Positions 1 to 64,000 of a stretch of 64,000 nt of DNA are shown in pieces. The notes under the pieces were generated by a model, which did not search any database, was not told the DNA's origin, and worked only from the letters and a program-made list of their open reading frames with translations. Position 1 is the stretch's first letter, and each line of letters begins with the position of its first letter. The translations under genes were made by a program, and so were the position numbers. The stretch comes from Gemmatimonadales bacterium (GTDB taxonomy: Bacteria > Gemmatimonadota > Gemmatimonadetes > Gemmatimonadales > GWC2-71-9). The DNA lies in the NCBI GenBank assembly GCA_035557715.1, contig DATMDQ010000121.1, positions 16,962 to 80,961 of the forward strand, in the 5' to 3' direction.

Positions 1-129
1 CTCCGCCAGTTCAGAGCCGCTATGCACGGATCGGCTGGTGGGGCCGTCAGCCGCGAGGGGCTGTACCTGCGGGTACTCATGCTGGTAGCGCTCGAATTGT
101 GGATGCGAGATCAGGGGCTGACATGGTAA
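1..129 (+). CDS. 3' end of a gene running off the left edge; the tail resembles the C-terminus of the AsnB-like amidotransferase
   Basis: Frame 1 is open from nt 1 to TAA at 127-129. The tail GLYLRVLMLVALELWMRDQGLTW aligns by eye with YGSLFRVLALEMWMRAFDVN at the end of ORF 2242-4227. Confidence 0.35.
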   Translation, partial: LRQFRAAMHGSAGGAVSREGLYLRVLMLVALELWMRDQGLTW

Positions 130-1169
130 CGGCCCCCACGATCACCCGGCCGTTCGTCTCAATCGCAATCCCTTGCCGAAACGAGGCCCGGTATATCGCC
201 GGCTGCCTTGGGTCGATTCTGGCCGGCGATTATCCCCTGGGCCGGCTCGAGATTCTCGTAGCGGACGGCCTGAGCGACGACGGGACCCGGGAGATCCTCC
301 GCACCTACGCAGCCGAACACTCCTGCATCACCGTGCTCGATAACCACGAGCGGAGCACTCCGGCCGCGCTGAACCTGGCGATCCGCTCCGCATCCGGAAG
401 CGTAGTCGTCCGCATGGACGCGCACGTCCTCTATCCAGAGGACTACGTCCGCCGGCTGGTCGAAGCGCTGGAGGAGACCGGCGCGGACAACGTCGGAGGC
501 GTGCTCGAGACCGTTCCCGCCGACGACACGCCCACCGCCCGGGCAATAGCTATGGGATTGTCCCATCCGTTCGGAGTGGGCAATTCCCATTTCCGCACCG
601 GGACCCGTCAGCGCCGGGAAGTGGACACGGTTCCCTTCGGCTGTTACCGACGGGAGACCTTCGACCGCATCGGCCTATTCGACGAGGAGCTGGTCAGAAA
701 CCAGGACGACGAGCTCAACTTCAGACTGATAGCTAGCGGCGGACGGATTCTGTTGCTGCCGGAGGTTACCTGCCGGTACTTTGCCCGCCGCTCGTTCGGT
801 CAGGTCGCCAGCATGTACTACCAGTACGGGTACTTCAAGCCGCTGGTGGCCCGCAAACTTGGCCGGGTCATGACCGTGCGGCAGCTGGTGCCGTCGATGC
901 TGATCGCCACGCTCCTCGGCTCGGCTTCGCTCAGCACGTGGGTACCGGGAGCGGGCGCGGCCTTTGCTGTCATCACGGCCATCTACGGCGGCTTCGTGCT
1001 CGTCTGCTCCGCCGCCGCCACCGGCTCCGATCTGCGCTGCGGACTGGCCCTGGCGGCCGTGTTCCCGACGCTCCACTTCAGCTACGGATTGGGGTTCATC
1101 CGCGGCATCTACGACCACGTTCTCGCCCGCGGTCTTCCGAAAGCGCGCGAAATCGGCTTTTCCCGGTAG
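99..1169 (+). CDS. Family 2 glycosyltransferase (GT-A fold) with C-terminal membrane segments
   Basis: 356-aa ORF with FVSIAIPCRNEARYI...LEILVADGLSDDGT and RMDAH motifs and a hydrophobic C-terminal third. GTG start at 99; alternative ATG at 123. Confidence 0.85.
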   Translation: MDARSGADMVTAPTITRPFVSIAIPCRNEARYIAGCLGSILAGDYPLGRLEILVADGLSDDGTREILRTYAAEHSCITVLDNHERSTPAALNLAIRSASGSVVVRMDAHVLYPEDYVRRLVEALEETGADNVGGVLETVPADDTPTARAIAMGLSHPFGVGNSHFRTGTRQRREVDTVPFGCYRRETFDRIGLFDEELVRNQDDELNFRLIASGGRILLLPEVTCRYFARRSFGQVASMYYQYGYFKPLVARKLGRVMTVRQLVPSMLIATLLGSASLSTWVPGAGAAFAVITAIYGGFVLVCSAAATGSDLRCGLALAAVFPTLHFSYGLGFIRGIYDHVLARGLPKAREIGFSR

Positions 1170-2237
1170 GTGAGGACATGGCTTACGACTCGGAATGGCC
1201 ACGTGACCAGTAACCTCAAGGTACTGATGGTCACCAGCGACTGGCTGTGGAACAGCTGGGGGGGACCGGCGGTATTCGTCGCCCGGCAGGCCGAGTTCCT
1301 CCGGCGGGCGGGAGTCGACGTCGACCTCTTCCCGTTTCGCGGTTCACGCCGGCTGGGGAACTACGCGGCAGCGTGGCGGGAGGTACAGCGCCGCCTTCGG
1401 CACGGCTCTTACGATCTGGTGCATGCACAGTTCGGCCAGAGTGGGCTTACCGCTTTACCCAAGCGGATTCCTCTGGTGGTGACGTTTCGCGGTGACGACC
1501 TCGAGGGGATCATCGGGGAGAACGGCCGCTATATCCCGGCGGGATGGCTGCTGCGGTTGGTTTCCAGAACCGTCTCGCGCCAGGCCGACGCGGCGATTGT
1601 GGTGTCGGCCCACATGAAGCGGCATCTGCCTCCTTCGGTTGACGCCCACGTTATCCCATCCGGGCTCGACCTCGATCAGTTCCGACCCGAGCCTCAGGAA
1701 CCGGCACGTGCCAGGCTGGGGCTCCCGCTCGAGAGCAAGATGGTCGCGTTCGTGGGCAACCCCGATCTGGCCCGGAAGCGCTACGCGCTGGCGCAGGAAG
1801 CCGTCGCCATCGTAAACCGGTCGATACCCACCCAGTTGCTGGTAGGCTGGGGAAAGCCGCACCACGAAATTGTCTCCCTTCTCAACGCCTGCGACGCGAT
1901 GGTGTTTACGTCGATGCAGGAAGGCTCGCCCAACGCCGTCAAGGAGGCGCTGGCCTGTAACCTGCCTGTGGTTTCAGTAGGCGTGGGAGATGTTGCCTTG
2001 CGCCTCGAGGGGGTGAAAGGCTGCGAGCTCTGTCGAGACGACCGGCCCGACACCATTGCGGCGGCGCTGGAGCGGGTCCTCCGGCATGGCGGACGGAGCG
2101 AGGGCCGTGCGGCGGTGCAGGACCTCGACGAGCGCTTCCTCACCGAGCGCTTGATCGACATCTATCGATCGGTCCTTCCTCAATCGAAGTCTCTGGCCAA
2201 GCGACCCGACCTCGACCTAATGGGCAGCGGGGTATAA
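1170..2237 (+). CDS. GT-B glycosyltransferase (GT1/GT4-like)
   Basis: 355-aa ORF directly abutting the GT2 stop. Carries the EX7E motif EGSPNAVKEA. Confidence 0.8.
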   Translation: MRTWLTTRNGHVTSNLKVLMVTSDWLWNSWGGPAVFVARQAEFLRRAGVDVDLFPFRGSRRLGNYAAAWREVQRRLRHGSYDLVHAQFGQSGLTALPKRIPLVVTFRGDDLEGIIGENGRYIPAGWLLRLVSRTVSRQADAAIVVSAHMKRHLPPSVDAHVIPSGLDLDQFRPEPQEPARARLGLPLESKMVAFVGNPDLARKRYALAQEAVAIVNRSIPTQLLVGWGKPHHEIVSLLNACDAMVFTSMQEGSPNAVKEALACNLPVVSVGVGDVALRLEGVKGCELCRDDRPDTIAAALERVLRHGGRSEGRAAVQDLDERFLTERLIDIYRSVLPQSKSLAKRPDLDLMGSGV

Positions 2238-2241
2238 CCGG

Positions 2242-4227
2242 ATGTGCGGTATTACAGGCATAGTGGCTCTGAACGGACGCCCGGTGGACCTTCGCGTCTT
2301 GCAGCGGATGAACGACGTGCAGGCCCACCGGGGCCCGGACGGCGAGGGCTTCATCGTAAGTTGGCCCGAGTCCAACGGCTACTGTTCCGCCTTCCTTAGG
2401 AACACCAGCCAGGAACGCTCCACCCCCCCGGCTCGCGTCGCCCTGGGCCACCGCCGGCTGGCAATCCTGGATCTCTCAGACCGTGGGCTGCAGCCGATGT
2501 CGGCCGGGGCCAGCGGCGCCTGGATCGTATTCAACGGCGAGATCTACAATCACCAGGAGCTCCGCTCGGAGCTCGAAAGTCGGGGCCGCTACTTCAGCAC
2601 CCGCACCGACACCGAGGTTCTCCTCCAGAGCTACCTCGAGTGGGGCGAGGAGTGTCTCCAGCGGCTGGATGGGATGTTCGCTTTCGCGATCTGGGATGGT
2701 GCCCGTGGCCGGCTATTCTGCGCCCGGGACCGGCTCGGCATCAAGCCGTTCTACTACGCCACCCCTGAGGACCACTTCATCTTTGCGTCGGAGATCAAGG
2801 GCCTGCTTCCATTTCCCGGCCTGAGGGCTGCGGCGGACGACGAGGCCGTGCTCGGGTTCCTGATGCACGGCAACTGCGACTTCCGCGAGCGCACCATCTT
2901 CCGGGACGTGATTGCACTGCCGGCCGCGCATGCCCTGACGATCGACGTTAACAGCCGCAAGGTTACCCGCTGGTGTTATTGGAAGCCAGTTCCGGGACCT
3001 CTCAACCTCGGTGTGGAAGACAGCACCAGGGTAGCTACGCTGCGAGATATGCTGGTGGCCACCACCCGTTCCCACCTGATCAGCGACGTGCGCGCGGGCA
3101 GCTGTCTCAGTGGAGGGCTCGATTCCTCCGCAGTGGTGGGACTGATAGGCAAGATCTGGCGGGAGCAGCCATCTGAGGCGTCCGCGCTGGGCGATGAGTT
3201 CAACACCTTTACCTCGTGTTATGAGTATGCCGAGCTGGACGAACGGGAATACGCACTCCAGGTGGCCAACTCGGCCGGGGCCACGCCTCATCTGGTCTTC
3301 CCGTCTGCTTCGGATTTCTGGGAGTCCTTCGGCCGGATGGCGTGGCACCAGGACATGCCGTTTTCCAGCCTGAGCTTTTACGCCCAATGGCGGGTCATGC
3401 GGGCCGCCAGGGAGGCGGGGGTGAAGGTGTTGCTCGATGGGCAGGGAGGCGACGAGGTGTTCGGTGGCTACGCCAAGTTCCGCTACGCCTATCTCGCTTC
3501 GCTCGCTCGGACTGGCCGAGTCGGCACCATGGCCCGGGAGGCATGGGCCAGTGTATTACAGCGGGATCTGTATCTGCTCGACGTGAGGAAAGGATATCGC
3601 TACCTCCCAAACCGGCTGCGTTCCCTGCTCGGCGTAGACACCCTGCTCCAGCGGGTGCTCCGGGCCGATTGGGACAGCGCCATCGACCATGAGAGCACCC
3701 CGGCCACCCGGTGGTGGAAGCATGCGACCGGTGGGTCGCGGCCGGATGGCTGGACTACCATGCAGGCGGTTCAGGTGGAAGACATCCTGGTAGACACGCT
3801 CCCACTGCTGCTCCGAATGGAAGACCGTTCGTCGATGGCATTCTCCATCGAGGCCAGGGTGCCATTGCTCGACCACAAGCTGGTCGAGTACGGCCTGTCT
3901 CTGCCGGATCATCTGAAGATTCAGGGCGGGGTCAGCAAATTCGCCGTCCGGGAAGCTACCCGAGGCCTCATGCCGGAGGCGGTGCGGCTCCGACGGACCA
4001 AGCTGGGATTTGCGGCGCCCGACAGCCGCTGGCTGGATGGCGAGCTGCGGCCGATGGTGACCGAGCTTATCGAAGGCAGCCTCCGATGCGAGCGGTTCGT
4101 GGATCCCGAGCCACTACGCCAGTGGTACCGATCTCCCGCGGCCGCCTCCGCCAACCCCGAAGCGTATGGCAGCCTCTTTCGGGTCCTGGCACTTGAAATG
4201 TGGATGCGTGCATTCGATGTGAACTAG
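2242..4227 (+). CDS. asnB: Asparagine synthase (glutamine-hydrolysing) family amidotransferase
   Basis: MCGI N-terminal Cys nucleophile, PP-loop CLSGGLDSS, 661 aa. Confidence 0.9.
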   Translation: MCGITGIVALNGRPVDLRVLQRMNDVQAHRGPDGEGFIVSWPESNGYCSAFLRNTSQERSTPPARVALGHRRLAILDLSDRGLQPMSAGASGAWIVFNGEIYNHQELRSELESRGRYFSTRTDTEVLLQSYLEWGEECLQRLDGMFAFAIWDGARGRLFCARDRLGIKPFYYATPEDHFIFASEIKGLLPFPGLRAAADDEAVLGFLMHGNCDFRERTIFRDVIALPAAHALTIDVNSRKVTRWCYWKPVPGPLNLGVEDSTRVATLRDMLVATTRSHLISDVRAGSCLSGGLDSSAVVGLIGKIWREQPSEASALGDEFNTFTSCYEYAELDEREYALQVANSAGATPHLVFPSASDFWESFGRMAWHQDMPFSSLSFYAQWRVMRAAREAGVKVLLDGQGGDEVFGGYAKFRYAYLASLARTGRVGTMAREAWASVLQRDLYLLDVRKGYRYLPNRLRSLLGVDTLLQRVLRADWDSAIDHESTPATRWWKHATGGSRPDGWTTMQAVQVEDILVDTLPLLLRMEDRSSMAFSIEARVPLLDHKLVEYGLSLPDHLKIQGGVSKFAVREATRGLMPEAVRLRRTKLGFAAPDSRWLDGELRPMVTELIEGSLRCERFVDPEPLRQWYRSPAAASANPEAYGSLFRVLALEMWMRAFDVN

Positions 4228-5417
4228 CGCTCGTAGGCCCCGAGATCGTACCCGGCACCCCGCGGACGTGTTACACCATCCGCATCCACCGGCACCTCTG
4301 CCAGCGGGAGTCCGGCATCGATCGCCGGGCTATCGTACCGCAACCTGAAATCGGGAAATTCCCTCAGCCTGGGGTCGGTTCTCTCCCAGTTCCGGGAGAA
4401 GGTCACGCCCAGAGGCCTGCCCACCTTCATGACACCCCCGGAAACCATATTGTGCCGCACCGAGGCGCCGGGAAATCGCAGGTTCTCGAAGTAGAGCGCG
4501 GCGGTGTTCGGGCCATGAAAGATGTTGTTCTCGATCTTGAGGCCCTCGGTGGGGCTGGCCAGAATGATCTGACCCTCACGATAGGGGTTCTGTCCCGCGA
4601 ATGTGTTGTTGACGATGGTGAGGCCGCGAGTGACGGCGTTGCGTGACGAATAGCGGTGGACCGCCCAGCCGCGTCCGAACCCGTAGAAGATGTTGTTCTT
4701 GATTGTGACTCCATCGGCATCCGCCACATAGATACCATGATCGTGGTTCTTGTAGTACCCGGTTCGTGGGGAACAGCCCTGCTCCCCAAGCGCGAACCGG
4801 CCGATATGATGCCAGACATTTCCGTCGAAGGTCACCCGGCGGGCGCCGGCTCCGAGAGAGGCGCCGGTTCGGCCATTGTTCGTATCGGTGCAGTACCGCC
4901 CGACATGATGCACGTGGTTTCGTGCGATGGTGATGTCGTGCACGCCGCCGCCATAAAAGTCGAATCCATGCTCCCGAAGGCTCCGGATCTCGAACCCCTC
5001 GACCCTGATGTAGCTGACGCCGGCGTCGAAGTACCACGCCACGAGACTCCGATCCCGGCCATCCAGAATGGCGCCCCAGCGCCGCTCCGAAAGGAAGGTG
5101 ATAGGGTTGCCGGGCGCACCCCCTCGGCTAAGCGAGACCATGCGGCTGCCGCCGGTATAGGTGCCTGGCCGCACCACGACCGTGTCTCCCGGTCCTGCCA
5201 CCTCGGCAGCCTTCTGTAGGGTTCTGAAGGGGGAGCCGGCGCTCCCGGGATTGGTATCCGACCCCCCGGGAGCCACGTAATAGCGCTCCGGCGTAAAGGT
5301 GACCGACGCCGACCACGGCCCCGAATCGGAGGAGGTGACCGACGCCGGCGGTGCCGGATCGGAGCATGTCAGCGGCATGAGCGATGCAATGAGAGTCGCC
5401 CAATGTTTGATGGCCAT
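4224..5417 (-). CDS. Secreted right-handed parallel beta-helix repeat protein (DUF1565/pectate-lyase-like)
   Basis: SPFRTLQKAAEVAGPGDTVVVRPGTYTG followed by repetitive N/G-rich turns. The ORF extends to 5495, but ATG at 5417 gives the signal/lipobox MAIKHWATLIASLMPLTCS. 4-nt convergent overlap with the asnB stop. Confidence 0.7.
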   Translation of the reverse strand: MAIKHWATLIASLMPLTCSDPAPPASVTSSDSGPWSASVTFTPERYYVAPGGSDTNPGSAGSPFRTLQKAAEVAGPGDTVVVRPGTYTGGSRMVSLSRGGAPGNPITFLSERRWGAILDGRDRSLVAWYFDAGVSYIRVEGFEIRSLREHGFDFYGGGVHDITIARNHVHHVGRYCTDTNNGRTGASLGAGARRVTFDGNVWHHIGRFALGEQGCSPRTGYYKNHDHGIYVADADGVTIKNNIFYGFGRGWAVHRYSSRNAVTRGLTIVNNTFAGQNPYREGQIILASPTEGLKIENNIFHGPNTAALYFENLRFPGASVRHNMVSGGVMKVGRPLGVTFSRNWERTDPRLREFPDFRLRYDSPAIDAGLPLAEVPVDADGVTRPRGAGYDLGAYER

Positions 5418-5604
5418 TCTGGCTTCAGCCTCCCAAGGGAACGGCGCCATTGGATTCGAGTGATCGCCTCTGGGAAACAACATATCACGTGACATGGAGC
5501 ATCCGAGAGTGCAAGGACTTGCAGTTCTCGATGTAGCCGACCCTGGCCATACGGTCCCGGTTGTTGTGGGATCCGCCCGACATCTCTAACTGAGAGTCCA
5601 CACG

Positions 5605-8094
5605 ATGCGTGACCGCCGCTCCGGAACTCGCTCCCAGGATTATTCCGCCGCGGACCCGAGGCCCAGCTCCCCGACTCCGGCAATGACGGACCCCGCCCTC
5701 CAGGGCGACGGCATCACCCCGTCCCATCTGCTCCGCGCCGTCCGCGAGAACCTCGCCCTGTTCCTCGTGGTGACAGGATTGACCCTGGCCGTCACGGCTC
5801 TCCTGGTCATGCGGACCCCGGCGCAATATGGGGCCCGATCGGTGATCCGGATCGCCGGTGAGCGCCGCATCGTCACAAGCGGAGTGGAGAACGCCCCCGA
5901 GCCGCAGGACCGCCAGGCCGACCCCCTGCTGTCGGCAGTACAGGTCCTCTCCAGCCGAACGCTGGTCGGCGCCGTAGTCGACTCCCTCGGTCTCCGGCTA
6001 CAACCCGTCGCACACTACACCCCGGGTGCCCCACTCATCGGTCGGCGCTTTCCGAGTGGCGCATTTCGGCAGGTGACCGTAGCAGCCGGCGCTCCAGTCG
6101 ATACGCTCCTCTTTCAGTTCTCGAACTACGGCGTATTCGCCCGCTCCCGTGGCGGCGAGGCAGATGCCGGGTTCGGAGAACGCCTGCGTCTCGGGCCGAT
6201 CGGGGTAACGGTGCCCGAGGTTCCGCCCGTAGGCTACACCATTGCCGTGGTGCAGTCGCGCGACGTTGCGATCGACAACGCGCTCGAGCGGCTGAAGGTG
6301 GTACCGCGGCCTGGCACCGACGTGATCGATGTCAAATATGTCGACTCCGATCCTGCCCGCGCCCAGCAGTTCGCCAATCATCTCGCCCGGCTCTTTCAGG
6401 TGGCGAATGGTCATTCGGCCCAGGAACAGTCGGGCCGGCGACGGGAGTTTCTGGCCGATCAGCTGCGGGTTACCGACTCGATGCTGGTCCTGGCTGAAGC
6501 GGAGCTCAGCGCCTTCCGCGGCACCCAGCAGATGGGAAGCTCGAAGGACAACCTCTCCACCGAGCAGGCCGGCGCGGCGGCACGGGGAACACGGCGGGGA
6601 GAGCTGATGGCCGATCGCCGGGTGCTGGCCGCGCTGCTGCAGCGTGCCAGGCGAACTGGACCGGATGAACCAGACGCCGCGTTCCAGGCGCTGGCGTTCT
6701 CACCCGAGGTGGCGTCTGACTCGACCCTGAGCCAGCTTCAGCGCCGCCTGATCGATTATCGCGGCCGGCTCGACTCGCTGACCACCGGCCCCTGGCGGAG
6801 CCGGGCCACAAATCCTGATGTGGTGCAGCTGACCACCTTGCTCGAGACGACCCAGAATCAATTGACCTCGGCGATCAGGGCTCGCATCGCGGCGCTGGAC
6901 TCGCGCATCGCTGTCCTGTCGGATCAACAGAAGAGCGGCGCTCGGTCGATCCAGGGCTTACCGGCTCAACAGGCAGTTGAGGCAACCCTGGATCGCCGGG
7001 TCGAGGTATTGCGGACCACCACTGACGCCCTTCGTCAGGCATACCAGAAGGCACGCATCTCGGAGGCGCTTGGCGCCGCCGACATCGAGATCCTCGACTT
7101 CGCCCCTCTTCCCTATCGCCCAACCGGTGTTCCCCTATCAGGCGCGCTGATCCTCGGACTCCTCTTCGGTATGCTGCTTGGAGGCGCGGCCACGGTGCTG
7201 GCAGACGTTGCCAACAGCGCAGTCAGGCGTCCGAAGGAACTGCACGATATGACCGGAACTACGGAGCTGGGAATCATTCCGCGGATCCAAGGTCTCACCC
7301 ACGCTGGTGTCGCCATGCCGAGGCTCCTGGCGGGGATCGGCCACGATGGGAAGGGGAGCAACGGCAACGGGAACGGCTTTTCCCCGGAGGTCCTGTTCTC
7401 GCCGCCCGGAACACTCTCCAATGAGGCGGAAGCGTTCCGGATGTTGCGGATCACGCTGGCCTTCTCCTGGGGCGAAGGTCCCTGCACGATGGTGGTGACC
7501 AGTGCCGCCCCTCAGGAGGGCAAGACGCTGATCGCCACCAACCTGGCGGTCACGTTCGCCCGGGGAGGAGCCCGAGTCCTACTAGTGGATTGTGACATCC
7601 ATCGGCCCCGGCTGCACCGGGTGTTCCGGGCTTCCCGGTCTCCAGGACTGATGGACCTGCTGCGCTCCGGCTCTGCCGACTCCCCGCTGCCCGCGGCGGT
7701 GAATCACCGCCTGGCAGCAATACGCGGAACAGGCATCGAGCGACTCTCATTGCTACCCTGCGGAGCAGACGCGCACCAGACGCCGGAGTTGCTGGAGCCG
7801 GCGACCCTGCGTGGACTGTTGAAGCAGCTTCGGGTGGATTTTGATGTGATCCTGCTCGATACCCCGCCGGTCCTGGTCAGCGCCGATGCCGCGACGCTCG
7901 CCGCATCGGCAGACGGGGTGATAATGGTGGTGAGAGCGGGTCAGACGGATCGGCGAGCGGCGGAGCTCGCGCGCCAGCGGGTGGTATCCGCCGGCGGGCG
8001 AGTGCTGGGAGCCGTTCTTAACGACCCTGACGGGGTCCTCGGGCGGCTGGGCGAGCCTTCCTACGCGTACGACTACCCCGCCACGGTCGACTAG
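5605..8094 (+). CDS. Polysaccharide co-polymerase fused to a BY tyrosine autokinase (Wzc/GumC-like)
   Basis: N-terminal TM plus a long coiled-coil periplasmic region. Walker A SAAPQEGKT, Walker A' VLLVDCDIHRP, Walker B DVILLDTPP, and a C-terminal Tyr cluster SYAYDYP. The start may be ATG at 5683. Confidence 0.85.
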   Translation: MRDRRSGTRSQDYSAADPRPSSPTPAMTDPALQGDGITPSHLLRAVRENLALFLVVTGLTLAVTALLVMRTPAQYGARSVIRIAGERRIVTSGVENAPEPQDRQADPLLSAVQVLSSRTLVGAVVDSLGLRLQPVAHYTPGAPLIGRRFPSGAFRQVTVAAGAPVDTLLFQFSNYGVFARSRGGEADAGFGERLRLGPIGVTVPEVPPVGYTIAVVQSRDVAIDNALERLKVVPRPGTDVIDVKYVDSDPARAQQFANHLARLFQVANGHSAQEQSGRRREFLADQLRVTDSMLVLAEAELSAFRGTQQMGSSKDNLSTEQAGAAARGTRRGELMADRRVLAALLQRARRTGPDEPDAAFQALAFSPEVASDSTLSQLQRRLIDYRGRLDSLTTGPWRSRATNPDVVQLTTLLETTQNQLTSAIRARIAALDSRIAVLSDQQKSGARSIQGLPAQQAVEATLDRRVEVLRTTTDALRQAYQKARISEALGAADIEILDFAPLPYRPTGVPLSGALILGLLFGMLLGGAATVLADVANSAVRRPKELHDMTGTTELGIIPRIQGLTHAGVAMPRLLAGIGHDGKGSNGNGNGFSPEVLFSPPGTLSNEAEAFRMLRITLAFSWGEGPCTMVVTSAAPQEGKTLIATNLAVTFARGGARVLLVDCDIHRPRLHRVFRASRSPGLMDLLRSGSADSPLPAAVNHRLAAIRGTGIERLSLLPCGADAHQTPELLEPATLRGLLKQLRVDFDVILLDTPPVLVSADAATLAASADGVIMVVRAGQTDRRAAELARQRVVSAGGRVLGAVLNDPDGVLGRLGEPSYAYDYPATVD

Positions 8095-8240
8095 TTCTGG
8101 ATCCGCACAGCCGACTTCATGCAGGCCTTTTACAACGAGCTGCACGCCGGAGTGCCGCCAGCACAAGCATTGATGGTGGTGCGGCGCCGGTGGGTGGTGA
8201 CCGGCGGAGCCCAGGCTCACCCATCGCACTGGGCCTACAA
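8095..8240 (+). pseudogene. Relic of the extreme C-terminus of a CHAT-domain protein
   Basis: The frame open directly after the Wzc stop reads FWIRTADFMQAFYNELHAGVPPAQALMVVRRRWVVTGGAQAHPSHWA. This matches the typical CHAT tail pattern (FY..L..G...a.AL..A......hP..WA). No upstream CHAT body is present. Confidence 0.35.
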
Positions 8241-9941
8241 AGCTGGCCCTCCGTCCTTTCCCAGCATGGCTCGTCGGACCAGCGGAATCGGTGGCCCTCC
8301 ATAAGACAGGAAGCCGTCGTGGAAGCGCTTCCAGGCCTCCTGGCCGCCCCGAGCCTGGGTCCAGTCCTCTCGCAGCTTTCGGATCATCAACTTGCCCATG
8401 GTGTAATTCAGGTATGCGGGGTCATACGTGCCCCGTGCCGCTTGCTGCCTCGAATTGCCGGGGTCCTGTAACGCCTGCTCCCGGAACATTCTCTCCGACT
8501 CCTCAACTGTCATCCCCTTGGTGTGAAGCCCGATTGCCGACAGGAACCGCACGTTGCGAAGGAGAGCATTGGAGAGTTGACCGATGTGGACTTCCGGATC
8601 TCCCTGGCCCAAGCCGGCCTCCCACATCATCTCCTCGGCGTAGTGGGCCCAGCCCTCGGCAAAGGCGTAACCGACGAAGACCTGGCCGAACCTGGATTTG
8701 GCCCTGTTCGAATGAAGAAAGTTGAGGAAGTGCCCGGGCCAGACCTCGTGTACGCTGGTGAACAGCAGATCCGCCACCCCGGGCACATAGGCCGCCTGTT
8801 CTGCCGCAGACCAGGCGGGGTCCGGCGGAGCTATGTAGTAGATGGAAGGAATATTTTTCTCATACGGCCCGGGAATATCGATATAGGCAAAATTGAAGCG
8901 TTGGTACGGCGGGGCCTCATGCACCAACGCCCGCTCCCTGCCCGGCACCGAAACGATGTCAGCCGCTCGCACGAACTGCTCCAGTGTATCGAGCTGCGAT
9001 CGAGCTCCGGCCACTGCTCCGCCGGTTGGCTTGTGGGCATTCATTCGTTCCATGCATCTGCGCAGGGAAGCGCCCGGAGCGTACTCATGGCAGGCACTCG
9101 TGAGCTCCTCCAAGTTGCGCTCCAGGTCGGCCCGGCCCCGTGCCTCCAGCGTGTCGAGCGAGACCTCGACCCTTTCGGTAGACCTCAGCATGTCCCGGAA
9201 GAGCTCAGGTCCGATGGCAAAGCCGCTGGTCCCCCGCTTCTGTTCGGTTGCCAGCCAGGCGTCCATTTCCTTCAGGGCGAGCACCGCCGCGGCGTTGGCT
9301 GAGGCAAAGTCTCTTCGCGTAACCGAGTCCCTGACGGAATCGAAGGCCATCGGCACATCCTGCTCCAGGTAACTCACCATCCCCCCGAGCCGCCCCCGTC
9401 CTATGTCCGCGTAGGTCCGGGGCATCGGCGTCTGCAGGTTGGCCCGCATCTGACCCAGGGCCTTCGGCAGCGATCTGGCCCAGCGAGTGTAGGCTCGCAT
9501 GCGCTCGGCAAGCGGCGCGTAGGGACGGGTCAGATAGACGTTGGGGTCGATCTGATCGGCATACCAGGTTGGATTCCGTCGGGGCCAATCGGCCCGCTCC
9601 TGCCAGAACAGGTCCCGATCCAGCACCGCCAGAAGGTATTCCCGCTCCAATTCCCGCGGTGCATCGCTACTGTCGATCGGAAACGCCGCCGCACTGTCGC
9701 GCACCTGGTGGAGCCTGCGGGTCCAGCCGATGAGCCCGGCATCGCTCCAGTCGGGAAAGCGGCCGTCGAAGTCGTGCCGGCCCTGGTAGACCGCAAACAG
9801 GGGGTTGGCCGCGAAGTAGGTCTCGATGAACCCCGAGACGAACCGGTCCCACTCGCGAGCGGGGCGCGCGGCCTCCTGAGACCGGCAAGAGCCGAGGAGC
9901 GTCAGGCCGGCGAAAATGGAGCGGCGGAACCAAGGGGTCAT
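8235..9941 (-). CDS. DUF885 family protein (secreted/lipoprotein)
   Basis: 568 aa with a signal peptide ending LLGSC. Contains HEVWPGHF and other DUF885-like blocks (FAEGWAHYAEEMM). Confidence 0.75.
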   Translation of the reverse strand: MTPWFRRSIFAGLTLLGSCRSQEAARPAREWDRFVSGFIETYFAANPLFAVYQGRHDFDGRFPDWSDAGLIGWTRRLHQVRDSAAAFPIDSSDAPRELEREYLLAVLDRDLFWQERADWPRRNPTWYADQIDPNVYLTRPYAPLAERMRAYTRWARSLPKALGQMRANLQTPMPRTYADIGRGRLGGMVSYLEQDVPMAFDSVRDSVTRRDFASANAAAVLALKEMDAWLATEQKRGTSGFAIGPELFRDMLRSTERVEVSLDTLEARGRADLERNLEELTSACHEYAPGASLRRCMERMNAHKPTGGAVAGARSQLDTLEQFVRAADIVSVPGRERALVHEAPPYQRFNFAYIDIPGPYEKNIPSIYYIAPPDPAWSAAEQAAYVPGVADLLFTSVHEVWPGHFLNFLHSNRAKSRFGQVFVGYAFAEGWAHYAEEMMWEAGLGQGDPEVHIGQLSNALLRNVRFLSAIGLHTKGMTVEESERMFREQALQDPGNSRQQAARGTYDPAYLNYTMGKLMIRKLREDWTQARGGQEAWKRFHDGFLSYGGPPIPLVRRAMLGKDGGPAL

Positions 9942-10003
9942 GCCAACCTCCGGTAGAGTACGGGCTGTTGCGCAGGCTTGATTCTTCTCGTTTGTTTCGC
10001 AGC

Positions 10004-11779
10004 ATGCAAGCGATCCTTCCGCCGGCCAGCGCGATCGAGCTCGACGCGGCCCTGCTACAGGCGGCGATTACAGCCGGGCTGGCCGCCCTGTGCGCCTTCC
10101 TTTTTGTCCGTTACCGGAAGCCGTACTTCGGCTGGTGGGCCGTTGCATGGGGACTGTACCTCTTACGGATCGTCGCGATCACCAGTTTCCTGCTCTCATC
10201 AGACTGGAGCTGGCTCTATTGGCACCAGGTGGTCACTGGCTGGACGGCGCTGGCATTGCTCTACGCCGCGCTGGTCTTCTCCCAACAGATTCGCTGGCGC
10301 CGGCGCTATCTGGCGCTGGTGCTGTTTCCACCCGTGTGGTCGTACATTGCCATCTACCGCCTGAACCATTTCCTCTGGGCCGCAGGTCCAGCCGTCCTTT
10401 TCCTCAGCTTGGCGACCCTGTGGACCGGCTGGGTGTTCTTCCGGTACCGCCGGACGGTTCCCTCCAGCGGGGCCACACTTCTGGCGGTGTCCTTCGGGCT
10501 CTGGGGACTTCACCACCTCGACTACCCATTCCTTCGTGCCCGCGGCGCATGGGCGCCGTGGGGATACTACCTCGACATCCTGCTGGCGCTAGCCGTGGGC
10601 GCGGGGATCCTGCTGCTCGTCCTGGACGACCTGCGCCGGGGCCTCGCAGCGCTATCGGCTCTCTCTGGAGACCTGCAGCGCGCCGGCCGGGAGCAGGATG
10701 TGCTTGACGCGCTCCTGGCCCGGCCCCTGACGCTGCCGGCGGTTCGGGGCAGTGCGCTCTACGTGGTAGGTACCGGAGGCGGCCGATTTGTCCGCGGGGC
10801 CGGCGCATGCTCAAACTGGCCCGAGAGCCCTATCCCCACCTCGGGCGCCGCGCTGCTGGCCCGGGTGATCCAGACGGGACGGCCGCAGTTCAGTGGCAAT
10901 TGGACCGACCCCGCGCCAGGTGGATCGGCGTACGCCTATGCCGCACTCCTTCCCATCCTGCGGGACCAGGGTGTGGTGGCCGCGCTGGTGCTGGTGGGAC
11001 ATGCCCGCGACCCATTCACGGCTCTGGATGACAGCTTCCTCCTTGCTCTTGGCCATCAAGTCGGAGCCGCCCTGGAAAACGCCGATCTCTACAGCCGGCT
11101 CGAGACCCGCACGGTGGAGCTGGCACGACTCTCCGCCCGTATGATCGAACAGCATGAGGAGGAGCGTCGCCGCCTCTCACGCGAGCTGCACGACGAAACC
11201 GCACAGGTCTTTTCGGCGGTGAAGATGGAGCTCGGCGTGGTGCGCGACACGGCTGAGCCGGGCCAGGCCCGCCGGCTGGACCACGTGCTGACGCTGATCG
11301 ATACCGGCATCCGGAGCATCCGAAGCGTCACCAACGACCTCCGACCGTCCCTGTTGGACGATCTGGGGCTGCTGCCCGCATTGCGCTCTCTCGTGGCTGA
11401 CTTCGGTGACCGCAGCGGGATCCGAACCGGGCTCGCCGTTCCCTCGGCCCTTCCACCGCTGTCGAGAGAGGCAGAGCTTGCTCTCTTCCGGGCCTTGCAA
11501 GAGGCGCTCTCCAACGTCCTGCGGCATGCCAATGCCCGCACGGTTGACATCGGCATCTCCATCAACCGTGAGGGAGTGTTGCTTCAGGTGAGCGACGACG
11601 GGCGCGGATTGCCGGCCGGCATCGCTCCGGAAGGATTCGAGCTCCAGGGCCACATGGGCCTGGCGGGCATGCGCGAACGGATCACCGCACTGGGTGGCAC
11701 CGTGCGCCTGCGCGGTCGAGCCGGCGCAGGGGCACTCCTCGAAGTGCTGGTTCCCACTCCCGACGTTGCGCATTCGTGA
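10004..11779 (+). CDS. Membrane sensor histidine kinase (multi-TM, GAF-like, HisKA_3, HATPase)
   Basis: H-box ELHDETAQ, G1 box SDDGRGLP, GLAGMRERI. The N-terminal ~200 aa are hydrophobic. The ORF opens at TTG 9968; ATG 10004 is more likely. Confidence 0.85.
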   Translation: MQAILPPASAIELDAALLQAAITAGLAALCAFLFVRYRKPYFGWWAVAWGLYLLRIVAITSFLLSSDWSWLYWHQVVTGWTALALLYAALVFSQQIRWRRRYLALVLFPPVWSYIAIYRLNHFLWAAGPAVLFLSLATLWTGWVFFRYRRTVPSSGATLLAVSFGLWGLHHLDYPFLRARGAWAPWGYYLDILLALAVGAGILLLVLDDLRRGLAALSALSGDLQRAGREQDVLDALLARPLTLPAVRGSALYVVGTGGGRFVRGAGACSNWPESPIPTSGAALLARVIQTGRPQFSGNWTDPAPGGSAYAYAALLPILRDQGVVAALVLVGHARDPFTALDDSFLLALGHQVGAALENADLYSRLETRTVELARLSARMIEQHEEERRRLSRELHDETAQVFSAVKMELGVVRDTAEPGQARRLDHVLTLIDTGIRSIRSVTNDLRPSLLDDLGLLPALRSLVADFGDRSGIRTGLAVPSALPPLSREAELALFRALQEALSNVLRHANARTVDIGISINREGVLLQVSDDGRGLPAGIAPEGFELQGHMGLAGMRERITALGGTVRLRGRAGAGALLEVLVPTPDVAHS

Positions 11780-12441
11780 CCCGGTCCATACGGGTGCTGG
11801 TAGCCGATGATCACATGATCGTGCGCACTGGAATTCGGCATGTGCTTGAGAGCGAAGCCGGCTTCGAAGTGGTGGGTGAGGCAGCCACAGCCGCCGAGGC
11901 CCTCGCCCTCAGCTCACAGCTGAAGCCTGATGTCGTTGTCCTGGATATCTCCATGCCCGGAGAGTCCGGTCTTCAATTGGCGGCCCGATTGCGGGAGAGC
12001 ACACCCGAGCTGCGGGTTCTGATCCTGAGTATGCATGACAACGCCGAATACGTGCTGGAGAGCGTGCGGGCCGGCGCCCATGGCTATCTGTTGAAGGACA
12101 CAGCGGCCACTGAGCTTCGGAACGCCATCCGCACGGTCTGCGGGGGAGAGTCGTATTTCAGCCCGCCGATCGCCAGCCGGCTACGCGAAGCACTGAGGGG
12201 CGAGCACGAGACTCATGCCGGCACACTGTCACAACTGACGGCACGCGAGCGCGAGGTACTCCTTGGGGTAGCTCAGGGGAGGACGAACAAGGAGATTGCC
12301 TCGGAGCTCGGCATCAGCCACCGGACGGTGGAAACCCACCGGGAGAGCCTGATGCGCAAACTTCAGATCCGCACCGTCGCCGAGCTCACCCGATTTGCCC
12401 TCGGAGCCGGACTCATCGGAGAAGGCCGGGCCGGGCCATGA
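11776..12441 (+). CDS. NarL/LuxR-family response regulator
   Basis: REC domain (VLVADDH..., DVVVLDISMPG) plus LuxR HTH (LTAREREVLLGVAQGRTNKEIA). GTGA overlap with the kinase stop. Confidence 0.9.
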   Translation: MTRSIRVLVADDHMIVRTGIRHVLESEAGFEVVGEAATAAEALALSSQLKPDVVVLDISMPGESGLQLAARLRESTPELRVLILSMHDNAEYVLESVRAGAHGYLLKDTAATELRNAIRTVCGGESYFSPPIASRLREALRGEHETHAGTLSQLTAREREVLLGVAQGRTNKEIASELGISHRTVETHRESLMRKLQIRTVAELTRFALGAGLIGEGRAGP

Positions 12442-12454
12442 TTATCTTTGGACC

Positions 12455-13618
12455 ATGACCGACGTCAAACCGAGCTCACCGCCCCGCCCCGCTGGAGCGG
12501 GCTCCGTTGGCCCGAGGGTCAAGACCGGCATCGTCATGATGAATCTTGGCGGCCCGGCCACGCTCGACGATGTTGAGCCGTTTCTACTCGAGCTGTTCGC
12601 CGACCGGGAGATCATTCAGCTCCCGTTTCAACGCTGGCTCGGCCCGTTCATCGCTCGCCGCCGAACCCCAAAGGTTCGGAAACTCTACGCGAGTATAGGG
12701 GGCGGTTCCCCGATCTTGCGCTATACCGAAGCGCAGGGGCGCGGCATGGTCTCCCGATTGGACCGGATCTCCCCGGAGACCGCACCCCACAAGTTCTACG
12801 TGGCCTTCCGCTACGCCCAGCCCAAGAGCGATGATGCCCTGCGCGCCATGAAGGCGGATGGCGTCGAGCGCGCGGTAGCCTTCACCCAGTACCCCCAGTT
12901 CTCCTGCAGTACCACGGGATCGAGCCTCAATGAGCTGTGGCGGGCGGCTGCGCGCACCGGGCTGCGCCATGCCTTCGAATGGAGCGTCATCGACCGCTGG
13001 CCGGTTCACCACGGCTTCGTCGATGCGATGACCGAGACCGTGCGGGAGGGGATGCAGCAGTTCGAGGCGGCCGATCGGGATAAAGTACTGATCCTTTTCA
13101 GCGCCCACTCGCTTCCGCTCGACGTGATCGACCGGGGAGATGCCTATCCTCAGGAGGTAGGAGCGAGCGTCCAGCGAGTGGTCGAGCAGTTGGGACGGTT
13201 GAACCCTTATATCCTGGCCTATCAATCCGACGTGGGGCCGGTGCGCTGGCTCGGGCCCAGCACTGAGCAGGTGCTCCGCCGCCTGGGTGGCCGGGGACAC
13301 AAGCATGTTCTCGTCGTCCCCATCGCCTTTACCAGCGATCACATCGAGACGCTGTCCGAGCTCGATCGGGAGTACGGTGAGGTGGCACATCAGGCGGGGA
13401 TCCAACACTACAAGCGGGCGCCGGCGCTGAACGACCGGCCGCTGTTCCTCGACGGGCTGGCTCAGATCGTGAGGGAGCACCTCGCCACGGGGCTACCCCA
13501 CAGCAGTCAGTATCTCACCCGTTGCGCGGGATGCACCAATCCCCAATGCCGCAACATTCTCAACCCGGTAAGTCGTGGCTCCCAGCTCCCGACTCATTCT
13601 GCCGAAGGTCTCGGCTGA
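12455..13618 (+). CDS. hemH: Ferrochelatase with a C-terminal Cys cluster
   Basis: GIVMMNLGGP..., YPQFSCSTTGSS, HSLP, and a C-terminal C-X2-C-X4-C (CAGCTNPQC). The ORF opens at 12395, but ATG 12455 follows the RR stop. Confidence 0.9.
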   Translation: MTDVKPSSPPRPAGAGSVGPRVKTGIVMMNLGGPATLDDVEPFLLELFADREIIQLPFQRWLGPFIARRRTPKVRKLYASIGGGSPILRYTEAQGRGMVSRLDRISPETAPHKFYVAFRYAQPKSDDALRAMKADGVERAVAFTQYPQFSCSTTGSSLNELWRAAARTGLRHAFEWSVIDRWPVHHGFVDAMTETVREGMQQFEAADRDKVLILFSAHSLPLDVIDRGDAYPQEVGASVQRVVEQLGRLNPYILAYQSDVGPVRWLGPSTEQVLRRLGGRGHKHVLVVPIAFTSDHIETLSELDREYGEVAHQAGIQHYKRAPALNDRPLFLDGLAQIVREHLATGLPHSSQYLTRCAGCTNPQCRNILNPVSRGSQLPTHSAEGLG

Positions 13619-14789
13619 CGGGGTACAGCACTCGGCGCACCAGGCGGTCCGCCATTTCACGCACCACTTCCCGATCCGATTCCGACAGCGACTCCAGCCG
13701 GGCGAGTGCCCAGGCGGATTCCTGCTCGGCCAACTCGACACCCAGCCGGTGCAGATCGGCGAGCTTGCCGGCCACTACCTTCCCGCGCAGCGTGACACCC
13801 AGTCTCGCCAGCTCATCCTCGATCACCTGGTGGGCATCGTCCAGGGCGATCGACGCGGCGCCTGCCGCGGGGCAGCAAAGGCGTTGAAGGTCATCGAGAT
13901 CAAAGAGCTGGACCCCGGCAATCTCCCGGGCGGCGGGATCCACATTGCGGGGCACCGAGAGATCCATCACGAAGAGATCTCGATCCGGCCGGGTAGCAAC
14001 CGCCTGCGAGAGCTGGGCGGCTGATACCACGGGCCGTGAGCCTCCAGTGGCCACCAGCAGGAGATCCGCCGTCTCGAGCTTCGGGGCCAACTCTTCCCAG
14101 GTTCCGCTCGCCGCCCCCCACGCCTCCGCCAGGACCTGGGTGCGGCCGGGCCGCCGGCTCAGGAGGATGACGCGCGACGCTCCCAGCTCGTGAAGGGCCC
14201 GGAGCGCTCCCTCTGCTGCCTCGCCGGCACCGAGGACGACCACTTCCCGCGATCCGATCTTTCCCCAGCGTTCTGCGATGACGTCAACGGCCGCCGAGCT
14301 CACCGAGGCCGGATGGCGGCCGAGGAAAGTCTCGCAACGCACTCGCCGTCCAGCCGCGAGTGCCGCCGACAGGATCTGATCCATCTCCCTGGTTGTGGTG
14401 CCAGCGGCGCGGGCTGCATCAAAGGCTCGCCGCACCTGTCCAAGTACCTCGGTTTCTCCCAGGATCTGCGAATCCAAACCCGCTGTAACCCTGAACAGGT
14501 GACGCACGGCCTCGAGGCCATCGTACCTGATGAGCTGGAGCGAGGAAGCCGCGCCGCGCCCCTTTGCGACCCGGCGAAACCAGGGCTCCAGATCCTCATC
14601 GCCCGCCCAGTAGAGCTCGCAGCGGTTGCAGGTGGAAAGCAAAAGCGATGAGCGGCCCGCCTTGAGCTGGTCTTCGAGCAGCACTGCGGTTTCGGCCGGA
14701 GTGAACGCAAACGGCTCGCGCTCCTCGAGGCTGGCCATATGATGGCTCACGCCAATGAGATGGAAGGAGGTGTTCGGAAGCACGTACAA
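13560..14789 (-). CDS. hemA: Glutamyl-tRNA reductase
   Basis: LIGVSHH..., active-site STCNRCELY, NADPH loop VVVLGAGEAA. TTG start at 14789. Confidence 0.9.
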   Translation of the reverse strand: MYVLPNTSFHLIGVSHHMASLEEREPFAFTPAETAVLLEDQLKAGRSSLLLSTCNRCELYWAGDEDLEPWFRRVAKGRGAASSLQLIRYDGLEAVRHLFRVTAGLDSQILGETEVLGQVRRAFDAARAAGTTTREMDQILSAALAAGRRVRCETFLGRHPASVSSAAVDVIAERWGKIGSREVVVLGAGEAAEGALRALHELGASRVILLSRRPGRTQVLAEAWGAASGTWEELAPKLETADLLLVATGGSRPVVSAAQLSQAVATRPDRDLFVMDLSVPRNVDPAAREIAGVQLFDLDDLQRLCCPAAGAASIALDDAHQVIEDELARLGVTLRGKVVAGKLADLHRLGVELAEQESAWALARLESLSESDREVVREMADRLVRRVLYPVSRDLRQNESGAGSHDLPG

Positions 14790-14838
14790 GGCTAGGTGCC
14801 GGTGGTCTGGGGTTCAATCCGCAGAGCTCCGGATGTGC

Positions 14839-14858
14839 GGTCCGTAGGTTTACGGACC
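14839..14858 (-). terminator. GC-rich hairpin downstream of the 14868-15362 gene
   Basis: ggtccgta-ggtt-tacggacc: 8-bp perfect stem, 10 nt past the stop. No U-tract. Confidence 0.3.
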
Positions 14859-14867
14859 GGCGGACCC

Positions 14868-15362
14868 TTAAAGCTTATTCGCCGCGCCCTTCATCGTCTG
14901 CTGATAGGAATCGAGCAGTCGCCGCACTCGTGCCACGTGTTGCTTCATCTGTGATGGCGCAGGGCCGGTGGCGGATGTTCCGCTGCCGCCCCCGAGATCA
15001 TCAAGAACTGAGTCGGTCAACGCTCTGAACTGTCCCGAGTCCGCGAAGCCCACCCGGTACAGGTCCGCCTGCATCGAGGTGACCAGGTCGCTTACCAGGT
15101 TCTTGTAGGCTGTCACGTTTTCGGTGCTGGTGGGGGAGCCACTGCTCATCAGGTCCAGCTGGTTTCTCACTGCGGGAATCAAGCGGGGCGCCTCCAGCTC
15201 AGAGCCGCTGTTGGTGCCTTCAAGGCCGTCCTCACGGGCACGGTCCTTGGAATCAGCGGTATAGGGGGAGGCCGACGCCGTGCCGCGGGCGCCGGTTTCG
15301 GGGGTTTCGCGCCCGCAGGCGGACAGGATGAATGCCAAGGCAAAGAGTTGAACGGGTCTCAT
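14868..15362 (-). CDS. Hypothetical lipoprotein
   Basis: MRPVQLFALAFILSAC lipobox. No recognisable domain. Confidence 0.5.
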   Translation of the reverse strand: MRPVQLFALAFILSACGRETPETGARGTASASPYTADSKDRAREDGLEGTNSGSELEAPRLIPAVRNQLDLMSSGSPTSTENVTAYKNLVSDLVTSMQADLYRVGFADSGQFRALTDSVLDDLGGGSGTSATGPAPSQMKQHVARVRRLLDSYQQTMKGAANKL

Positions 15363-15465
15363 AGGCCGCCCTCGAACGTGGGGTAAGGCTAACCCCCTGA
15401 ATTAAACGGCCAGGTCCCGAGGGAAGCAGTGTTCCCGGTCACGCGGCGGACTTTCGCTTCCCCGC

Positions 15466-16530
15466 TTACCTCCCGAACAGCCTTCCCAGCACTCCGGTGC
15501 TGGTAGAAGCCTCCAACGCGTGTGCCAGCTCCGTCATGGATGCATGCCGTTCGGCCGGATTTACGGACAGAGCCTTCGTAATGACAGCCTCCAGCTTGGC
15601 TGGCAGGTCACCACGGACGGCCCGAAGGGGAAGCGGGGCGCCACGGAGCCGGGCGATCATGGTCTCCTGCGCGCTCTTCCCGGTGAACGGGAGCTGTGCG
15701 GTGAACAGCTCGAAAGCCAGGATTGCGAGGGCGTACACGTCGCTTCGGCCATCGAGTGGCTTGCCCCGGATCTGCTCGGGACTCATGAACTCCGGAGTTC
15801 CCAACACGATCCCGGTCGCGGTCAGCTTCACCACGTCCGGACCGGCCCGGCGTTCCTTGGCCAGGCCGAAATCCATCACCACGGCGCGGAAGCCGGTGGG
15901 CGCCTGGGCATCGGGTACCAGCATGACGTTCTCGGGCTTGAGATCTCGGTGAATGATCTGGAGCTCGTGAGCGTGGCCTAGGCCCTGGCAAACCTGGACC
16001 AGCAGGGGAATCCCTTCAGCCACCGGGAAGGCGCCCCGGCGAGTCTCGTGCTCGCTGAGCGGCTCGCCTTCGAGGTATGGCATGACCAGATAGAGCAACC
16101 CCTCGGACGTCTCTCCCAGGCGAAGGATCGGGCAGACATTGGGATGGTTGAGTCGGGTGGCGATGGTGGCTTCCCGGCGGAGACGCTCGACGGACGCCGG
16201 GTCTCGCGAAAGCCGGGGTATCAGAATCTTGACGGCCACCGACCTGCCGGTCTCGATTTCCTGCGCCTCGTAGACGTACGACATCCCTCCTTCGCCCAGC
16301 TTCCGGTTGATTCGGTAGCGCTGGTCGAGGGTCTGCCCGGTCAGGCTCGCAATCGAGGCGGTCAGGCGGTCGGGCGGGACGGCGGTAAGATCTCCGGTAT
16401 CCACCGCCCTACCGTCTCTACGCCCTTCCGCCTCGGGTGCCCCTTCCACCAGGAGCGATCCGTCCTTCACACAGAATCGGGCGGGAGCGTCGTATGTGGT
16501 CTGACACCGCGGGCAGCGGCGGTTACTCAA
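15466..16530 (-). CDS. Ser/Thr protein kinase with an N-terminal zinc ribbon
   Basis: CPRCQ...FCVKDG, then VAVKIL, HRDLKPEN, DFGLA, PEFMSPEQ. TTGA overlap with the upstream GGDEF gene. Confidence 0.9.
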   Translation of the reverse strand: MSNRRCPRCQTTYDAPARFCVKDGSLLVEGAPEAEGRRDGRAVDTGDLTAVPPDRLTASIASLTGQTLDQRYRINRKLGEGGMSYVYEAQEIETGRSVAVKILIPRLSRDPASVERLRREATIATRLNHPNVCPILRLGETSEGLLYLVMPYLEGEPLSEHETRRGAFPVAEGIPLLVQVCQGLGHAHELQIIHRDLKPENVMLVPDAQAPTGFRAVVMDFGLAKERRAGPDVVKLTATGIVLGTPEFMSPEQIRGKPLDGRSDVYALAILAFELFTAQLPFTGKSAQETMIARLRGAPLPLRAVRGDLPAKLEAVITKALSVNPAERHASMTELAHALEASTSTGVLGRLFGR

Positions 16531-17960
16531 TCGCGGAACCGGTTTCGGCCATCGCTCTTGGCACGGTAGAGGTGAGTGTCGGCCAGGCGGAGGAGGGATT
16601 CCCCGTCGCTTACCCGCTCGTCGGGATAGGAAGCGATCCCGATGCTGATGGTAACCCGCACCGGCCGACCCGGTTCGCCGAAATCATGGGTCGACACCCG
16701 CCTGAGAATGCGCTCGGCGAAGTTCCGGGACTCCGCATTTGTCGTTTCGGGAAGCAGCACGACGAACTCCTCGCCGCCATAACGGGCGACAATATCGACC
16801 GACCGCTGCTCCCGTTTCAACAGGTTGGCCAGCTGTTTCAAGACCCGGTCGCCCACCAGGTGGCCGTAGGTATCGTTGATCTGCTTGAAGTTGTCGATGT
16901 CCACCATCATGCCGGTCAACATGGTGGCGTACCGGGCGGCGCGGTCCATCTCCTGCTCCAGCTTTTCCATGAGCGCCCGCCGGTTGAAGCAGTTGGTCAG
17001 CGGGTCGGTCTCGGCCAGATGCCGCATCTGCTCCTGACCCAGAACAGCATTCTCCAGGTCGTACGCCCGCTCGAGAGCCGCCACCGCCGCGATGATCACC
17101 TCCTCGGCGAACTGCACGTCGTGCTCGTTGAGCGGCGCGTCCTCGGTGGTGGTGCGGAGGAAGAAGACCCCGGCCGGCTGCTCCTTCAGCGCAAACCGGA
17201 GCGCTACCGCCGACCGAGTCTCCACCGGACGACCCTCCGCCTCCCATTCCTGTCGCACCCCGCGGTAGAGCGGGTCGGTCTGCACGTCACGCACCAACAC
17301 GGTTTCACCCGTCGCCAGGGCGTGCCGGATCTCGGGGTAGCGCTTGAGGTCGACCTGGAGGTTGTGCAGCATCGGGTTCTCGAAGGCGGCCACCACCGTG
17401 CCGCTTTCGTCCCCCGGGTTGGCCATGATGATCGAGCAGCGCGAGATGCTCAGTCCCTGTGCCACCCGGCGGACCAGGATGCCGTAGATCTCCTCCGGCT
17501 TCAGCGAGGCGGTCACCTCCTGCATGATGTCCATCATCTCGGAGCGCGACCGGGCCTCCGCCTTAGCCTGGTTGAGCTCCCGGCCGACCCGGAGGTGGGC
17601 CTTCACCCGGGCCAGCAGCTCCCGCACCCGAAATGGTTTGGGAATGAAGTCGGCGGCACCGAGGCCAAGCGAGCGAACCGTGGCCTCTTCAGGCGGCATG
17701 GAGGAGATCATCAGCACCGGCAGATCCTTGAAGCGAGGATCAGCCTTGACCCGCTGCAGCAACTGGAGGCCGTCCACTTTGGGCATCATGATGTCGAGGA
17801 GAAGCAGGTCGAACTGTTCGGCGGTCAGGTGCTCGAAGAGGTGTTCGCCGCCAGGGGCGGTGAAAACGTCATAACCGTTCTCCTTCAGGATCCAGGATAG
17901 CGTTCGGGAGAGCGCTTGGTCGTCGTCCGCCACGAGGATCTTGGGAGCAACCGTCATCAA
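16527..17960 (-). CDS. Response regulator - GAF - GGDEF diguanylate cyclase
   Basis: REC domain (ILVADDD, LLLLDIMMP). GGEEF active site (RYGGEEFVVLL) with an RxxD I-site (RSVD) 5 aa upstream. Confidence 0.9.
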   Translation of the reverse strand: MMTVAPKILVADDDQALSRTLSWILKENGYDVFTAPGGEHLFEHLTAEQFDLLLLDIMMPKVDGLQLLQRVKADPRFKDLPVLMISSMPPEEATVRSLGLGAADFIPKPFRVRELLARVKAHLRVGRELNQAKAEARSRSEMMDIMQEVTASLKPEEIYGILVRRVAQGLSISRCSIIMANPGDESGTVVAAFENPMLHNLQVDLKRYPEIRHALATGETVLVRDVQTDPLYRGVRQEWEAEGRPVETRSAVALRFALKEQPAGVFFLRTTTEDAPLNEHDVQFAEEVIIAAVAALERAYDLENAVLGQEQMRHLAETDPLTNCFNRRALMEKLEQEMDRAARYATMLTGMMVDIDNFKQINDTYGHLVGDRVLKQLANLLKREQRSVDIVARYGGEEFVVLLPETTNAESRNFAERILRRVSTHDFGEPGRPVRVTISIGIASYPDERVSDGESLLRLADTHLYRAKSDGRNRFRD

Positions 17961-18997
17961 GTCGGCTCTGAGCTTGTCGAAGGGTTCACCAGCCGCTGGA
18001 AAAGGTCGGGATCGACATTCCCGCCACTGATCACGACCACGGTCGAGCCGGTCGGGCGGACGTGCTCCGCGAGAAGGGCGGCCGTCGTCACTGCGCCGGA
18101 TGGCTCGGTGACAAGCTGGAGTTCATCGTAGAGGTAACGGACCGCGGCTGCAATCTCGTCCTCAGACACCTGGACCGCCTCGCGAACCACATTGGACAGC
18201 ACGGCGAATGGCAGCTCCCCGATCGACAACGGCAGAAGGCCGTCGGCAAGACTCGCGGTCAGCTCCAGTTTCGTCGGCCGGCCGGCCGCGAGAGCCCCGG
18301 CCAGCTTGGCCGCGGCGATCGGCTCGACGCCGATGACCTTGACCGACGGTTTGAGCGCGGCAACAGCCGCGGCAATTCCGGCGATGAGTCCGCCACCGCC
18401 CACGGGAACCAGGATGGTGTCCACTCCAGGCTGACCTTCCAGGATCTCGAGGCCGCAGGTTCCCTGGCCGGCAATGACATCCAGGCTCTCGTACGGGGGG
18501 ACCATCGACAGGCCACGCTCCTCCGCCAGCGCCACCGCGCATGCATGCCGTTCGGCTGAGCTGTTGCCCGCAAAGACAACCTCGCCCCCCTGACGCCTGA
18601 CCCCCTCAACCTTGATGGACGGAGCCCGCTCGGGCATGACCACGACGGCGTGGGTCCCGAGGAGGCGAGCGGCAAAGGCTACCGCCTGACCGTGATTCCC
18701 GCTGGAATAGGTTATCACTCCGCGTGCCCGCAGGTCGGCAGGAATGCGGGACACCGCGGTATACGCACCGCGGATCTTGAAGGCCCCGACGGGCTGTAGA
18801 TGCTCGCACTTGGCGGCCACAGGGAACCCGAGGCTCGCGCTCAGTGCAGGCATGTCGACGAGAGGCGTCCGGACGGCCACGCCCTCGAGACCGCGGGCCG
18901 CGCTCCGCAACGCTGCGAGCGGTACGGCGGCACGCGGGTTCGGCCCGGTTCTAGAAGAGAGGTCGGCCCACCGGTCGGCGGCGGATGTCATGACCAA
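17957..18997 (-). CDS. PLP-dependent threonine/serine dehydratase family (no ACT domain)
   Basis: FKIRGA (PLP Lys), SSGNHGQAVA, GGGGLIAGI. TGATG overlap with the downstream REC-GGDEF gene. Start is TTG 18997 or ATG 18991. Confidence 0.85.
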   Translation of the reverse strand: MVMTSAADRWADLSSRTGPNPRAAVPLAALRSAARGLEGVAVRTPLVDMPALSASLGFPVAAKCEHLQPVGAFKIRGAYTAVSRIPADLRARGVITYSSGNHGQAVAFAARLLGTHAVVVMPERAPSIKVEGVRRQGGEVVFAGNSSAERHACAVALAEERGLSMVPPYESLDVIAGQGTCGLEILEGQPGVDTILVPVGGGGLIAGIAAAVAALKPSVKVIGVEPIAAAKLAGALAAGRPTKLELTASLADGLLPLSIGELPFAVLSNVVREAVQVSEDEIAAAVRYLYDELQLVTEPSGAVTTAALLAEHVRPTGSTVVVISGGNVDPDLFQRLVNPSTSSEPT

Positions 18998-19005
18998 TCA
19001 TAACC

Positions 19006-21501
19006 TTACTCCAGGACCGCCGTGGGAGCTGCTTCATCCCCACCGGCCACCTCTTCGGCTCCTCCCTCGTCCTCCTTCACCACTCGGGCCACGTCTACCA
19101 CGGTATCGCCGGAATCCAGGTTCATGACCTTCACACCCTGGGTGTTGCGCCCGATGACGCGAATACCATCGACGGGCAGTCGGATGATCACTCCATGCCT
19201 GGTGATCATCATGAGCTCATCGTCCGGGATGACCTCCATGAGCGCCACGATGGAGCCGGTCTTGTCGGTCTTCTTCAGCGTGATGATGCCCTTCCCGCCT
19301 CGCTTCTGCACCCGGTAGTCGGCGAGTTCCGAGCGCTTGCCGTAACCCTTCTCACTGACCACGAGCAGGCTCGCATCGCGCCTGACCACCACCATCCCGA
19401 TCACCTCATCGCCCTTCTCCAGCTCGATTCCCTTGACGCCCGTGGTTGCCCGGCCCATGTCGCGCACATCGCTATGGTGAAACCGGATGCTCATCCCGTC
19501 CCCGGTGGCCAGGATGATGTCGCTGTTCTGATCGCACACCTGGACATCGATGAGCTCGTCGTCCTTATCGATGTTGATGCCACAGATACCCGTCGCGCGC
19601 ACGTGGCCATACGCTGAGAGCACCGTCTTCTTCACCGTGCCCTGACGGGTGGCGAAAATAAGGCTCTGCTCGTCGCTGAATTCCCGCACCGGCACCAGCG
19701 CGGCGATCTGCTCGTCCGGCTTGATGGCGATGCAGTTGATCACTGGCTTGCCCCGAGCGGCGCGTCCGGCCTGGGGGATTTCGTGGACCTTGAGCCAGTA
19801 GACCTGCCCCCGATTGCTGAAGAACATCACGTAATCGTGGGTGCTCGCGATGAAGAGGTGCTCGACCCAATCCTCCGCCTTGAGGTCGGCCCCGTTCAGC
19901 CCGCGTCCCCCGCGACGCTGCCGCTTGTAGGTGGTGATCGGGATCCGCTTGATGTAGCCGCTGTGGGACACGGTGATCACCATATCCTCTTCAGCGATGA
20001 GATCCTCGACCGTGAACTCCCCCTGGTCGGCCACGATCTCAGTCCGGCGGTCGTCCCCGAACGTTTGGGCCACCTCGTCCATCTCTTCCTTCAGGATCCC
20101 CATCCGCTTCGGCTTGGATGCCAGGATGCTCTTCAGCTCCTTGATCGTTGCGCGGACCTCCTTCAACTCGGCGTCCAGCTTCTCGATCTCGAGGCCGGTC
20201 AGCTTGGCCAGCCGCATGTTGAGGATTGCGTCGCTCTGCTTTTCGCTGAAGCCGAACCGTTTGCGAAGCTTGGCATCCGCTTCGGGCGTGTCCTCCGACT
20301 TCCGGATGATCTTGATGACCTCGTCGATGTTGTCGACTGCGATCTTGAGGCCATCGAGGATGTGCTCCCGCGCGTTGGCCGCGTCGAGATCGAACTGAGT
20401 GCGCCGGATGATGACCTTGTGCCGGTGCTCGATGAAATGCTGGATCAGCTCCTTCAGATTCATGACCTTGGGGGCGCCGTTGGTGAGCGCCAGCATGATC
20501 ACGCCGAAGGTGGTCTGCATCTGGGTGTGTTTGTAGAGCTGATTCAGCACCACGTTGGGGATGGTGTCGCGCTTCAGCTCGATGACGATCCGCATGCCCT
20601 CCTTGTCGGATTCGTCATTGATGTTCACGATCCCTTCAATCTTCTTCTCGCTGGCAAGCTCGGCGATCGCCTTGACCAGGTTCTCCTTGTTGACCTGATA
20701 TGGAATCTCGGTCACCACGATCTGAGACCGGCCGCTGGTCTCCTTCTCTTCGATTTGAGCCCTGGCCCGCATGATGACGCGGCCACGCCCGGTCTCGTAG
20801 GCCTCCTTGATCCCTTGCCGGCCGTAGATGTAGGCCCCGGTGGGGAAGTCAGGGCCCTTGATGACCTTCCGGAGCTCACCAATGGTGGCGTCGGGGTTAT
20901 CCACCAGCAGCTGCACTGCCTTCACCACCTCGCGCAGGTTGTGCGGTGGAATATTCGTGGCCATCCCCACCGCGATGCCGCTGGAGCCGTTGACGAGGAG
21001 ATTGGGGATCTTGGAGGGAAGAACGGTGGGTTCTTGCAGCCGGTCGTCGAAATTCGGCTGGAAATCAACGGTATTCCTATCGATGTCCTCCAGCATCGTC
21101 ATCGCGATGCGGGTCAGCCGGGCTTCGGTATACCGGTACGCCGCCGCGGGGTCGCCATCCACCGAGCCGAAATTTCCCTGGCCGTCCACCAGCGGGTATC
21201 GCAGGGAGAACTGCTGCACCATGCGAACCAGCGCGTCGTAGACCGAGCCGTCACCGTGCGGGTGGTACTTACCCAGCACGTCGCCCACCACGGTAGCGGA
21301 CTTCTTGTAGCCCCGGCCGGGTACCAGGCCCAGCTCGTTCATGGCGTACAGAATCCGGCGGTGAACTGGCTTGAGGCCGTCCCTGACATCGGGCAGTGCC
21401 CGGGAGACGATGACGCTCATCGAGTAGTTGATGAACGACTGCTGCATCTCCTCTTCGATGAGCCGGGGCAGAATTCGTTCGCGCGAATTGGGTGCGGTCA
21501 T
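19006..21501 (-). CDS. gyrA: DNA gyrase subunit A
   Basis: 831 aa with [17 protein letters not shown] (catalytic Tyr), C-terminal beta-pinwheel repeats and an acidic tail. Confidence 0.97.
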
Positions 21502-21712
21502 GGTGGTCCTGAGCTAGGTCGGTAGTGGCTGGAGCAGCGTCCAGCCCGGAAGTATAGTCGGTATCGTCACCAGCCTGCAACTCCCTTTTAGGCTTGGAAA
21601 CCTAGATAGGACAAGTAGTTAGTTGAGGCCGAGGGGAGGCACCGGGGCCGCCTGGGCGGACGGCGGTCCGCCTGCCTTAAAGGTCAGGTAAACCGGACCG
21701 ATACTAGCCAGT

Positions 21713-22417
21713 ATGACCATACCCTCCGTCCTGCTCGCCTTGGTTCTCCTGGCTACCCCAGGGGTGCTGACGGCCCAGAAGACCGTTGCCGCCAAGAAGG
21801 TCGCTCCACAAGCGGCCGCTCCGACCGGCTTCGACAGCTTTCTCCTGCTGGTGCCACCTCGCGATACGGTGACCATCAAGAAGAACCTTAAGGCCGCCAG
21901 CGAGGCGGAGACCCAAGCCGAAACCCGGCGCGGGCAGGCCGAGACTATGCGCCTGGGCGCCCTGGCCAGTATCGAGTCCAAAAAGGTTCAGATCGGACGG
22001 CTCAAGGAGCGCATCAGCGCGGCCAAGAAGGAGAACCGCGAGGCCGACCGGCTCGGGATGGAAGCGGAGCGCAAGGCGTCCGAGCGGGAGATCGAGCTAC
22101 TCAAGGGGCGGGAAGAGCTGCGGAGAGCGGAGATCGAGTTCGAGATCAGCCGGGCTGACCTTGCCGCACTGACCGCAAAGTCCCTCCAGCTGGAGCTACA
22201 GCTGGCAGTGAGGCGAGCCGGACGGCTCCGCACGCCTGGAGGCGGTGCCGGGGGCGCCAGCCTCGACCGGGTGATCGGTGAGCTCGAGAAGCAGACCCTT
22301 GAGGCTCAGGGGGACCAGGCCGCATCCAGCATCGAGGTGGCCAAGACCGAGATGGCGGTGATCAATCGCCGCCTGGAGCTCTTAGACGCGCAGCAGAGAG
22401 TGCTGGGAGGGAAGTAG
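21713..22417 (+). CDS. Secreted coiled-coil protein, function unknown
   Basis: Signal peptide MTIPSVLLALVLLATPGVLTAQ, then heptad-rich E/R/K/L sequence. Confidence 0.5.
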   Translation: MTIPSVLLALVLLATPGVLTAQKTVAAKKVAPQAAAPTGFDSFLLLVPPRDTVTIKKNLKAASEAETQAETRRGQAETMRLGALASIESKKVQIGRLKERISAAKKENREADRLGMEAERKASEREIELLKGREELRRAEIEFEISRADLAALTAKSLQLELQLAVRRAGRLRTPGGGAGGASLDRVIGELEKQTLEAQGDQAASSIEVAKTEMAVINRRLELLDAQQRVLGGK

Positions 22418-22570
22418 CGACTCAGCCGCACCGCGGACCAGCAGTACCGTTCCAGCCCCTCGTCCCACCAATGGATCCAATCTCGGCTGCACCACCTCCC
22501 CGATCGGCCGTCCCTCCCTATCGAAGACCCGGAGCACCTTCACGGGCTTCCTTTTAGTCATCTGGACCAT
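22382..22570 (-). CDS. Possible small protein (62 aa), unknown function
   Basis: GAGAGG 5 nt upstream of ATG 22570. No homology recognised. Its 3' end overlaps the convergent gene by 36 nt. Confidence 0.25.
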   Translation of the reverse strand: MVQMTKRKPVKVLRVFDREGRPIGEVVQPRLDPLVGRGAGTVLLVRGAAESLLPSQHSLLRV

Positions 22571-22596
22571 CCGGCACCTCTCATTTAATGATTGGC

Positions 22597-22623
22597 TGAA
22601 CCAGAACTACCCTTCCATTCGTA
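22597..22623 (+). promoter_or_regulatory. Candidate ECF-type promoter (TGAACC-N-CGTA)
   Basis: tGAACCagaactacccttccattCGTA. The AAC-to-CGT spacer is 18 nt by my count, 1-2 nt longer than typical. Confidence 0.25.
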
Positions 22624-22647
22624 TGCTTGAGATGCCATGAGTCGGTG

Positions 22648-22689
22648 AAGGGTTGCTTGCCAGTCGCCGGTCGCTCCCAAGCAACCCTT
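22648..22689 (+). promoter_or_regulatory. 12-bp perfect-stem hairpin in the sigma-factor leader
   Basis: aagggttgcttg - 18 nt - caagcaaccctt. Confidence 0.4.
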
Positions 22690-22748
22690 TATCCCCCAGC
22701 CGTGTCAGAGATGCGGTTCGAAGCCTTGACCCTACGATCCGGAGCCGA

Positions 22749-23282
22749 GTGCGCGACCAAGAGCTGATCGGCCGAGTACTCGCGGGAGACCCCAGCGCAG
22801 AGCGCGCGCTATACGACGCGCATGTCGACCGCGTCTTTCGACTGGTGTACCGCATGGCGGGCGATCTCGATCGAGCCCAGGACTACACCCAGGAGACCTT
22901 TATTAAGGCCTTCAGTCGGCTGGCTGAGTTCCGGGGTGAGGCAGCACTCTCGACCTGGTTGGGCTCGATCGCTATCTCCATCACGCTCAACGGGTTGAGG
23001 AAGGTCAAACGGGCAATGGAGCGGGAGGTCGTGCTGGATGACGCGCTGATGGTCACTCGCATGGCTCCGGCCGCCGAGCCGGACCTGAAGGATCGGCTGG
23101 CTAAGGCGATCGACGAGCTACCAGAGGGGTACCGGGTGGTGTTCGTGATGCATGACGTCGAGGGGTACACCCACGAGGAGATATCCAGTTCCCTGGGAGT
23201 CCACCCTGGAACCTCGAAGGCGCAACTGTTTCGTGCCCGCGCCCGGCTGCGCGAGTCGCTGGCCGACTTCGTGAAGGAATGA
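22749..23282 (+). CDS. ECF (group IV) RNA polymerase sigma factor
   Basis: Region 2 DRVFRLVYRMAGDLDRAQDYTQETFIKAF and region 4 LPEGYRVVFVMHDVEGYTHEEIS. The ORF opens at TTG 22653; in-frame GTG 22749 (VRDQELIGRVLAGD) gives a typical length. Confidence 0.85.
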   Translation: MRDQELIGRVLAGDPSAERALYDAHVDRVFRLVYRMAGDLDRAQDYTQETFIKAFSRLAEFRGEAALSTWLGSIAISITLNGLRKVKRAMEREVVLDDALMVTRMAPAAEPDLKDRLAKAIDELPEGYRVVFVMHDVEGYTHEEISSSLGVHPGTSKAQLFRARARLRESLADFVKE

Positions 23283-23959
23283 CCGATATGCTGGACGATC
23301 GCTTTGACGACCAGTTGCAAGACTCGGCTCGCGATTACAACACTCCCCCGGCGACGCCCAGGGAGGAGATGTGGACGGCTATTCAGGCGCGGCGGGCGGA
23401 GGCGGAGAAGACGGAGAAGACGGAAGTATCCAGGGAAGGTGTAGTACCTATCCGTCCTCTCCGCCGTCTCCGCCCTCTCCGTTGGCCCATCGGCATCGCG
23501 GCGCTGCTGGCGCTCGGCGTCGGACTTGGCCGGATCTCGGCGCCCAAACCCGTCCCCACCACCGACCCCGTGATCGCTACATCGGTGGCCCCGCAACACA
23601 CGGGTGATGCTGCCTACCGAATTACCGCTACAGAGCACCTGGGACAGTCGGAGGCATTTCTGACGCTATTTCGCGCTTCGGTGCGCAAGGGTGGCAACGA
23701 GCTGCTTGCCTCGGCCACGGCCCGACAGCTCCTCGCCACCAATCGCCTGCTGCTCGATTCGCCGGCAGCGAGTGACGCCCGGACTCGCCTTCTCCTCCAG
23801 GATCTGGAGCTGGTGCTGGCCGAGATCGCTCAGCTCGCTCCCCGGCCCAGCTCGCCCGATCTCGATCTGATTACTGAAGGTCTCGAGCGTGGTGGAATGA
23901 TGTCCCGCTTGAGAACGGCCGTGCCTTCGGGCGCGAGCCCAACCCAAGGAGCCCTGTGA
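23279..23959 (+). CDS. Putative single-pass anti-sigma factor
   Basis: ATGA overlap with the sigma gene. Cytoplasmic N-terminus, one TM (WPIGIAALLALGVGLG), periplasmic C-terminus. Confidence 0.5.
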   Translation: MTDMLDDRFDDQLQDSARDYNTPPATPREEMWTAIQARRAEAEKTEKTEVSREGVVPIRPLRRLRPLRWPIGIAALLALGVGLGRISAPKPVPTTDPVIATSVAPQHTGDAAYRITATEHLGQSEAFLTLFRASVRKGGNELLASATARQLLATNRLLLDSPAASDARTRLLLQDLELVLAEIAQLAPRPSSPDLDLITEGLERGGMMSRLRTAVPSGASPTQGAL

Positions 23960-25416
23960 TGTACGGTCTGGTGTTCGGCGTGGCGATGGTAGCGGCTCTC
24001 GGCATGGCCGACGCGCGAGTTCCCTCTGACACGCTCGATCCGCGTGTGCCCCGTGGCTGGTTGCAGGACGATCCAGCCGATTCCCTTTACCGGCGAGCCC
24101 GGGAGACGCTGAATCGCCGCGACTATCGGACGGCGGCCGACCTCTTTGCCCAGATACCGGTTCGCTTCCCCAAGTCGGGCTACGCCGCGGACGCGCTCTA
24201 CTGGCAGGCATTCGCTCTTTACCGGGCCGGCGAGGAGCGCGATCTCCGGGCCGCGATGGCGGTCCTCAAGCAGCAGAGAAAGAGGTTCCCCAAGGCAGCG
24301 ACGCAGGGTGACGCGGCCACGCTGGAGCGCCGTATCCAAGGTGAGCTGGCGCGACGGGGGGACAGCGAGGCCGCCGCGGCCGTGGCGGCGGCTGCCGAGT
24401 CCGCAACCGATTGGCCTCCGACCCCGCCGACGCCACCAACGCCGCCGACGCCGCCGACGCCGCCGACGCCGCCCACACCACCGACGCCTCCGACACCCGG
24501 TATGGGGCGCTCCCATCGAATGGGGAGCAGTAGCTGTAAGGGAGACGACGATGACATGAAGGTCGCGGCCCTCAATGCATTGCTGCAGATGGACGAAACG
24601 CGGGCCCGGCCCGTTCTCCGCAAAGTCCTGGCACGGCGCGACACCGGCTCCGTTTGCCTGCGCCGAAAGGCGGTCTTCCTCGTCGCCCAGCAGCAGGCCG
24701 AGGGGACCGAGGACATCCTGCTCGAATCGGTCCGGACCGATCCGGATCCGGAGGTGCAGCAGCAAGCAGTCTTCTGGCTCTCGCAAGTGGGGACCGATCG
24801 GGCGGTAAACGCTCTGGATTCGATTCTGCGCTTTTCCAAGGACCCGGATATCCAGGACAAGGCGGTGTTCGCGCTATCGCAGCACGACAGCCCACGGGCG
24901 CACCAGGCGCTCCGGGTCTACGCCGAACGGGTCGAAGTGCCGGAGTCCGCTCGGGCAAAGGCGATCTTCTGGTTAGGTCAGAACGGGTCGGCGGAAGACG
25001 GTGCGTTTCTCCGTTCCCTGTACGGCCGGCTCAAGGGCGAGGAGCTCAAGAAGAAGGTGGTATTCTCGCTCTCACAGATGGGCGGCACGGAGAACGGCAA
25101 GTGGCTGCTTGGGCTCGCCCGCGATCCGGCGCAGGGCATCGAAATGCGGAAGCAGGCGCTGTTCTGGGCCGGCCAGGGCGGCGTCGCCATCGAGGAGCTC
25201 ACCGGTCTCTATGCCACTGTCACCGACCAGGCCATGCGGGAGCAGCTCATCTTCGTCTACTCTCAACGCGACGAGCCCGCCGCCCTGGACAAACTGATCG
25301 AAATTGCCCGGCGGGATCCCAACCCGGAGCTGCGCAAGCGGGCGCTCTTCTGGCTGGGCCAGTCGGAAGACCCCAGGGCGGTGCAGGTGCTCCAGGAAAT
25401 CATCGAGCAGCCCTAG
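23956..25416 (+). CDS. HEAT-repeat protein with a TPR-like N-domain and a (PPT)9 linker
   Basis: Repeated DPDPEVQQQAVFWLSQ / DPNPELRKRALFWLGQSEDPRA units. Overlaps the anti-sigma stop (GTGATG). Confidence 0.7.
   Translation: MMYGLVFGVAMVAALGMADARVPSDTLDPRVPRGWLQDDPADSLYRRARETLNRRDYRTAADLFAQIPVRFPKSGYAADALYWQAFALYRAGEERDLRAAMAVLKQQRKRFPKAATQGDAATLERRIQGELARRGDSEAAAAVAAAAESATDWPPTPPTPPTPPTPPTPPTPPTPPTPPTPGMGRSHRMGSSSCKGDDDDMKVAALNALLQMDETRARPVLRKVLARRDTGSVCLRRKAVFLVAQQQAEGTEDILLESVRTDPDPEVQQQAVFWLSQVGTDRAVNALDSILRFSKDPDIQDKAVFALSQHDSPRAHQALRVYAERVEVPESARAKAIFWLGQNGSAEDGAFLRSLYGRLKGEELKKKVVFSLSQMGGTENGKWLLGLARDPAQGIEMRKQALFWAGQGGVAIEELTGLYATVTDQAMREQLIFVYSQRDEPAALDKLIEIARRDPNPELRKRALFWLGQSEDPRAVQVLQEIIEQP
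24415..24495 (+). repeat. 9-bp tandem repeat x9 encoding (Pro-Pro-Thr)9
   Basis: cct ccg acc / ccg ccg acg ... read directly from the sequence. Confidence 0.95.
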
Positions 25417-25426
25417 GTCCGGAGCC

Positions 25427-26176
25427 ATGCGCGATTACCTCGTTGCAGTGCTGTTCATTTCGGGTCTGGCCCCCGGTCTTTCGGCCCAGACCCTGGCGCA
25501 ACGGGTCGCCGAAGTCGAGGAGGGCACCGTACGGCTGAGCTTCGCCGCCCGCCCAGGGGTCTGTGGTGACTGGAAAAATGGCGTCACCATACGGCACGAG
25601 AGCGATGAGTGGCAGGCTGACTGCGGATCCCAGACGGTCCAGGTCGCACTGCGGGTCAGGGACCATCGAGTGTACTCGGTTCGGACCTATGTCGGAGGGC
25701 GGTGGCTCCCCGATCGCTGGAGCACCGACCTGGGAACGGTTCCGGCTCCGGAGGCTGCCGACTATTTCATTGGGCTGGCCGAGCGCAGTGGCGACGGCAA
25801 GGTTGGGGGCGATCCCCTCCTCCCGTCGGCACTGGCCGATAGCGTCGTCATCTGGCCTTCGCTCTTACGACTCGCCCGAACGCCCAGACTATCCAGGGAG
25901 ACGCGCTCCCAGGCGATTTTCTGGCTCAGCCAGGCCGCCGGCGCTGCGGTGGGCGCGGCGCTGGACTCGATCGTGGATGACGCTCGGGGTGACCGCGAGA
26001 TCCGGGAGAAAGCCATCTTCGCGCTGTCGCAGCGGTCCAACGACGAGGGCGTGCCCGCTCTGATCCGGATCGCCCGGACCAACCCCGACCCCGAGCTCAG
26101 AAAGACTGCGCTCTTCTGGCTGGGCCAGAGTGAGGACCCCCGTGCCCTGGATCTTTTCGAAGAAATTCTGAAGTAA
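25427..26176 (+). CDS. HEAT-repeat protein, paralog of the C-terminal part of 23956-25416
   Basis: Signal peptide MRDYLVAVLFISGLAPGLSA. Ends NPDPELRKTALFWLGQSEDPRALDLFEEILK. ATG at 25427 lies within the longer ORF 25304. Confidence 0.7.
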   Translation: MRDYLVAVLFISGLAPGLSAQTLAQRVAEVEEGTVRLSFAARPGVCGDWKNGVTIRHESDEWQADCGSQTVQVALRVRDHRVYSVRTYVGGRWLPDRWSTDLGTVPAPEAADYFIGLAERSGDGKVGGDPLLPSALADSVVIWPSLLRLARTPRLSRETRSQAIFWLSQAAGAAVGAALDSIVDDARGDREIREKAIFALSQRSNDEGVPALIRIARTNPDPELRKTALFWLGQSEDPRALDLFEEILK

Positions 26177-26246
26177 GCAACCTTTTCCAGCATCCGGCGG
26201 TCTAAGCCTCGCGTCCGATCACCAGCGTGAGGAGTGAACCGACCCC

Positions 26247-28904
26247 ATGATCACAATCGCACTCGCTCTAGCGCTTACCGGCATCAGTGCCGGCGGCCAG
26301 AGCGACACCCTGAGGGTTCCCCAGGGCGACGCTCGCGCGGTGCAGGCGTCTCGCGTCGGGAGCAACGCCATTGCGCTGGACGGGGTGCTGTCCGAGGCGG
26401 GATGGTCCACCGCCAGCCCGGTCTCCGATTTTACTCAGCGCGAGCCGGACGAAGGCGCGGCGGCTACCGAGCGAACCGAGGTTCGGGTGCTCTACGACGA
26501 TGATGCGCTCTATGTGGGTGCCCGGATGTTCGATCGCAGTGCTGACTCGGTGATGGCCCAGCTCGCCCGGCGCGACCGGATCGTGAGCGCCGACCGCTTT
26601 ATCGTATTCCTCGACTCCTATCACGACCGCCGCACCGGGTTCTTTTTCGGGATCAACGCCGCGGGGACGCTGTACGACGGAACTCTATACAACGATGACT
26701 GGGACAGCGACACCTGGGATGGTGTGTGGCAAGGCAGTGTGGCTCGCGATTCACTGGGATGGAGCGCCGAGCTCAGGATCCCGTACTCCCAGCTTCGATT
26801 CCAACGGCAGAAAGCGAACCGGTGGGGCATCAATTTCAAGCGGGAAATAGCCCGGCGCAACGAGCGCTCCTACCTGGTCTGCACGCCCAGCAATGGAAGC
26901 GGTTTCGTCTCGCGATTCGTTGACCTGGTCGGCCTCGAGGAGTTCACACCTCCCGCCCGACTGGAGGTTCTGCCCTACGTCACCACCCGGGCCGAGTACC
27001 TGAGTCACGAGACGGCAGACCCCTTTAACGACGGCTCCGACTTCGACGGCGGCGCCGGAGCCGACCTGAAGCTCGGCATCGGCAGCAACCTCACGCTCGA
27101 TGCCACGGTGAATCCAGACTTCGGCCAGGTCGAGGTCGATCCCGCGGTGGTCAACCTGAGCGATGTCGAGACCTTCTTCGACGAGCGGCGCCCGTTCTTC
27201 GTGGAAGGGGCCAACATTTTCGAGTTCGGATACGGCGGAGCCAACGACAACTGGGGCTTCAACTGGGCCAATCCCAGCTTTCTGTACAGCCGGCGGATCG
27301 GCCGCGCTCCGCAGGCCGAGGATCCCGACGAATACGATTACTCTAGCGTGCCCAGCGGCACCAGCATCCTGGGAGCCGCCAAGTTGTCGGGGAAGATCGG
27401 AAGCTGGAGCCTGGGCACCCTCAGTGCCCTCACCAGCCGGGAGCAGGCGCAGTTCGCGCTCGGGCCGCAACACTGGCAGCAGGAGGTAGAGCCGCTGACC
27501 TATTACGGAGTCTACCGCGCTCAAAACGAGATGGGCGGCGGGCGTCATGGCTTGGGGTTCATCGGAACGGTGACGGCCCGTTCCTTCGACGAGCCCCAGC
27601 TGCGCGCTGAGCTCAGCTCGAGCGCCAGAACGCTGGGACTGGATGGATGGACCACGCTGGACCGGAACGGCGTGTGGATGGTGAGCGGCTGGGCCGGGTT
27701 GAGCCGAGTGGCGGGAACCGCGGAGCGAATGCAGGGCCTGCAGGAGAGCTCGGTACACTACTTCCAGCGGCCGGACGCGTCATACCTGGGAGTGGATTCC
27801 GGGAGTACCTCGCTGTCAGGCTATGCCGGCCGCCTCTCGCTCAACAAGCAGAAGGGCAACTGGATGTTCAATTCGGCGATGGGCGTGGTCGATCCCGGAT
27901 TCGAGGTGAACGACCTCGGCTTCCAGTTCCGCGGAGATCAGATCAACTCGCATGTCATGTTCGGCCACAAATGGACCCGGCCCAGCCGATTGTTTCGGAG
28001 TTGGCGCCTCAACCTCGCCGGCTTCCGCAGTTACAACTACGGCGGCGACGTTACCTGGACCGGATTGTTCCTGACCGGCCTGTACGAATTGCGCAACTTT
28101 TCCACTGGACGATGGTTCGTGGCGTACAATCCGAGCACGCTCAGCGACCGTCGCACCCGGGGAGGGCCGCTGATGGTCAACCAGCCCGGCGTGGAATGGG
28201 ACTTCCAGCTGGACTCCGATCCCAACAAGCGGTGGCTCTTTGGGGCGGGCCTGCACGGCAACCATTACAGTCAGCGCTGGGAACAAAGTTGGAGCGCGAG
28301 GGCATACGTCGAGTGGAAGCCAGGCACGCGCCTTTCGCTACGAGTCGATCCGCAGATCGAGCGAACCGGCACATCGGCCCAGTACGTAGATACCTTCGAC
28401 GACCCCATGGCGGCGAACACCTTTGGCCATCGCTATGTGTTTGCCGATCTGGATCAGACGACAGTCTCGGCCAGCATCCGGCTGAACTGGATCTTCACTC
28501 CGAAACTCAGCCTCGAGGTGTACGCCCAGCCGCTACTTTCGTCGGGCAGCTATACCGGGTTCAAGGAGCTTTCCCGTCCCCGCAGCTTCGATTTCAACCC
28601 CTATCCGGACCCCACCGCTACCAGTGACCCGGACCGCATCGTGGTGGATCCCGACGGAGCGAGCGGGCCGGCGGCCGGTCAGGAGATCGATGATCCCAAC
28701 TTCTCCCTGGTGTCGCTTCGGGGAAACGCGGTGCTGCGATGGGAGTATTCAGCCGGCTCCACCCTGTTCCTGGTCTGGACCCAGAATCGGTCCGATATGG
28801 AGACCATCGGAAGCTTTCAAACAGGCCAGGGTGTCGATCGACTCCTCGGGGCCAGCGCCGATAACATCTTCCTGGTGAAGGTGTCGTATTGGTGGAACCC
28901 CTGA
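26247..28904 (+). CDS. Large secreted DUF5916 / CBM9-like domain protein
   Basis: 885 aa. Signal peptide, N-terminal IALDGVLSEAGW...DFTQREPDEG...LYVGARMFD block, and a beta-rich remainder ending in an aromatic residue. Confidence 0.65.
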   Translation: MITIALALALTGISAGGQSDTLRVPQGDARAVQASRVGSNAIALDGVLSEAGWSTASPVSDFTQREPDEGAAATERTEVRVLYDDDALYVGARMFDRSADSVMAQLARRDRIVSADRFIVFLDSYHDRRTGFFFGINAAGTLYDGTLYNDDWDSDTWDGVWQGSVARDSLGWSAELRIPYSQLRFQRQKANRWGINFKREIARRNERSYLVCTPSNGSGFVSRFVDLVGLEEFTPPARLEVLPYVTTRAEYLSHETADPFNDGSDFDGGAGADLKLGIGSNLTLDATVNPDFGQVEVDPAVVNLSDVETFFDERRPFFVEGANIFEFGYGGANDNWGFNWANPSFLYSRRIGRAPQAEDPDEYDYSSVPSGTSILGAAKLSGKIGSWSLGTLSALTSREQAQFALGPQHWQQEVEPLTYYGVYRAQNEMGGGRHGLGFIGTVTARSFDEPQLRAELSSSARTLGLDGWTTLDRNGVWMVSGWAGLSRVAGTAERMQGLQESSVHYFQRPDASYLGVDSGSTSLSGYAGRLSLNKQKGNWMFNSAMGVVDPGFEVNDLGFQFRGDQINSHVMFGHKWTRPSRLFRSWRLNLAGFRSYNYGGDVTWTGLFLTGLYELRNFSTGRWFVAYNPSTLSDRRTRGGPLMVNQPGVEWDFQLDSDPNKRWLFGAGLHGNHYSQRWEQSWSARAYVEWKPGTRLSLRVDPQIERTGTSAQYVDTFDDPMAANTFGHRYVFADLDQTTVSASIRLNWIFTPKLSLEVYAQPLLSSGSYTGFKELSRPRSFDFNPYPDPTATSDPDRIVVDPDGASGPAAGQEIDDPNFSLVSLRGNAVLRWEYSAGSTLFLVWTQNRSDMETIGSFQTGQGVDRLLGASADNIFLVKVSYWWNP

Positions 28905-28990
28905 CCGGTGATGCGGCATCGCTGCGCAACCGTGACCTGAGTGTGACGATGCGCCGGTAACCTCACGGCACCTCGAACCGTGAGACTCGG

Positions 28991-29413
28991 ATGCGACGTT
29001 CAGACTTGCTGGTCTTCGGCACCCTCTCGATTGCCACCGCGTGTACCGGCCTGGTGGCCGGGCCCGAGTCCACCGCAACTGCTCCCGTGACCGTGTCGCG
29101 GGACTCGGCATACGTCCGGGCGCGCCGCGCGGTCCAGGCGGAGTCCTTTACCGTCGACAAGGTTGATTCGACCGCCGGACTCATCACCGGTACCCGGTAC
29201 GCAAGCTCGAATGCCCGGATCGGCAGCTCGGGAGCGTGCCGGGTTAGGCTGGCGCTTCAGGTCCAGGGCAACAGCCAAGGAGCCCAGGTTGCGACCACGA
29301 GTAGCTGGGTCGCACCGGAGCCAATGGAGGAGCAGGCGGCGACGGTGTGTGAGAAGGAGCGCGGTGAGGTACTAAGCCGTGTCAATCAGACGATCGAACC
29401 GCCCGCCCAATAG
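28991..29413 (+). CDS. Hypothetical lipoprotein
   Basis: MRRSDLLVFGTLSIATAC lipobox. Confidence 0.45.
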   Translation: MRRSDLLVFGTLSIATACTGLVAGPESTATAPVTVSRDSAYVRARRAVQAESFTVDKVDSTAGLITGTRYASSNARIGSSGACRVRLALQVQGNSQGAQVATTSSWVAPEPMEEQAATVCEKERGEVLSRVNQTIEPPAQ

Positions 29414-29494
29414 CCCTTGCTGGCGAGCCGCGGGGTGGTAATGCTAGCTTAGCACTCTCGGAGCTAGCCACTTACCCTTTTCCCCCCCGACACC

Positions 29495-30232
29495 ATGGAT
29501 TGGCTCAGCAGCCCGGAAGCGTGGATTGCCCTTCTCACGCTGACCGTCCTCGAGATCGTTCTCGGCATCGACAATGTGGTGTTCATCTCCATCCTGGCCG
29601 GCAAGTTGCCCCCGGATCAGCAGGCCAAGGCCCGGCGGCTCGGCCTTGGCTTGGCGATGTTCATGCGGATTGCACTGCTCTTCTCCATCACGCTGATTAT
29701 CAAGCTCACAGCCCCACTGTTCACCGTTCTCGGCGAAGAGATCTCCGGCCGAGACCTGGTACTCATCGTGGGTGGCTTGTTCCTGCTCACCAAGAGTACC
29801 CGGGAGATCCACGAGCGGCTCGAGGGGGAGGAGGGCGAGACATCGGTGAAGGCGCGGCCCTCCCTGCTAAGTACGCTGATCCAGATCATGCTTCTGGACA
29901 TCGTGTTCTCGCTCGATTCCGTGATCACCGCCGTGGGGATGGCCGAAGACCTGGGCGTAATGGTTGTCGCCGTGATCATCGCGGTCGGCTTCATGATGGT
30001 CTTTGCCACCCCGGTGAGCGACTTCGTCGACCGCCACCCAACGGTCAAGATGCTGGCCCTCAGCTTCCTCCTGCTCATTGGGGTGGCTCTGATCGCGGAC
30101 GGTCTCAACCAGCACATTCCGAAGGGCTACATCTACTTTGCCATGGCCTTCTCGGTGGGGGTGGAGATTCTGAATCTGCGAATGAAGAAGGTCGATAGTA
30201 AGGTAGTGAAGCTCCGCCACCCGGCTCCGTAA
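29495..30232 (+). CDS. TerC family integral membrane protein
   Basis: LTVLEIVLGIDNVVFISI and LLDIVFSLDSVITAVG paired motifs. Confidence 0.85.
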   Translation: MDWLSSPEAWIALLTLTVLEIVLGIDNVVFISILAGKLPPDQQAKARRLGLGLAMFMRIALLFSITLIIKLTAPLFTVLGEEISGRDLVLIVGGLFLLTKSTREIHERLEGEEGETSVKARPSLLSTLIQIMLLDIVFSLDSVITAVGMAEDLGVMVVAVIIAVGFMMVFATPVSDFVDRHPTVKMLALSFLLLIGVALIADGLNQHIPKGYIYFAMAFSVGVEILNLRMKKVDSKVVKLRHPAP

Positions 30233-30257
30233 GGGCGACGCACGCGTCGCCCCTACG
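30232..30257 (+). repeat. Hairpin repeat family H1, copy 1 (GGGCGACG-CACG-CGTCGCCC-CTACG), terminator-like
   Basis: Starts at the TerC stop. Identical over 26 nt to the reverse complement of 50227-50252. Confidence 0.85.
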
Positions 30258-30275
30258 GACCGTTACCTTTCACCG

Positions 30276-31355
30276 ATGCCTGTATTTCGCTTGCGCCTCT
30301 TCGCGAGCCTCTCCGCCGCGCTGCTTTTGGGCTGCCAGGAATCGAAACCGGCCGCCCCGGTGGTCGAGATCCCTGCCTCGGGGGATACGGTCACAACCCG
30401 GGATTCGGACGTGACCGGAGCGGCGTGGCTCGAGGGAGACCGCTGGGCGATTCTGGCTGCGCCCAACGAGACTGCGGGCATCGTGGACTTCTCTGACCGG
30501 AAGATCAGCCCACTCGGTAGCGGTCGGACCAAGGCCCTGAGCAACCCCTCGACCCTCTTCGTCTCGCAGGACAGTCTGTATATCGGAGACTGGGGAAAGG
30601 CCCGCACCACGGTTTGGACCCCAGCGGGCCGGCTGATCCGTTCCATTCCAACCTCGAATGCCGCCCGCGGCGCATTACCCCGCGCCCGGGACTCCAAGGG
30701 AAACTTCTATCTGGACCAGGCTCCTCTTGCCGGCCCGGACGGCAGCGGGAACCGGGACTCGGGTGCGGTTCTGCTGCTGAAGCCCGGGCTCACTCGGGCA
30801 GATACCATCGCGAGACTTGCCCCGCTCGACATAGCCGAGGTGGTTGGTGATGCCGGCCGGCGCTTCGAACGCCGGGTGTTCGGGGGCTTGGACCGCTGGG
30901 GGGCGTTGCCGGATGGCTCGGTCTGGGTGGCCCGGGTCTACGACAACCGGGTCGACTGGCGGGCGCCAGATGGGAAGTGGACTCGTGGGCAAGCGTTGCC
31001 GGATCGGGTGCTCGAAGTCACCCGCTACGACCGGGAGCTGTTTCTACAGAAGTTTCCTCCCGAGCTGAGAGGCACAGCACAGCAGCTTCCATTCGCGCCA
31101 ATCAAGCCACCCTTCGAGGCCGCGCTCACCAGTGCTGATGGCCAGGTCTGGCTGGAAAAGAGCGGTGCCCCGGCGGATTCCTTCCGCGTCTATCACGTGG
31201 TCGATGGGCGCGGCCGGCTGGCGCAGGAAGTTCGACTCCGGAGCAAGGGGCGGGTACTTGCGGTGGGACCGCGGTCCGTCCTGGTTGCAGAATCCACCCC
31301 AGATGGGACCCGGCTCCAGCGCGTGGATCTGACGCTCCCTGCCCGCAATCCGTAG
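30276..31355 (+). CDS. Hypothetical lipoprotein, paralog A
   Basis: Lipobox LLLGC. Shares VWVARVYDNRVDWRAPDGKWTRG and KPPFEAAL...VWLEK blocks with the next gene. Confidence 0.55.
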   Translation: MPVFRLRLFASLSAALLLGCQESKPAAPVVEIPASGDTVTTRDSDVTGAAWLEGDRWAILAAPNETAGIVDFSDRKISPLGSGRTKALSNPSTLFVSQDSLYIGDWGKARTTVWTPAGRLIRSIPTSNAARGALPRARDSKGNFYLDQAPLAGPDGSGNRDSGAVLLLKPGLTRADTIARLAPLDIAEVVGDAGRRFERRVFGGLDRWGALPDGSVWVARVYDNRVDWRAPDGKWTRGQALPDRVLEVTRYDRELFLQKFPPELRGTAQQLPFAPIKPPFEAALTSADGQVWLEKSGAPADSFRVYHVVDGRGRLAQEVRLRSKGRVLAVGPRSVLVAESTPDGTRLQRVDLTLPARNP

Positions 31356-31398
31356 TTTCTCACTCCGCTCTTACCAGTTCGTCTGGAGGATGTTCCGA

Positions 31399-32505
31399 AT
31401 GAGGCTCGACTATTTCAGCTGCGCGATCGTCATGGCCCTCACCCTGGCCTGCTCGTCAGCCGAAAGCCAAAGTGGCCTGACCTTGGAGGCCAAGCTGCCC
31501 TCGTCCTTTGGCCTGCTGAGCAACGTCGTGGAGCTGAGCGATGGTCGGGTGATGTTCACGGACACCAAGAGCAAGCTTTTCTTCAGCGCCGATCTGAAAT
31601 CGGGCAAGGTGGACACGCTTGGGAAGCGGGTCGACTCTCTTCCCCAAGGCGCGCCCGCAGGGAACTACCGCTTCCCCGGCTGGGTCGCCCACCTCGCGGC
31701 CGATACCGTCGCCCTCGTGGATTTCAGCGCCATTCGGACCACCCGATGGAGCGAGCGAGGAAAGGCGCTGGACGTGCTGCCGATCAGGATCGTTTCGGGG
31801 GAGACACCGGTCCTGTTATACGACACGGTCGGTCACGGCTACAAGATCGACTACCAAGCCATTCTGGGTGGCGGCGAGCCGGGCCGCTCACTCCGGCCGG
31901 ACAGCGTTCCCGTTCTTCGGATCGCACTCAAGAGTGGTAAGGTGGACACGATCGCTCATCTGTCCACACCCGAATACGGCGACGCCAAGTTCGGGGAGCA
32001 GATCCAGCAGGCCGCCAAGGTGTTTGCTCCCAATGATCACTTCGGAGTCCTGCCGGACGGGGAGGCCTGGGTGGCACGGGGCCGGGAGAATAGGGTGGAT
32101 TGGCGAAGCCCGGACGGCAAGTGGACGACCGGAAAGGCGCGCGATTATACCAAGACCCCCGTCACCCAGGCAGACAAGGACCGAGTGCTCGCCCAGGTAA
32201 GGGAGCAAGGCAAGCAGTTCGGGATGCCTCAGGATTTGTCCATCACGTACCCCTTCGCCGAGACCAAGCCCCCATTCGACTTCGCGCTGGGGCGCGAGAT
32301 CGGAGAGGTTTGGCTGCAGCGCCCACGGGCGCAGGAAGACGCGCCCATGGTGTACGACGTGGTCAATCGGCAGGGAGTCTGGCAGCGCAGCGTCGCCCTT
32401 CCGAAAGGCGCGTCACTCTCGGGCTTCGGGGCCAAGGGAGCGGTCTACGCGGCGATCAAGGGTGCGGATGGTACGCGGACGGTAGGGAAGTTCAGACTAC
32501 AGTGA
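31399..32505 (+). CDS. Hypothetical lipoprotein, paralog B
   Basis: Lipobox LTLACSS, AWVARGRENRVDWRSPDGKWTTGK, KPPFDFAL...VWLQR. The ORF opens at ATG 31390; ATG 31399 is better spaced from GGAGG. Confidence 0.55.
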   Translation: MRLDYFSCAIVMALTLACSSAESQSGLTLEAKLPSSFGLLSNVVELSDGRVMFTDTKSKLFFSADLKSGKVDTLGKRVDSLPQGAPAGNYRFPGWVAHLAADTVALVDFSAIRTTRWSERGKALDVLPIRIVSGETPVLLYDTVGHGYKIDYQAILGGGEPGRSLRPDSVPVLRIALKSGKVDTIAHLSTPEYGDAKFGEQIQQAAKVFAPNDHFGVLPDGEAWVARGRENRVDWRSPDGKWTTGKARDYTKTPVTQADKDRVLAQVREQGKQFGMPQDLSITYPFAETKPPFDFALGREIGEVWLQRPRAQEDAPMVYDVVNRQGVWQRSVALPKGASLSGFGAKGAVYAAIKGADGTRTVGKFRLQ

Positions 32506-32550
32506 GAGGTGAGAGGTGAGAAGTGAGAGGTGAGAGGTGAGCGGTAAGAG
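32502..32550. repeat. Left arm: seven tandem heptamers GTGAGAG (variants GTGAGAA, GTGAGCG, GTAAGAG)
   Basis: Read directly from the sequence. Overlaps the TGA stop of 31399-32505. Confidence 0.95.
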
Positions 32551-33021
32551 GGGCAGTCAGTTTACAGTCAGTTTACCCGGACATGGTTGATGAGACCTCG
32601 GAGCAGTCGTTGACACCGGCGGCAGCGCTCCAAGGTCGAACCGGCTAGCTCCGCCGAAAGCAGCTGAAGTTCGCCAGTGAGCTCCAGTAACTCCGCGGTT
32701 TCCACCGCTGACCCATACGCAATATCCAAGTGATTGCGGAAACGCTTGGACGTTTTTTAGTGCATACCCCTCAGCTATGTTGAGTTGCACCGATAAGGCT
32801 GCTCGTTGGAGCTGCTCGAATATCGGGTTCGCATAGGAGTACTTCACAAGCCGTATTGCAGGTATCAACACCAGCACTACTGCATGGGCCTCTTGCCATG
32901 CCAACAGACTCTTATGATCACGCATGCCACAAGTTGAGAGGCTGAGTGCAAACTCGTGTGCCCAAACATCCCAACAGAAGCCCTAATTACGCCTAGATTG
33001 CCCTCCCATCCTTTTTGCTGA
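32551..33021. other. Lower-GC insert between the two heptamer arms, carrying the four-helix-bundle gene
   Basis: Hand counts of three 60-nt lines inside the insert give 29-32 G+C of 60, versus 42 of 60 in the adjacent line 33061-33120. Also contains an 11-nt tandem duplication agtcagtttac x2 at 32556-32577. Confidence 0.6.
32568..32925 (-). pseudogene. Four-helix-bundle protein (23S rRNA intervening-sequence protein family), frameshifted
   Basis: The N-part reads LLAWQEAHAV...QLQRAALSVQLNIAEGYALKN. After the T6/A6 run at 32753-32758 the conserved continuation SKRFRNHLDIAYGSAVETAELLELTGEL... lies in the +1 frame and ends at 32568. Confidence 0.75.
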
Positions 33022-33046
33022 TCACCTCTCACCTCTCACCTCTCAC
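33022..33046. repeat. Right arm: about 3.5 tandem CTCTCAC heptamers (reverse complement of GTGAGAG)
   Basis: Read directly from the sequence. Abuts the stop (33047-33049) of the convergent gene. Confidence 0.95.
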
Positions 33047-33769
33047 CTAGTCCAGGATGGGCGGCTCCTTGTCCGTAGGAACGTTGCGGCCCCGATCCGA
33101 GGTGCGGCGGTCCTCACGCTGGCCCTGCTCGTACCACCGGCGGGTGATCTCTCCCGCCAGCTCCCGATTCCCCAGGCCGAAAGCGAGTCCCACGGCTAGC
33201 GCGGCCGCACCGAGTATCAGCGTGAACGCCGCAGTGACGATCTCCTCCGCCACACCCACCTGCTCCAGCGCCATGAACAACGAGATGAGAATCACCGCGC
33301 CCTTCGCCAGCTTGGCCACCGTCGGCACGCCGGAGACGGCGCCGGCCGAAGCCAGGATGAGGCCGCGAACGAACTCACCCAGGATGATCCCCAGGATCAG
33401 GATGACAATGCCCGCGATGAGCGTGGGGATGAACGCGAGCATGACCCCAAACATCTCGTTGATGCTTTCCAGACCGAGTGCCGTGCTGGCAAGCAGAATC
33501 ACGATGAGCATCACCAGCCAGAAAAGCAGCTTGGTCAGGGCTCGCACCGGGTCCAGGCGGGAGCCGGTGCGGACGACGGCCTCGTCCAGGCCTCCGGCGC
33601 TGGCCATCCGGTTGAAGTCCAGCCGTTTCAGGGTGTCATCAGCCCAGCGCTGAATCTGTCGGGCGAGGAAGTAGCCGGTCAGCAGGATGACGGCTGCGCC
33701 GACGAGGGCGGGGAGAACACTGCCGATCTGTGCGGCACCGATGGAGATTCGTTCCCAGAGCTGGTTCAC
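33047..33769 (-). CDS. Membrane protein with repeated conserved-TM-helix motifs (mechanosensitive-channel-associated type)
   Basis: 240 aa with 4-5 hydrophobic helices with similar G/A/I/L-rich repeats and a charged C-tail. Confidence 0.5.
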   Translation of the reverse strand: MNQLWERISIGAAQIGSVLPALVGAAVILLTGYFLARQIQRWADDTLKRLDFNRMASAGGLDEAVVRTGSRLDPVRALTKLLFWLVMLIVILLASTALGLESINEMFGVMLAFIPTLIAGIVILILGIILGEFVRGLILASAGAVSGVPTVAKLAKGAVILISLFMALEQVGVAEEIVTAAFTLILGAAALAVGLAFGLGNRELAGEITRRWYEQGQREDRRTSDRGRNVPTDKEPPILD

Positions 33770-34812
33770 TGTGCCACCTCGATGACGAGTTTGCCGAACT
33801 GCTCACCACGCTGCAGCCGCTCAAAGGCGGCGATACTCGCCGCAAGCGGCACCACCCGGTCCACCACGGGCCAGAGCCGGCCCTCTTGTGCATGACGCAC
33901 GATCTCGGCGTACTCCTGACGGTTGCCGAGGGTCGATCCCAGAATGCTCCACTGATGCCAGAAGAGGCGGCGGAGATCGAGGGAGACCATGGGGCCGGTC
34001 GTGGCTCCGCAGACCACCAGGCGGCCGCCCCGTCGCACGGCGCGAAGGGAGCCGTTCCAGGTCTCCTCGCCGACACTGTCCACCACGACGTCGGCTCCCC
34101 GGCCTCCGGTATGCCGCTTGACCTCGGCAACCACGTCGGCGTTCCGGTGATTGAAGCTGACGTCGGCCCCCAGGCCGCGCGCTGTATCGAGCTTGGCCTC
34201 CGAGCCGCTGGTGACGATGGTGCGTGCCCCGATCAGCTTGGCTATCTGCAGCGCCGCTAACGCCACGCCCCCGCCAATCCCCCAGATCAGGACGCTTTCC
34301 CCCACCTCGAGCCGCGCCCGAGTCACGAGCATTCGCCACGCCGTGAGGGTTGCCAATGAAAAAGCGGCGGCCTGAGGCCAGGGCATGGCAGTGGGTACCG
34401 GCACCAGATTCTGGGCCGGCACGACGACAAACTCGGCCACGGTCCCGGCACAATGCTCGCCCAGCACCCGGAGCCTGGCGCAGAGCGAGTGTTCCCCCTC
34501 TCTGCACGCCGGACAGTCTCCGCAGGACAGGGTTGGATTGATCATGACCCGGTCACCGGTACGGAACTGCCGGACTGCCTCTCCGGCCTGCTCAACCACG
34601 CCCGCACCATCCGAGCCAACCACATGGGGAAACTGGAGAGCTGACCCGGGCAAGCCGGCCGCTATGAATAGATCGAGCCGGTTGAGCGCAGCGGTGCGCA
34701 TCCGGACGAGTACCTGGTCAGGAGACGTTATGGAGGGTTGAGGCAACTCTTGTACCTTGAGCTGCTCCGGCCCACCGTGGGCAACCAGAGTGAGGGCCTT
34801 CATCCGACTCAA
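33766..34812 (-). CDS. Zinc-binding medium-chain dehydrogenase/reductase
   Basis: GSDGAGVVEQAGE, structural-Zn loop CGDCPACREGEHSLC, Rossmann loop IWGIGGGVALAALQ. 4-nt overlap with the downstream gene. Confidence 0.85.
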   Translation of the reverse strand: MSRMKALTLVAHGGPEQLKVQELPQPSITSPDQVLVRMRTAALNRLDLFIAAGLPGSALQFPHVVGSDGAGVVEQAGEAVRQFRTGDRVMINPTLSCGDCPACREGEHSLCARLRVLGEHCAGTVAEFVVVPAQNLVPVPTAMPWPQAAAFSLATLTAWRMLVTRARLEVGESVLIWGIGGGVALAALQIAKLIGARTIVTSGSEAKLDTARGLGADVSFNHRNADVVAEVKRHTGGRGADVVVDSVGEETWNGSLRAVRRGGRLVVCGATTGPMVSLDLRRLFWHQWSILGSTLGNRQEYAEIVRHAQEGRLWPVVDRVVPLAASIAAFERLQRGEQFGKLVIEVAQ

Positions 34813-34816
34813 CCGG

Positions 34817-37078
34817 TCAGAACGATGGGTTCAGGATCTGCTCGCCCGCTGTAAGCGGCACGGAGACCGACGTGCTACCCGGGGCCGTGGATTGCAAGAA
34901 GAAGCCGAATTCGACACGACCCTTGGCGGCGTCCGTGATCTTGCCGACCACATATGCCAGTCGGTCGCCCTCGCGGGAGATGGCGATGGCTTGAACCGGC
35001 TCCTCGGTCTGAAGCAGGAGGCTGGCGCTGGACGCTCCCCAGGGGAGACGCATGACCCGCGACCCTTTCGAGCGTCCGCCCCGCTCGACCACGTAAGCCA
35101 GGTCGCCGTTGCGAAAGAACCGTGGACTGGATTCCCGTTCGGATGTCCTGGTGAGCCGGCGCTGGTTGCTGCCATCCAGATTCATCGCATAGATCTCCTG
35201 ATTACCATCCCGGGAAGAGACAAACGCGATGCTCCGACCATCGGATGAGACCGTGGGCGAGTGATTCGCTGCGGGGGTCGTGGTGAGAATCCGGCCCTCG
35301 CCGCCATCTGCCGGCATGATGGCGATCTGGCTGGCGCTGCCGCGGGTTGTGGTATAGACGACCTGGGTGCCATCTGGGGTCCAAACCGGGTCGCCCTCAT
35401 TCCTCGGGTCGGTGGTGAGCCGGCGCAGGTGCTGCCCATCGGCGTCCATCATGTAGATGTCGAAGTTCCCGCCCCGATTGGAGCTGAAAGCGATCCGGGT
35501 ACGATCGGGAGATAGCGAGGCCTGGATGTCGCTCTTTGAGGTTTGGCCGGACGCGCTGTCGGTCAGCAGTGGCATCAACGTCAATGGACCGGTGACTCGC
35601 ATCTGATAGACAGCAAAGCTTCCACCACGGTTGGAGCTGAGCAACAAATCGCCGACCACTAATACATCGGCCTTTGCGCTCTTGCCCCAGGACCCCGCGG
35701 CGGTGATTACGGCCCGTCCCGGACTCACCGCATCGATCACACCGCCATCCCGGGATACTGCGACCTCAGGCTTGTCGGAGCTCCAGCGAACTCCGGTCGC
35801 GCGGCCGGCTGCTGCTCCTTGCTCGTCCTTCAGCACGGCGTTCAGGGTCGTGCGCCGGCCGGCCGCCAACCCGACCCGGGCCGGCTGGAGCTCGATATCC
35901 CCCGAGATGACCTGCACCGTCCACACCGCGGGCTGAATGCCGGCCAGAGTCGCGGTCAGCGTAGTGGTACCGAGCGCCTTGGGCGTGAGCACACCGGATG
36001 CTCGGTCGAACGATGCCACCGAGGTGTCGCTCAGCTGCCAGTTGATGTGTGCCTCAGGGATGGAGGTGGAGTCGGCCGCCTCAGCGACCGCGGTGAACCG
36101 CCGAGTTGCCCGTAGCGGGAGCTGGACCGGGCCGGCGCTGTGCTGAGGCGACACCACTAAAGCGTCGGGCTGCGGGTGCACGAACACCTGGGCACGCCTC
36201 TCCTGGGAGAAGCCTGTCGCGATGATCTCGGCCTTCCCAGTTGCCCGGCCGCGGATGATGCCGGATGAGCCCACCGAGACGACAGCCGAATCGGACGAGC
36301 GCCAGCGCACCAGGCCACGGATCTCGCGGTTCCCCTGGGCGGGCACAATGACCCGGACGGTGTCTGACTCGCCCGGACCCAGGACGAGGCGGGTTTGAGA
36401 CAGAGCAAAGTCGGGCTGGGATACTTCGACCGGCAGCGTGGCCATCAGCCGGCTGGTGGTGGAAACTTGAACTACGGTACGACCCGGCCCGAGACCAGTC
36501 ACGTAGCCCGCGGTGTCCACCGAGGCGATTTCGGGCTTAAGCGACCTCCAGGTCACCCGCCCCACCGCGATCGGGTTGCCATCTTCCTTAACGGCGAGGG
36601 GAGTGATCCGGACGTTCTCTCCCGGAAACAGCGTGACCGATGCCGGTTCGAGGCTCAGCAACGAGGCCGACGCCGAGCGCGCACCCGAGGTGTCCCCCGG
36701 CGCCACACCGGTGATGAGAACCGCCATCGAGGCACGCTTGCCCTGGGTCCGAGCCTCGATCTTGGCCAGCCCCGGTGTGATTCCGAGGACCGTTCCATCC
36801 TTCCTGACCCGGGCAATCATCGTGTCCGAGCTCCAGAAAGTGAACTTGGCGGCGGCGAGTAGGTTGCCCCGGCCATCGAAGGCGGCGGCGAAGAGGGCCT
36901 GCTTCTGGCCCACGCCCAGCGTCATGGTTTCCGGCGTCACCTGGATCTCAGAGACCGCCTGCGTCTGGGCCGAGACGACGGGCGCAAACCCGGCAAGCGC
37001 AAAGCCTCCCAGCAGAGATGGCAGCAGCCAAAATGGGCGGGCGGGCACGCGGACCCGGTCGCTAGGGGCGGATTTCAC
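34817..37078 (-). CDS. Secreted protein: multiple Big_2 Ig-like domains plus a TolB-like PD40 beta-propeller
   Basis: Repeated ...SSD..VA.V...G.V.G...G.A.I motifs. C-terminal PD40 repeats (SPDRTRIAFSSNRGGNFDIYMMDADG, SSDGRSIAFVSSRDGNQEIYAMNLDG). Confidence 0.7.
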   Translation of the reverse strand: MKSAPSDRVRVPARPFWLLPSLLGGFALAGFAPVVSAQTQAVSEIQVTPETMTLGVGQKQALFAAAFDGRGNLLAAAKFTFWSSDTMIARVRKDGTVLGITPGLAKIEARTQGKRASMAVLITGVAPGDTSGARSASASLLSLEPASVTLFPGENVRITPLAVKEDGNPIAVGRVTWRSLKPEIASVDTAGYVTGLGPGRTVVQVSTTSRLMATLPVEVSQPDFALSQTRLVLGPGESDTVRVIVPAQGNREIRGLVRWRSSDSAVVSVGSSGIIRGRATGKAEIIATGFSQERRAQVFVHPQPDALVVSPQHSAGPVQLPLRATRRFTAVAEAADSTSIPEAHINWQLSDTSVASFDRASGVLTPKALGTTTLTATLAGIQPAVWTVQVISGDIELQPARVGLAAGRRTTLNAVLKDEQGAAAGRATGVRWSSDKPEVAVSRDGGVIDAVSPGRAVITAAGSWGKSAKADVLVVGDLLLSSNRGGSFAVYQMRVTGPLTLMPLLTDSASGQTSKSDIQASLSPDRTRIAFSSNRGGNFDIYMMDADGQHLRRLTTDPRNEGDPVWTPDGTQVVYTTTRGSASQIAIMPADGGEGRILTTTPAANHSPTVSSDGRSIAFVSSRDGNQEIYAMNLDGSNQRRLTRTSERESSPRFFRNGDLAYVVERGGRSKGSRVMRLPWGASSASLLLQTEEPVQAIAISREGDRLAYVVGKITDAAKGRVEFGFFLQSTAPGSTSVSVPLTAGEQILNPSF

Positions 37079-37259
37079 CGGACAGTCGGTTCCAGGAAGA
37101 GAGAATGGGCGTAATTATAGCGTAGAGATAGGCTTGCCGCATCGCGCCGAGCTCCGTACGTCGATCATGTAGGAAGCGGGAGACCGTCGTCTAAGGGAAT
37201 AAGACGGAAGGACTTCCCAGCCCAGGCTCGATCTCGGTTCGGGCCCGGCCGGTCGATGC

Positions 37260-37292
37260 CTTGCACAAGTGTCGAGGATGTGCAAGTTATAT
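37260..37292 (+). promoter_or_regulatory. Inverted repeat CTTGCACA-N11-TGTGCAAG followed by TTATAT; candidate operator/promoter
   Basis: Read directly from the sequence, about 80 nt upstream of ATG 37371. Confidence 0.3.
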
Positions 37293-37370
37293 GTCTGTTT
37301 CAGAGGAGGCGCGGCCGCGCCTCAAGACCGTCGGCGGGTGGCGCCGCACATGCGTTCGGAGGAAGCAAAG

Positions 37371-37856
37371 ATGGCCGAGCTTCATTATATGGAGATGGGC
37401 TGGTCCGGCTCTGGATGGATGGATCCGCTGCCGATGGAGAACATCCCTTCTTCAGCGCCGTCCTCCTCCTCACCGTCATCATTCAACGACTACAACGAGC
37501 CGGCCGCCCGTCCGCGGAAAAAGACCGCTAAGAAGACGGCCACCAAGAAGTCGGCCAAGAAGTCCGGCAGAACGGCGAGGAAGGCCGCCAGGAAAGCGGG
37601 GAGATCGGCGAGGCGTTCGGCTCGCAAGAGCGCCCGCACGGGTAGGAAGGCTGCTCGTAAGGCCGGTCGGTCAGCCAAGCGTTCAGCACGCAAGAGCGTC
37701 CGAAAGGTTAAGAAGGCTGTTCGTAAGGTCGGTCGGTTAGCCAAGCGCTCGGTCCGCAAGAGCGCCCGAAAGGGTAAGAAGGCTGCTCGTAAGGCCGGTC
37801 GGTCAGCCAAGCGTTCGGCTCGAAAGAGCGCCCGAAAGGGCCGCAAGTCGTCCTAG
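37371..37856 (+). CDS. Highly basic repeat protein (histone H1/AlgP-like composition)
   Basis: GGAGGA 6 nt upstream of ATG 37371. Short acidic/aromatic, Ser-rich N-part, then four 22-aa K/R/A/S repeats (KAARKAGRSAKRSARKSARKGK). Confidence 0.6.
   Translation: MAELHYMEMGWSGSGWMDPLPMENIPSSAPSSSSPSSFNDYNEPAARPRKKTAKKTATKKSAKKSGRTARKAARKAGRSARRSARKSARTGRKAARKAGRSAKRSARKSVRKVKKAVRKVGRLAKRSVRKSARKGKKAARKAGRSAKRSARKSARKGRKSS
37581..37844 (+). repeat. 66-bp tandem repeat x4 inside the basic protein gene
   Basis: Units start at 37581, 37647, 37713 and 37779. Copies 2-4 are nearly identical by eye. Confidence 0.9.
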
Positions 37857-39709
37857 CCGCGAGCCTCCAGTCTGGCCAGGGCCGCGGCGCAGTTGATCAA
37901 TGCAATGTGCGTAAAGGCCTGCGGGAAGTTTCCCAGGAACTCCCCGCTGGCCGGGTCGATCTCCTCGGAGTAGAGCCCGACGTGGTTGGCGTGCCGGAGC
38001 ATTCGCCGGAAGATTCGCTCCGCCCGCTCCCGGTCGCCGATCATCGCGAGGGCCTGGGCCAGCCAGAAGGTGCAGATCGAGAACGCGCCCTCCTCCCCTT
38101 CAAGACCATCCGGGTGTCGATACCGGTACACCAGCTCGCCGTCCACGGTGGTCAGCTCCCGCGCCACCACCCGCACCGTGCTGTGCACCCGGGGGTGATT
38201 CCAGGGCAGAAATCGGAACATCGGGATGGCCAGAGTGGCTGCGTCGAGCACCTCGTCATCGTACGATTGCACGAATGACTGGCGCGAATCGCTCCAGCCT
38301 CGCTCCATGATCTCCGCATGCAACGTGTCACGCGCGATGCGCCAGGCAGCGGTATTTCCCTCCAGGCTCAGTTCTTCGGCCATCCGGACGCCGCGATCGA
38401 GCGCCACCCAGCTCATCACCTTGCTGAACACGTAGTGGCGAACCTCGCCTCGTACCTCCCAGATGCTCGAGTCGGGTCGGTGCCAGTTTTCGCTCACCCA
38501 GTCGACCAGCCCCCGCAGCACCCGCCAGGTCCCCTCCGTCATCTCGTGGTTGCGGCGCCAGATGTCGGCAGTCTCCATGACCTCGCCGTAGACGTCGAGC
38601 TGGAGCTGGCCGACGGCCCCGTTGCCCACCCTGACGGGGCGTGACCCTCGGTACCCGCTCAGATGGTCGAGCTGACGCTCGATCAGGTCGCGGCGTCCAT
38701 CGATTCCGTACATGATCTGGAGGTGTCCGCCCCCTTCGTGCCGGCAGACCTTCTTGAGGAAGCGCATGAACTGATCGGCTTCCCGGTAGTGGCCGACGTT
38801 ATCGAGGGCCGCGAGGGTAAACGCCGCGTCCCGGAGCCACACGAAGCGATAGTCCCAGTTGCGCACCCCGCCAATCGTCTCGGGCAGTGATGTCGTAGGC
38901 GCGGCGATGAGCGCTCCCGTCTCCGCGTGGGTGAGCAGCTTGAGCGCCAGGGCCGAGCGCTTCACCATCCCCCGGTATGCCCCCTTGTAGCGCACCTTGG
39001 ACGACCATTTCTGCCAGAATGCCGCGGTGTCGTCGAGCTTGCGGGCGCTCTCGTAGCGGTCGACCGGATGGATATCGTCGTCGTCGTAGCGCAGGACCAC
39101 CCAGCGCTCCTCACCCTTCTGTATCTCGAACCGGGTGGTCGCGATCGATTGTTCGATGACCCACTCGAATGGCTTGGCGCTGGAGAGGGTGAGGACCTGG
39201 TCGGTTCGGTCGGTGGCGAACAGGCCGGCTTTGAGGGACTCGAGCCGGGTGGCCCGGGCCCCGTACTCGAAGCGCGGCATGAAGATCATGTTCATGGTTA
39301 CCCGGCCGCGGCTGCAGCGGAGGCGCCGATGAATCTCGGGGTGCTCACCCAAGGGCCGGCCCTCCTCGCCCACCGGCATGAAGTCGGTGACACTCACCGT
39401 CCCATCTTCGGCGGTCCGAAACGTCGTCTCCAGGATATTGGTACGCGGGAGATAGCGCTGGGTGGAGGTCCACTTGCCCTCCGGGCGCACTGACCAGGAG
39501 CCCCCCCGCTCCGGGTCCAGGAGGGAGGCAAACACACTCCCGCTGTCGAACCGGGGCAGGCAGCACCAGTCGATGGAGCCGTCGAGCCCGACCAGCGCCG
39601 CGGTCCGCATGTCGCCGATCAGGCCGTAGGCGGATATCGGTTGTTGGGGCACGGCACTAGCGCGCCGAGGCGTGGCCTCGGCCGACAGGAGGGGCTGGAC
39701 ATCGGCCAT
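37853..39709 (-). CDS. Glycoside hydrolase family 15 (glucoamylase/trehalase-type)
   Basis: YGLIGDMRTAALV...DWCCLPRFDS, NWDYRFVWLRDAAFT. The ORF extends to 39820, but ATG 39709 (MADVQP...) avoids overlap with the divergent gene. Confidence 0.85.
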   Translation of the reverse strand: MADVQPLLSAEATPRRASAVPQQPISAYGLIGDMRTAALVGLDGSIDWCCLPRFDSGSVFASLLDPERGGSWSVRPEGKWTSTQRYLPRTNILETTFRTAEDGTVSVTDFMPVGEEGRPLGEHPEIHRRLRCSRGRVTMNMIFMPRFEYGARATRLESLKAGLFATDRTDQVLTLSSAKPFEWVIEQSIATTRFEIQKGEERWVVLRYDDDDIHPVDRYESARKLDDTAAFWQKWSSKVRYKGAYRGMVKRSALALKLLTHAETGALIAAPTTSLPETIGGVRNWDYRFVWLRDAAFTLAALDNVGHYREADQFMRFLKKVCRHEGGGHLQIMYGIDGRRDLIERQLDHLSGYRGSRPVRVGNGAVGQLQLDVYGEVMETADIWRRNHEMTEGTWRVLRGLVDWVSENWHRPDSSIWEVRGEVRHYVFSKVMSWVALDRGVRMAEELSLEGNTAAWRIARDTLHAEIMERGWSDSRQSFVQSYDDEVLDAATLAIPMFRFLPWNHPRVHSTVRVVARELTTVDGELVYRYRHPDGLEGEEGAFSICTFWLAQALAMIGDRERAERIFRRMLRHANHVGLYSEEIDPASGEFLGNFPQAFTHIALINCAAALARLEARG

Positions 39710-39794
39710 TGCCCAAGTATAAGCCGTGCGTGATGGAACTTGCATCGCGGGGTTCGACCGCCCACCTTCCAGCATCTTTTCCACCGATATCTTC

Positions 39795-40265
39795 ATGCGC
39801 ACCATGGTCCTCGCGGCCATCGTCCTCGCGGCTTGCCGTGGGAGCGCGAGGCCGACGACAGCCCCCTCCCCAGGTCCCGACTCCGTCGGCCTGACTCGCC
39901 TTATCGCGGCGCAGTTGGATCGCGCGGCTTTGGACTGGAACCGGGGGGATCTGAACGGTTTTCTCTCAGACTACGCTCCGGAGAGCACCACCACTTTCAT
40001 CGACGGGCAGCGGGCCCGGGAAGGGATCGCCTTCATCCGGGGAAACTACGCGCCCCGATTCGCGCCCGGCGCCAGACGAGACAGCCTTCATTTCGAAGAG
40101 CTGCGGGCTCGCAGCCTGAGCCCGACGCTCGCTCTCGTAACCGCGCGGTTCATTCTCCAGCGGGGATCCGAGGTTACCGCCAGCGGGCCCTTCACTCTCG
40201 TCATGGAACGCCGGCCGGAAGGATGGAAGATTCTTCACGACCACTCGTCCAGTGATCCACGCTAG
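39795..40265 (+). CDS. DUF4440/SnoaL-like (NTF2 fold) lipoprotein
   Basis: MRTMVLAAIVLAAC lipobox. LDWNRGDLNGFLSDYAPEST...WKILHDHSS. Confidence 0.55.
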   Translation: MRTMVLAAIVLAACRGSARPTTAPSPGPDSVGLTRLIAAQLDRAALDWNRGDLNGFLSDYAPESTTTFIDGQRAREGIAFIRGNYAPRFAPGARRDSLHFEELRARSLSPTLALVTARFILQRGSEVTASGPFTLVMERRPEGWKILHDHSSSDPR

Positions 40266-41622
40266 CGGCCGGCTGGGGCGCATTGCCCTGGTTGCTACGC
40301 TGTTCCTCGGATGCAAGTCGGGGGGACAGGATGGTGTCGCACTTGTCGGAGCTACGCTCATCGACGGTAGCGGCGGGCCGGCGGTGGCCAACGCAGCGAT
40401 CGTCGTGCGCGGCGGCAGAATCGAGTCGGTGGGGTCACGGAGCGACTTTCAGCTCCCCAAGAAGACCCGCGAGGTCGATGTCTCGGGGCGATGGGTCATC
40501 CCCGGCCTGATCGATGCCCACGTCCACCTGGCACCGGCGCTATCCTGGGCGCCGCCCCGCTTTCTGGCTTGGGGCGTCACCACGGTTCGAGACGCGCACG
40601 GCGGCATTACCTCGCTGGCCACGCTGAAGAGACGCTCCAGCGAGGGCGCGCCTGATGGCCCCCGAGTGTATCCGGCCGGCGCCATGATTGATGGCTTGCC
40701 GGCAACCTTTCCGGACGCCATCGCGGTCAACAACGAGAACGAGGCCCGGAAGGGCGTGGACCAGCTGGTCAGCGCTGGGGCTGAATTCATCAAGGTCTAC
40801 ACCCGCATCGACCCGCCACTCCTGCGGGCGATCGTGGACGAGTCGCGCGCTTTCAATCTGCCGGTGTCCGCCCATCTGGGGATGAGCGACGCACTGAGTG
40901 CGGCCAAGGCCGGCGTCGCATCGATCGAACATCTCACCGGCGTGCCCGAGTCGGCCTTACCCAACGCGTCGTCGCTGCTCAGCGCTCACTACCGGGGATT
41001 CTTCGCCGGGTGGACGGCCTTCGAGCGGAGTTGGGCCAGCCTGGATTCGGCGGCCCTGACCCGGGTGGCCAACCGGCTGGCCGATGCAAAGATCATCCTC
41101 ATTCCCACCCTGGTGCTGCACGAAGCGCTGAGCCGCCTGGATGAGCCCGGACAATCGCGCGATCCCGGCCTACAGGACGTGCCCGAGGCCCAGCAGAAGG
41201 ACTGGGACGTGCGGGGGCTCATTGCCCGCACCGGTTGGACGCAGACCGATTTCGAGGCATTCCGAAAGTCTCGAGCCAACCAGGATCTCTTCCTTCGACA
41301 GTTTGCCGCCGCCGGCGGACGGCTGGCCGCCGGAACCGACGCCGCCAACCAGATGCTGGTACCGGGCTACAGCGAGCATCGCGAGATGGAGCTCCTGGTC
41401 CGCGCCGGTCTGACGCCGAGAGAGGCGTTACGTGCCGCTACCCGCAACGCCGCGGTTTTGCTCGGCGCCGACTCGCTCGGCCTTCTCGCCCCCGGCAAGG
41501 TCGCCGATCTGGTGGTCCTCTCCAAGGATCCGCTGGTGGATATCCGTAACACCCGCGCCATCACCTCGGTCATGGCTCGAGGATATCTGCTCGACGCGGA
41601 TTCGATTCGCGCCACCTGGTAA
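40252..41622 (+). CDS. Metal-dependent amidohydrolase family protein (secreted)
   Basis: VIPGLIDAHVHL HxH motif with a typical amidohydrolase_1 layout. Lipobox LFLGC. Confidence 0.8.
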   Translation: MIHASGRLGRIALVATLFLGCKSGGQDGVALVGATLIDGSGGPAVANAAIVVRGGRIESVGSRSDFQLPKKTREVDVSGRWVIPGLIDAHVHLAPALSWAPPRFLAWGVTTVRDAHGGITSLATLKRRSSEGAPDGPRVYPAGAMIDGLPATFPDAIAVNNENEARKGVDQLVSAGAEFIKVYTRIDPPLLRAIVDESRAFNLPVSAHLGMSDALSAAKAGVASIEHLTGVPESALPNASSLLSAHYRGFFAGWTAFERSWASLDSAALTRVANRLADAKIILIPTLVLHEALSRLDEPGQSRDPGLQDVPEAQQKDWDVRGLIARTGWTQTDFEAFRKSRANQDLFLRQFAAAGGRLAAGTDAANQMLVPGYSEHREMELLVRAGLTPREALRAATRNAAVLLGADSLGLLAPGKVADLVVLSKDPLVDIRNTRAITSVMARGYLLDADSIRATW

Positions 41623-41624
41623 CC

Positions 41625-42524
41625 GTGAGATCGAGAGACGCGCAGGAAGGCATCGAACGCCTGCAACTGTTTTTCGCCGAACTCTCTACCCGGCAGGGCG
41701 TATTGGCCCGCCAGGCCCTGGGCCAGGCGGCCTCCGGCGACGAGGTGCTGGCCCGGCGCCTGGTGGACGACATGAGAGCGGAAACCGGAATGGATGGCAG
41801 CATCTCCGGGGCGGCAGTTGCTACAATCTGGCGAGCCCATGAGCTTCTGGATCTGGGCTGTGCCGGTGATCAGGCCGGGACGGTGCGGGTCATGGGTTGG
41901 GTGCTCGGCCTCCAGAGCAAGCCGGGGGCGTTCAGCGAGGGCTGTAGCCCACCTCGCCACGCGCATCGCGCCTGCGAGCACTTCATCTCGGGCTTCTTCT
42001 CCCCCGCACCGCCCATGCAACGCTTCGCGCCGGTCATGTTCCCCAATGGAAAGGTGTTCAGGGCCGAGCCCGCGGCGCGCTTCGCGATCAGCTGCCTGGC
42101 GCTGCGGGCGGCGCTGCGCGGCCGGATGGAGCAACGGCCTGAGGTCGCCCAACACCTCGCCAGCCTGTTCCAGCTGCAGGAGCAATGGGACGACTGGGGC
42201 GGGTACTTCGCTCCGGACACTATCGTCGCGGGCATTCACACCCTGGCCTTTGCCGCCGACATGCACCGGGAGGTCCTGCCCAGGCTGGCCCGCTCGGTGG
42301 CAGCCAACCAGGCTGAGGATGGGACCTGGACCCACGCAGACTTGTTCCACACCATCGAGGCCCTGCAGGCGGTGGGAACGAAGGAAGCACACGCCGCGGT
42401 GCGCCGGGCGGTTCCGGCCCTGCTGGCTCGCCAGCGCATCGACGGCAGCTTTGGCTCAACCGCTCAGCAGGAACGAGCCCTCATCGCGTTGCGTGCATTG
42501 ATCTGGGCCGGGAAGGAGATGTAG
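41625..42524 (+). CDS. Prenyltransferase/terpene-cyclase-repeat (alpha/alpha toroid-like) protein
   Basis: Three QxxxG(x)[WF]-type repeats: LQSKPGAF, NQAEDGTW, RQRIDGSF. Confidence 0.45.
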   Translation: MRSRDAQEGIERLQLFFAELSTRQGVLARQALGQAASGDEVLARRLVDDMRAETGMDGSISGAAVATIWRAHELLDLGCAGDQAGTVRVMGWVLGLQSKPGAFSEGCSPPRHAHRACEHFISGFFSPAPPMQRFAPVMFPNGKVFRAEPAARFAISCLALRAALRGRMEQRPEVAQHLASLFQLQEQWDDWGGYFAPDTIVAGIHTLAFAADMHREVLPRLARSVAANQAEDGTWTHADLFHTIEALQAVGTKEAHAAVRRAVPALLARQRIDGSFGSTAQQERALIALRALIWAGKEM

Positions 42525-42525
42525 G

Positions 42526-43590
42526 ATGACCAACCCCCCGACCGAGCAGAAACCTCGTGTCCGTCTCACCGCACTCTCGCACGGCGCCGGTTGCGCCTGC
42601 AAGCTCGGGCCAGCAGACCTGGCGCAGGTGCTGCGGCTCTTGCCCAGCGTCGTGGACGCGCGGGTGCTCATCGATGCCGGTACCAGAGATGACGCCGCGG
42701 TTTTTCTGTTGTCTCCCGACCGGGCCCTGGTCACGACCGTGGACTTCTTCACCCCCATCGTGGATAACCCCGCATCGTGGGGAGCCATCGCGGCCGCCAA
42801 CGCGTTGAGCGACATCTACGCGATGGGGGCCACTCCACTGTTTGCTCTCAACCTGCTCGGCTGGCCCCGGGACCGCGTCCCGTTCGAGATGCTGGCCGAG
42901 GTGCTCCAGGGAGCCGCGGAGGTAGCCGAGCGGGCGAAATGTCTGATTCTCGGTGGCCATTCGATCGACGCCGTCGAGCCTATCTTCGGGATGACTGTGA
43001 TCGGCGAGGTCCACCCCGACCGGATGCTCACCAACGCGGCGGCATGTGCCGGCGATATTCTGGTGCTGACCAAGCCCCTGGGGACGGGCATCCTGGCCAC
43101 CGCCTTGAAGCGCGACGCACTCCTCGAAACCGGCATGGCGGACGCGGTGCGATCCATGACCACCTTGAACGACGGGGCCGCTCGTGCCGCGCTGAAGGTC
43201 GGAGTGAGTGCCGCAACGGACGTGACGGGATTCGGCCTCATCGGCCACCTGACCGGCATGTTGGATGCAAGCAAAGTTGCGGCGGAGATCGCGTTTGAAT
43301 CGCTCCCCATCCTGCCTCATGCCCGGAACCTGGTTTCCCGTGGGGTGGTGTCAGGAGGCACCGAGCGAAACTACGCTGCGGCCGACCGGGTGGAATGGGC
43401 GGCCGATCTCAGCCAGGCGGATCGATTCCTCTGTGTGGATGCGCAGACCTCGGGTGGGCTGCTGCTGGCGGTGCCCCCGGAAAACGAAGCCGCCCTGCTC
43501 GCTGCCTTGCGGGAGGAGCAGACTCCGGTGGCGGCCGTCATCGGCCGGCTGACCGCAGGACCCGCCGGACACCTCCGCGTGGTGCGTTGA
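42526..43590 (+). CDS. selD: Selenide, water dikinase (selenophosphate synthetase), Cys form
   Basis: LSHGAGCACKLG glycine-rich N-loop with Cys, DDAAV, AIR-synthase-like fold. GGAAGGAG RBS. Confidence 0.9.
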   Translation: MTNPPTEQKPRVRLTALSHGAGCACKLGPADLAQVLRLLPSVVDARVLIDAGTRDDAAVFLLSPDRALVTTVDFFTPIVDNPASWGAIAAANALSDIYAMGATPLFALNLLGWPRDRVPFEMLAEVLQGAAEVAERAKCLILGGHSIDAVEPIFGMTVIGEVHPDRMLTNAAACAGDILVLTKPLGTGILATALKRDALLETGMADAVRSMTTLNDGAARAALKVGVSAATDVTGFGLIGHLTGMLDASKVAAEIAFESLPILPHARNLVSRGVVSGGTERNYAAADRVEWAADLSQADRFLCVDAQTSGGLLLAVPPENEAALLAALREEQTPVAAVIGRLTAGPAGHLRVVR

Positions 43591-43705
43591 AAGGACGGGA
43601 AGGACGGGAAAGTTCTGAAGGATGTAAGACGAGATAATGGACGTGAACTACCTTTGTGCTGCCCCCCTCCCCAACCTTCCCGACTTTCCCGTCTTTCCCG
43701 TCCTT
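43591..43705. repeat. Inverted 9-mer arrays: (AAGGACGGG)n ... (CCCGTCYTT)n
   Basis: 43591-43612 pairs with 43684-43705 at 21 of 22 positions. Degenerating 9-mers continue into the 71-nt loop. Starts 1 nt after the selD stop. Confidence 0.9.
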
Positions 43706-43722
43706 CCCTTCTATCTTCCGGC

Positions 43723-43947
43723 ATGTCACCAATTCGCTGGACCGCGCAACGCATGGACCAGCTGGAGTACGCCGCCCGGCGAGGACTCCGGGTGGCTCTG
43801 TCACGGCGGGGAACCGAGTATATCGTGGTGGCCCTGCGGGTGACGTCGGCCGGCCGCGACGAAGTGTTTGTGGGCCGGCTCCCCATGACGGGCGATGAGC
43901 TGACCTTCCACCTGGGCGACATCGACAGTTTTCAGGTGATTGAGTGA
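43723..43947 (+). CDS. Small hypothetical protein (74 aa) coupled to rnhA
   Basis: ATG 43723 lies just past the repeat arm. GTGA overlap with the rnhA start. Confidence 0.4.
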   Translation: MSPIRWTAQRMDQLEYAARRGLRVALSRRGTEYIVVALRVTSAGRDEVFVGRLPMTGDELTFHLGDIDSFQVIE

Positions 43948-44558
43948 GCCGCATCGCCATCGTGCATCTGGATGAGAGCTGTCTGGGCAATGGCCGGGAG
44001 GGTGAGAACCACGGTGGGTACGGAGGCCTGATCGAGGCCCGGACCCGGCCCGGCCTCCAGCGCCGAGACTTCTATGGCCACTCAGCGGCCACCACCAACA
44101 ACCGGATGGCGCTGATCGGGGCAACCGCAGCACTCCAGCTTCTCGGTGCCAAGGGCACCCGGATGCGGGTCCTGATGGTTTCGGACTCCGAGTATCTGGT
44201 GAAGGGCATGCGCATGTGGGTGCCGGGCTGGGTGGGCCGCGGGTGGAAGCGGTCAGGCGGTCCAATCGAGAATCTTCAGCTGTGGCAGGACCTGGTGGCT
44301 GCCGCGAAGAAGCACGACGCCCAATGGACCTGGGTGCGGGGCCACGCCGGCCACCCCAAGAACGAATACGCCGACGAGCTCGCCGTGGGAGCTGCCCGGG
44401 AACAGAAGACCTCCGCGGGAGCGGTGGAGTCGAAGTTTCTCGAATGGCTGGCGGCCAAGCAGGCCAAGAAGAAGTTTCTGGGTTACGACCCGGACCTTGA
44501 GAACGAGACGCTGGAGCAGCGGCTCGCGGCTGGCGAAGACTTTCCCCTGGCCGGTTGA
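43944..44558 (+). CDS. rnhA: Ribonuclease HI homolog with Glu-to-Ala at the catalytic DEDD Glu and a ~50-aa C-terminal extension
   Basis: LDESCLGN (D10), TTNNRMALIG (E. coli TNNRMELMA), VSDSEY (D70), GHAGHPKNEYADELA (H124, D134). Confidence 0.8.
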   Translation: MSRIAIVHLDESCLGNGREGENHGGYGGLIEARTRPGLQRRDFYGHSAATTNNRMALIGATAALQLLGAKGTRMRVLMVSDSEYLVKGMRMWVPGWVGRGWKRSGGPIENLQLWQDLVAAAKKHDAQWTWVRGHAGHPKNEYADELAVGAAREQKTSAGAVESKFLEWLAAKQAKKKFLGYDPDLENETLEQRLAAGEDFPLAG

Positions 44559-44578
44559 ACAATTTGGGAGGTATTCAC

Positions 44579-45250
44579 GTGGACGACCTGGAGCGGTTCT
44601 TCCGGCAGATCGTTCGGAACCTCGCCGCGACGGATCCGGCCCGGCTTCATCGGCCACTGCCACTGGCCGAGCTGCGTGACTCCATCCTGCCCTACCGGGC
44701 CAACCGCCGGGCGCTCGAGCTGGACAGCAGTGAGGACTATGAGCTGGTGCTGATGCGACTCTGCGCCGGAGAGGGCGGCTTCGCGCGAACCGAGCCGGCC
44801 GAGGTGCGAGTCGAGTTCGAGGTGGAAGTGGGGAGCTCCAACCCCGACCTGGGGATCGTACACCGGCATCCGAACGCGGTGGTGAGCCTCGAGCCCAAGC
44901 CGCTCGCGCTGGCGCTCAACCATCAGCCGGGGCTCGCTTTTGCTCCGCCAGATGCTACCGGTCGGATGCTTGCCCGGGAAGAAGTCGCAGTGGCGTTGCC
45001 GGAGATGGAGCCGCTTGACCAAGTAGGCCCGACTGGACCGCTCAGCCAGCCCGCATCACAATGCCCTCTATGTAATAGGGCGCTCCCGACCGGGCGGGTC
45101 GTCAATTTCTGTCCCCACTGTGGCGCCAGTCAGGGGCTCACCCGCTGCCCCGCCTGCCAGACCGAGACCGCAGCCGGCTGGCGGCACTGCGTCAGCTGCG
45201 GCTTTGCCATTGGCGCGGGTAGTCGAGGCAGAATGCCACCCTCAGCATGA
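44579..45250 (+). CDS. Hypothetical protein with a C-terminal double zinc ribbon
   Basis: CPLCN...CPHCG...CPACQ...CVSCG. GGGAGG 7 nt upstream of GTG 44579. The ORF opens at TTG 44555. Confidence 0.5.
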   Translation: MDDLERFFRQIVRNLAATDPARLHRPLPLAELRDSILPYRANRRALELDSSEDYELVLMRLCAGEGGFARTEPAEVRVEFEVEVGSSNPDLGIVHRHPNAVVSLEPKPLALALNHQPGLAFAPPDATGRMLAREEVAVALPEMEPLDQVGPTGPLSQPASQCPLCNRALPTGRVVNFCPHCGASQGLTRCPACQTETAAGWRHCVSCGFAIGAGSRGRMPPSA

Positions 45251-45349
45251 CGTAATGCCGCGGCAGGTGCCCTCCCGCTGAGACTCTGCCCGGCCCGCAA
45301 CTTGCCAATCGGTACGCCATCCCTGCCTCTCTGTGAATAACGGAAGATC

Positions 45350-46291
45350 ATGCTGCGACCTGCCCTTGCCGCCGCCCTGCTCCTCGTGTGCCTCAGTATG
45401 GCACTCCATGCCCAGGCCAGACCTGAATCCGCCGACAGCGCGGACGTGCTCGTACTCGACCACGACTTCTCGGCTGGTGATGAGCTGGTTCGGATCTTCC
45501 TCGCCGACGGACAGGTCTATCGCGCTGAACTGAGCAGCACGGACGCGACGCTCCAGCTAAGCCCACGCTACAGCGGTCGGCGAATCCCACGGATCTACCC
45601 GATTTCAGACCCCAGATCGCCGAGCGGCTCGTCGGTCGTTGAGATCTATCCCGACGAGGACGGCGAGTACGAGATCCGGACCATAAGCATGCAGGGCTCG
45701 CGTCTCTCTACCCGGTTGCGGATCTATCGCGACATTGCCGGGTCGCGTCGCCGCGTGGCAGCCGCCGAGAAGCCGGGTTGGGATCTGGGCGTCGAGGTAG
45801 GTGGCGGCTGGCATAGCGGATTTGTGCAGACCAGCGTCGTGCCGGCCATCGGAAGCGAGCCCAACGGGGGTACCGACCTCGAGGCCTGCCTCTCGGCCCG
45901 CAGCGCCCCAAAGACCCCCAGGTTCGGCATGTGCGTCCTGGGTGTCAGCAACCAAGCTCAGAGTGGCGCCCCCAGTATGCTGTGGGTCTATACCGAGCCG
46001 CGGCTTGGAGTGCTGCGGCCCGACCGAAATGGGTACTCCAGTTGGGAGGCGGGCGCGCTCTTCAGGTTCGGGGTGGATATCAAGTCGGCCACGCCGACGG
46101 CCAGGATGTTCGCTCCCGGTGTATTTCTCTCGCGGCATATCCGCAATAGCAGGCAGGGGACTAGTTGGAGCCTCCAGATGTCCTACTCATGGGCCTTCTT
46201 CAAGGGCTTCAAAAAGCCAGCTTTCAGTACCGGTGATGCCTTCACCCCGAAGAGCCATCGGATCTCCTTCGGCGTCGGATGGTATCGCTAG
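45350..46291 (+). CDS. Hypothetical secreted protein, possibly an outer-membrane beta-barrel
   Basis: Signal peptide ending ALHAQA. Alternating-polarity C-terminal strands ending GVGWYR. Confidence 0.4.
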   Translation: MLRPALAAALLLVCLSMALHAQARPESADSADVLVLDHDFSAGDELVRIFLADGQVYRAELSSTDATLQLSPRYSGRRIPRIYPISDPRSPSGSSVVEIYPDEDGEYEIRTISMQGSRLSTRLRIYRDIAGSRRRVAAAEKPGWDLGVEVGGGWHSGFVQTSVVPAIGSEPNGGTDLEACLSARSAPKTPRFGMCVLGVSNQAQSGAPSMLWVYTEPRLGVLRPDRNGYSSWEAGALFRFGVDIKSATPTARMFAPGVFLSRHIRNSRQGTSWSLQMSYSWAFFKGFKKPAFSTGDAFTPKSHRISFGVGWYR

Positions 46292-46377
46292 ATCTGCTTG
46301 AAGTGGCCTGGGCCTGAGGCCATATTTCGTCTTCCAATGGCTGTCCTCTCAGTCCTCGATTCAACGGCACTCCCCGT

Positions 46378-47583
46378 ATGAGCCCCATCGCCCGCGACAC
46401 GGGCATCGTCTTCCTGTCAGGCGTACGCACCGGATTCGGCACTTTTGGCGGCGCCCTCAAGGATCTCTCCGCCACCGACCTCGGCACCATCGCGGCCAAG
46501 GGGGCGCTGGCCCGGAGCGGTGTAGAGGCCTCCAGCGTCGATCACGTAGTTTTCGGCAACGTCCTCCAGACCTCGGCCGACGCCATCTATCTCGCACGCC
46601 ATGTGGGACTTCGCTCCGGCCTCCCCATCGAAACCCCCGCGGTTACCGTCAACCGGCTGTGTGGGTCGGGTTTTGAGGCCGTGGCCCAGGCGGCGCAGCA
46701 GATCGTGCTGGGCCAGTCGCAGGTGGTGCTGGCCGGAGGCACCGAGTCGATGAGCCAGGCGCCGCACGTCGTCCGCGGTGCGCGCTGGGGCCTGAGGCTG
46801 GGTCCCTCGGCGCCGCTCGAGGACAGCCTCTGGGAGGCATTGAGAGACTCCAGCTGCGGGCTCTCCATGGCAGAGACAGCCGAGAACCTGGCCACGAAGT
46901 ATCAGATCAGCCGGCAGGCGGTAGACTGCTACGCCGCCCGGAGTCAGGCTGCTGCCGCGGCAGGGTGGAAGGACGGCGCGTTCGCGGACGAGATCGTGCC
47001 GGTTCCCATCCACAACCGGAAGACGAAGCAGACCGACGACTGGGCCGCCGACGAGCACATGCGTCCCGGCACCACAGTCGAGGCCCTGGCCAAATTGCCG
47101 CCATACTTCAAGAAGGATGGCGTGGTCACAGCGGGCAACGCCTCGGGCATCTGCGACGGAGCCGCGGCGCTGGTCATGGCCAGCGAGCGCTTTGCCGGCG
47201 AGCGGGGGCTCCGGCCGATTGGACGCCTGCTTGCCTGGGCCAGCGTGGGCGTGGAGCCGGCCTACATGGGCATTGGCCCGGCGCCCGCGTCGCGAAAGGC
47301 GCTGGAACGGGCGGGACTGAAACTAGAAGACATGGATCTCGTCGAAGTGAACGAGGCGTTCGCCGCCCAGTACCTGGCGGTGGAAAAGGAGCTGGGTCTC
47401 GACCGGGAGCGCACCAACGTCGATGGAGGCGCCATTGCCCTGGGCCACCCGCTCGGGGCCAGCGGAGCGCGCATCACGCTCCATCTCCTGCACGCCCTCC
47501 GCCGCCGCCGTGGCCGGTACGGACTGGGCAGCGCCTGTATCGGTGGTGGTCAGGGAGCGGCAGTCATCGTCGAGGCCCTTTGA
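46378..47583 (+). CDS. Acetyl-CoA C-acetyltransferase (thiolase II)
   Basis: [44 protein letters not shown]. Confidence 0.92.
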
Positions 47584-47599
47584 GGGTGAGAGGGACATC

Positions 47600-48466
47600 A
47601 TGGACTTACTGATTCCGGCTGCGGCCATCGCGGTGCTTTACACCTTTCTCAGCCTCCGCGTGCTGCGTCAGTACGAGCGGGGCGTCACCTTCTTCCTGGG
47701 AAAGTTCTGGGGCACCAAAGGCCCAGGGCTGATCTTTCTGCCGGCCGGGTTCTCCAACCAGAAACGGGTCTCCCTGCGTATCGTCGCATTGGACATCCCG
47801 CCTCAGGATGTGATCACCCGGGACAACGTCTCGGTGAAGGTGAACGCCGTGCTGTACATGCGGGTGACGGATCCGGAACGGGCGGTCATCATCATCGAGG
47901 ACTATCTCTACGCCACCAGCCAGCTGGCCCAGACGACGCTGCGCTCGGTGCTGGGCGAGGTGGAGCTGGATGAGCTCTTGTCCGACCGCGAAAAGATCAA
48001 CGCGGTGCTCAAGAAGATTATCGACGAGCGCACCGAGGCCTGGGGCATCGAGGTCTCCGCAGTCGAAGTGAAGGATGTCGACCTGCCCGACCAGATGAAG
48101 CGGGCCATGGCGCGGCAAGCCGAAGCCGAACGGGAGCGCCGGGCCAAGGTGATCGCCGCGCAGGGCGAGCTCCAGGCCTCGGAGACCCTGGCTCAGGCGG
48201 CCGGGAACCTGGCGAAGGAGCCAACGGCTCTGCAGCTCCGCTATCTGCAGACGGTGGTCGAGATTGCCGCCGAGAATAACTCTACCACGATCTTCCCCAT
48301 CCCGATGGATCTCTTCCGCCCCTTCCTGACCCAGGCTGCCGCCGCGGCACCGCGGACGGAGGTAGCCTCGGTCGAGGCACCCGGCACCGCATTGCCCGCC
48401 TCCGACCTCTCCTCCCTGATGTCCCAGCTCCGCCTGCAGGCCGCTCGGACCGCCAAGCAGGAGTAG
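47600..48466 (+). CDS. SPFH/band 7 (stomatin-like) protein
   Basis: N-terminal TM, then [16 protein letters not shown]..., [17 protein letters not shown] and an [11 protein letters not shown] coiled coil. ATG at 47600 lies within the longer ORF. Confidence 0.9.
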
Positions 48467-48467
48467 C

Positions 48468-49298
48468 ATGAGCGAGGGGACACCCGCTCGGATCGATCGC
48501 GCCGCCCTGGAGCGGATTATTCAACGCGCTGCCGAGCTGCAAACCGCGGAACGGGAGATGGGCGACAGCCTGACGTCTGACGAGCTGATGGCCCTGGGCC
48601 GCGAGGTTGGGATCCCGGGCCAGTATCTCCAACAGGCCATGCTGGAGGAGCGGACTCGTCTGGGTCAGGTCGGAGCTGCCGGCTTGTTCGAGCGGGTGAC
48701 CGGTCCGGGTCAGATTGCGGCGCAAAGAGTGGTTCGTGGTAATCCCGACGAGGTGGAGCGGGCGCTGCTCCGCTGGATCGAGAAGAATGAGCTACTCTGC
48801 GTGCAGCGGCAGCAGGCCGGCCGTATCACCTGGGAGCCGATCGGTGGGATGCAGGCGGCATTCCGAAGATCGACCGCGGCGCTCGGCACCGGCAAGCGCC
48901 CCTTCATGCTCTCCCGGGCCGCCACCGTCTCCGCCACAATCGTTCCCCTGGAGCCGGGGTTCGTTCACGTAGCCCTGTCGGCCGACACCCGAAAGGTGCG
49001 GAACGAGTATGTCGGAGCCGGAGCTGCGCTCGCAGGGGCCGGAATGGCCAGCACTGCTGCCTTGGTGGCCCTGGGGGCCCTGCTGCCGCTCGCCCTGCTT
49101 CCACTCCCCCTGGCTTTCGGGTTCGGCTACGGTGTGCTGCGCCGGTTCGCTCCCGCTGTCGCCCGCATCCAGCTCGGCCTGGAGCGCGCTCTCGATTTTC
49201 TGGAGCAAGGTGGCGCTACGCCACAGCATCAGCTGCCCGACCGAAATGCCGGAATCCTGGGGCTGCTGGCCGATGAAGTGCGAAAGGCGTTGAAATAA
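48468..49298 (+). CDS. Hypothetical membrane protein coupled to the SPFH gene
   Basis: Start lies 1 nt after the SPFH stop. Two C-terminal TM segments. Confidence 0.5.
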   Translation: MSEGTPARIDRAALERIIQRAAELQTAEREMGDSLTSDELMALGREVGIPGQYLQQAMLEERTRLGQVGAAGLFERVTGPGQIAAQRVVRGNPDEVERALLRWIEKNELLCVQRQQAGRITWEPIGGMQAAFRRSTAALGTGKRPFMLSRAATVSATIVPLEPGFVHVALSADTRKVRNEYVGAGAALAGAGMASTAALVALGALLPLALLPLPLAFGFGYGVLRRFAPAVARIQLGLERALDFLEQGGATPQHQLPDRNAGILGLLADEVRKALK

Positions 49299-49327
49299 GC
49301 TGTCATCCTGAGCGTAGCGAAGGATCT
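49299..49327 (+). repeat. Half copy of hairpin repeat family H2 (GCTGTCATCCTGAGCGWAGCGAAGGATCT)
   Basis: 28 of 29 nt identical to 54792-54820. The right half of the hairpin is absent here. Confidence 0.85.
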
Positions 49328-49349
49328 ACTTGACAATCAAAGGGGGTAG

Positions 49350-50231
49350 ATGAGCAGCATTAAGAAGGTGGGGGTCGTCGGCTGCGGACTCATGGGCAGC
49401 GGCATTGCCCAGGCGGCCGCGACGGCCGGGTTCGATACCGTCGTGCGCGATGTGGCCGAGCCGCTGCTGGAGCGAGGGCGCGCCGGCATCACCAAGTCAC
49501 TCGGGCGCCTGGTGGAGCGGGGCAAGCTCCCGGCGGAGACCCGGGAAGCCGCGCTGAGCCGGCTTCGGTTCGTGACTCAGCTATCTCAGCTCCGGGAATG
49601 CGACATCGTGATCGAGGCGGTCACCGAGGAGCTGACGCTGAAGAACTCCGTCTGGGATGAGCTGGACCGGGTCTGTGGTCCGAAGACGATCTTTGCCTCC
49701 AATACCTCCAGCCTCACCATCGCGTCGATGGCGGACTCCACATCCCGTGCAGACCGCTTCGTCGGCCTGCATTTCTTCAATCCGGTGCCGATGATGCCGC
49801 TGGTCGAGGTGGTTCGGACCGACACGACCAGCCGGGAGACGCTTCAGCGCGCGTTCGCCTTTGCTCGAGCACTGGGGAAGGAGCCGGTGGCGGCGGTGGA
49901 CCGGCCGGGCTTCATCGTGAACCTCCTGCTGGTTCCGTTCCTTCTCGACGCGGTGCGGGCACTGGAGCGCGGTGCCGCCTCGACCCAGGACATCGACCGC
50001 GCCATGCAGCTGGGCTGTGGGCATCCCATGGGGCCGCTCTCGCTGCTGGACTTCATTGGCCTGGACACCGTTGTCCGAATCGGCGACATCATGCTGGATG
50101 CCTACGGTGAGGATCGCTACGGCGCTCCGCCCCTGCTCCGGCGGATGGTTGCCGCCGGCCACCATGGCAAGAAAAGCGGCCGGGGGTTTTATGATTATGC
50201 GACGGATCCCCCGACCCCGGTGGCTACGTAG
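49350..50231 (+). CDS. hbd: 3-hydroxybutyryl-CoA dehydrogenase
   Basis: VGVVGCGLMGSGIAQ NAD loop, HFFNPVPMMPLVE, PGFIVNLLL. Confidence 0.9.
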   Translation: MSSIKKVGVVGCGLMGSGIAQAAATAGFDTVVRDVAEPLLERGRAGITKSLGRLVERGKLPAETREAALSRLRFVTQLSQLRECDIVIEAVTEELTLKNSVWDELDRVCGPKTIFASNTSSLTIASMADSTSRADRFVGLHFFNPVPMMPLVEVVRTDTTSRETLQRAFAFARALGKEPVAAVDRPGFIVNLLLVPFLLDAVRALERGAASTQDIDRAMQLGCGHPMGPLSLLDFIGLDTVVRIGDIMLDAYGEDRYGAPPLLRRMVAAGHHGKKSGRGFYDYATDPPTPVAT

Positions 50232-50284
50232 GGGCGACGCGTGCGTCGCCCTCCGCTGGCGGGCGAGGCACGCCTCGCCCCTAC
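50227..50284. repeat. Hairpin family H1, copies 2 (inverted) and 3 (direct), back to back
   Basis: 50227-50252 is the reverse complement of 30232-30257. 50261-50284 is the same motif with a paired C:G to G:C swap. The hbd TAG stop lies inside copy 2. Confidence 0.9.
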
Positions 50285-50300
50285 ACCTTCTGGAGACCAC

Positions 50301-50888
50301 ATGCTCGGATACGACTGGCCCCGCCTCCACGCACTCCTGAACGACCTCCCGATTGGCTTACTGCTCGCGGCCGTCATGTTCGACCTGCTGGCGGTCATCA
50401 CCAAGCGACCGGGGTTTCGGCAGGTGGGGGTCTGGACCATGCTGGTCGGCGCCGTCGGCGGCGCGCTGGCGGTTCTGTCCGGACTTCAGGCCGAAGAGCA
50501 CATCTCGCACGGCGATGCGGTGCACCGGGTGATGGAGACCCATGAGCAGCTCGGATTGATCACCCTGGCCGTGTTCGGGGTGCTCACCCTGTGGCGAATC
50601 GTGCGGGAGCACCGGATGGGCGCCGGGGAGCGGGCCCTGAGCCTGGTGCTCTCTCTGGTGGGCGTGGGATTCCTGTTCGCCACCGGTGTCTATGGAGGCA
50701 AGCTGGTGTTCGAGCACGGGGCGGGGATTCCGACCAAGGTGTTGCAGGGTGAGATACAGGAGAGAACCAAGGGGCATCATCACGACGCGGGTGAAGAGCA
50801 CGAGGAGGTCACTCGGGACTCAGCCGCTTCCGGCTCAGGCAGCGGCGATCACGTCGATCCGCCCGGCAGTCCCCCGCACACGCACTGA
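50301..50888 (+). CDS. DUF2231-like membrane protein with a His/acidic-rich tail
   Basis: LHALLNDLPIGLLLAAVMFDLL, 4 TM segments, and the tail HHHDAGEEHEE...PPHTH. Confidence 0.55.
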   Translation: MLGYDWPRLHALLNDLPIGLLLAAVMFDLLAVITKRPGFRQVGVWTMLVGAVGGALAVLSGLQAEEHISHGDAVHRVMETHEQLGLITLAVFGVLTLWRIVREHRMGAGERALSLVLSLVGVGFLFATGVYGGKLVFEHGAGIPTKVLQGEIQERTKGHHHDAGEEHEEVTRDSAASGSGSGDHVDPPGSPPHTH

Positions 50889-50891
50889 TCC

Positions 50892-51419
50892 GTGCGCTAC
50901 TCGCTGAGTCTGGTCTGCTTCGTGGCTGGTGTCGCCGCGTGCCAGCCGGCCACCACCAGGCCGCCCTTTCCTCCGTTACCCGAAGCCCCGGGGAGGGAAG
51001 TCCGCCTCCCGGTACCGATGGCTACCCGCCGGCTGGCGGAGGCTCTCAAGGCAGACTCAATCCCCACCCAGAAAGTCCGGCTTCGGGATGGCTACATCGA
51101 GACCCCGTGGTTCGAGGCCCGCAATGGCCGGCCGGCCGGGCAAAGCCGCGCGATCGGGACCGGCGTGGTTCGCATTCGAGCTTGGGCCGATCCGGCGCGG
51201 GCGGGTAGCTCGCAGCTCACGGTCGAGACACTCTACCGCCCTCGCGTGGACCCTTCTCTTCCGTACCGCGAGCTGGAGCGACAGGTGAGCCTCGACCACC
51301 CGGTAGCCAAGAAGGTTGACACTGCCTTGCAGAAGCTGGTGGAACGGTACGGCGGACCGCCGCTGCCTCAGGCGCAGCCCGCTAAAGTGCAGGCGCCTGC
51401 GGGTGGGGCAGGCGAATAG
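50892..51419 (+). CDS. Hypothetical lipoprotein
   Basis: MRYSLSLVCFVAGVAAC lipobox. GTG start. Confidence 0.45.
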   Translation: MRYSLSLVCFVAGVAACQPATTRPPFPPLPEAPGREVRLPVPMATRRLAEALKADSIPTQKVRLRDGYIETPWFEARNGRPAGQSRAIGTGVVRIRAWADPARAGSSQLTVETLYRPRVDPSLPYRELERQVSLDHPVAKKVDTALQKLVERYGGPPLPQAQPAKVQAPAGGAGE

Positions 51420-51463
51420 GCAGCCACGGATCAAGCGGAACAAAGCCGCAAGCTAAGCCACCG

Positions 51464-52258
51464 TCAGATTACGTACGCCCGCACCCACTCCTCCAGTTGC
51501 CCCAGATTCACCGACGCGTCCTTGCAGGGACCGGACGGCAGGGTCATGGTGAGTCCAAGCACCGGAATCTTCCCCGCCACGTCGTGCAAGCCGCTCACCA
51601 TGTCGCGCTCGCAGGCCACCGCGACCACGGCCCGCGGCCGGCGTTCCCGGATGACCCGCCGGGCCAGTTGACCTCTGGTGGCGACGAAGACGGGCACGCC
51701 GTAGCGCCCCGCGATCCCCAACACGCCATCCAGCGTAACCTTGGATAGACATCGGGGAATGAGCACCAGCAGCTCGCCGTGCCCGACCTTTCGCCCCCGC
51801 ATCATCGCCAGCGCGTTGTAGACCTTCACCGCCGCATTCTCCACCCAGTCGCGCCGGCCGAATCGATCGGCGACCCGCGAGGTGAGCCGCATCAGGCGAA
51901 GAAACGGGCCCCGCTCCGCCAGACTCTCGGGCAGCAGCGGACGGCCCATCTCATATGATAGGAAGAGCACGCCCCACCAGGCCCACAGCAGCGACCCGGT
52001 CACCAGCAGCGCGCCCCAGAGCACAGCGGGAGCCGATGGATGCGCCCCCGCGAACCGGGGAGCGAGTAGAAAGAGCCCGAGTGACGACACTCCGAGCCCG
52101 ACGGCGAGGGTGATCGCGGACCAGGCGAAGAACAGCGCCGGCGGGGAGTCGTAGTTGCCCTGGTTGGGAAGCGGGCGGCCATCCCACTCGTCCCATTCGT
52201 GCCCCAGACGGCGATCTACATCTATATGGATGAGCTGAGCGCGGGGACCCTCGGTCAT
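51464..52258 (-). CDS. DUF116-like membrane protein
   Basis: N-terminal TM segments, then LIPRCL...VVAVACERDMVSGL...SGPCKDASVNL, resembling DUF116 blocks. Confidence 0.55.
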   Translation of the reverse strand: MTEGPRAQLIHIDVDRRLGHEWDEWDGRPLPNQGNYDSPPALFFAWSAITLAVGLGVSSLGLFLLAPRFAGAHPSAPAVLWGALLVTGSLLWAWWGVLFLSYEMGRPLLPESLAERGPFLRLMRLTSRVADRFGRRDWVENAAVKVYNALAMMRGRKVGHGELLVLIPRCLSKVTLDGVLGIAGRYGVPVFVATRGQLARRVIRERRPRAVVAVACERDMVSGLHDVAGKIPVLGLTMTLPSGPCKDASVNLGQLEEWVRAYVI

Positions 52259-52286
52259 AGACGCTGAAGATACTTATCTTTGGCCC

Positions 52287-53957
52287 ATGCTGCCTCCTCC
52301 GCCTGTCCGGGGCGTCTACCGAACCGACGCGAGGGCCCGGGCCGCCTATGCCGAGGGAGCCGGCATCTATCGCATCCTTCCCCTGGCGATCTGCCGCGCT
52401 GCCGACTTCGAGGACCTGAAAACCCTGATCTCGTGGGCGTCCCAGCACCGCGTTCCGCTCGTCCCCCGCGGAGCAGGGAGCGCCATGGGTGGGGGGAACG
52501 TGGGTGCCGGCGTGGTCGTGGATCTGACCGGCACATCCGAGCGTCGGCTCGAGATCCATCCCGCGCGCCGCCGCGCCTTCACCAACGCGCGGATCACTCA
52601 CGCCGAGCTCGGCTCGGCCGCCGCACTTCACGGTCTGCGGCTACCCCCGGACCCGTCAAGCAGCCGGTGGGCCACGCTCGGCGGCATGGTCTCCACTAAC
52701 GCTGCAGGACCCAGATCGGTCCGATTTGGCAGCGTGCGCCGGTGGGTGGAGGCGCTCACGCTGGTGACAGCGGAGGGAGAGTCCGTGAGGCTGGCGCGCG
52801 GGAAAGCGGGGAAGCGGGGAAGCGGGGAAGCAGAACGGCTTCGCGTACCAGCGATCGAGCGCTTTCATCGCGATGCGGCGCCCCGGATTCAGGCTGCGTC
52901 CAAGCTCATCACCGATCGCTTTCCCAAGACCAGGAAGAATTCGTCGGGCTACGCCCTCGATGCCTACCTCGCCTCCGGCGACGTCCTGGATCTGATCATC
53001 GGGGCCGAGGGCACGCTTGGCATCGTCACCGAAATCGAATGGCGGCTGGATAAGGTGCCGGCGTTCCAGGCCGGGCTCCGGGTGCATCTGCCCTCGCTCC
53101 AACGCCTGGCCGACGTCGTCGGCGCCTTGAGCGAGTACGAGCCTTCCGCCCTGGAATTGCTGGATCGATCCTTTCTCGATCTCCTCGGAGAGGACCGGCT
53201 GTCGCGCGCAGGACTCGGCACTGACACGGAAGCCATAGTGTTGGTCGAGCTGGAGCGGGACGACGCCAGCGCCCTGCGCCAGGCCCTCAGTGAGGCTACC
53301 GATGCGGTATCGAGCTGGGCGACTACCGTCGATACGGCGTACTCCCCGCCCGAGGCGGAACAGCTTTGGGCCATTCGCCACGCGGCGAGCCCGATCCTGG
53401 CCGGGCTTCCGGATAGTCGGCGCTCGCTTCAGGTGATCGAGGACGGATGTGTGCCGGTCGAGAGGATGGGCGAGTACATCGCGACGGTTCGAGGGTCCGC
53501 GGCGGAGCACGACCTCCCGGTAGTGATGTTCGGCCACGCAGGCGATGGACACATTCATGTGAACCTGGTGCCGGAGCTGGCCCGCTACGGGTGGGAGGAG
53601 GCAGTTGACCACCTGTTCCACGAAGTCACCGCCGCCGTCATCCGCCTCGGCGGCACGCCGACGGGCGAGCACGGCGATGGGCGGCTCCGGGCCGGCACAC
53701 TGGTGGATACCTATGGCCCGGAGGTCCTGGATCTTTTCCGCCAGGTGAAGAAGGCCTTCGACCCACTCGGAATTTTCAATCCCGGGATTATTCTTCCGTC
53801 CGGCGAGCCGCCCCTTGGACAGTTGAAGGTCGGACCCGGCGCCGTATCTATCCCGGCCGATATTCAGCGAGCCCTCCGCGAGATCGAGGTTAGCGGAGGG
53901 TATGGGCGGAGTAGGTTGGACTTAGCAGGTGAAGAGGGTCTAGGGTCGAGGGTCTAG
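52287..53957 (+). CDS. FAD-linked oxidase (GlcD/D-lactate dehydrogenase-like)
   Basis: VPLVPRGAGSAMGGG FAD-binding PCMH-type N-domain. C-terminal FGHAGDGHIHVN and GEHGDG. Confidence 0.85.
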   Translation: MLPPPPVRGVYRTDARARAAYAEGAGIYRILPLAICRAADFEDLKTLISWASQHRVPLVPRGAGSAMGGGNVGAGVVVDLTGTSERRLEIHPARRRAFTNARITHAELGSAAALHGLRLPPDPSSSRWATLGGMVSTNAAGPRSVRFGSVRRWVEALTLVTAEGESVRLARGKAGKRGSGEAERLRVPAIERFHRDAAPRIQAASKLITDRFPKTRKNSSGYALDAYLASGDVLDLIIGAEGTLGIVTEIEWRLDKVPAFQAGLRVHLPSLQRLADVVGALSEYEPSALELLDRSFLDLLGEDRLSRAGLGTDTEAIVLVELERDDASALRQALSEATDAVSSWATTVDTAYSPPEAEQLWAIRHAASPILAGLPDSRRSLQVIEDGCVPVERMGEYIATVRGSAAEHDLPVVMFGHAGDGHIHVNLVPELARYGWEEAVDHLFHEVTAAVIRLGGTPTGEHGDGRLRAGTLVDTYGPEVLDLFRQVKKAFDPLGIFNPGIILPSGEPPLGQLKVGPGAVSIPADIQRALREIEVSGGYGRSRLDLAGEEGLGSRV

Positions 53958-54030
53958 GGTCTAAGACAACCCGGCATCGATCTCGACCCGCCTCTAGACT
54001 CTAGACTCTAGACCCTAGACTATCGAGACC
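53936..54030. repeat. Inverted heptamer arrays: (GGGTCTA)4 ... (TAGACYC)4
   Basis: Left arm 53936-53963 encodes the last residues and the stop of the oxidase. Right arm 53995-54030 ends at the thyX ATG. The arms are imperfectly complementary (about 1 mismatch per unit). Confidence 0.9.
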
Positions 54031-54783
54031 ATGGAAATCCTCCGATCCCCCCGCGTCACCCTGATCGCCCGGCCCCAGTTCATCGAGCCGGCCCACCTTC
54101 CGGTCCAATGGAAGGGCGAGTCGAGCGATGGAGAGCGGATTGCCGAGTTTGCGGGACGGCTCTGCTACATGAGCCAGCATAATCCCGCCGGCCGAACCAC
54201 CGCCGAGTATCTCCAGAACATCCTGCGCCAGGGCCACGGCTCGGTCTTCGAGCATGCAACCTACGTCATGCTCATCGAGGGGATCTCCCGCTCCTGCAGC
54301 CACGAGCTGGTCCGGCACCGGGCCGGCTGGGGCTTCTCCCAGCTGTCCCAGCGCTATGTGGACGAGTCCCACGCGGCGTTCGTCATGCCGCCCGCCATCA
54401 TGGGCGACCCCGACCTGGAGAAGCAGTGGACCGAACAGGTACAGGCGGCGCAGAAAGCCTACGTGGAGTCGGTCGAGCGGCTGATGGCCCGGTACGGGTG
54501 GGTGGAGGACAAGGTCCACCGCCGCAAGATGGCCCGCGAGGCTGCCCGCAGCGTCCTGCCCAACGCCACCGAGGTGAAGATCGTGGTCAGCGCCAATGTG
54601 CGAGCCTGGCGAACGATGCTGGAGCTGCGGCTGGGCGAGGGGGCCGAGCTGGAGATCCGGCGAATGGCCGTTGCCTGTCTCCGTGTGCTCCAGCAGGAGG
54701 CGCCGGCGTTGTTCGCAGACTTCGAGATCTACCGAACTACAGAGGGGAGCGAGGCAGGAAGGGTCGGATTCCATAAGGTCTAG
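54031..54783 (+). CDS. thyX: FAD-dependent thymidylate synthase
   Basis: ThyX signature RHRAGWGFSQLSQRY (RHRxxSxxxxSxR). Confidence 0.9.
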   Translation: MEILRSPRVTLIARPQFIEPAHLPVQWKGESSDGERIAEFAGRLCYMSQHNPAGRTTAEYLQNILRQGHGSVFEHATYVMLIEGISRSCSHELVRHRAGWGFSQLSQRYVDESHAAFVMPPAIMGDPDLEKQWTEQVQAAQKAYVESVERLMARYGWVEDKVHRRKMAREAARSVLPNATEVKIVVSANVRAWRTMLELRLGEGAELEIRRMAVACLRVLQQEAPALFADFEIYRTTEGSEAGRVGFHKV

Positions 54784-54791
54784 TCGGGCTC

Positions 54792-54868
54792 GCTGTCATC
54801 CTGAGCGAAGCGAAGGATCTCTCTGTCATCGGAGAGATCCTTCGGTCGTTTTACTCCCTCAGGATGAC
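54792..54868. repeat. Full copy of hairpin repeat family H2
   Basis: gtcatcctgag (54795-54805) pairs with ctcaggatgac (54858-54868). Inner pair gaaggatctctc with gagagatccttc. Confidence 0.85.
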
Positions 54869-54876
54869 AATCACCC

Positions 54877-54904
54877 CAGACTCCGGACTCCCGACTCCCG
54901 ACTC
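54877..54904. repeat. Four tandem heptamers CNGACTC (CAGACTC, CGGACTC, CCGACTC x2)
   Basis: Read directly from the sequence. The only partner on the left is a single AGTCGGG at 54782-54788, overlapping the thyX stop. Confidence 0.8.
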
Positions 54905-54998
54905 CTCCAAAAACTCATCCCGACTTCTTCCCCAAAAACTATTGTGGTATGAAAAACATTTTCTTACCTTAGATGCATCGATCGAAGGTACTCGTCTC

Positions 54999-55026
54999 GG
55001 CTCGTCTCTCGCAGACGGCCTTTTTT
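54999..55026 (+). terminator. Intrinsic-terminator-like hairpin with a T6 tract, 13 nt upstream of the ATP-grasp start
   Basis: ggc(t)cgtct-ctcgc-agacggcc followed by tttttt. Immediately followed by GAGGAAG and TTG 55040. Confidence 0.5.
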
Positions 55027-55039
55027 GTAGAGGAAGCCT

Positions 55040-56143
55040 TTGGCAGTTCGGATTGGACTCGCCTTCAATCTCAAACCAGCGGCGCCGGCTAGTCCAGCCG
55101 GGGCGAAATCCGAATCCCCCTCGTCCGACGAGCCTCCCAGTCGGGCTCTCCGACCAGACCTCCAGCAACCCGACCTGTACGCCGAGTGGGACGAGCCAGC
55201 TACCATCGATGCGGTGGAGCGAGCTCTGAGCACCGTGGGCCAGGTCTATCGTCTCGAGGCCAACGCCAGCTTCCCCGCGCGGCTGGCGCTGCTCCGGCCC
55301 GACTTCGTCTTCAACATCGCCGAGGGGCTCTATGGCCCCAACCGCGAGTCGCACGTGCCGGCAATCTGCGAGTTCCTCGGTGTGCCCTGCCACGCCTCGG
55401 ATCCGCTGACGCTCAGCCTCGCATTGCACAAGGCCAGAGCCAAGGAGATTCTCTCCCATCGCGGGGTGCCCACGTCTCCCTTCGTCCTGGCCAAGTCGCC
55501 CGATGATGCCCGGCACGTCGAGCTCCCGTTCCCGCTCTTCGTGAAGCCGGCGTTCGAGGGCTCGGGCAAGGGCGTCACGGTGAAGAGTCTCTGCCGCAAT
55601 CGCTCGCAGCTGGTGAAGCAGGTCTCTCACCTGCTCGCCACCTACGCCGAGCCGGTGGTGATCGAGAGCTACTTGCCGGGCCAGGAATTCACCGTCGCGA
55701 TTCTCGGCAACGGGCATGAGGCGCGCTGCCTGCCGATTATCGGCATGCGATTTGATATGCTTCCCCGGGGTGCCCCACCGATCTATGGCTATGAAGCCAA
55801 GTGGATCTGGGACACGCCGAGCAAACCGCTCGAGATCTATGAGTGCCCGGCCGACATTTCCGATCGTCTGGCCGAGGAAGTTCGGGCCGCCGCACTGGCC
55901 GCCTACCACGCCTTGGAATGCCGCGACTGGTGCCGCGTCGATATTCGCTGCGACGCCGCCGGCCGCCCGATGGTTGTCGAGCTCAACCCGCTCCCGGGCG
56001 TTTTGCCCGACCCGCGGGACCATTCGTGTTTCCCCAAGGCCGCGGCAGCGGCCGGGATGAGCTACGACGATCTCATCCGCACCGTCGCCGATATCGCCTG
56101 GCGCCGGATTAGCGGCCGTTCACTCCTGGCGGAGGTTGCCTGA
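55040..56143 (+). CDS. ATP-grasp ligase, D-Ala-D-Ala-ligase-like (1 of 2)
   Basis: Ddl-like layout: FNIAEGLYG, PLFVKPAFEGSGKGV, ESYLPGQEFTV, CRVDIRCD...VELNPLPG. TTG start with RBS. Low-complexity insert after the N-terminus. Confidence 0.8.
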   Translation: MAVRIGLAFNLKPAAPASPAGAKSESPSSDEPPSRALRPDLQQPDLYAEWDEPATIDAVERALSTVGQVYRLEANASFPARLALLRPDFVFNIAEGLYGPNRESHVPAICEFLGVPCHASDPLTLSLALHKARAKEILSHRGVPTSPFVLAKSPDDARHVELPFPLFVKPAFEGSGKGVTVKSLCRNRSQLVKQVSHLLATYAEPVVIESYLPGQEFTVAILGNGHEARCLPIIGMRFDMLPRGAPPIYGYEAKWIWDTPSKPLEIYECPADISDRLAEEVRAAALAAYHALECRDWCRVDIRCDAAGRPMVVELNPLPGVLPDPRDHSCFPKAAAAAGMSYDDLIRTVADIAWRRISGRSLLAEVA

Positions 56144-57153
56144 TGAAAGTTGCCATTCTCTTCGACGCGGGTAGCGAAGAGTGGAGCCCTCAGGACGTGG
56201 CCGCGGTCGTGGCCAACGTCCATGAAGTGCGCGACGTGCTCCGGCGCCGGGGCCATGAGGTCGAGCTCCTCCCGGTCAGGTTGGGAGACTTCCGCTGGCT
56301 CTCCCGAGCCCGCCGGGCCGACCTGGTCTTCAATCTCTGCGAAGGGATCAACGGCCACGCCCGCTTCGAGGACTTCGTGGTAGGGACCCTCGAGCTGACT
56401 GGGGTGCCGTTCACCGGCTGCCGGACCTGGCCCACCAGCGTCTGCCACCGGAAGCACGTGGCCAACACCCTGCTGTCCTCTGCCGGCCTTCCCGTTCCGG
56501 CATTCATGGTGGCCCAAGCCAACAAGACCGCCGCCGAGTTCCCGCTGCCTGCCATCGTGAAGCCGGCGGCCGAGGACGCCAGTGTCGGCATCGACAATGG
56601 CTCGGTGTGCACCAGCAAACGGGCCCTCAAGAAGCGGGTCGCCCAGATGCTGGAGCAATTCGAGGAGGTCCTGGTTCAGGAATACGTCCCCGGGCGGGAA
56701 TTCAACATCGGCTTCGTCGGCAAGCGGATGCTTCCCATTGCCGAGATCCGCTTCGACACTCTCCCGGATGGTACCTGGCCCATCGTGAGCTACGCGGCCA
56801 AGTGGATTCCGGGGAGCCCCGAAGACGAGGGCACGGTTCCCATCTGCCCGGCGGACCTCGAGCCCGACTTGGCCCGCCGTATCGGCCAGATCGCCCGTAC
56901 CGCCTGGGAGCACCTGTCCGAAGGCGAGGGATACGGCCGGGTCGACATGCGGCTGACCGCTGATGGCCAGCCCTATGTCCTGGAGGTCAATCCTTCGCCC
57001 GACCTGTCGAGCAATGCCGGACTGGCCCGCATGGGCCGGGCGTTTGGCTGGGGCTACGATGACCTCGTCATGCACATCGTGGACGAAGCTCTCATGCGCT
57101 CGCAGAGCCATCGTGCCGCCGCCGCCCTCGTCAGTGGGGTGTCCGCCGCTTGA
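56143..57153 (+). CDS. ATP-grasp ligase, D-Ala-D-Ala-ligase-like (2 of 2)
   Basis: FNLCEGING, PAIVKPAAEDASVGI, QEYVPGREFNI, GRVDMRL...LEVNPSPD. TGATG overlap with the previous gene. Confidence 0.8.
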   Translation: MKVAILFDAGSEEWSPQDVAAVVANVHEVRDVLRRRGHEVELLPVRLGDFRWLSRARRADLVFNLCEGINGHARFEDFVVGTLELTGVPFTGCRTWPTSVCHRKHVANTLLSSAGLPVPAFMVAQANKTAAEFPLPAIVKPAAEDASVGIDNGSVCTSKRALKKRVAQMLEQFEEVLVQEYVPGREFNIGFVGKRMLPIAEIRFDTLPDGTWPIVSYAAKWIPGSPEDEGTVPICPADLEPDLARRIGQIARTAWEHLSEGEGYGRVDMRLTADGQPYVLEVNPSPDLSSNAGLARMGRAFGWGYDDLVMHIVDEALMRSQSHRAAAALVSGVSAA

Positions 57154-57653
57154 GCGGCACCCTTGTCTCACCGCGTCTCCGCCACCTCTCCGCAGCCGAC
57201 CGGGGCCGCATCGAGGAAATCACTCGTGCGGTGGGACTCTTCCGTTCGGATGAGATTCCTGTCGCACTCGAGGTCTTCGACGAAGCTGTGCGCGACGGCC
57301 CCCGGCCAGAGCCCTACAGCGCGCTGGGGGCGGAGGTCGAGGGGAGATTGTCCGGTTGGATCTGCTGGGGACCCACCCCCTGTACCCTTGGCACCTATGA
57401 TCTCTATTGGATGGCGGTGGATCCCGCGCTCCAGGGCTCCGGCATCGGCACTGCACTGGTGCTCGAAATGGAGCGCAGGCTCACCGGTCTTGCCCGGCTG
57501 ATCGTGGTGGAGACCGCCGGTCGTCCGGACTATGCCGCCACTCGGCGGTTCTACGAGAGTCGGGGCTACCGTCCAACCGCGAGGATCCCCGACTTCTATG
57601 CCCCGGGCGACGACCAGGTGGTTTTTGTGAAGGAAGTGAGAGGTAAGAGGTAA
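57150..57653 (+). CDS. GNAT family N-acetyltransferase
   Basis: Acetyl-CoA motif A: VDPALQGSGIGTALV. TTGA overlap with the upstream gene. The last codons lie in the heptamer array. Confidence 0.8.
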   Translation: MSGTLVSPRLRHLSAADRGRIEEITRAVGLFRSDEIPVALEVFDEAVRDGPRPEPYSALGAEVEGRLSGWICWGPTPCTLGTYDLYWMAVDPALQGSGIGTALVLEMERRLTGLARLIVVETAGRPDYAATRRFYESRGYRPTARIPDFYAPGDDQVVFVKEVRGKR

Positions 57654-57733
57654 GAAGTAAGAGGTAGGAAGTAAGAGGTAGGGCGTGGGAACGTGAGTAG
57701 ATGTCCCTCTCACCTCTCACCTCTCCTCTCACC
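57636..57733. repeat. Inverted heptamer arrays (GTRAGAG)7 - ~20 nt - (CTCTCAC)~4, without cargo
   Basis: Left arm 57636-57684, right arm 57705-57733. Same unit family as 32502-32550 / 33022-33046. Confidence 0.9.
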
Positions 57734-57748
57734 TTTTGGGAGGGCAGC

Positions 57749-58870
57749 ATGGAAACCTGGCAGGAAGTCCTCAGAAAGAACTCGATCGCCTCGCTCGACG
57801 CGCTGGCGGAGAAGTTTGGCTCGGAGAACTTCCCCGAGCTCGACCGGCTCCGGCAGGCAGCCGACAACTTCGAGTTCCGGATCTCGCCCGCCATGGTTGA
57901 CCTCATCAAGTCGCCCGACGACCCGATGTGGCGCCAGTACGTGCCCTCGGTCGAAGAGCTGGACGTGGTGGACGGCATCGTAGACTCGCTCAACGAGGAC
58001 GCCGACAGCCCGGTTCCCAACATCACCCATCGCTATCCGGACCGGGCCCTGTTTCTGGTCTCGCCGGTCTGCGCCACCTACTGCCGGTTCTGCACCCGCC
58101 GACGCAAGGTCGGCGATCCCGAGAAGATCCCCATGTCCCAGTTCGAGAGCGCCTTCCGCTATCTGGAGGAGCACACCGAGATCCGGGATGTGATCATGTC
58201 CGGCGGCGACCCGCTGCTGCTCAACGACCGGCGGCTTGAAGTCATTCTGACACGGTTGCGGTCGATTCGACACATCCAAATCATCCGGATCGGCAGCCGG
58301 ATCCCCTGCCATCTGCCCGAGCGGATCACGCCCGAGCTCTGTGCCATGCTGAAGAGATTCCACCCGCTCTTCATCAATACCCACTTCAATCACCCCGACG
58401 AGCTGACCCCGGCCGCGGTGGCCGCGCTCGGTATGCTGGCCGACGCCGGCATCCCGCTCGGCTGCCAGACGGTGCTGTTGCGGGGGGTGAACGACACCCC
58501 GGCCGTCATGATGGAGCTGATGCAGAAGCTGCTCATGGCCCGGGTCCGGCCTTACTACATCTATATGGCCGACCAGGTGGCCGGCGCCGAGCATTTCCGT
58601 ACCTCGGTGCAGACCGGCATCGAGATCATGCAAGCCCTTCGGGGCTGGACCAGCGGCCTAGCTGTTCCGGCTTTCGTGATCGATGCCCCAGGCGGCGGCG
58701 GCAAGATCCCGATCCTGCCGGAGTACGTGGAGAGCATGAATGAGGAAGAGGTCGTGCTCAGGAACTTCCGGGGGGAACGCTATGTCTACCGGCAGCCGCG
58801 GGAGGAAGCCGGAGTCATCGACATGAAGAAGCCGCGGAAGCGGGCAGCGAAGAAGCGGAGGACTGCTTAG
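57749..58870 (+). CDS. kamA: Lysine 2,3-aminomutase family radical SAM enzyme (KamA)
   Basis: CATYCRFCTRR (CxxxCxxC), GGDPLLL, typical KamA length. GGGAGGG 5 nt upstream of ATG 57749. The track ORF from 57701 reads through the repeat arm. Confidence 0.9.
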   Translation: METWQEVLRKNSIASLDALAEKFGSENFPELDRLRQAADNFEFRISPAMVDLIKSPDDPMWRQYVPSVEELDVVDGIVDSLNEDADSPVPNITHRYPDRALFLVSPVCATYCRFCTRRRKVGDPEKIPMSQFESAFRYLEEHTEIRDVIMSGGDPLLLNDRRLEVILTRLRSIRHIQIIRIGSRIPCHLPERITPELCAMLKRFHPLFINTHFNHPDELTPAAVAALGMLADAGIPLGCQTVLLRGVNDTPAVMMELMQKLLMARVRPYYIYMADQVAGAEHFRTSVQTGIEIMQALRGWTSGLAVPAFVIDAPGGGGKIPILPEYVESMNEEEVVLRNFRGERYVYRQPREEAGVIDMKKPRKRAAKKRRTA

Positions 58871-60447
58871 GGCACAGAGTCCCTCGCCAACGCCTTCTCT
58901 CGATCGATTCCCCATTCGCGCAGCCCGCTCAACCATGAGTAGGGGTCCAGCTTCACATCCTTCAACCGGCGCTGGACCGCCGCGCGGTTGGCCGGTGCGT
59001 ACAGGAAGATCGCGGGTGCGTCGGCGTTGAGCGTATCCATGGCTTCGCGCCACTGCCGCCGGGCCGTGGCCACATCCGTCTGCTGGCGAGCCCGGCCCAA
59101 CAGGGAATCGAAGGCCGGACTCCCGTACCTTCCGTAGTTCAGCACACCCCAGCCCGCTTTCGACCACTGATCGCCCAGGCTCCGGGGGCTGGGCTCGTCC
59201 AGATACGCTCCGATGTAACTATCGAAACGTCCCTTGGCGAGCCGCTCCTGAAACACGGGGAACTCCACGGTGGTGACGGTGGCGTTGACCCCGGCCTTCC
59301 TCCAGGCCTCCTGAATCACCAGGGCGAGCTGCCGGCGAGTGGGGCTGGTGGCCGGCACCAGAATGTCGATGCTGCGCGCTGGACCACGCGAGAGCACGCG
59401 CCGGGCGTGAGCGGAGTCGAAGGCCAGCATGCGGGTGCTATCGTCCCAGATCCAGAGCAGCTGCGACATGGGACCGGGCGGCACCCTGGTGCCCTCCCCG
59501 AACACCGCGCGCGCCAGCGTGGGACGATCCACCGCTTCGGTCAGCGCGCGGCGGATCTCCCGGTGGTGCAGAACCGGATGCGGGCGTCCGGCCGCATCAG
59601 CCAGGCGGAAAGCCAGAAAGCCGTAGACGGCCGCCGGGTAGGTGACGAGTCGAAAGCTGGTGTCTGCCGTGACCCGCTGGGCCCGGTTGGGAGCTCCGAC
59701 TGCTTCCAGGAGATCGGCTTCGTGCCCGAGGACCAGGTTGAGGGCTGCGTCCGGGTCGGGGACGAAGCGCCAGACCGCACGCCGGATGCCGGGGCGCTCA
59801 CGTCCGGGCGCTGCGCTGTCGGCGATCAGGGTGAGGAACTGTCCCCGCTTCCAATCGAGTACCCGGTAGGGTCCACTGCCCACCAGATGCGACACCGCGG
59901 TATCCGCCGCCCACTGATCCCGGGGAATGGACGCCCAGACGTGACGCGGCATGATCCGCACGTGGTAGGTGGCGTCATACAGTTGCTCCGGCGATGGCTC
60001 GGTGAAGCTGATCCGAACAGTGGCGGAGTCCTCGGCCACCGCCCGGAGGCGGCCGGCGAGGTAAGAACGGGCGAGGGCGTCGAGCGCCGAGTCGGCAAAG
60101 ACCTCGAACGAGAAGGCGACGTCGTCAGCGGTGACCGGCTGTCCGTCGTGCCAGCGAGCCCCCGGGCGCAGGTGAAAGCGCCAGCTGAGCGAGTCGATTT
60201 GTTCCCAGCGTTCAGCCAGCCGCGGGCGGTAGGCAGCCGGATCCAGGGGCGAGCCGGCCGCCCCGAGATCCGCCAGCCGCTCGAAGACCTGGTCGCCGAT
60301 ATCACGACCGACCGTCTCGAATATCAGAGGGGGGACCAGGCTGCTGGGCTCGCCGGTGGCGGCCACGACGACGGTTCCGCAATCGTCACAGCTGGTCCGG
60401 CGTTCGGTGCAGCCGAGTAGCAGCAGGATCATGATGGCACGGCGCAT
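58867..60447 (-). CDS. ABC transporter substrate-binding protein, family 5 (peptide/nickel type)
   Basis: Lipobox MRRAIMILLLLGC and family-5-like length and blocks. ATG 60447 shares 1 nt with the stop of the upstream HD-GYP gene (TGATG). Confidence 0.75.
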   Translation of the reverse strand: MRRAIMILLLLGCTERRTSCDDCGTVVVAATGEPSSLVPPLIFETVGRDIGDQVFERLADLGAAGSPLDPAAYRPRLAERWEQIDSLSWRFHLRPGARWHDGQPVTADDVAFSFEVFADSALDALARSYLAGRLRAVAEDSATVRISFTEPSPEQLYDATYHVRIMPRHVWASIPRDQWAADTAVSHLVGSGPYRVLDWKRGQFLTLIADSAAPGRERPGIRRAVWRFVPDPDAALNLVLGHEADLLEAVGAPNRAQRVTADTSFRLVTYPAAVYGFLAFRLADAAGRPHPVLHHREIRRALTEAVDRPTLARAVFGEGTRVPPGPMSQLLWIWDDSTRMLAFDSAHARRVLSRGPARSIDILVPATSPTRRQLALVIQEAWRKAGVNATVTTVEFPVFQERLAKGRFDSYIGAYLDEPSPRSLGDQWSKAGWGVLNYGRYGSPAFDSLLGRARQQTDVATARRQWREAMDTLNADAPAIFLYAPANRAAVQRRLKDVKLDPYSWLSGLREWGIDREKALARDSVP

Positions 60448-62054
60448 CAGGCGGCCTCGGACACCTTGGTCAGGGTGCGGATGAAGGCCTGATACACGTC
60501 CGGCCGCCACCAGCTGGAAGATTCGCGAATCTTGACCAGGGCTTCGGCCTGGGACAGCGCGGCCCGATAGCTCCGGGTGGTTGTCAGGGCGTCGTAGACG
60601 TCCACGATGCAGATGATCTGGGCATTCACCGGAATCTCGTCGCCCTTGAGGCGGTCCGGGTAGCCCGTTCCATCGTACTTCTCATGGTGCCACCGAATGA
60701 TCGGCTTGATGTCCCAGGGGAACTCGACCGTCGCCAGCAGCTCCAGCCCCCACATCGGGTGCATCTGGATGACCCGAAACTCCTCGGCCGTGAGCGCACC
60801 CGGCTTGGTCAGAATCTCATGCGGCACTCGCACCTTGCCGACGTCGTGGAGATAGGCTCCGATGCGGATGGCGGTCTGTTGTTCGTCGTCCAGGCCCAGC
60901 TCCCGGGCCAGAGCCACGGCATAGCCGGCAACTCGCTCGCAGTGTCCAAAGGTATAGCTGTCCGACGATTCGATCGACTGGCCCCAGTCCCGTACCACCG
61001 CGAGGAAAGTGTCCTCCAGCCGATGCACCTTGGTGGAAACGTCCACCAGGTCCACCCGGGCTTCGAGGCGGCCGAACAGCCGGTGCGCCGCATTCAGGAG
61101 CCGCAGCGCCTCCTGATTCCTGCCCATCACCTGGTACAGGAGGGCGAGCTCGCGATCGGCTTCCGCCTCACTCAGGATGGAACCGGTGCTGACCGCCAGG
61201 TCGATCGCCGACCGCAGGCGTGACTCCGCCAGCGCGTGCCGGCCGGTTTCCCGGTAGACCCGCCCGATGACCTTGTAGGCATCGGCCTTGTCGAGGGTAG
61301 AGCCGAGCTGGTCGAATATGCCCAGGGCGCTTTCGGCATTCTGCCGCGCCTGATCGTAGCGCTGGCGGGCGATGTGGACCTCGGAGTGGTTCAGCAGCCC
61401 CAGGCCCTGGAGATGAAGGTCGCCGATCCGCTCGGCGATGCCGAAGCTGCGGCGGAAGTAGCCGTCGGCGTCGTCCCACAGCTCGCGGTCGGCGCTCACC
61501 ATCCCGAGGTTGTGATAGGCGATGGCACACCCGCGATCGTCGCCCGTGCTCTGAAAGGCCTGCAGGGAGCGCTGGTAATGGGCCAGCGCCTGAACCAGGG
61601 ACCCCTGAATGTTGGCCAGGATCCCCAGATTCTGCTCAGTCCGGCCCCGTAACTCAGCGTCGGCCCCGCCCAGTTCCAGCGCCCGGTAGAACCCTTCCCG
61701 CGCCGCCTCGATGGCGCCACTCTCGAAATCGAATCCCGCCAGCGTGTTCAGGGCCTCGGCGGCAAGAACGGGATCTTCGATCTCGGTCGCGGTCTTATAG
61801 CTCTGCTGGCACAACTCTCTGGCGAGGACCCGCTGATCGCGGTGGTGGTGGACCACACCGAGCCGTCGAAGCGCCTCGGCCAGCACCCCCCGTTCCTCGT
61901 CCCGGCCGGCCGCGTCGATCGCGGCGGTGTAGCACTGCACCGCCTCCGCCATGGATCCGGCACGCTGGTGGGAGCGTGCCTGCTGGAGCAAGTCAACGGC
62001 AGTCAGCGCCTGGGCTTGATCCGCCTCGCGGGGGATAGGCTGATCGGCCATCAC
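60447..62054 (-). CDS. TPR-repeat sensor fused to an HD-GYP c-di-GMP phosphodiesterase domain
   Basis: N-terminal ~350 aa of TPR-like repeats. C-terminal HDVGK and HHEKYDGTGYP. Confidence 0.85.
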   Translation of the reverse strand: MMADQPIPREADQAQALTAVDLLQQARSHQRAGSMAEAVQCYTAAIDAAGRDEERGVLAEALRRLGVVHHHRDQRVLARELCQQSYKTATEIEDPVLAAEALNTLAGFDFESGAIEAAREGFYRALELGGADAELRGRTEQNLGILANIQGSLVQALAHYQRSLQAFQSTGDDRGCAIAYHNLGMVSADRELWDDADGYFRRSFGIAERIGDLHLQGLGLLNHSEVHIARQRYDQARQNAESALGIFDQLGSTLDKADAYKVIGRVYRETGRHALAESRLRSAIDLAVSTGSILSEAEADRELALLYQVMGRNQEALRLLNAAHRLFGRLEARVDLVDVSTKVHRLEDTFLAVVRDWGQSIESSDSYTFGHCERVAGYAVALARELGLDDEQQTAIRIGAYLHDVGKVRVPHEILTKPGALTAEEFRVIQMHPMWGLELLATVEFPWDIKPIIRWHHEKYDGTGYPDRLKGDEIPVNAQIICIVDVYDALTTTRSYRAALSQAEALVKIRESSSWWRPDVYQAFIRTLTKVSEAA

Positions 62055-62221
62055 TCAGTACCCCACGGCGTTGTGGGAGAAGTGCTCGATCGGGTGGCGA
62101 TGTGGCTACTGCTATCGTCCCCGGCCAGGGGCATGCTGCTCGAGGTGCAGCCTACCCCGACCATCAACGCCAACCCCAGGGCGAGCGCCGGGAAACTGCG
62201 ACACCATTTCACGGCAACCAT
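62051..62221 (-). pseudogene. Decayed copy of the 63374-63970 lipoprotein gene
   Basis: Signal peptide MVAVKWCRSFPALALGLALMVGVGC resembles MKWTRRFFSLGLVLALLGGVSC. The last 13 codons of the intact copy (PIDHFSRYAVAY*) reappear as PIEHFSHNAVGY* in a different frame, ending at 62055. The middle is missing. Confidence 0.5.
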
Positions 62222-62275
62222 CCCTAGGCTTGGGTGGGGGTTGTGCGACGATACCGCGGCCGGGATTTGCCAGCC

Positions 62276-62293
62276 GCCGGACAAACCTGTCCG
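62276..62293 (-). terminator. Hairpin between the two duplicated modules
   Basis: ccggaca-aacc-tgtccgg: 7-bp stem, 13 nt past the stop of 62307-63371. Confidence 0.3.
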
Positions 62294-62306
62294 GTACGCG
62301 GGAGGA

Positions 62307-63371
62307 CTACGCAAGGTTTTTTTCCAGCTGGTTGATCCTGGTGCAGACATCGGCCAGATCTACTCGCGCGTTCAGGCGGCCAAACAGGCCGGCGGCGGCG
62401 TTCAGAAACTTGAGCGCCTCCTGCTTCCGGCCCATCACCTCGTATAGCAGCGCGAGCTCTCGAGACACCTCGGCCTCAGCCAGTATCGATCCGGTACTGA
62501 CCGCCAGCTCCATCGCCGAGCGAAGGCGCGATTCGGCAAGCGGATACCGGCCGGTCTCACGGTAAACTCGCCCGATAGCCTTATAAGCATCGGCCTTGTC
62601 CAGCTTGGAGCCGAGCTGGTCGAAGATGCCCAGCGCCGTCTCGGCGTTCTGCCGCGCCTGGTCGTAGCGCTGGCGGGCAATATGGACCTCGGAGTGGTTC
62701 AGCAGTCCCAGCCCCTGGAGATGGATGTCGCCGATGAGCTCGGCGATCTCGAGGCTGAGCCGGAAGTAGCGGTCGGCATCGTCCCACAGTTCGCGGTCGG
62801 CGCTCACCATGCCCAGGTTGTGATAGGCGAGGGCGCAACCCCGCTCGTCCCCGGCGGTCTCAAACGCGAATAGCGACTGCCGGTAGTGAGCGGTCGCCTC
62901 GGTCAGGCCGCCCTGGATGTTGGCCAGGATGCCCAGGTTCTGCTCGATGCGCCCCCGGAGTCCGGCATTGCCATCTCCCAGCTCGAGTGCCCGGTGGAAC
63001 TTCTCCCGCGCCGGCTCGATCGAACCGCTCTCGAAATCAAATCCCGCCAGAGCATTGAGTGCCTCCGCGGCCAGGACGGCGTCACCGCTCTCGATCGCAA
63101 TCTCCTGGCTGCGATCGCACATCTCACGGGCCAACGCTTGCTCGTTCCGCTGGTGATGGACGATCCCAAGCCGACGCAGGGATTCAGCCAGGATCTCACG
63201 ATCGGCACCGTGCTCCGCGGCATCGATGGCGGCCATATAGCACTGCATTGCCTCGGCCACGCAGCCGCCGCGCTCGTGGGCACGTGCTTCTCGCAACAAT
63301 TCCCCTGCGCGGCTGGAACCGGTCTCTTCGGTCCACCGCGCGAGGGGAAGTGAGTGCTGACTAGAACTCAC
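62307..63371 (-). CDS. TPR-repeat protein, paralog of the N-terminal domain of 60447-62054 without HD-GYP
   Basis: Long near-identical blocks (GIFDQLGS.LDKADAYK.IGRVYRETGR..LAESRLRSA). Ends at the point where HD-GYP starts in the paralog. Confidence 0.75.
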   Translation of the reverse strand: MSSSQHSLPLARWTEETGSSRAGELLREARAHERGGCVAEAMQCYMAAIDAAEHGADREILAESLRRLGIVHHQRNEQALAREMCDRSQEIAIESGDAVLAAEALNALAGFDFESGSIEPAREKFHRALELGDGNAGLRGRIEQNLGILANIQGGLTEATAHYRQSLFAFETAGDERGCALAYHNLGMVSADRELWDDADRYFRLSLEIAELIGDIHLQGLGLLNHSEVHIARQRYDQARQNAETALGIFDQLGSKLDKADAYKAIGRVYRETGRYPLAESRLRSAMELAVSTGSILAEAEVSRELALLYEVMGRKQEALKFLNAAAGLFGRLNARVDLADVCTRINQLEKNLA

Positions 63372-63373
63372 AG

Positions 63374-63970
63374 CTAGTACGCGACCGCGTAGCGGGAGAA
63401 GTGATCGATCGGCGCCGAGATGATCCGCAATCTCAGAATGTCCAGCGACCGCAAGATCTCCCTGACCTCGAGCCTGTCCGTAGTGTAGACCACTGCCTTC
63501 GGCACGTCGATGTTCCGGCAGTTCTGGTAATTCAGCGTCAGCACCGCCGGCTTCTGGAACTGGAGCCCTTCGGGGCTGAACCGCACCGAGTTGGTCGGGC
63601 CGCGCATCTGCTCGGCCTTGATGCGAACGTTAGATCTGAGAGCGCCCCTTGGAATCACCAGGGTGTGTTTGCCGACCCTGATCGTGCCACCCTGGGACCC
63701 GACCGTCTGGGAAGTCACGGCATACTGCTGTTCCTGACAGCTGAGCAGTCCGGTGATCTCCAGCAGCGTGGTAAGAACGTTTCCCGTCAAATCAAGCACG
63801 CCGTTCAGGGTCCCGCCGACCACCCCAAGCAGGTCCCCAAGCAGATACGCGGGCTGCTCAACCGGCTGAGCCTCGGGTACTGCGGTAGGCCCGTCGTCGG
63901 TCGTGCAGCTCACGCCGCCAAGGAGCGCCAAGACCAAGCCGAGGCTGAAGAATCTACGAGTCCATTTCAT
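63374..63970 (-). CDS. Hypothetical lipoprotein coupled to the TPR protein
   Basis: MKWTRRFFSLGLVLALLGGVSC lipobox. GGAG RBS. The stop lies 2 nt before the GTG start of the TPR gene. Confidence 0.5.
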   Translation of the reverse strand: MKWTRRFFSLGLVLALLGGVSCTTDDGPTAVPEAQPVEQPAYLLGDLLGVVGGTLNGVLDLTGNVLTTLLEITGLLSCQEQQYAVTSQTVGSQGGTIRVGKHTLVIPRGALRSNVRIKAEQMRGPTNSVRFSPEGLQFQKPAVLTLNYQNCRNIDVPKAVVYTTDRLEVREILRSLDILRLRIISAPIDHFSRYAVAY

Positions 63971-64000
63971 GGAGCACTCCAGAAAGAGGTGGGCGACGTG

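Follow-up and report, generated by a model that had tools for sequence, protein, structure and literature searches.

A stretch of 64,000 nucleotides from a Gemmatimonadales bacterium (hereafter the window) carries a four-helix-bundle gene enclosed by inverted heptamer arrays. We interpret this locus as a selfish cassette of the intervening sequence (IVS) type, consisting of arms and gene and living outside rRNA, a reading to which we assign a probability of roughly 0.6. In the proposed plan of such a cassette, a 5' heptamer arm is followed by a leader of about 60-100 nt, an Avd-like gene some 118 codons long and a short trailer, and a complementary 3' arm closes the unit. Comparative evidence shows that arms and gene form one unit of inheritance and duplication, and that the package is conserved across phyla in a fixed orientation, tight against the 3' ends of host genes. 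It further shows that the protein is under strong long-term purifying selection, while individual copies decay through frameshifts, 5' truncations or internal deletions, the remnant in some cases being a cargo-less array hairpin.

Architecture of the window locus

The features under consideration are the following, with arms, leader and trailer named in the orientation of the four-helix-bundle gene:

32502-32551, minus strand: 3' arm, 7.1 copies of a CTCTCAC-type unit on the minus strand, i.e. GTGAGAG on the plus strand (Tandem Repeats Finder)
32552-32567, minus strand: short trailer, from the stop codon to the 3' arm (Tandem Repeats Finder, sequence)
32568-32925, minus strand: frameshifted four-helix-bundle gene (PF05635/TIGR02436), 118 aa after correction, ATG 32923-32925, TGA 32568-32570 (Pfam and NCBIfam on the corrected frame)
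32753-32758, minus strand: A6 homopolymer (T6 on the plus strand) breaking the reading frame; the intact allele is A5 (comparison with contigs L001 and L082)
32926-33021, minus strand: leader of 96 nt, from the 5' arm to the ATG, with a degenerate TCAACT at the -10-like place (leader alignment)
33022-33048, minus strand: 5' arm, 3.9 copies of GTGAGAG on the minus strand (Tandem Repeats Finder, inverted-repeat pairs I1-I6)
57636-57734, no strand assigned: cargo-less hairpin, six copies of GTAAGAG/GTGAGAG, a 25-nt loop and 4.4 copies of CCTCTCA (Tandem Repeats Finder, 14-mer search)

Tandem Repeats Finder reports the 3' arm as GTGAGAG x7.1 (32502-32551, 88% matches) and the 5' arm as TCACCTC x3.9 (33022-33048, 100% matches). 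In agreement with the initial annotation, which had seen seven GTGAGAG-type heptamers starting on the stop codon of the plus-strand gene and about 3.5 CTCTCAC heptamers ending at that of the minus-strand gene, the first, outermost heptamer supplies the TGA (32503-32505) of a convergent plus-strand ORF of 371 aa (31390-32505), and the TAG (33047-33049) of a minus-strand MscS-like ORF (33047-33769) stands at the last heptamer, where the 5' arm begins. The neighboring genes code for the MscS-like protein, a zinc alcohol dehydrogenase and two proteins that match neither Pfam nor NCBIfam. The 3' arm of a sister strain (contig L001) has 8 units, one heptamer more than the window. An inverted-repeat search pairs the arms over 27 nt at 96% or over 39 nt at 85%, and the RNA minimum-free-energy fold of the cassette is closed by an arm stem of 31 bp (z -4); the element therefore has, at 27-31 bp, the long stem of terminal inverted repeats that surrounds the insert in an IVS. 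Allowing at most two mismatches, the window contains 11 copies of the 14-mer GTGAGAGGTGAGAG where 0.62 would be expected, a count found in no shuffle, and all 11 copies are confined to the cassette locus or to 57636-57727. The 471 bp between the arms have a G+C content of 53.3% as against 64.9% for the whole window: the insert is lower in G+C, as had been claimed, but the figure of about 70% given for the adjoining DNA was too high, the flanks being at about 65%.

With one A removed from the A6 run, and only then, the gene product matches Pfam PF05635 (E 2e-19; 70.1 bits, cut-off 33.8; covering positions 2-105 of the 106-position profile) and NCBIfam TIGR02436 (E 8e-20; 71.2 bits, cut-off 24), which upholds its placement in the 23S-IVS/Avd-related family. 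Profile searches also recover relatives of solved structure, namely PDB 2GSC (XCC0516, E 4e-9) and 2RLD (E 7e-7). Thus, the insert does hold a four-helix-bundle gene, but the first reading had missed that its frame is broken: the window copy is not an intact ORF, having one extra A in the run, and shares this frameshift with contig L082, while the near-identical metagenome contig L001 has A5 (one T fewer on the plus strand) and an intact 118-aa gene. The A6 run may mark either a genuine pseudogene or a homopolymer error. A direct repeat of 11 nt, CAGTCAGTTTA (x2.1, 32554-32576), overlaps the trailer and places TGA and TAA stops after the gene. By consensus scan the window copy has no strict sigma-70 promoter consensus or intrinsic terminator, an Rfam search of 32300-33250 gave no match, and no known RNA family is found in leader, arms or trailer at E <= 1.

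The 118-aa helical bundle is the only gene of the cassette. The combination of a transposase or recombinase with a target-site duplication is not found here: no recognizable nuclease, recombinase or polymerase is encoded in the cassette, and no direct repeats flank the arms in the window or in copies A-C of locus L048 described below. Between or beside the window arms there is no reverse transcriptase and neither a template nor a variable repeat, the PADLOC defense-system models assign the protein to no family at E <= 0.01, and there is no second four-helix-bundle gene within the 64-kb window.

Recurrence of the cassette in Gemmatimonadales

In 61/69 Gemmatimonadales loci the gene stands between inverted tandem arrays of 7-mers or 8-mers whose orientation is fixed, as opposed to 0/207 control positions (inverted-repeat score of at least 16; Mann-Whitney p 1e-36), most of the sequences compared being MAGs or metagenome contigs. 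The repeat unit varies between loci but matches between the two arms of one locus, and it co-diverges with the protein (Mantel r -0.31, p 5e-4). The cassette interior measures about 420-580 nt (420-500 in most), and its G+C is below that of the flanks in all 57 measured cassettes; the loop sizes of inverted array pairs are bimodal, being either <=150 nt or 401-600 nt. Thus, the suspicion raised by the window, that other four-helix-bundle genes would likewise lie between inverted arrays and differ from their hosts in G+C, is borne out, and the cassette is not a one-off, recurring both in these loci and in other phyla.

The arms stand in a close relation to the host genes. A stop triplet is present in the inward-reading arm units in 46/57 and 48/57 cases but in 1/57 when read outward (32% expected), and the distance from the arm edge to the end of a host gene is at most about 20 nt in 34/57 cassettes on the 5' side and 47/57 on the 3' side. 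As the arm period is 7 or 8, never a multiple of 3, an inward stop triplet, placed on the strand read by incoming ribosomes, closes any host frame within about 21 nt. Upstream of the gene, 26/57 cassettes have a -10-like TANNNT whose last base lies about 6 nt ahead of the start codon; in control windows the corresponding count is 0-4/57. The protein homologues show dN/dS values of 0.06-0.13.

Two further candidates were set aside. Locus L012, a possible case of alternative cargo in a 514-nt loop, proved to be an ordinary 192-aa ORF between weakly matching arrays and was left out of the count. The idea that the arrays arose in a telomerase-like way, copied from an internal template, was rejected, as the unit or its complement occurs at no conserved place inside the cassettes; the small excess of the arm unit inside them is due to extra arm copies. 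Separately, cassettes break short-read assemblies, and most homologues were found on contigs of about 1 kb.

Distribution across phyla and genomic positions

The package of gene and inverted arms recurs in four bacterial phyla, the cross-phylum sample being small (12 plasmid loci and one ancestral Xanthomonadales insertion). It is present in plasmids of Gemmatirosa, Nostoc, Anabaena, Stanieria, Picosynechococcus, Geminocystis, Calothrix and Riemerella. In Xanthomonadales it lies between accB and accC, a position that is stable in the long term across Xanthomonas and Rhodanobacter, and its GGGAATC arms have the same unit as the genome-wide GGGAATC repeats. Some copies are located between cas6 and cas4, or between cas10 and cmr3. 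In the LSU rRNA of Azospirillum (locus L161), a 23S IVS of about 470 nt contains a four-helix-bundle ORF between 7-nt-periodic arms, so that the geometry of stem plus cargo, which the initial annotation had likened to that of 23S rRNA IVSs, is recovered in rRNA itself. No tblastn match was obtained in 50,697 phage records, and IMG/VR yielded no confirmed relative.

The orthologous junction, duplication and decay

We compared the orthologous junction across 72 metagenome loci. The cassette is present in L082 and L105, whereas L083 has an empty hairpin of the window cassette's unit with a 9-nt loop; at some orthologous junctions there are hairpins with other units, and in L084, L085, L088, L096, L100 and L102 there is no hairpin at all. 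Relatives lacking the insert, as anticipated from the window, thus exist. Between the two occupied lineages the four-helix-bundle gene has a pN of 0.13, like the flanks, and a pS of 0.74 as against 0.44-0.59, a difference confounded by codon bias. The resemblance in pN is as compatible with vertical inheritance and repeated loss as it is with mobility. The window copy is probably an old, vertically inherited insertion and, being frameshifted, may be decaying.

In L048, two 95%-identical copies (A and B) lie 2.9 kb apart, separated by unrelated genes, with the same 8-mer arms and the same order of arm variants. A third copy, C, is internally deleted, and keeps the ends of the leader and the trailer inside the arms that it shares with the intact copies; this gives the direction from cassette to hairpin. 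No transposition event with clean boundaries was caught, and no target-site duplication was seen among the L048 copies. Near-identical copies within one genome come from one MAG (L048/L069), with the two at 95% and the deleted one, and the window has one copy in 64 kb. Other decayed copies are L105, which is frameshifted, and L028, which is truncated.

These data bear on the alternative that the gene is an ordinary, vertically inherited resident, its arrays being terminators or mRNA-stabilizing stems made by slippage and its presence or absence reflecting loss only, with nothing mobile. The strong purifying selection (dN/dS ~0.1), the stable accB-accC position in Xanthomonas and Rhodanobacter, the similar divergence of cassette and flanks at the window's junction and the GTGAGAR-type arms across the whole clade all agree with it. 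Nevertheless, we consider it quite improbable: in genomes, the nearest homologues (83% and 79% aa) occur in non-syntenic contexts, the sites in 23S rRNA, cas6/cas4, cas10/cmr3 and accB/accC are insertion positions, and L048 carries two near-identical copies and a remnant with unrelated genes between them. The consistently lower G+C than that of the host and the frequent decay (frameshifts in the window and L105, truncation in L028) likewise speak against it.

Cargo-less hairpins and the origin of the arms

The window contains four cargo-less hairpins and lone arrays besides the one cassette, and its hairpins are built from at least five unrelated units. The one that had been reported at 57636-57733 as belonging to the repeat family of the cassette exists as described (57636-57734), and is situated between a 167-aa ORF, whose stop lies inside the array, and a co-directional downstream ORF (57701-58870). 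Cargo-less hairpins of the window often hold a different, nested palindromic element; this element, TCATCCTGAGCGAAGCGAAGGA, occurs in about 10 hairpin loops, and L106 has a nested hairpin. Across Gemmatimonadales, nearby cargo-less hairpins carry the cassette's own unit (p 2e-4). On the best reading, some cargo-less heptamer hairpins are deletion derivatives of the cassette, as exemplified by L048 copy C and L028; given the several unrelated units and the nested element in the window, the whole set need not go back to such cassettes.

Could the hairpins instead have come first, as terminator- or REP-like host structures grown by replication slippage, into whose loops a naked cassette of about 450 bp inserts? 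Analogues of such loop-targeting are IS1397, which enters REP loops, and group IIC introns, which insert at terminators. The excess of cargo-less hairpins over cassettes in an unbiased window (four and lone arrays to one), the other inserts found in loops (TCATCCTGAGCGAAGCGAAGGA, the nested hairpin of L106), the empty hairpin of the same unit at the exact cassette site in L083 and the frequency of gene-less inverted heptamer arrays in Xanthomonas (~70 pairs; PMC4692102) would all be expected from this. Yet the arm unit follows the phylogeny of the cargo, the L048 duplicates share their arms down to the order of variant units although they occupy different sites, the L048 deletion derivative points from cassette to hairpin, and helix 45 of 23S rRNA has no pre-existing heptamer hairpin even though the arms of the Azospirillum IVS are 7-nt-periodic. 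We therefore regard this alternative as unlikely. By the same token, the part of the initial annotation in which the cassette targets pre-existing hairpins is not supported, the arms behaving as part of the element in that their unit co-diverges with the protein and is shared, with its variant order, by duplicates; its other part, that the cassette creates hairpins, stands only in the sense that internal deletion leaves a cargo-less one (L048 copy C, L028).

The sharing of units has another conceivable cause, namely a master-and-derivatives system like RAYT/REPIN. The protein would then bind, copy or protect, in trans, every array hairpin in the genome built from its unit, its own arms being just the copy of the repeat beside the master gene. 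Consistent with this, the Xanthomonas cassette arms share the GGGAATC unit with ~186 genome-wide arrays (PMC4692102), nearby hairpins in Gemmatimonadales carry the cassette's unit, and both nucleic-acid binding and a partnership with a reverse transcriptase are known for Avd homologues (PMC10053308, PMC6182149). Against it stand the lack of a catalytic domain in the protein or an identified partner enzyme, the failure to find an internal template for the repeat unit, and the presence in the window of hairpins of at least five unrelated units with a single, broken four-helix-bundle gene. We consider it very unlikely.

Mechanistic interpretation

For the IVS-type cassette that we favor, the following scheme is proposed. 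In a read-through transcript the arms would pair as a stem of about 30 bp to be cut by RNase III, a cleavage demonstrated by experiment in rRNA IVSs, and the cut would excise the cassette RNA while leaving the host RNAs functional; such excision would explain the tolerance of cassettes in rRNA, accBC and cas operons. The gene is predicted to have its own promoter and to be made as a leaderless mRNA, in which case its own transcript would be without the 5' arm, a point that counts against this scheme. Over 57 arm pairs, mismatches of the G:U (G:T) kind number 53 and those of the A:C kind 40; in view of this lack of strand bias, RNA-level pairing on the coding strand is not demonstrated and a hairpin at the DNA level is equally possible. 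The cassette as a unit would spread in rare events, with the small, putatively nucleic-acid-binding protein taking part.

A more far-reaching and decidedly tentative extension, which we rate as doubtful, makes PF05635 cassettes the autonomous "master" copies of widespread mobile hairpins. Bacterial heptamer arrays (STRR-like, Xanthomonas GGGAATC, Gemmatimonadales) and rRNA IVS stems would then be their arms or gene-less derivatives, spread, in a manner unlike that of known transposases, via the Avd-like protein together with host enzymes (RNase III, polymerase or reverse transcriptase).

Significance

These findings link two old puzzles, the role of the IVS-ORF protein and the origin of bacterial heptamer repeats: in at least four phyla, the gene for the IVS protein and the inverted arrays of heptamers make up a single conserved package, with habitats that include rRNA, essential operons (accBC), cas operons and gene ends. 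Since the arms supply the stop codons of neighboring genes, annotation is affected. Binding of the protein to its own repeat, the RNase III site and the dependence of the arrays on the gene are now testable questions with available strains and the crystallized XCC0516.

Comparison with known systems

Ralph and McClelland reportedly described an ORF in a 23S rRNA IVS in 1993 and proposed that it codes for a component of mobility. The Coxiella IVS, 428-444 nt long and lower in G+C than the genome, is closed by a 28-bp terminal stem that RNase III cuts (Warrier et al. 2016, PMC4990558). ORF-containing 23S rRNA IVSs (Leptospira, Coxiella, Haemophilus) resemble the cassette in their PF05635 protein, in the ~430-470 nt between or including the stems, in terminal inverted repeats forming a ~28-35 bp stem round the ORF, in a G+C below that of the host and in sporadic distribution. 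Unlike them, the window element is placed outside rRNA, where two protein genes converge; its arms are plainly visible tandem arrays of heptamers that vary in length, and it has an apparent promoter of its own.

The STRR heptamers of cyanobacteria are said to have been described in 1990. Genome-wide surveys, as cited in PMC4679880 and PMC4692102, point to an excess of intergenic heptamer repeats in bacterial genomes. In X. campestris about 70 inverted pairs of GGGAATC arrays occur without genes (Rehm et al. 2015, PMC4692102), and array #15 adjoins XCC0516, the family member with a solved structure (PMC4692102); Xanthomonas has ~186 GGGAATC arrays genome-wide, with the same unit as the arms of its single accB-accC cassette (this analysis together with PMC4692102). 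Such repeats, like the cassette arms, are intergenic, comprise 2-26 units, lie near gene 3' ends, often form inverted pairs and differ in length between close relatives. In contrast to our proposal, the papers on them treat the arrays as G-quadruplex-forming or slippage-prone and make no tie to a gene family or to IVSs; the Gemmatimonadales units, moreover, are not of the G4 type and differ from locus to locus. Full-text literature searches found nothing linking the PF05635 family to heptamer arrays. Thus, the cassette, which the initial annotation had called previously uncharacterized, is new in this link, but its parts (ORF-bearing IVSs and the inverted heptamer arrays of Xanthomonas) were known.

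REP/REPIN sequences with their RAYT proteins offer a parallel in which inverted copies of a short repeat stand on either side of one protein gene, the same repeat being also dispersed as gene-less hairpins. However, RAYT is a Y1 (HUH) transposase of known chemistry, whereas the four-helix-bundle protein is without a catalytic motif, and REPs are single palindromes whereas the cassette arms are tandem arrays.

The accessory protein of diversity-generating retroelements (DGRs), bAvd, is pentameric. The PDB entries 2GSC and 2RLD comprise five chains each, although chains per entry need not equal the oligomeric state. Avd (PDB 4DWL) shares with the cassette protein a homologous four-helix-bundle fold (cd16375; PMC10053308) and a small, basic character, and homologues of it bind nucleic acid and partner with reverse transcriptase (PMC10053308, PMC6182149). 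Unlike a DGR, the cassette has one gene only, enclosed by inverted arrays, with no adjoining reverse transcriptase or template/variable repeat.

Finally, the cassette differs from IS elements and their MITEs in that the parent is without a transposase, no target-site duplications are seen and the ends are tandem arrays of variable length; nevertheless, as in MITEs derived from IS elements, internal deletion leaves structured remnants that retain the parental inverted ends (L048 copy C, L028).

The cassette in the window and its gene

A gene of the 23S rRNA IVS protein family (PF05635/TIGR02436) lies between two inverted heptamer arrays at the junction of two convergent ORFs:

32502-32551, array of GTGAGAG, 7.1 copies (Tandem Repeats Finder)
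33022-33048, array of the complement of GTGAGAG, 3.9 copies (Tandem Repeats Finder)
Plus strand, 371-aa ORF, TGA stop at 32503-32505, within the first heptamer
Minus strand, 240-aa MscS-like ORF (PF05552), TAG stop at 33047-33049, at the last heptamer

Pairing between the arms extends over 27 nt (96%), and the 471 bp between them have a G+C content of 53.3%, as against 64.9% for the whole window. These values, together with the domain assignment below, confirm the initial annotation, which had described a four-helix-bundle gene of lower G+C in the loop of a heptamer hairpin whose arrays coincide with the stop codons of the convergent genes. The double unit GTGAGAGGTGAGAG, allowing at most 2 mismatches, occurs 11 times in the 64 kb (0.62 expected), with all 11 matches confined to the cassette locus or to 57636-57727. 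On the gene's strand, the predicted RNA fold has a 31-bp closing stem formed by the arms (dG -223 kcal/mol, z -4); the cassette has no Rfam family match. Upstream of it, 30276-31355 and 31390-32505 encode paralogs with ~30% identity and no Pfam or NCBIfam match, which are kept in tandem across the clade, the more distant L045, a MAG locus, seemingly having only one.

An A6 run splits the gene into two overlapping minus-strand ORFs, 32557-32925 and 32568-32729; deletion of one A restores a 118-aa protein with full-length similarity to PF05635 (E 2e-19) and a match to TIGR02436 (E 8e-20). The profile of its homologs matches the solved structures 2GSC (Xanthomonas XCC0516) and 2RLD. In the near-identical ENA contig L001 the run is A5, the gene is intact and the long arm counts eight heptamers vs seven in the window; thus, even very close strains differ in the arrays as well as in the homopolymer. 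The A6 run is also found in the JGI contig L082. We recovered 903 relatives of the protein at E < 1e-5, most on contigs of ~1 kb. Purifying selection on the protein is strong, with a dN/dS of 0.06-0.13 (synonymous sites being saturated). Many close homologs are annotated at 101-103 aa and lack the first ~15 residues, a form that a 1-nt deletion at codon 15, as seen in the homologous locus L105, can yield; a fair share of the copies from environmental samples may have a broken gene or use an internal GTG as start. At 32554-32576 an 11-nt direct repeat, CAGTCAGTTTA in 2.1 copies (TAAACTGACTG on the gene's strand), overlaps the gene's stop codon and contributes additional TGA and TAA stops; it resembles the TAACTGA heptamers found upstream of genes in Beggiatoaceae and cyanobacteria (PMC4679880).

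Architecture and inheritance of the cassettes in Gemmatimonadales

A scan of one genome per species gave 80 loci, nearly all from Gemmatimonadales MAGs and representing one subfamily picked by peptide patterns; the data throughout are mostly MAGs or metagenome contigs. For each locus, the 250-nt stretches on either side of the gene were compared and the highest-scoring ungapped inverted repeat between them gave the score; 207 mock genes set at other positions of these loci served as controls. The median score was 25 at the four-helix-bundle genes vs 9 at the mock genes, and scores of at least 16 were obtained at 61 of 69 testable loci vs none of the 207 controls. The inverted-array arrangement is thus the rule for this family in Gemmatimonadales, an outcome in favor of the initial annotation.

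Cassette anatomy is constant, with a 5' arm of 2-29 units, purine-rich on the coding strand, a leader of 55-100 nt (up to ~180 in a few loci), an ORF of ~354 nt and a trailer of 2-55 nt (maximum 75), the interior being typically 420-500 nt (maximum ~580) and lower in G+C than its flanks in every one of the 57 cassettes whose arms TRF defines. The unit varies by locus (e.g., GTGAGAG, GTGAGCG, GTGAACG, GTGAGAA, GTGACCG, GGGAACT, GCGAAAA and the 8-mer GAGAACGG), and within a locus the arms are complementary, with 1683 Watson-Crick positions and 141 mismatched ones, the mismatch types failing to separate RNA from DNA pairing. Unit distance is correlated with protein distance (Mantel r -0.31, p 5e-4), and proteins with at least 80% identity always have units at most 1 mismatch apart; therefore, the arms are inherited together with the gene. 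No internal template for the repeat unit was found inside the cassettes.

Several features hint at how the element is accommodated at host sites. A stop triplet is present on the strand of ribosomes arriving from outside in 46/57 5' arm units and 48/57 3' arm units, against 1/57 on the opposite strand and 32% predicted from composition; with a period of 7 or 8, this places a stop in every frame within three units. An inward-reading host gene ends within ~20 nt of the outer arm edge in 34/57 cases on the 5' side and 47/57 on the 3' side, its stop frequently lying inside the array, as in the window on both sides. A -10-like TANNNT ends 4-10 nt (mode 6) ahead of the start codon in 26/57 cassettes vs 0-4/57 control windows, which suggests that the cassette gene has its own promoter and a leaderless mRNA. 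In the window copy this box is degenerate, and a consensus scan recovered neither promoter nor terminator.

Duplication, decay and other array hairpins

In the MAG CAVPGI01 (L048/L069), two full cassettes with 95% identity are separated by 2.9 kb that include a kinase gene, both having (GAGAACGG)n arms with variant units in identical order. A third copy, directly after a tRNA-Ala gene, is an internal-deletion derivative with a loop of ~70 nt. Both arms survive in it (14 units on the 3' side), as do ~20 nt from the start of the leader, ~17 nt from the end of the ORF, and the trailer. At least five (GAGAACGG)n elements cluster around the tRNA-Ala and tRNA-Gln genes of this locus (including L048 3438-3511 and 6107-6179), namely the two complete cassettes and the deletion derivative, solo arms, and one hairpin whose loop measures 226 nt. 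Another locus, L028, is a cassette truncated at its 5' end, with a 344-nt loop.

Across the 828 kb fetched, the loops of inverted array pairs are bimodal, with 36 at 150 nt or less and 52 at 401-600 nt, the latter nearly all four-helix-bundle cassettes; the one exception that was checked, L012 with a 514-nt loop, holds an unrelated ORF and was rejected as a cassette. When a cargo-less hairpin lies no more than 3 kb from a cassette, the two have the same unit more often than permuted pairs do (p 2e-4, n=10). Not every cargo-less hairpin need be a cassette derivative: some units in the window bear no relation to GTGAGAG, and a palindrome of another kind sits in many loops. The window elements concerned are:

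23403-23481, 43591-43712 and 53935-54021, intergenic inverted-array hairpins, loops 22-66 nt (units the 9-mers CGGAGAAGA and AAGGACGGG and the 7-mer AGGGTCT)
52798-52831 and 54879-54905, unpaired arrays of GCGGGGAA (4.2 copies) and GACTCCC (3.9 copies)
54790-54875 and 49300-49330, palindromic element, core TCATCCTGAGCGAAGCGAAGGA paired with its complement ...CCTTCG...CTCAGGATGA

The palindrome, with two window occurrences vs 0.01 expected, is nested in about ten cargo-less heptamer-hairpin loops of related contigs (L087, L089, L090/91, L095, L099, L104, L109, L110, L081, L003) and looks like a hairpin-in-hairpin, REP-like repeat of soil bacteria. The window further contains a 66-nt tandem repeat (37613-37840, 3.5 copies, 85% matches) and a 9-nt repeat GCCGCCGAC (24414-24494, 9 copies), which may be coding repeats, as both periods are multiples of 3.

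The orthologous junction in relatives

A metagenome scan with the MscS-like neighbor gave 72 loci with the synteny adh-msc-p371-p359 and 49-100% identity, among which the msc/p371 junction is hypervariable.

Table. State of the msc/p371 junction in retrieved loci (MscS-like identity in brackets)
L082: cassette as in the window (100%)
L083: empty hairpin, window-type GTAAGAG/GTGAGAG arms, 9-nt loop (98%)
L084/85, L088, L096, L100/102: no hairpin, 9-15 bp between stops (90-96%)
L105: homologous cassette, GTGAGAA arms (88%)
L089, L090/91, L099, L106, L117/119: GTGAGAR-type arms, other loop contents
L087/104, L093, L094/109: unrelated units GTCGGGA, GCGGTGA, GTCACGA

Junctions without the insert, anticipated for relatives, are thus present both with and without a hairpin. 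Between L082 and L105, non-synonymous divergence is 0.13 in the cassette and 0.07-0.16 in the flanks, and synonymous divergence 0.74 vs 0.44-0.59, the higher cassette value being confounded by a differing codon bias; the L105 gene has its own 1-nt deletion or, alternatively, a downstream GTG start. For this junction, the simplest history is an old insertion followed by repeated decay and loss. In L045, whose MscS-like gene is 83% identical, the junction has a cargo-less CACGAAA hairpin, and a different cassette with ~20 units of GGTAGCGA lies beyond the neighboring gene. The closest homologs in species genomes (83%, 79%) are in unrelated contexts. Among the compared loci there is no pair that has identical flanks and differs by an insertion, and target-site duplications are likewise not seen.

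The window element is a real, recurrent, IVS-related cassette. The proposal of a small insertion cassette stands in substance, with the revision that the arms, judging by their covariation with the gene, are part of the element and not of the host site. How the element spreads and what the protein does are inferred.

Cassettes in other phyla and comparison with known systems

A tblastn search of plasmids with an XCC0516 fragment returned 35 records, of which 12 were inspected, making the cross-phylum sample small. Clear inverted arrays surround the gene in Gemmatirosa (GGGCAGGA), Stanieria, Geminocystis, Nostoc punctiforme and Calothrix brevissima (both GGGTGTA/G) and Riemerella (AAGGTTT/C); Nostoc 7120 has only a 3' arm adjoining an IS, and Calothrix 7716 weak arrays. 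Three cyanobacterial cassettes lie in CRISPR-cas operons: in Anabaena sp. 90 pANA02 (L157; clear inverted GGTGACA/GGGAACA arrays of ~20 units) and Pseudanabaena galeata (L164; very long arrays in a more complex layout) between cas6 and cas4 of type I-D, a site thus used in two unrelated cyanobacteria, and in Picosynechococcus PCC 7003 (L159; clear inverted arrays) between cas10 and cmr3 of type III-B. Either a common hot spot for insertion or a functional connection could account for this.

In Xanthomonas arboricola, X. sacchari and Rhodanobacter soli (L166-L170) the gene lies between accB and accC, with (GGGAATC)n directly following the accB stop and (GATTCCC)n ending at the accC ATG. The XCC0516-type member, for which the crystal structure is available, is conserved at this position in an essential operon across Xanthomonadales, and accC expression must consequently run through or after the cassette. 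Rehm et al. catalogued ~186 GGGAATC arrays in X. campestris, 70 as inverted pairs, and array #15 of their table is placed, with no remark on it, at the start of XCC0516 (PMC4692102). Full-text searches, which cover subscription papers only in part, returned no literature linking the family to heptamer arrays; an earlier description may exist. No partner enzyme, no defense-system match and no phage carriage were found.

The match in Azospirillum lipoferum lies in a genuine 23S rRNA gene (LSU in Rfam, 1943 bits), within an insert of ~470 nt that contains a four-helix-bundle ORF between arms of TTCAGAGGACGGATGACAGAGGACGGAGGACAGA and its complement, with a 7-nt period. PF05635 has been recognized as a homolog of Avd (PMC10053308). 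At 428-444 nt, the Coxiella IVS ends in a 28-bp stem that RNase III cuts; its G+C is below that of the genome and its ORF belongs to the PF05635 family. Earlier authors suggested mobility for IVSs, with a part in it for the ORF (PMC4990558, citing Ralph & McClelland 1993). The window element fits the structural definition of an ORF-bearing IVS but, whereas these occur in rRNA, it lies outside rRNA.
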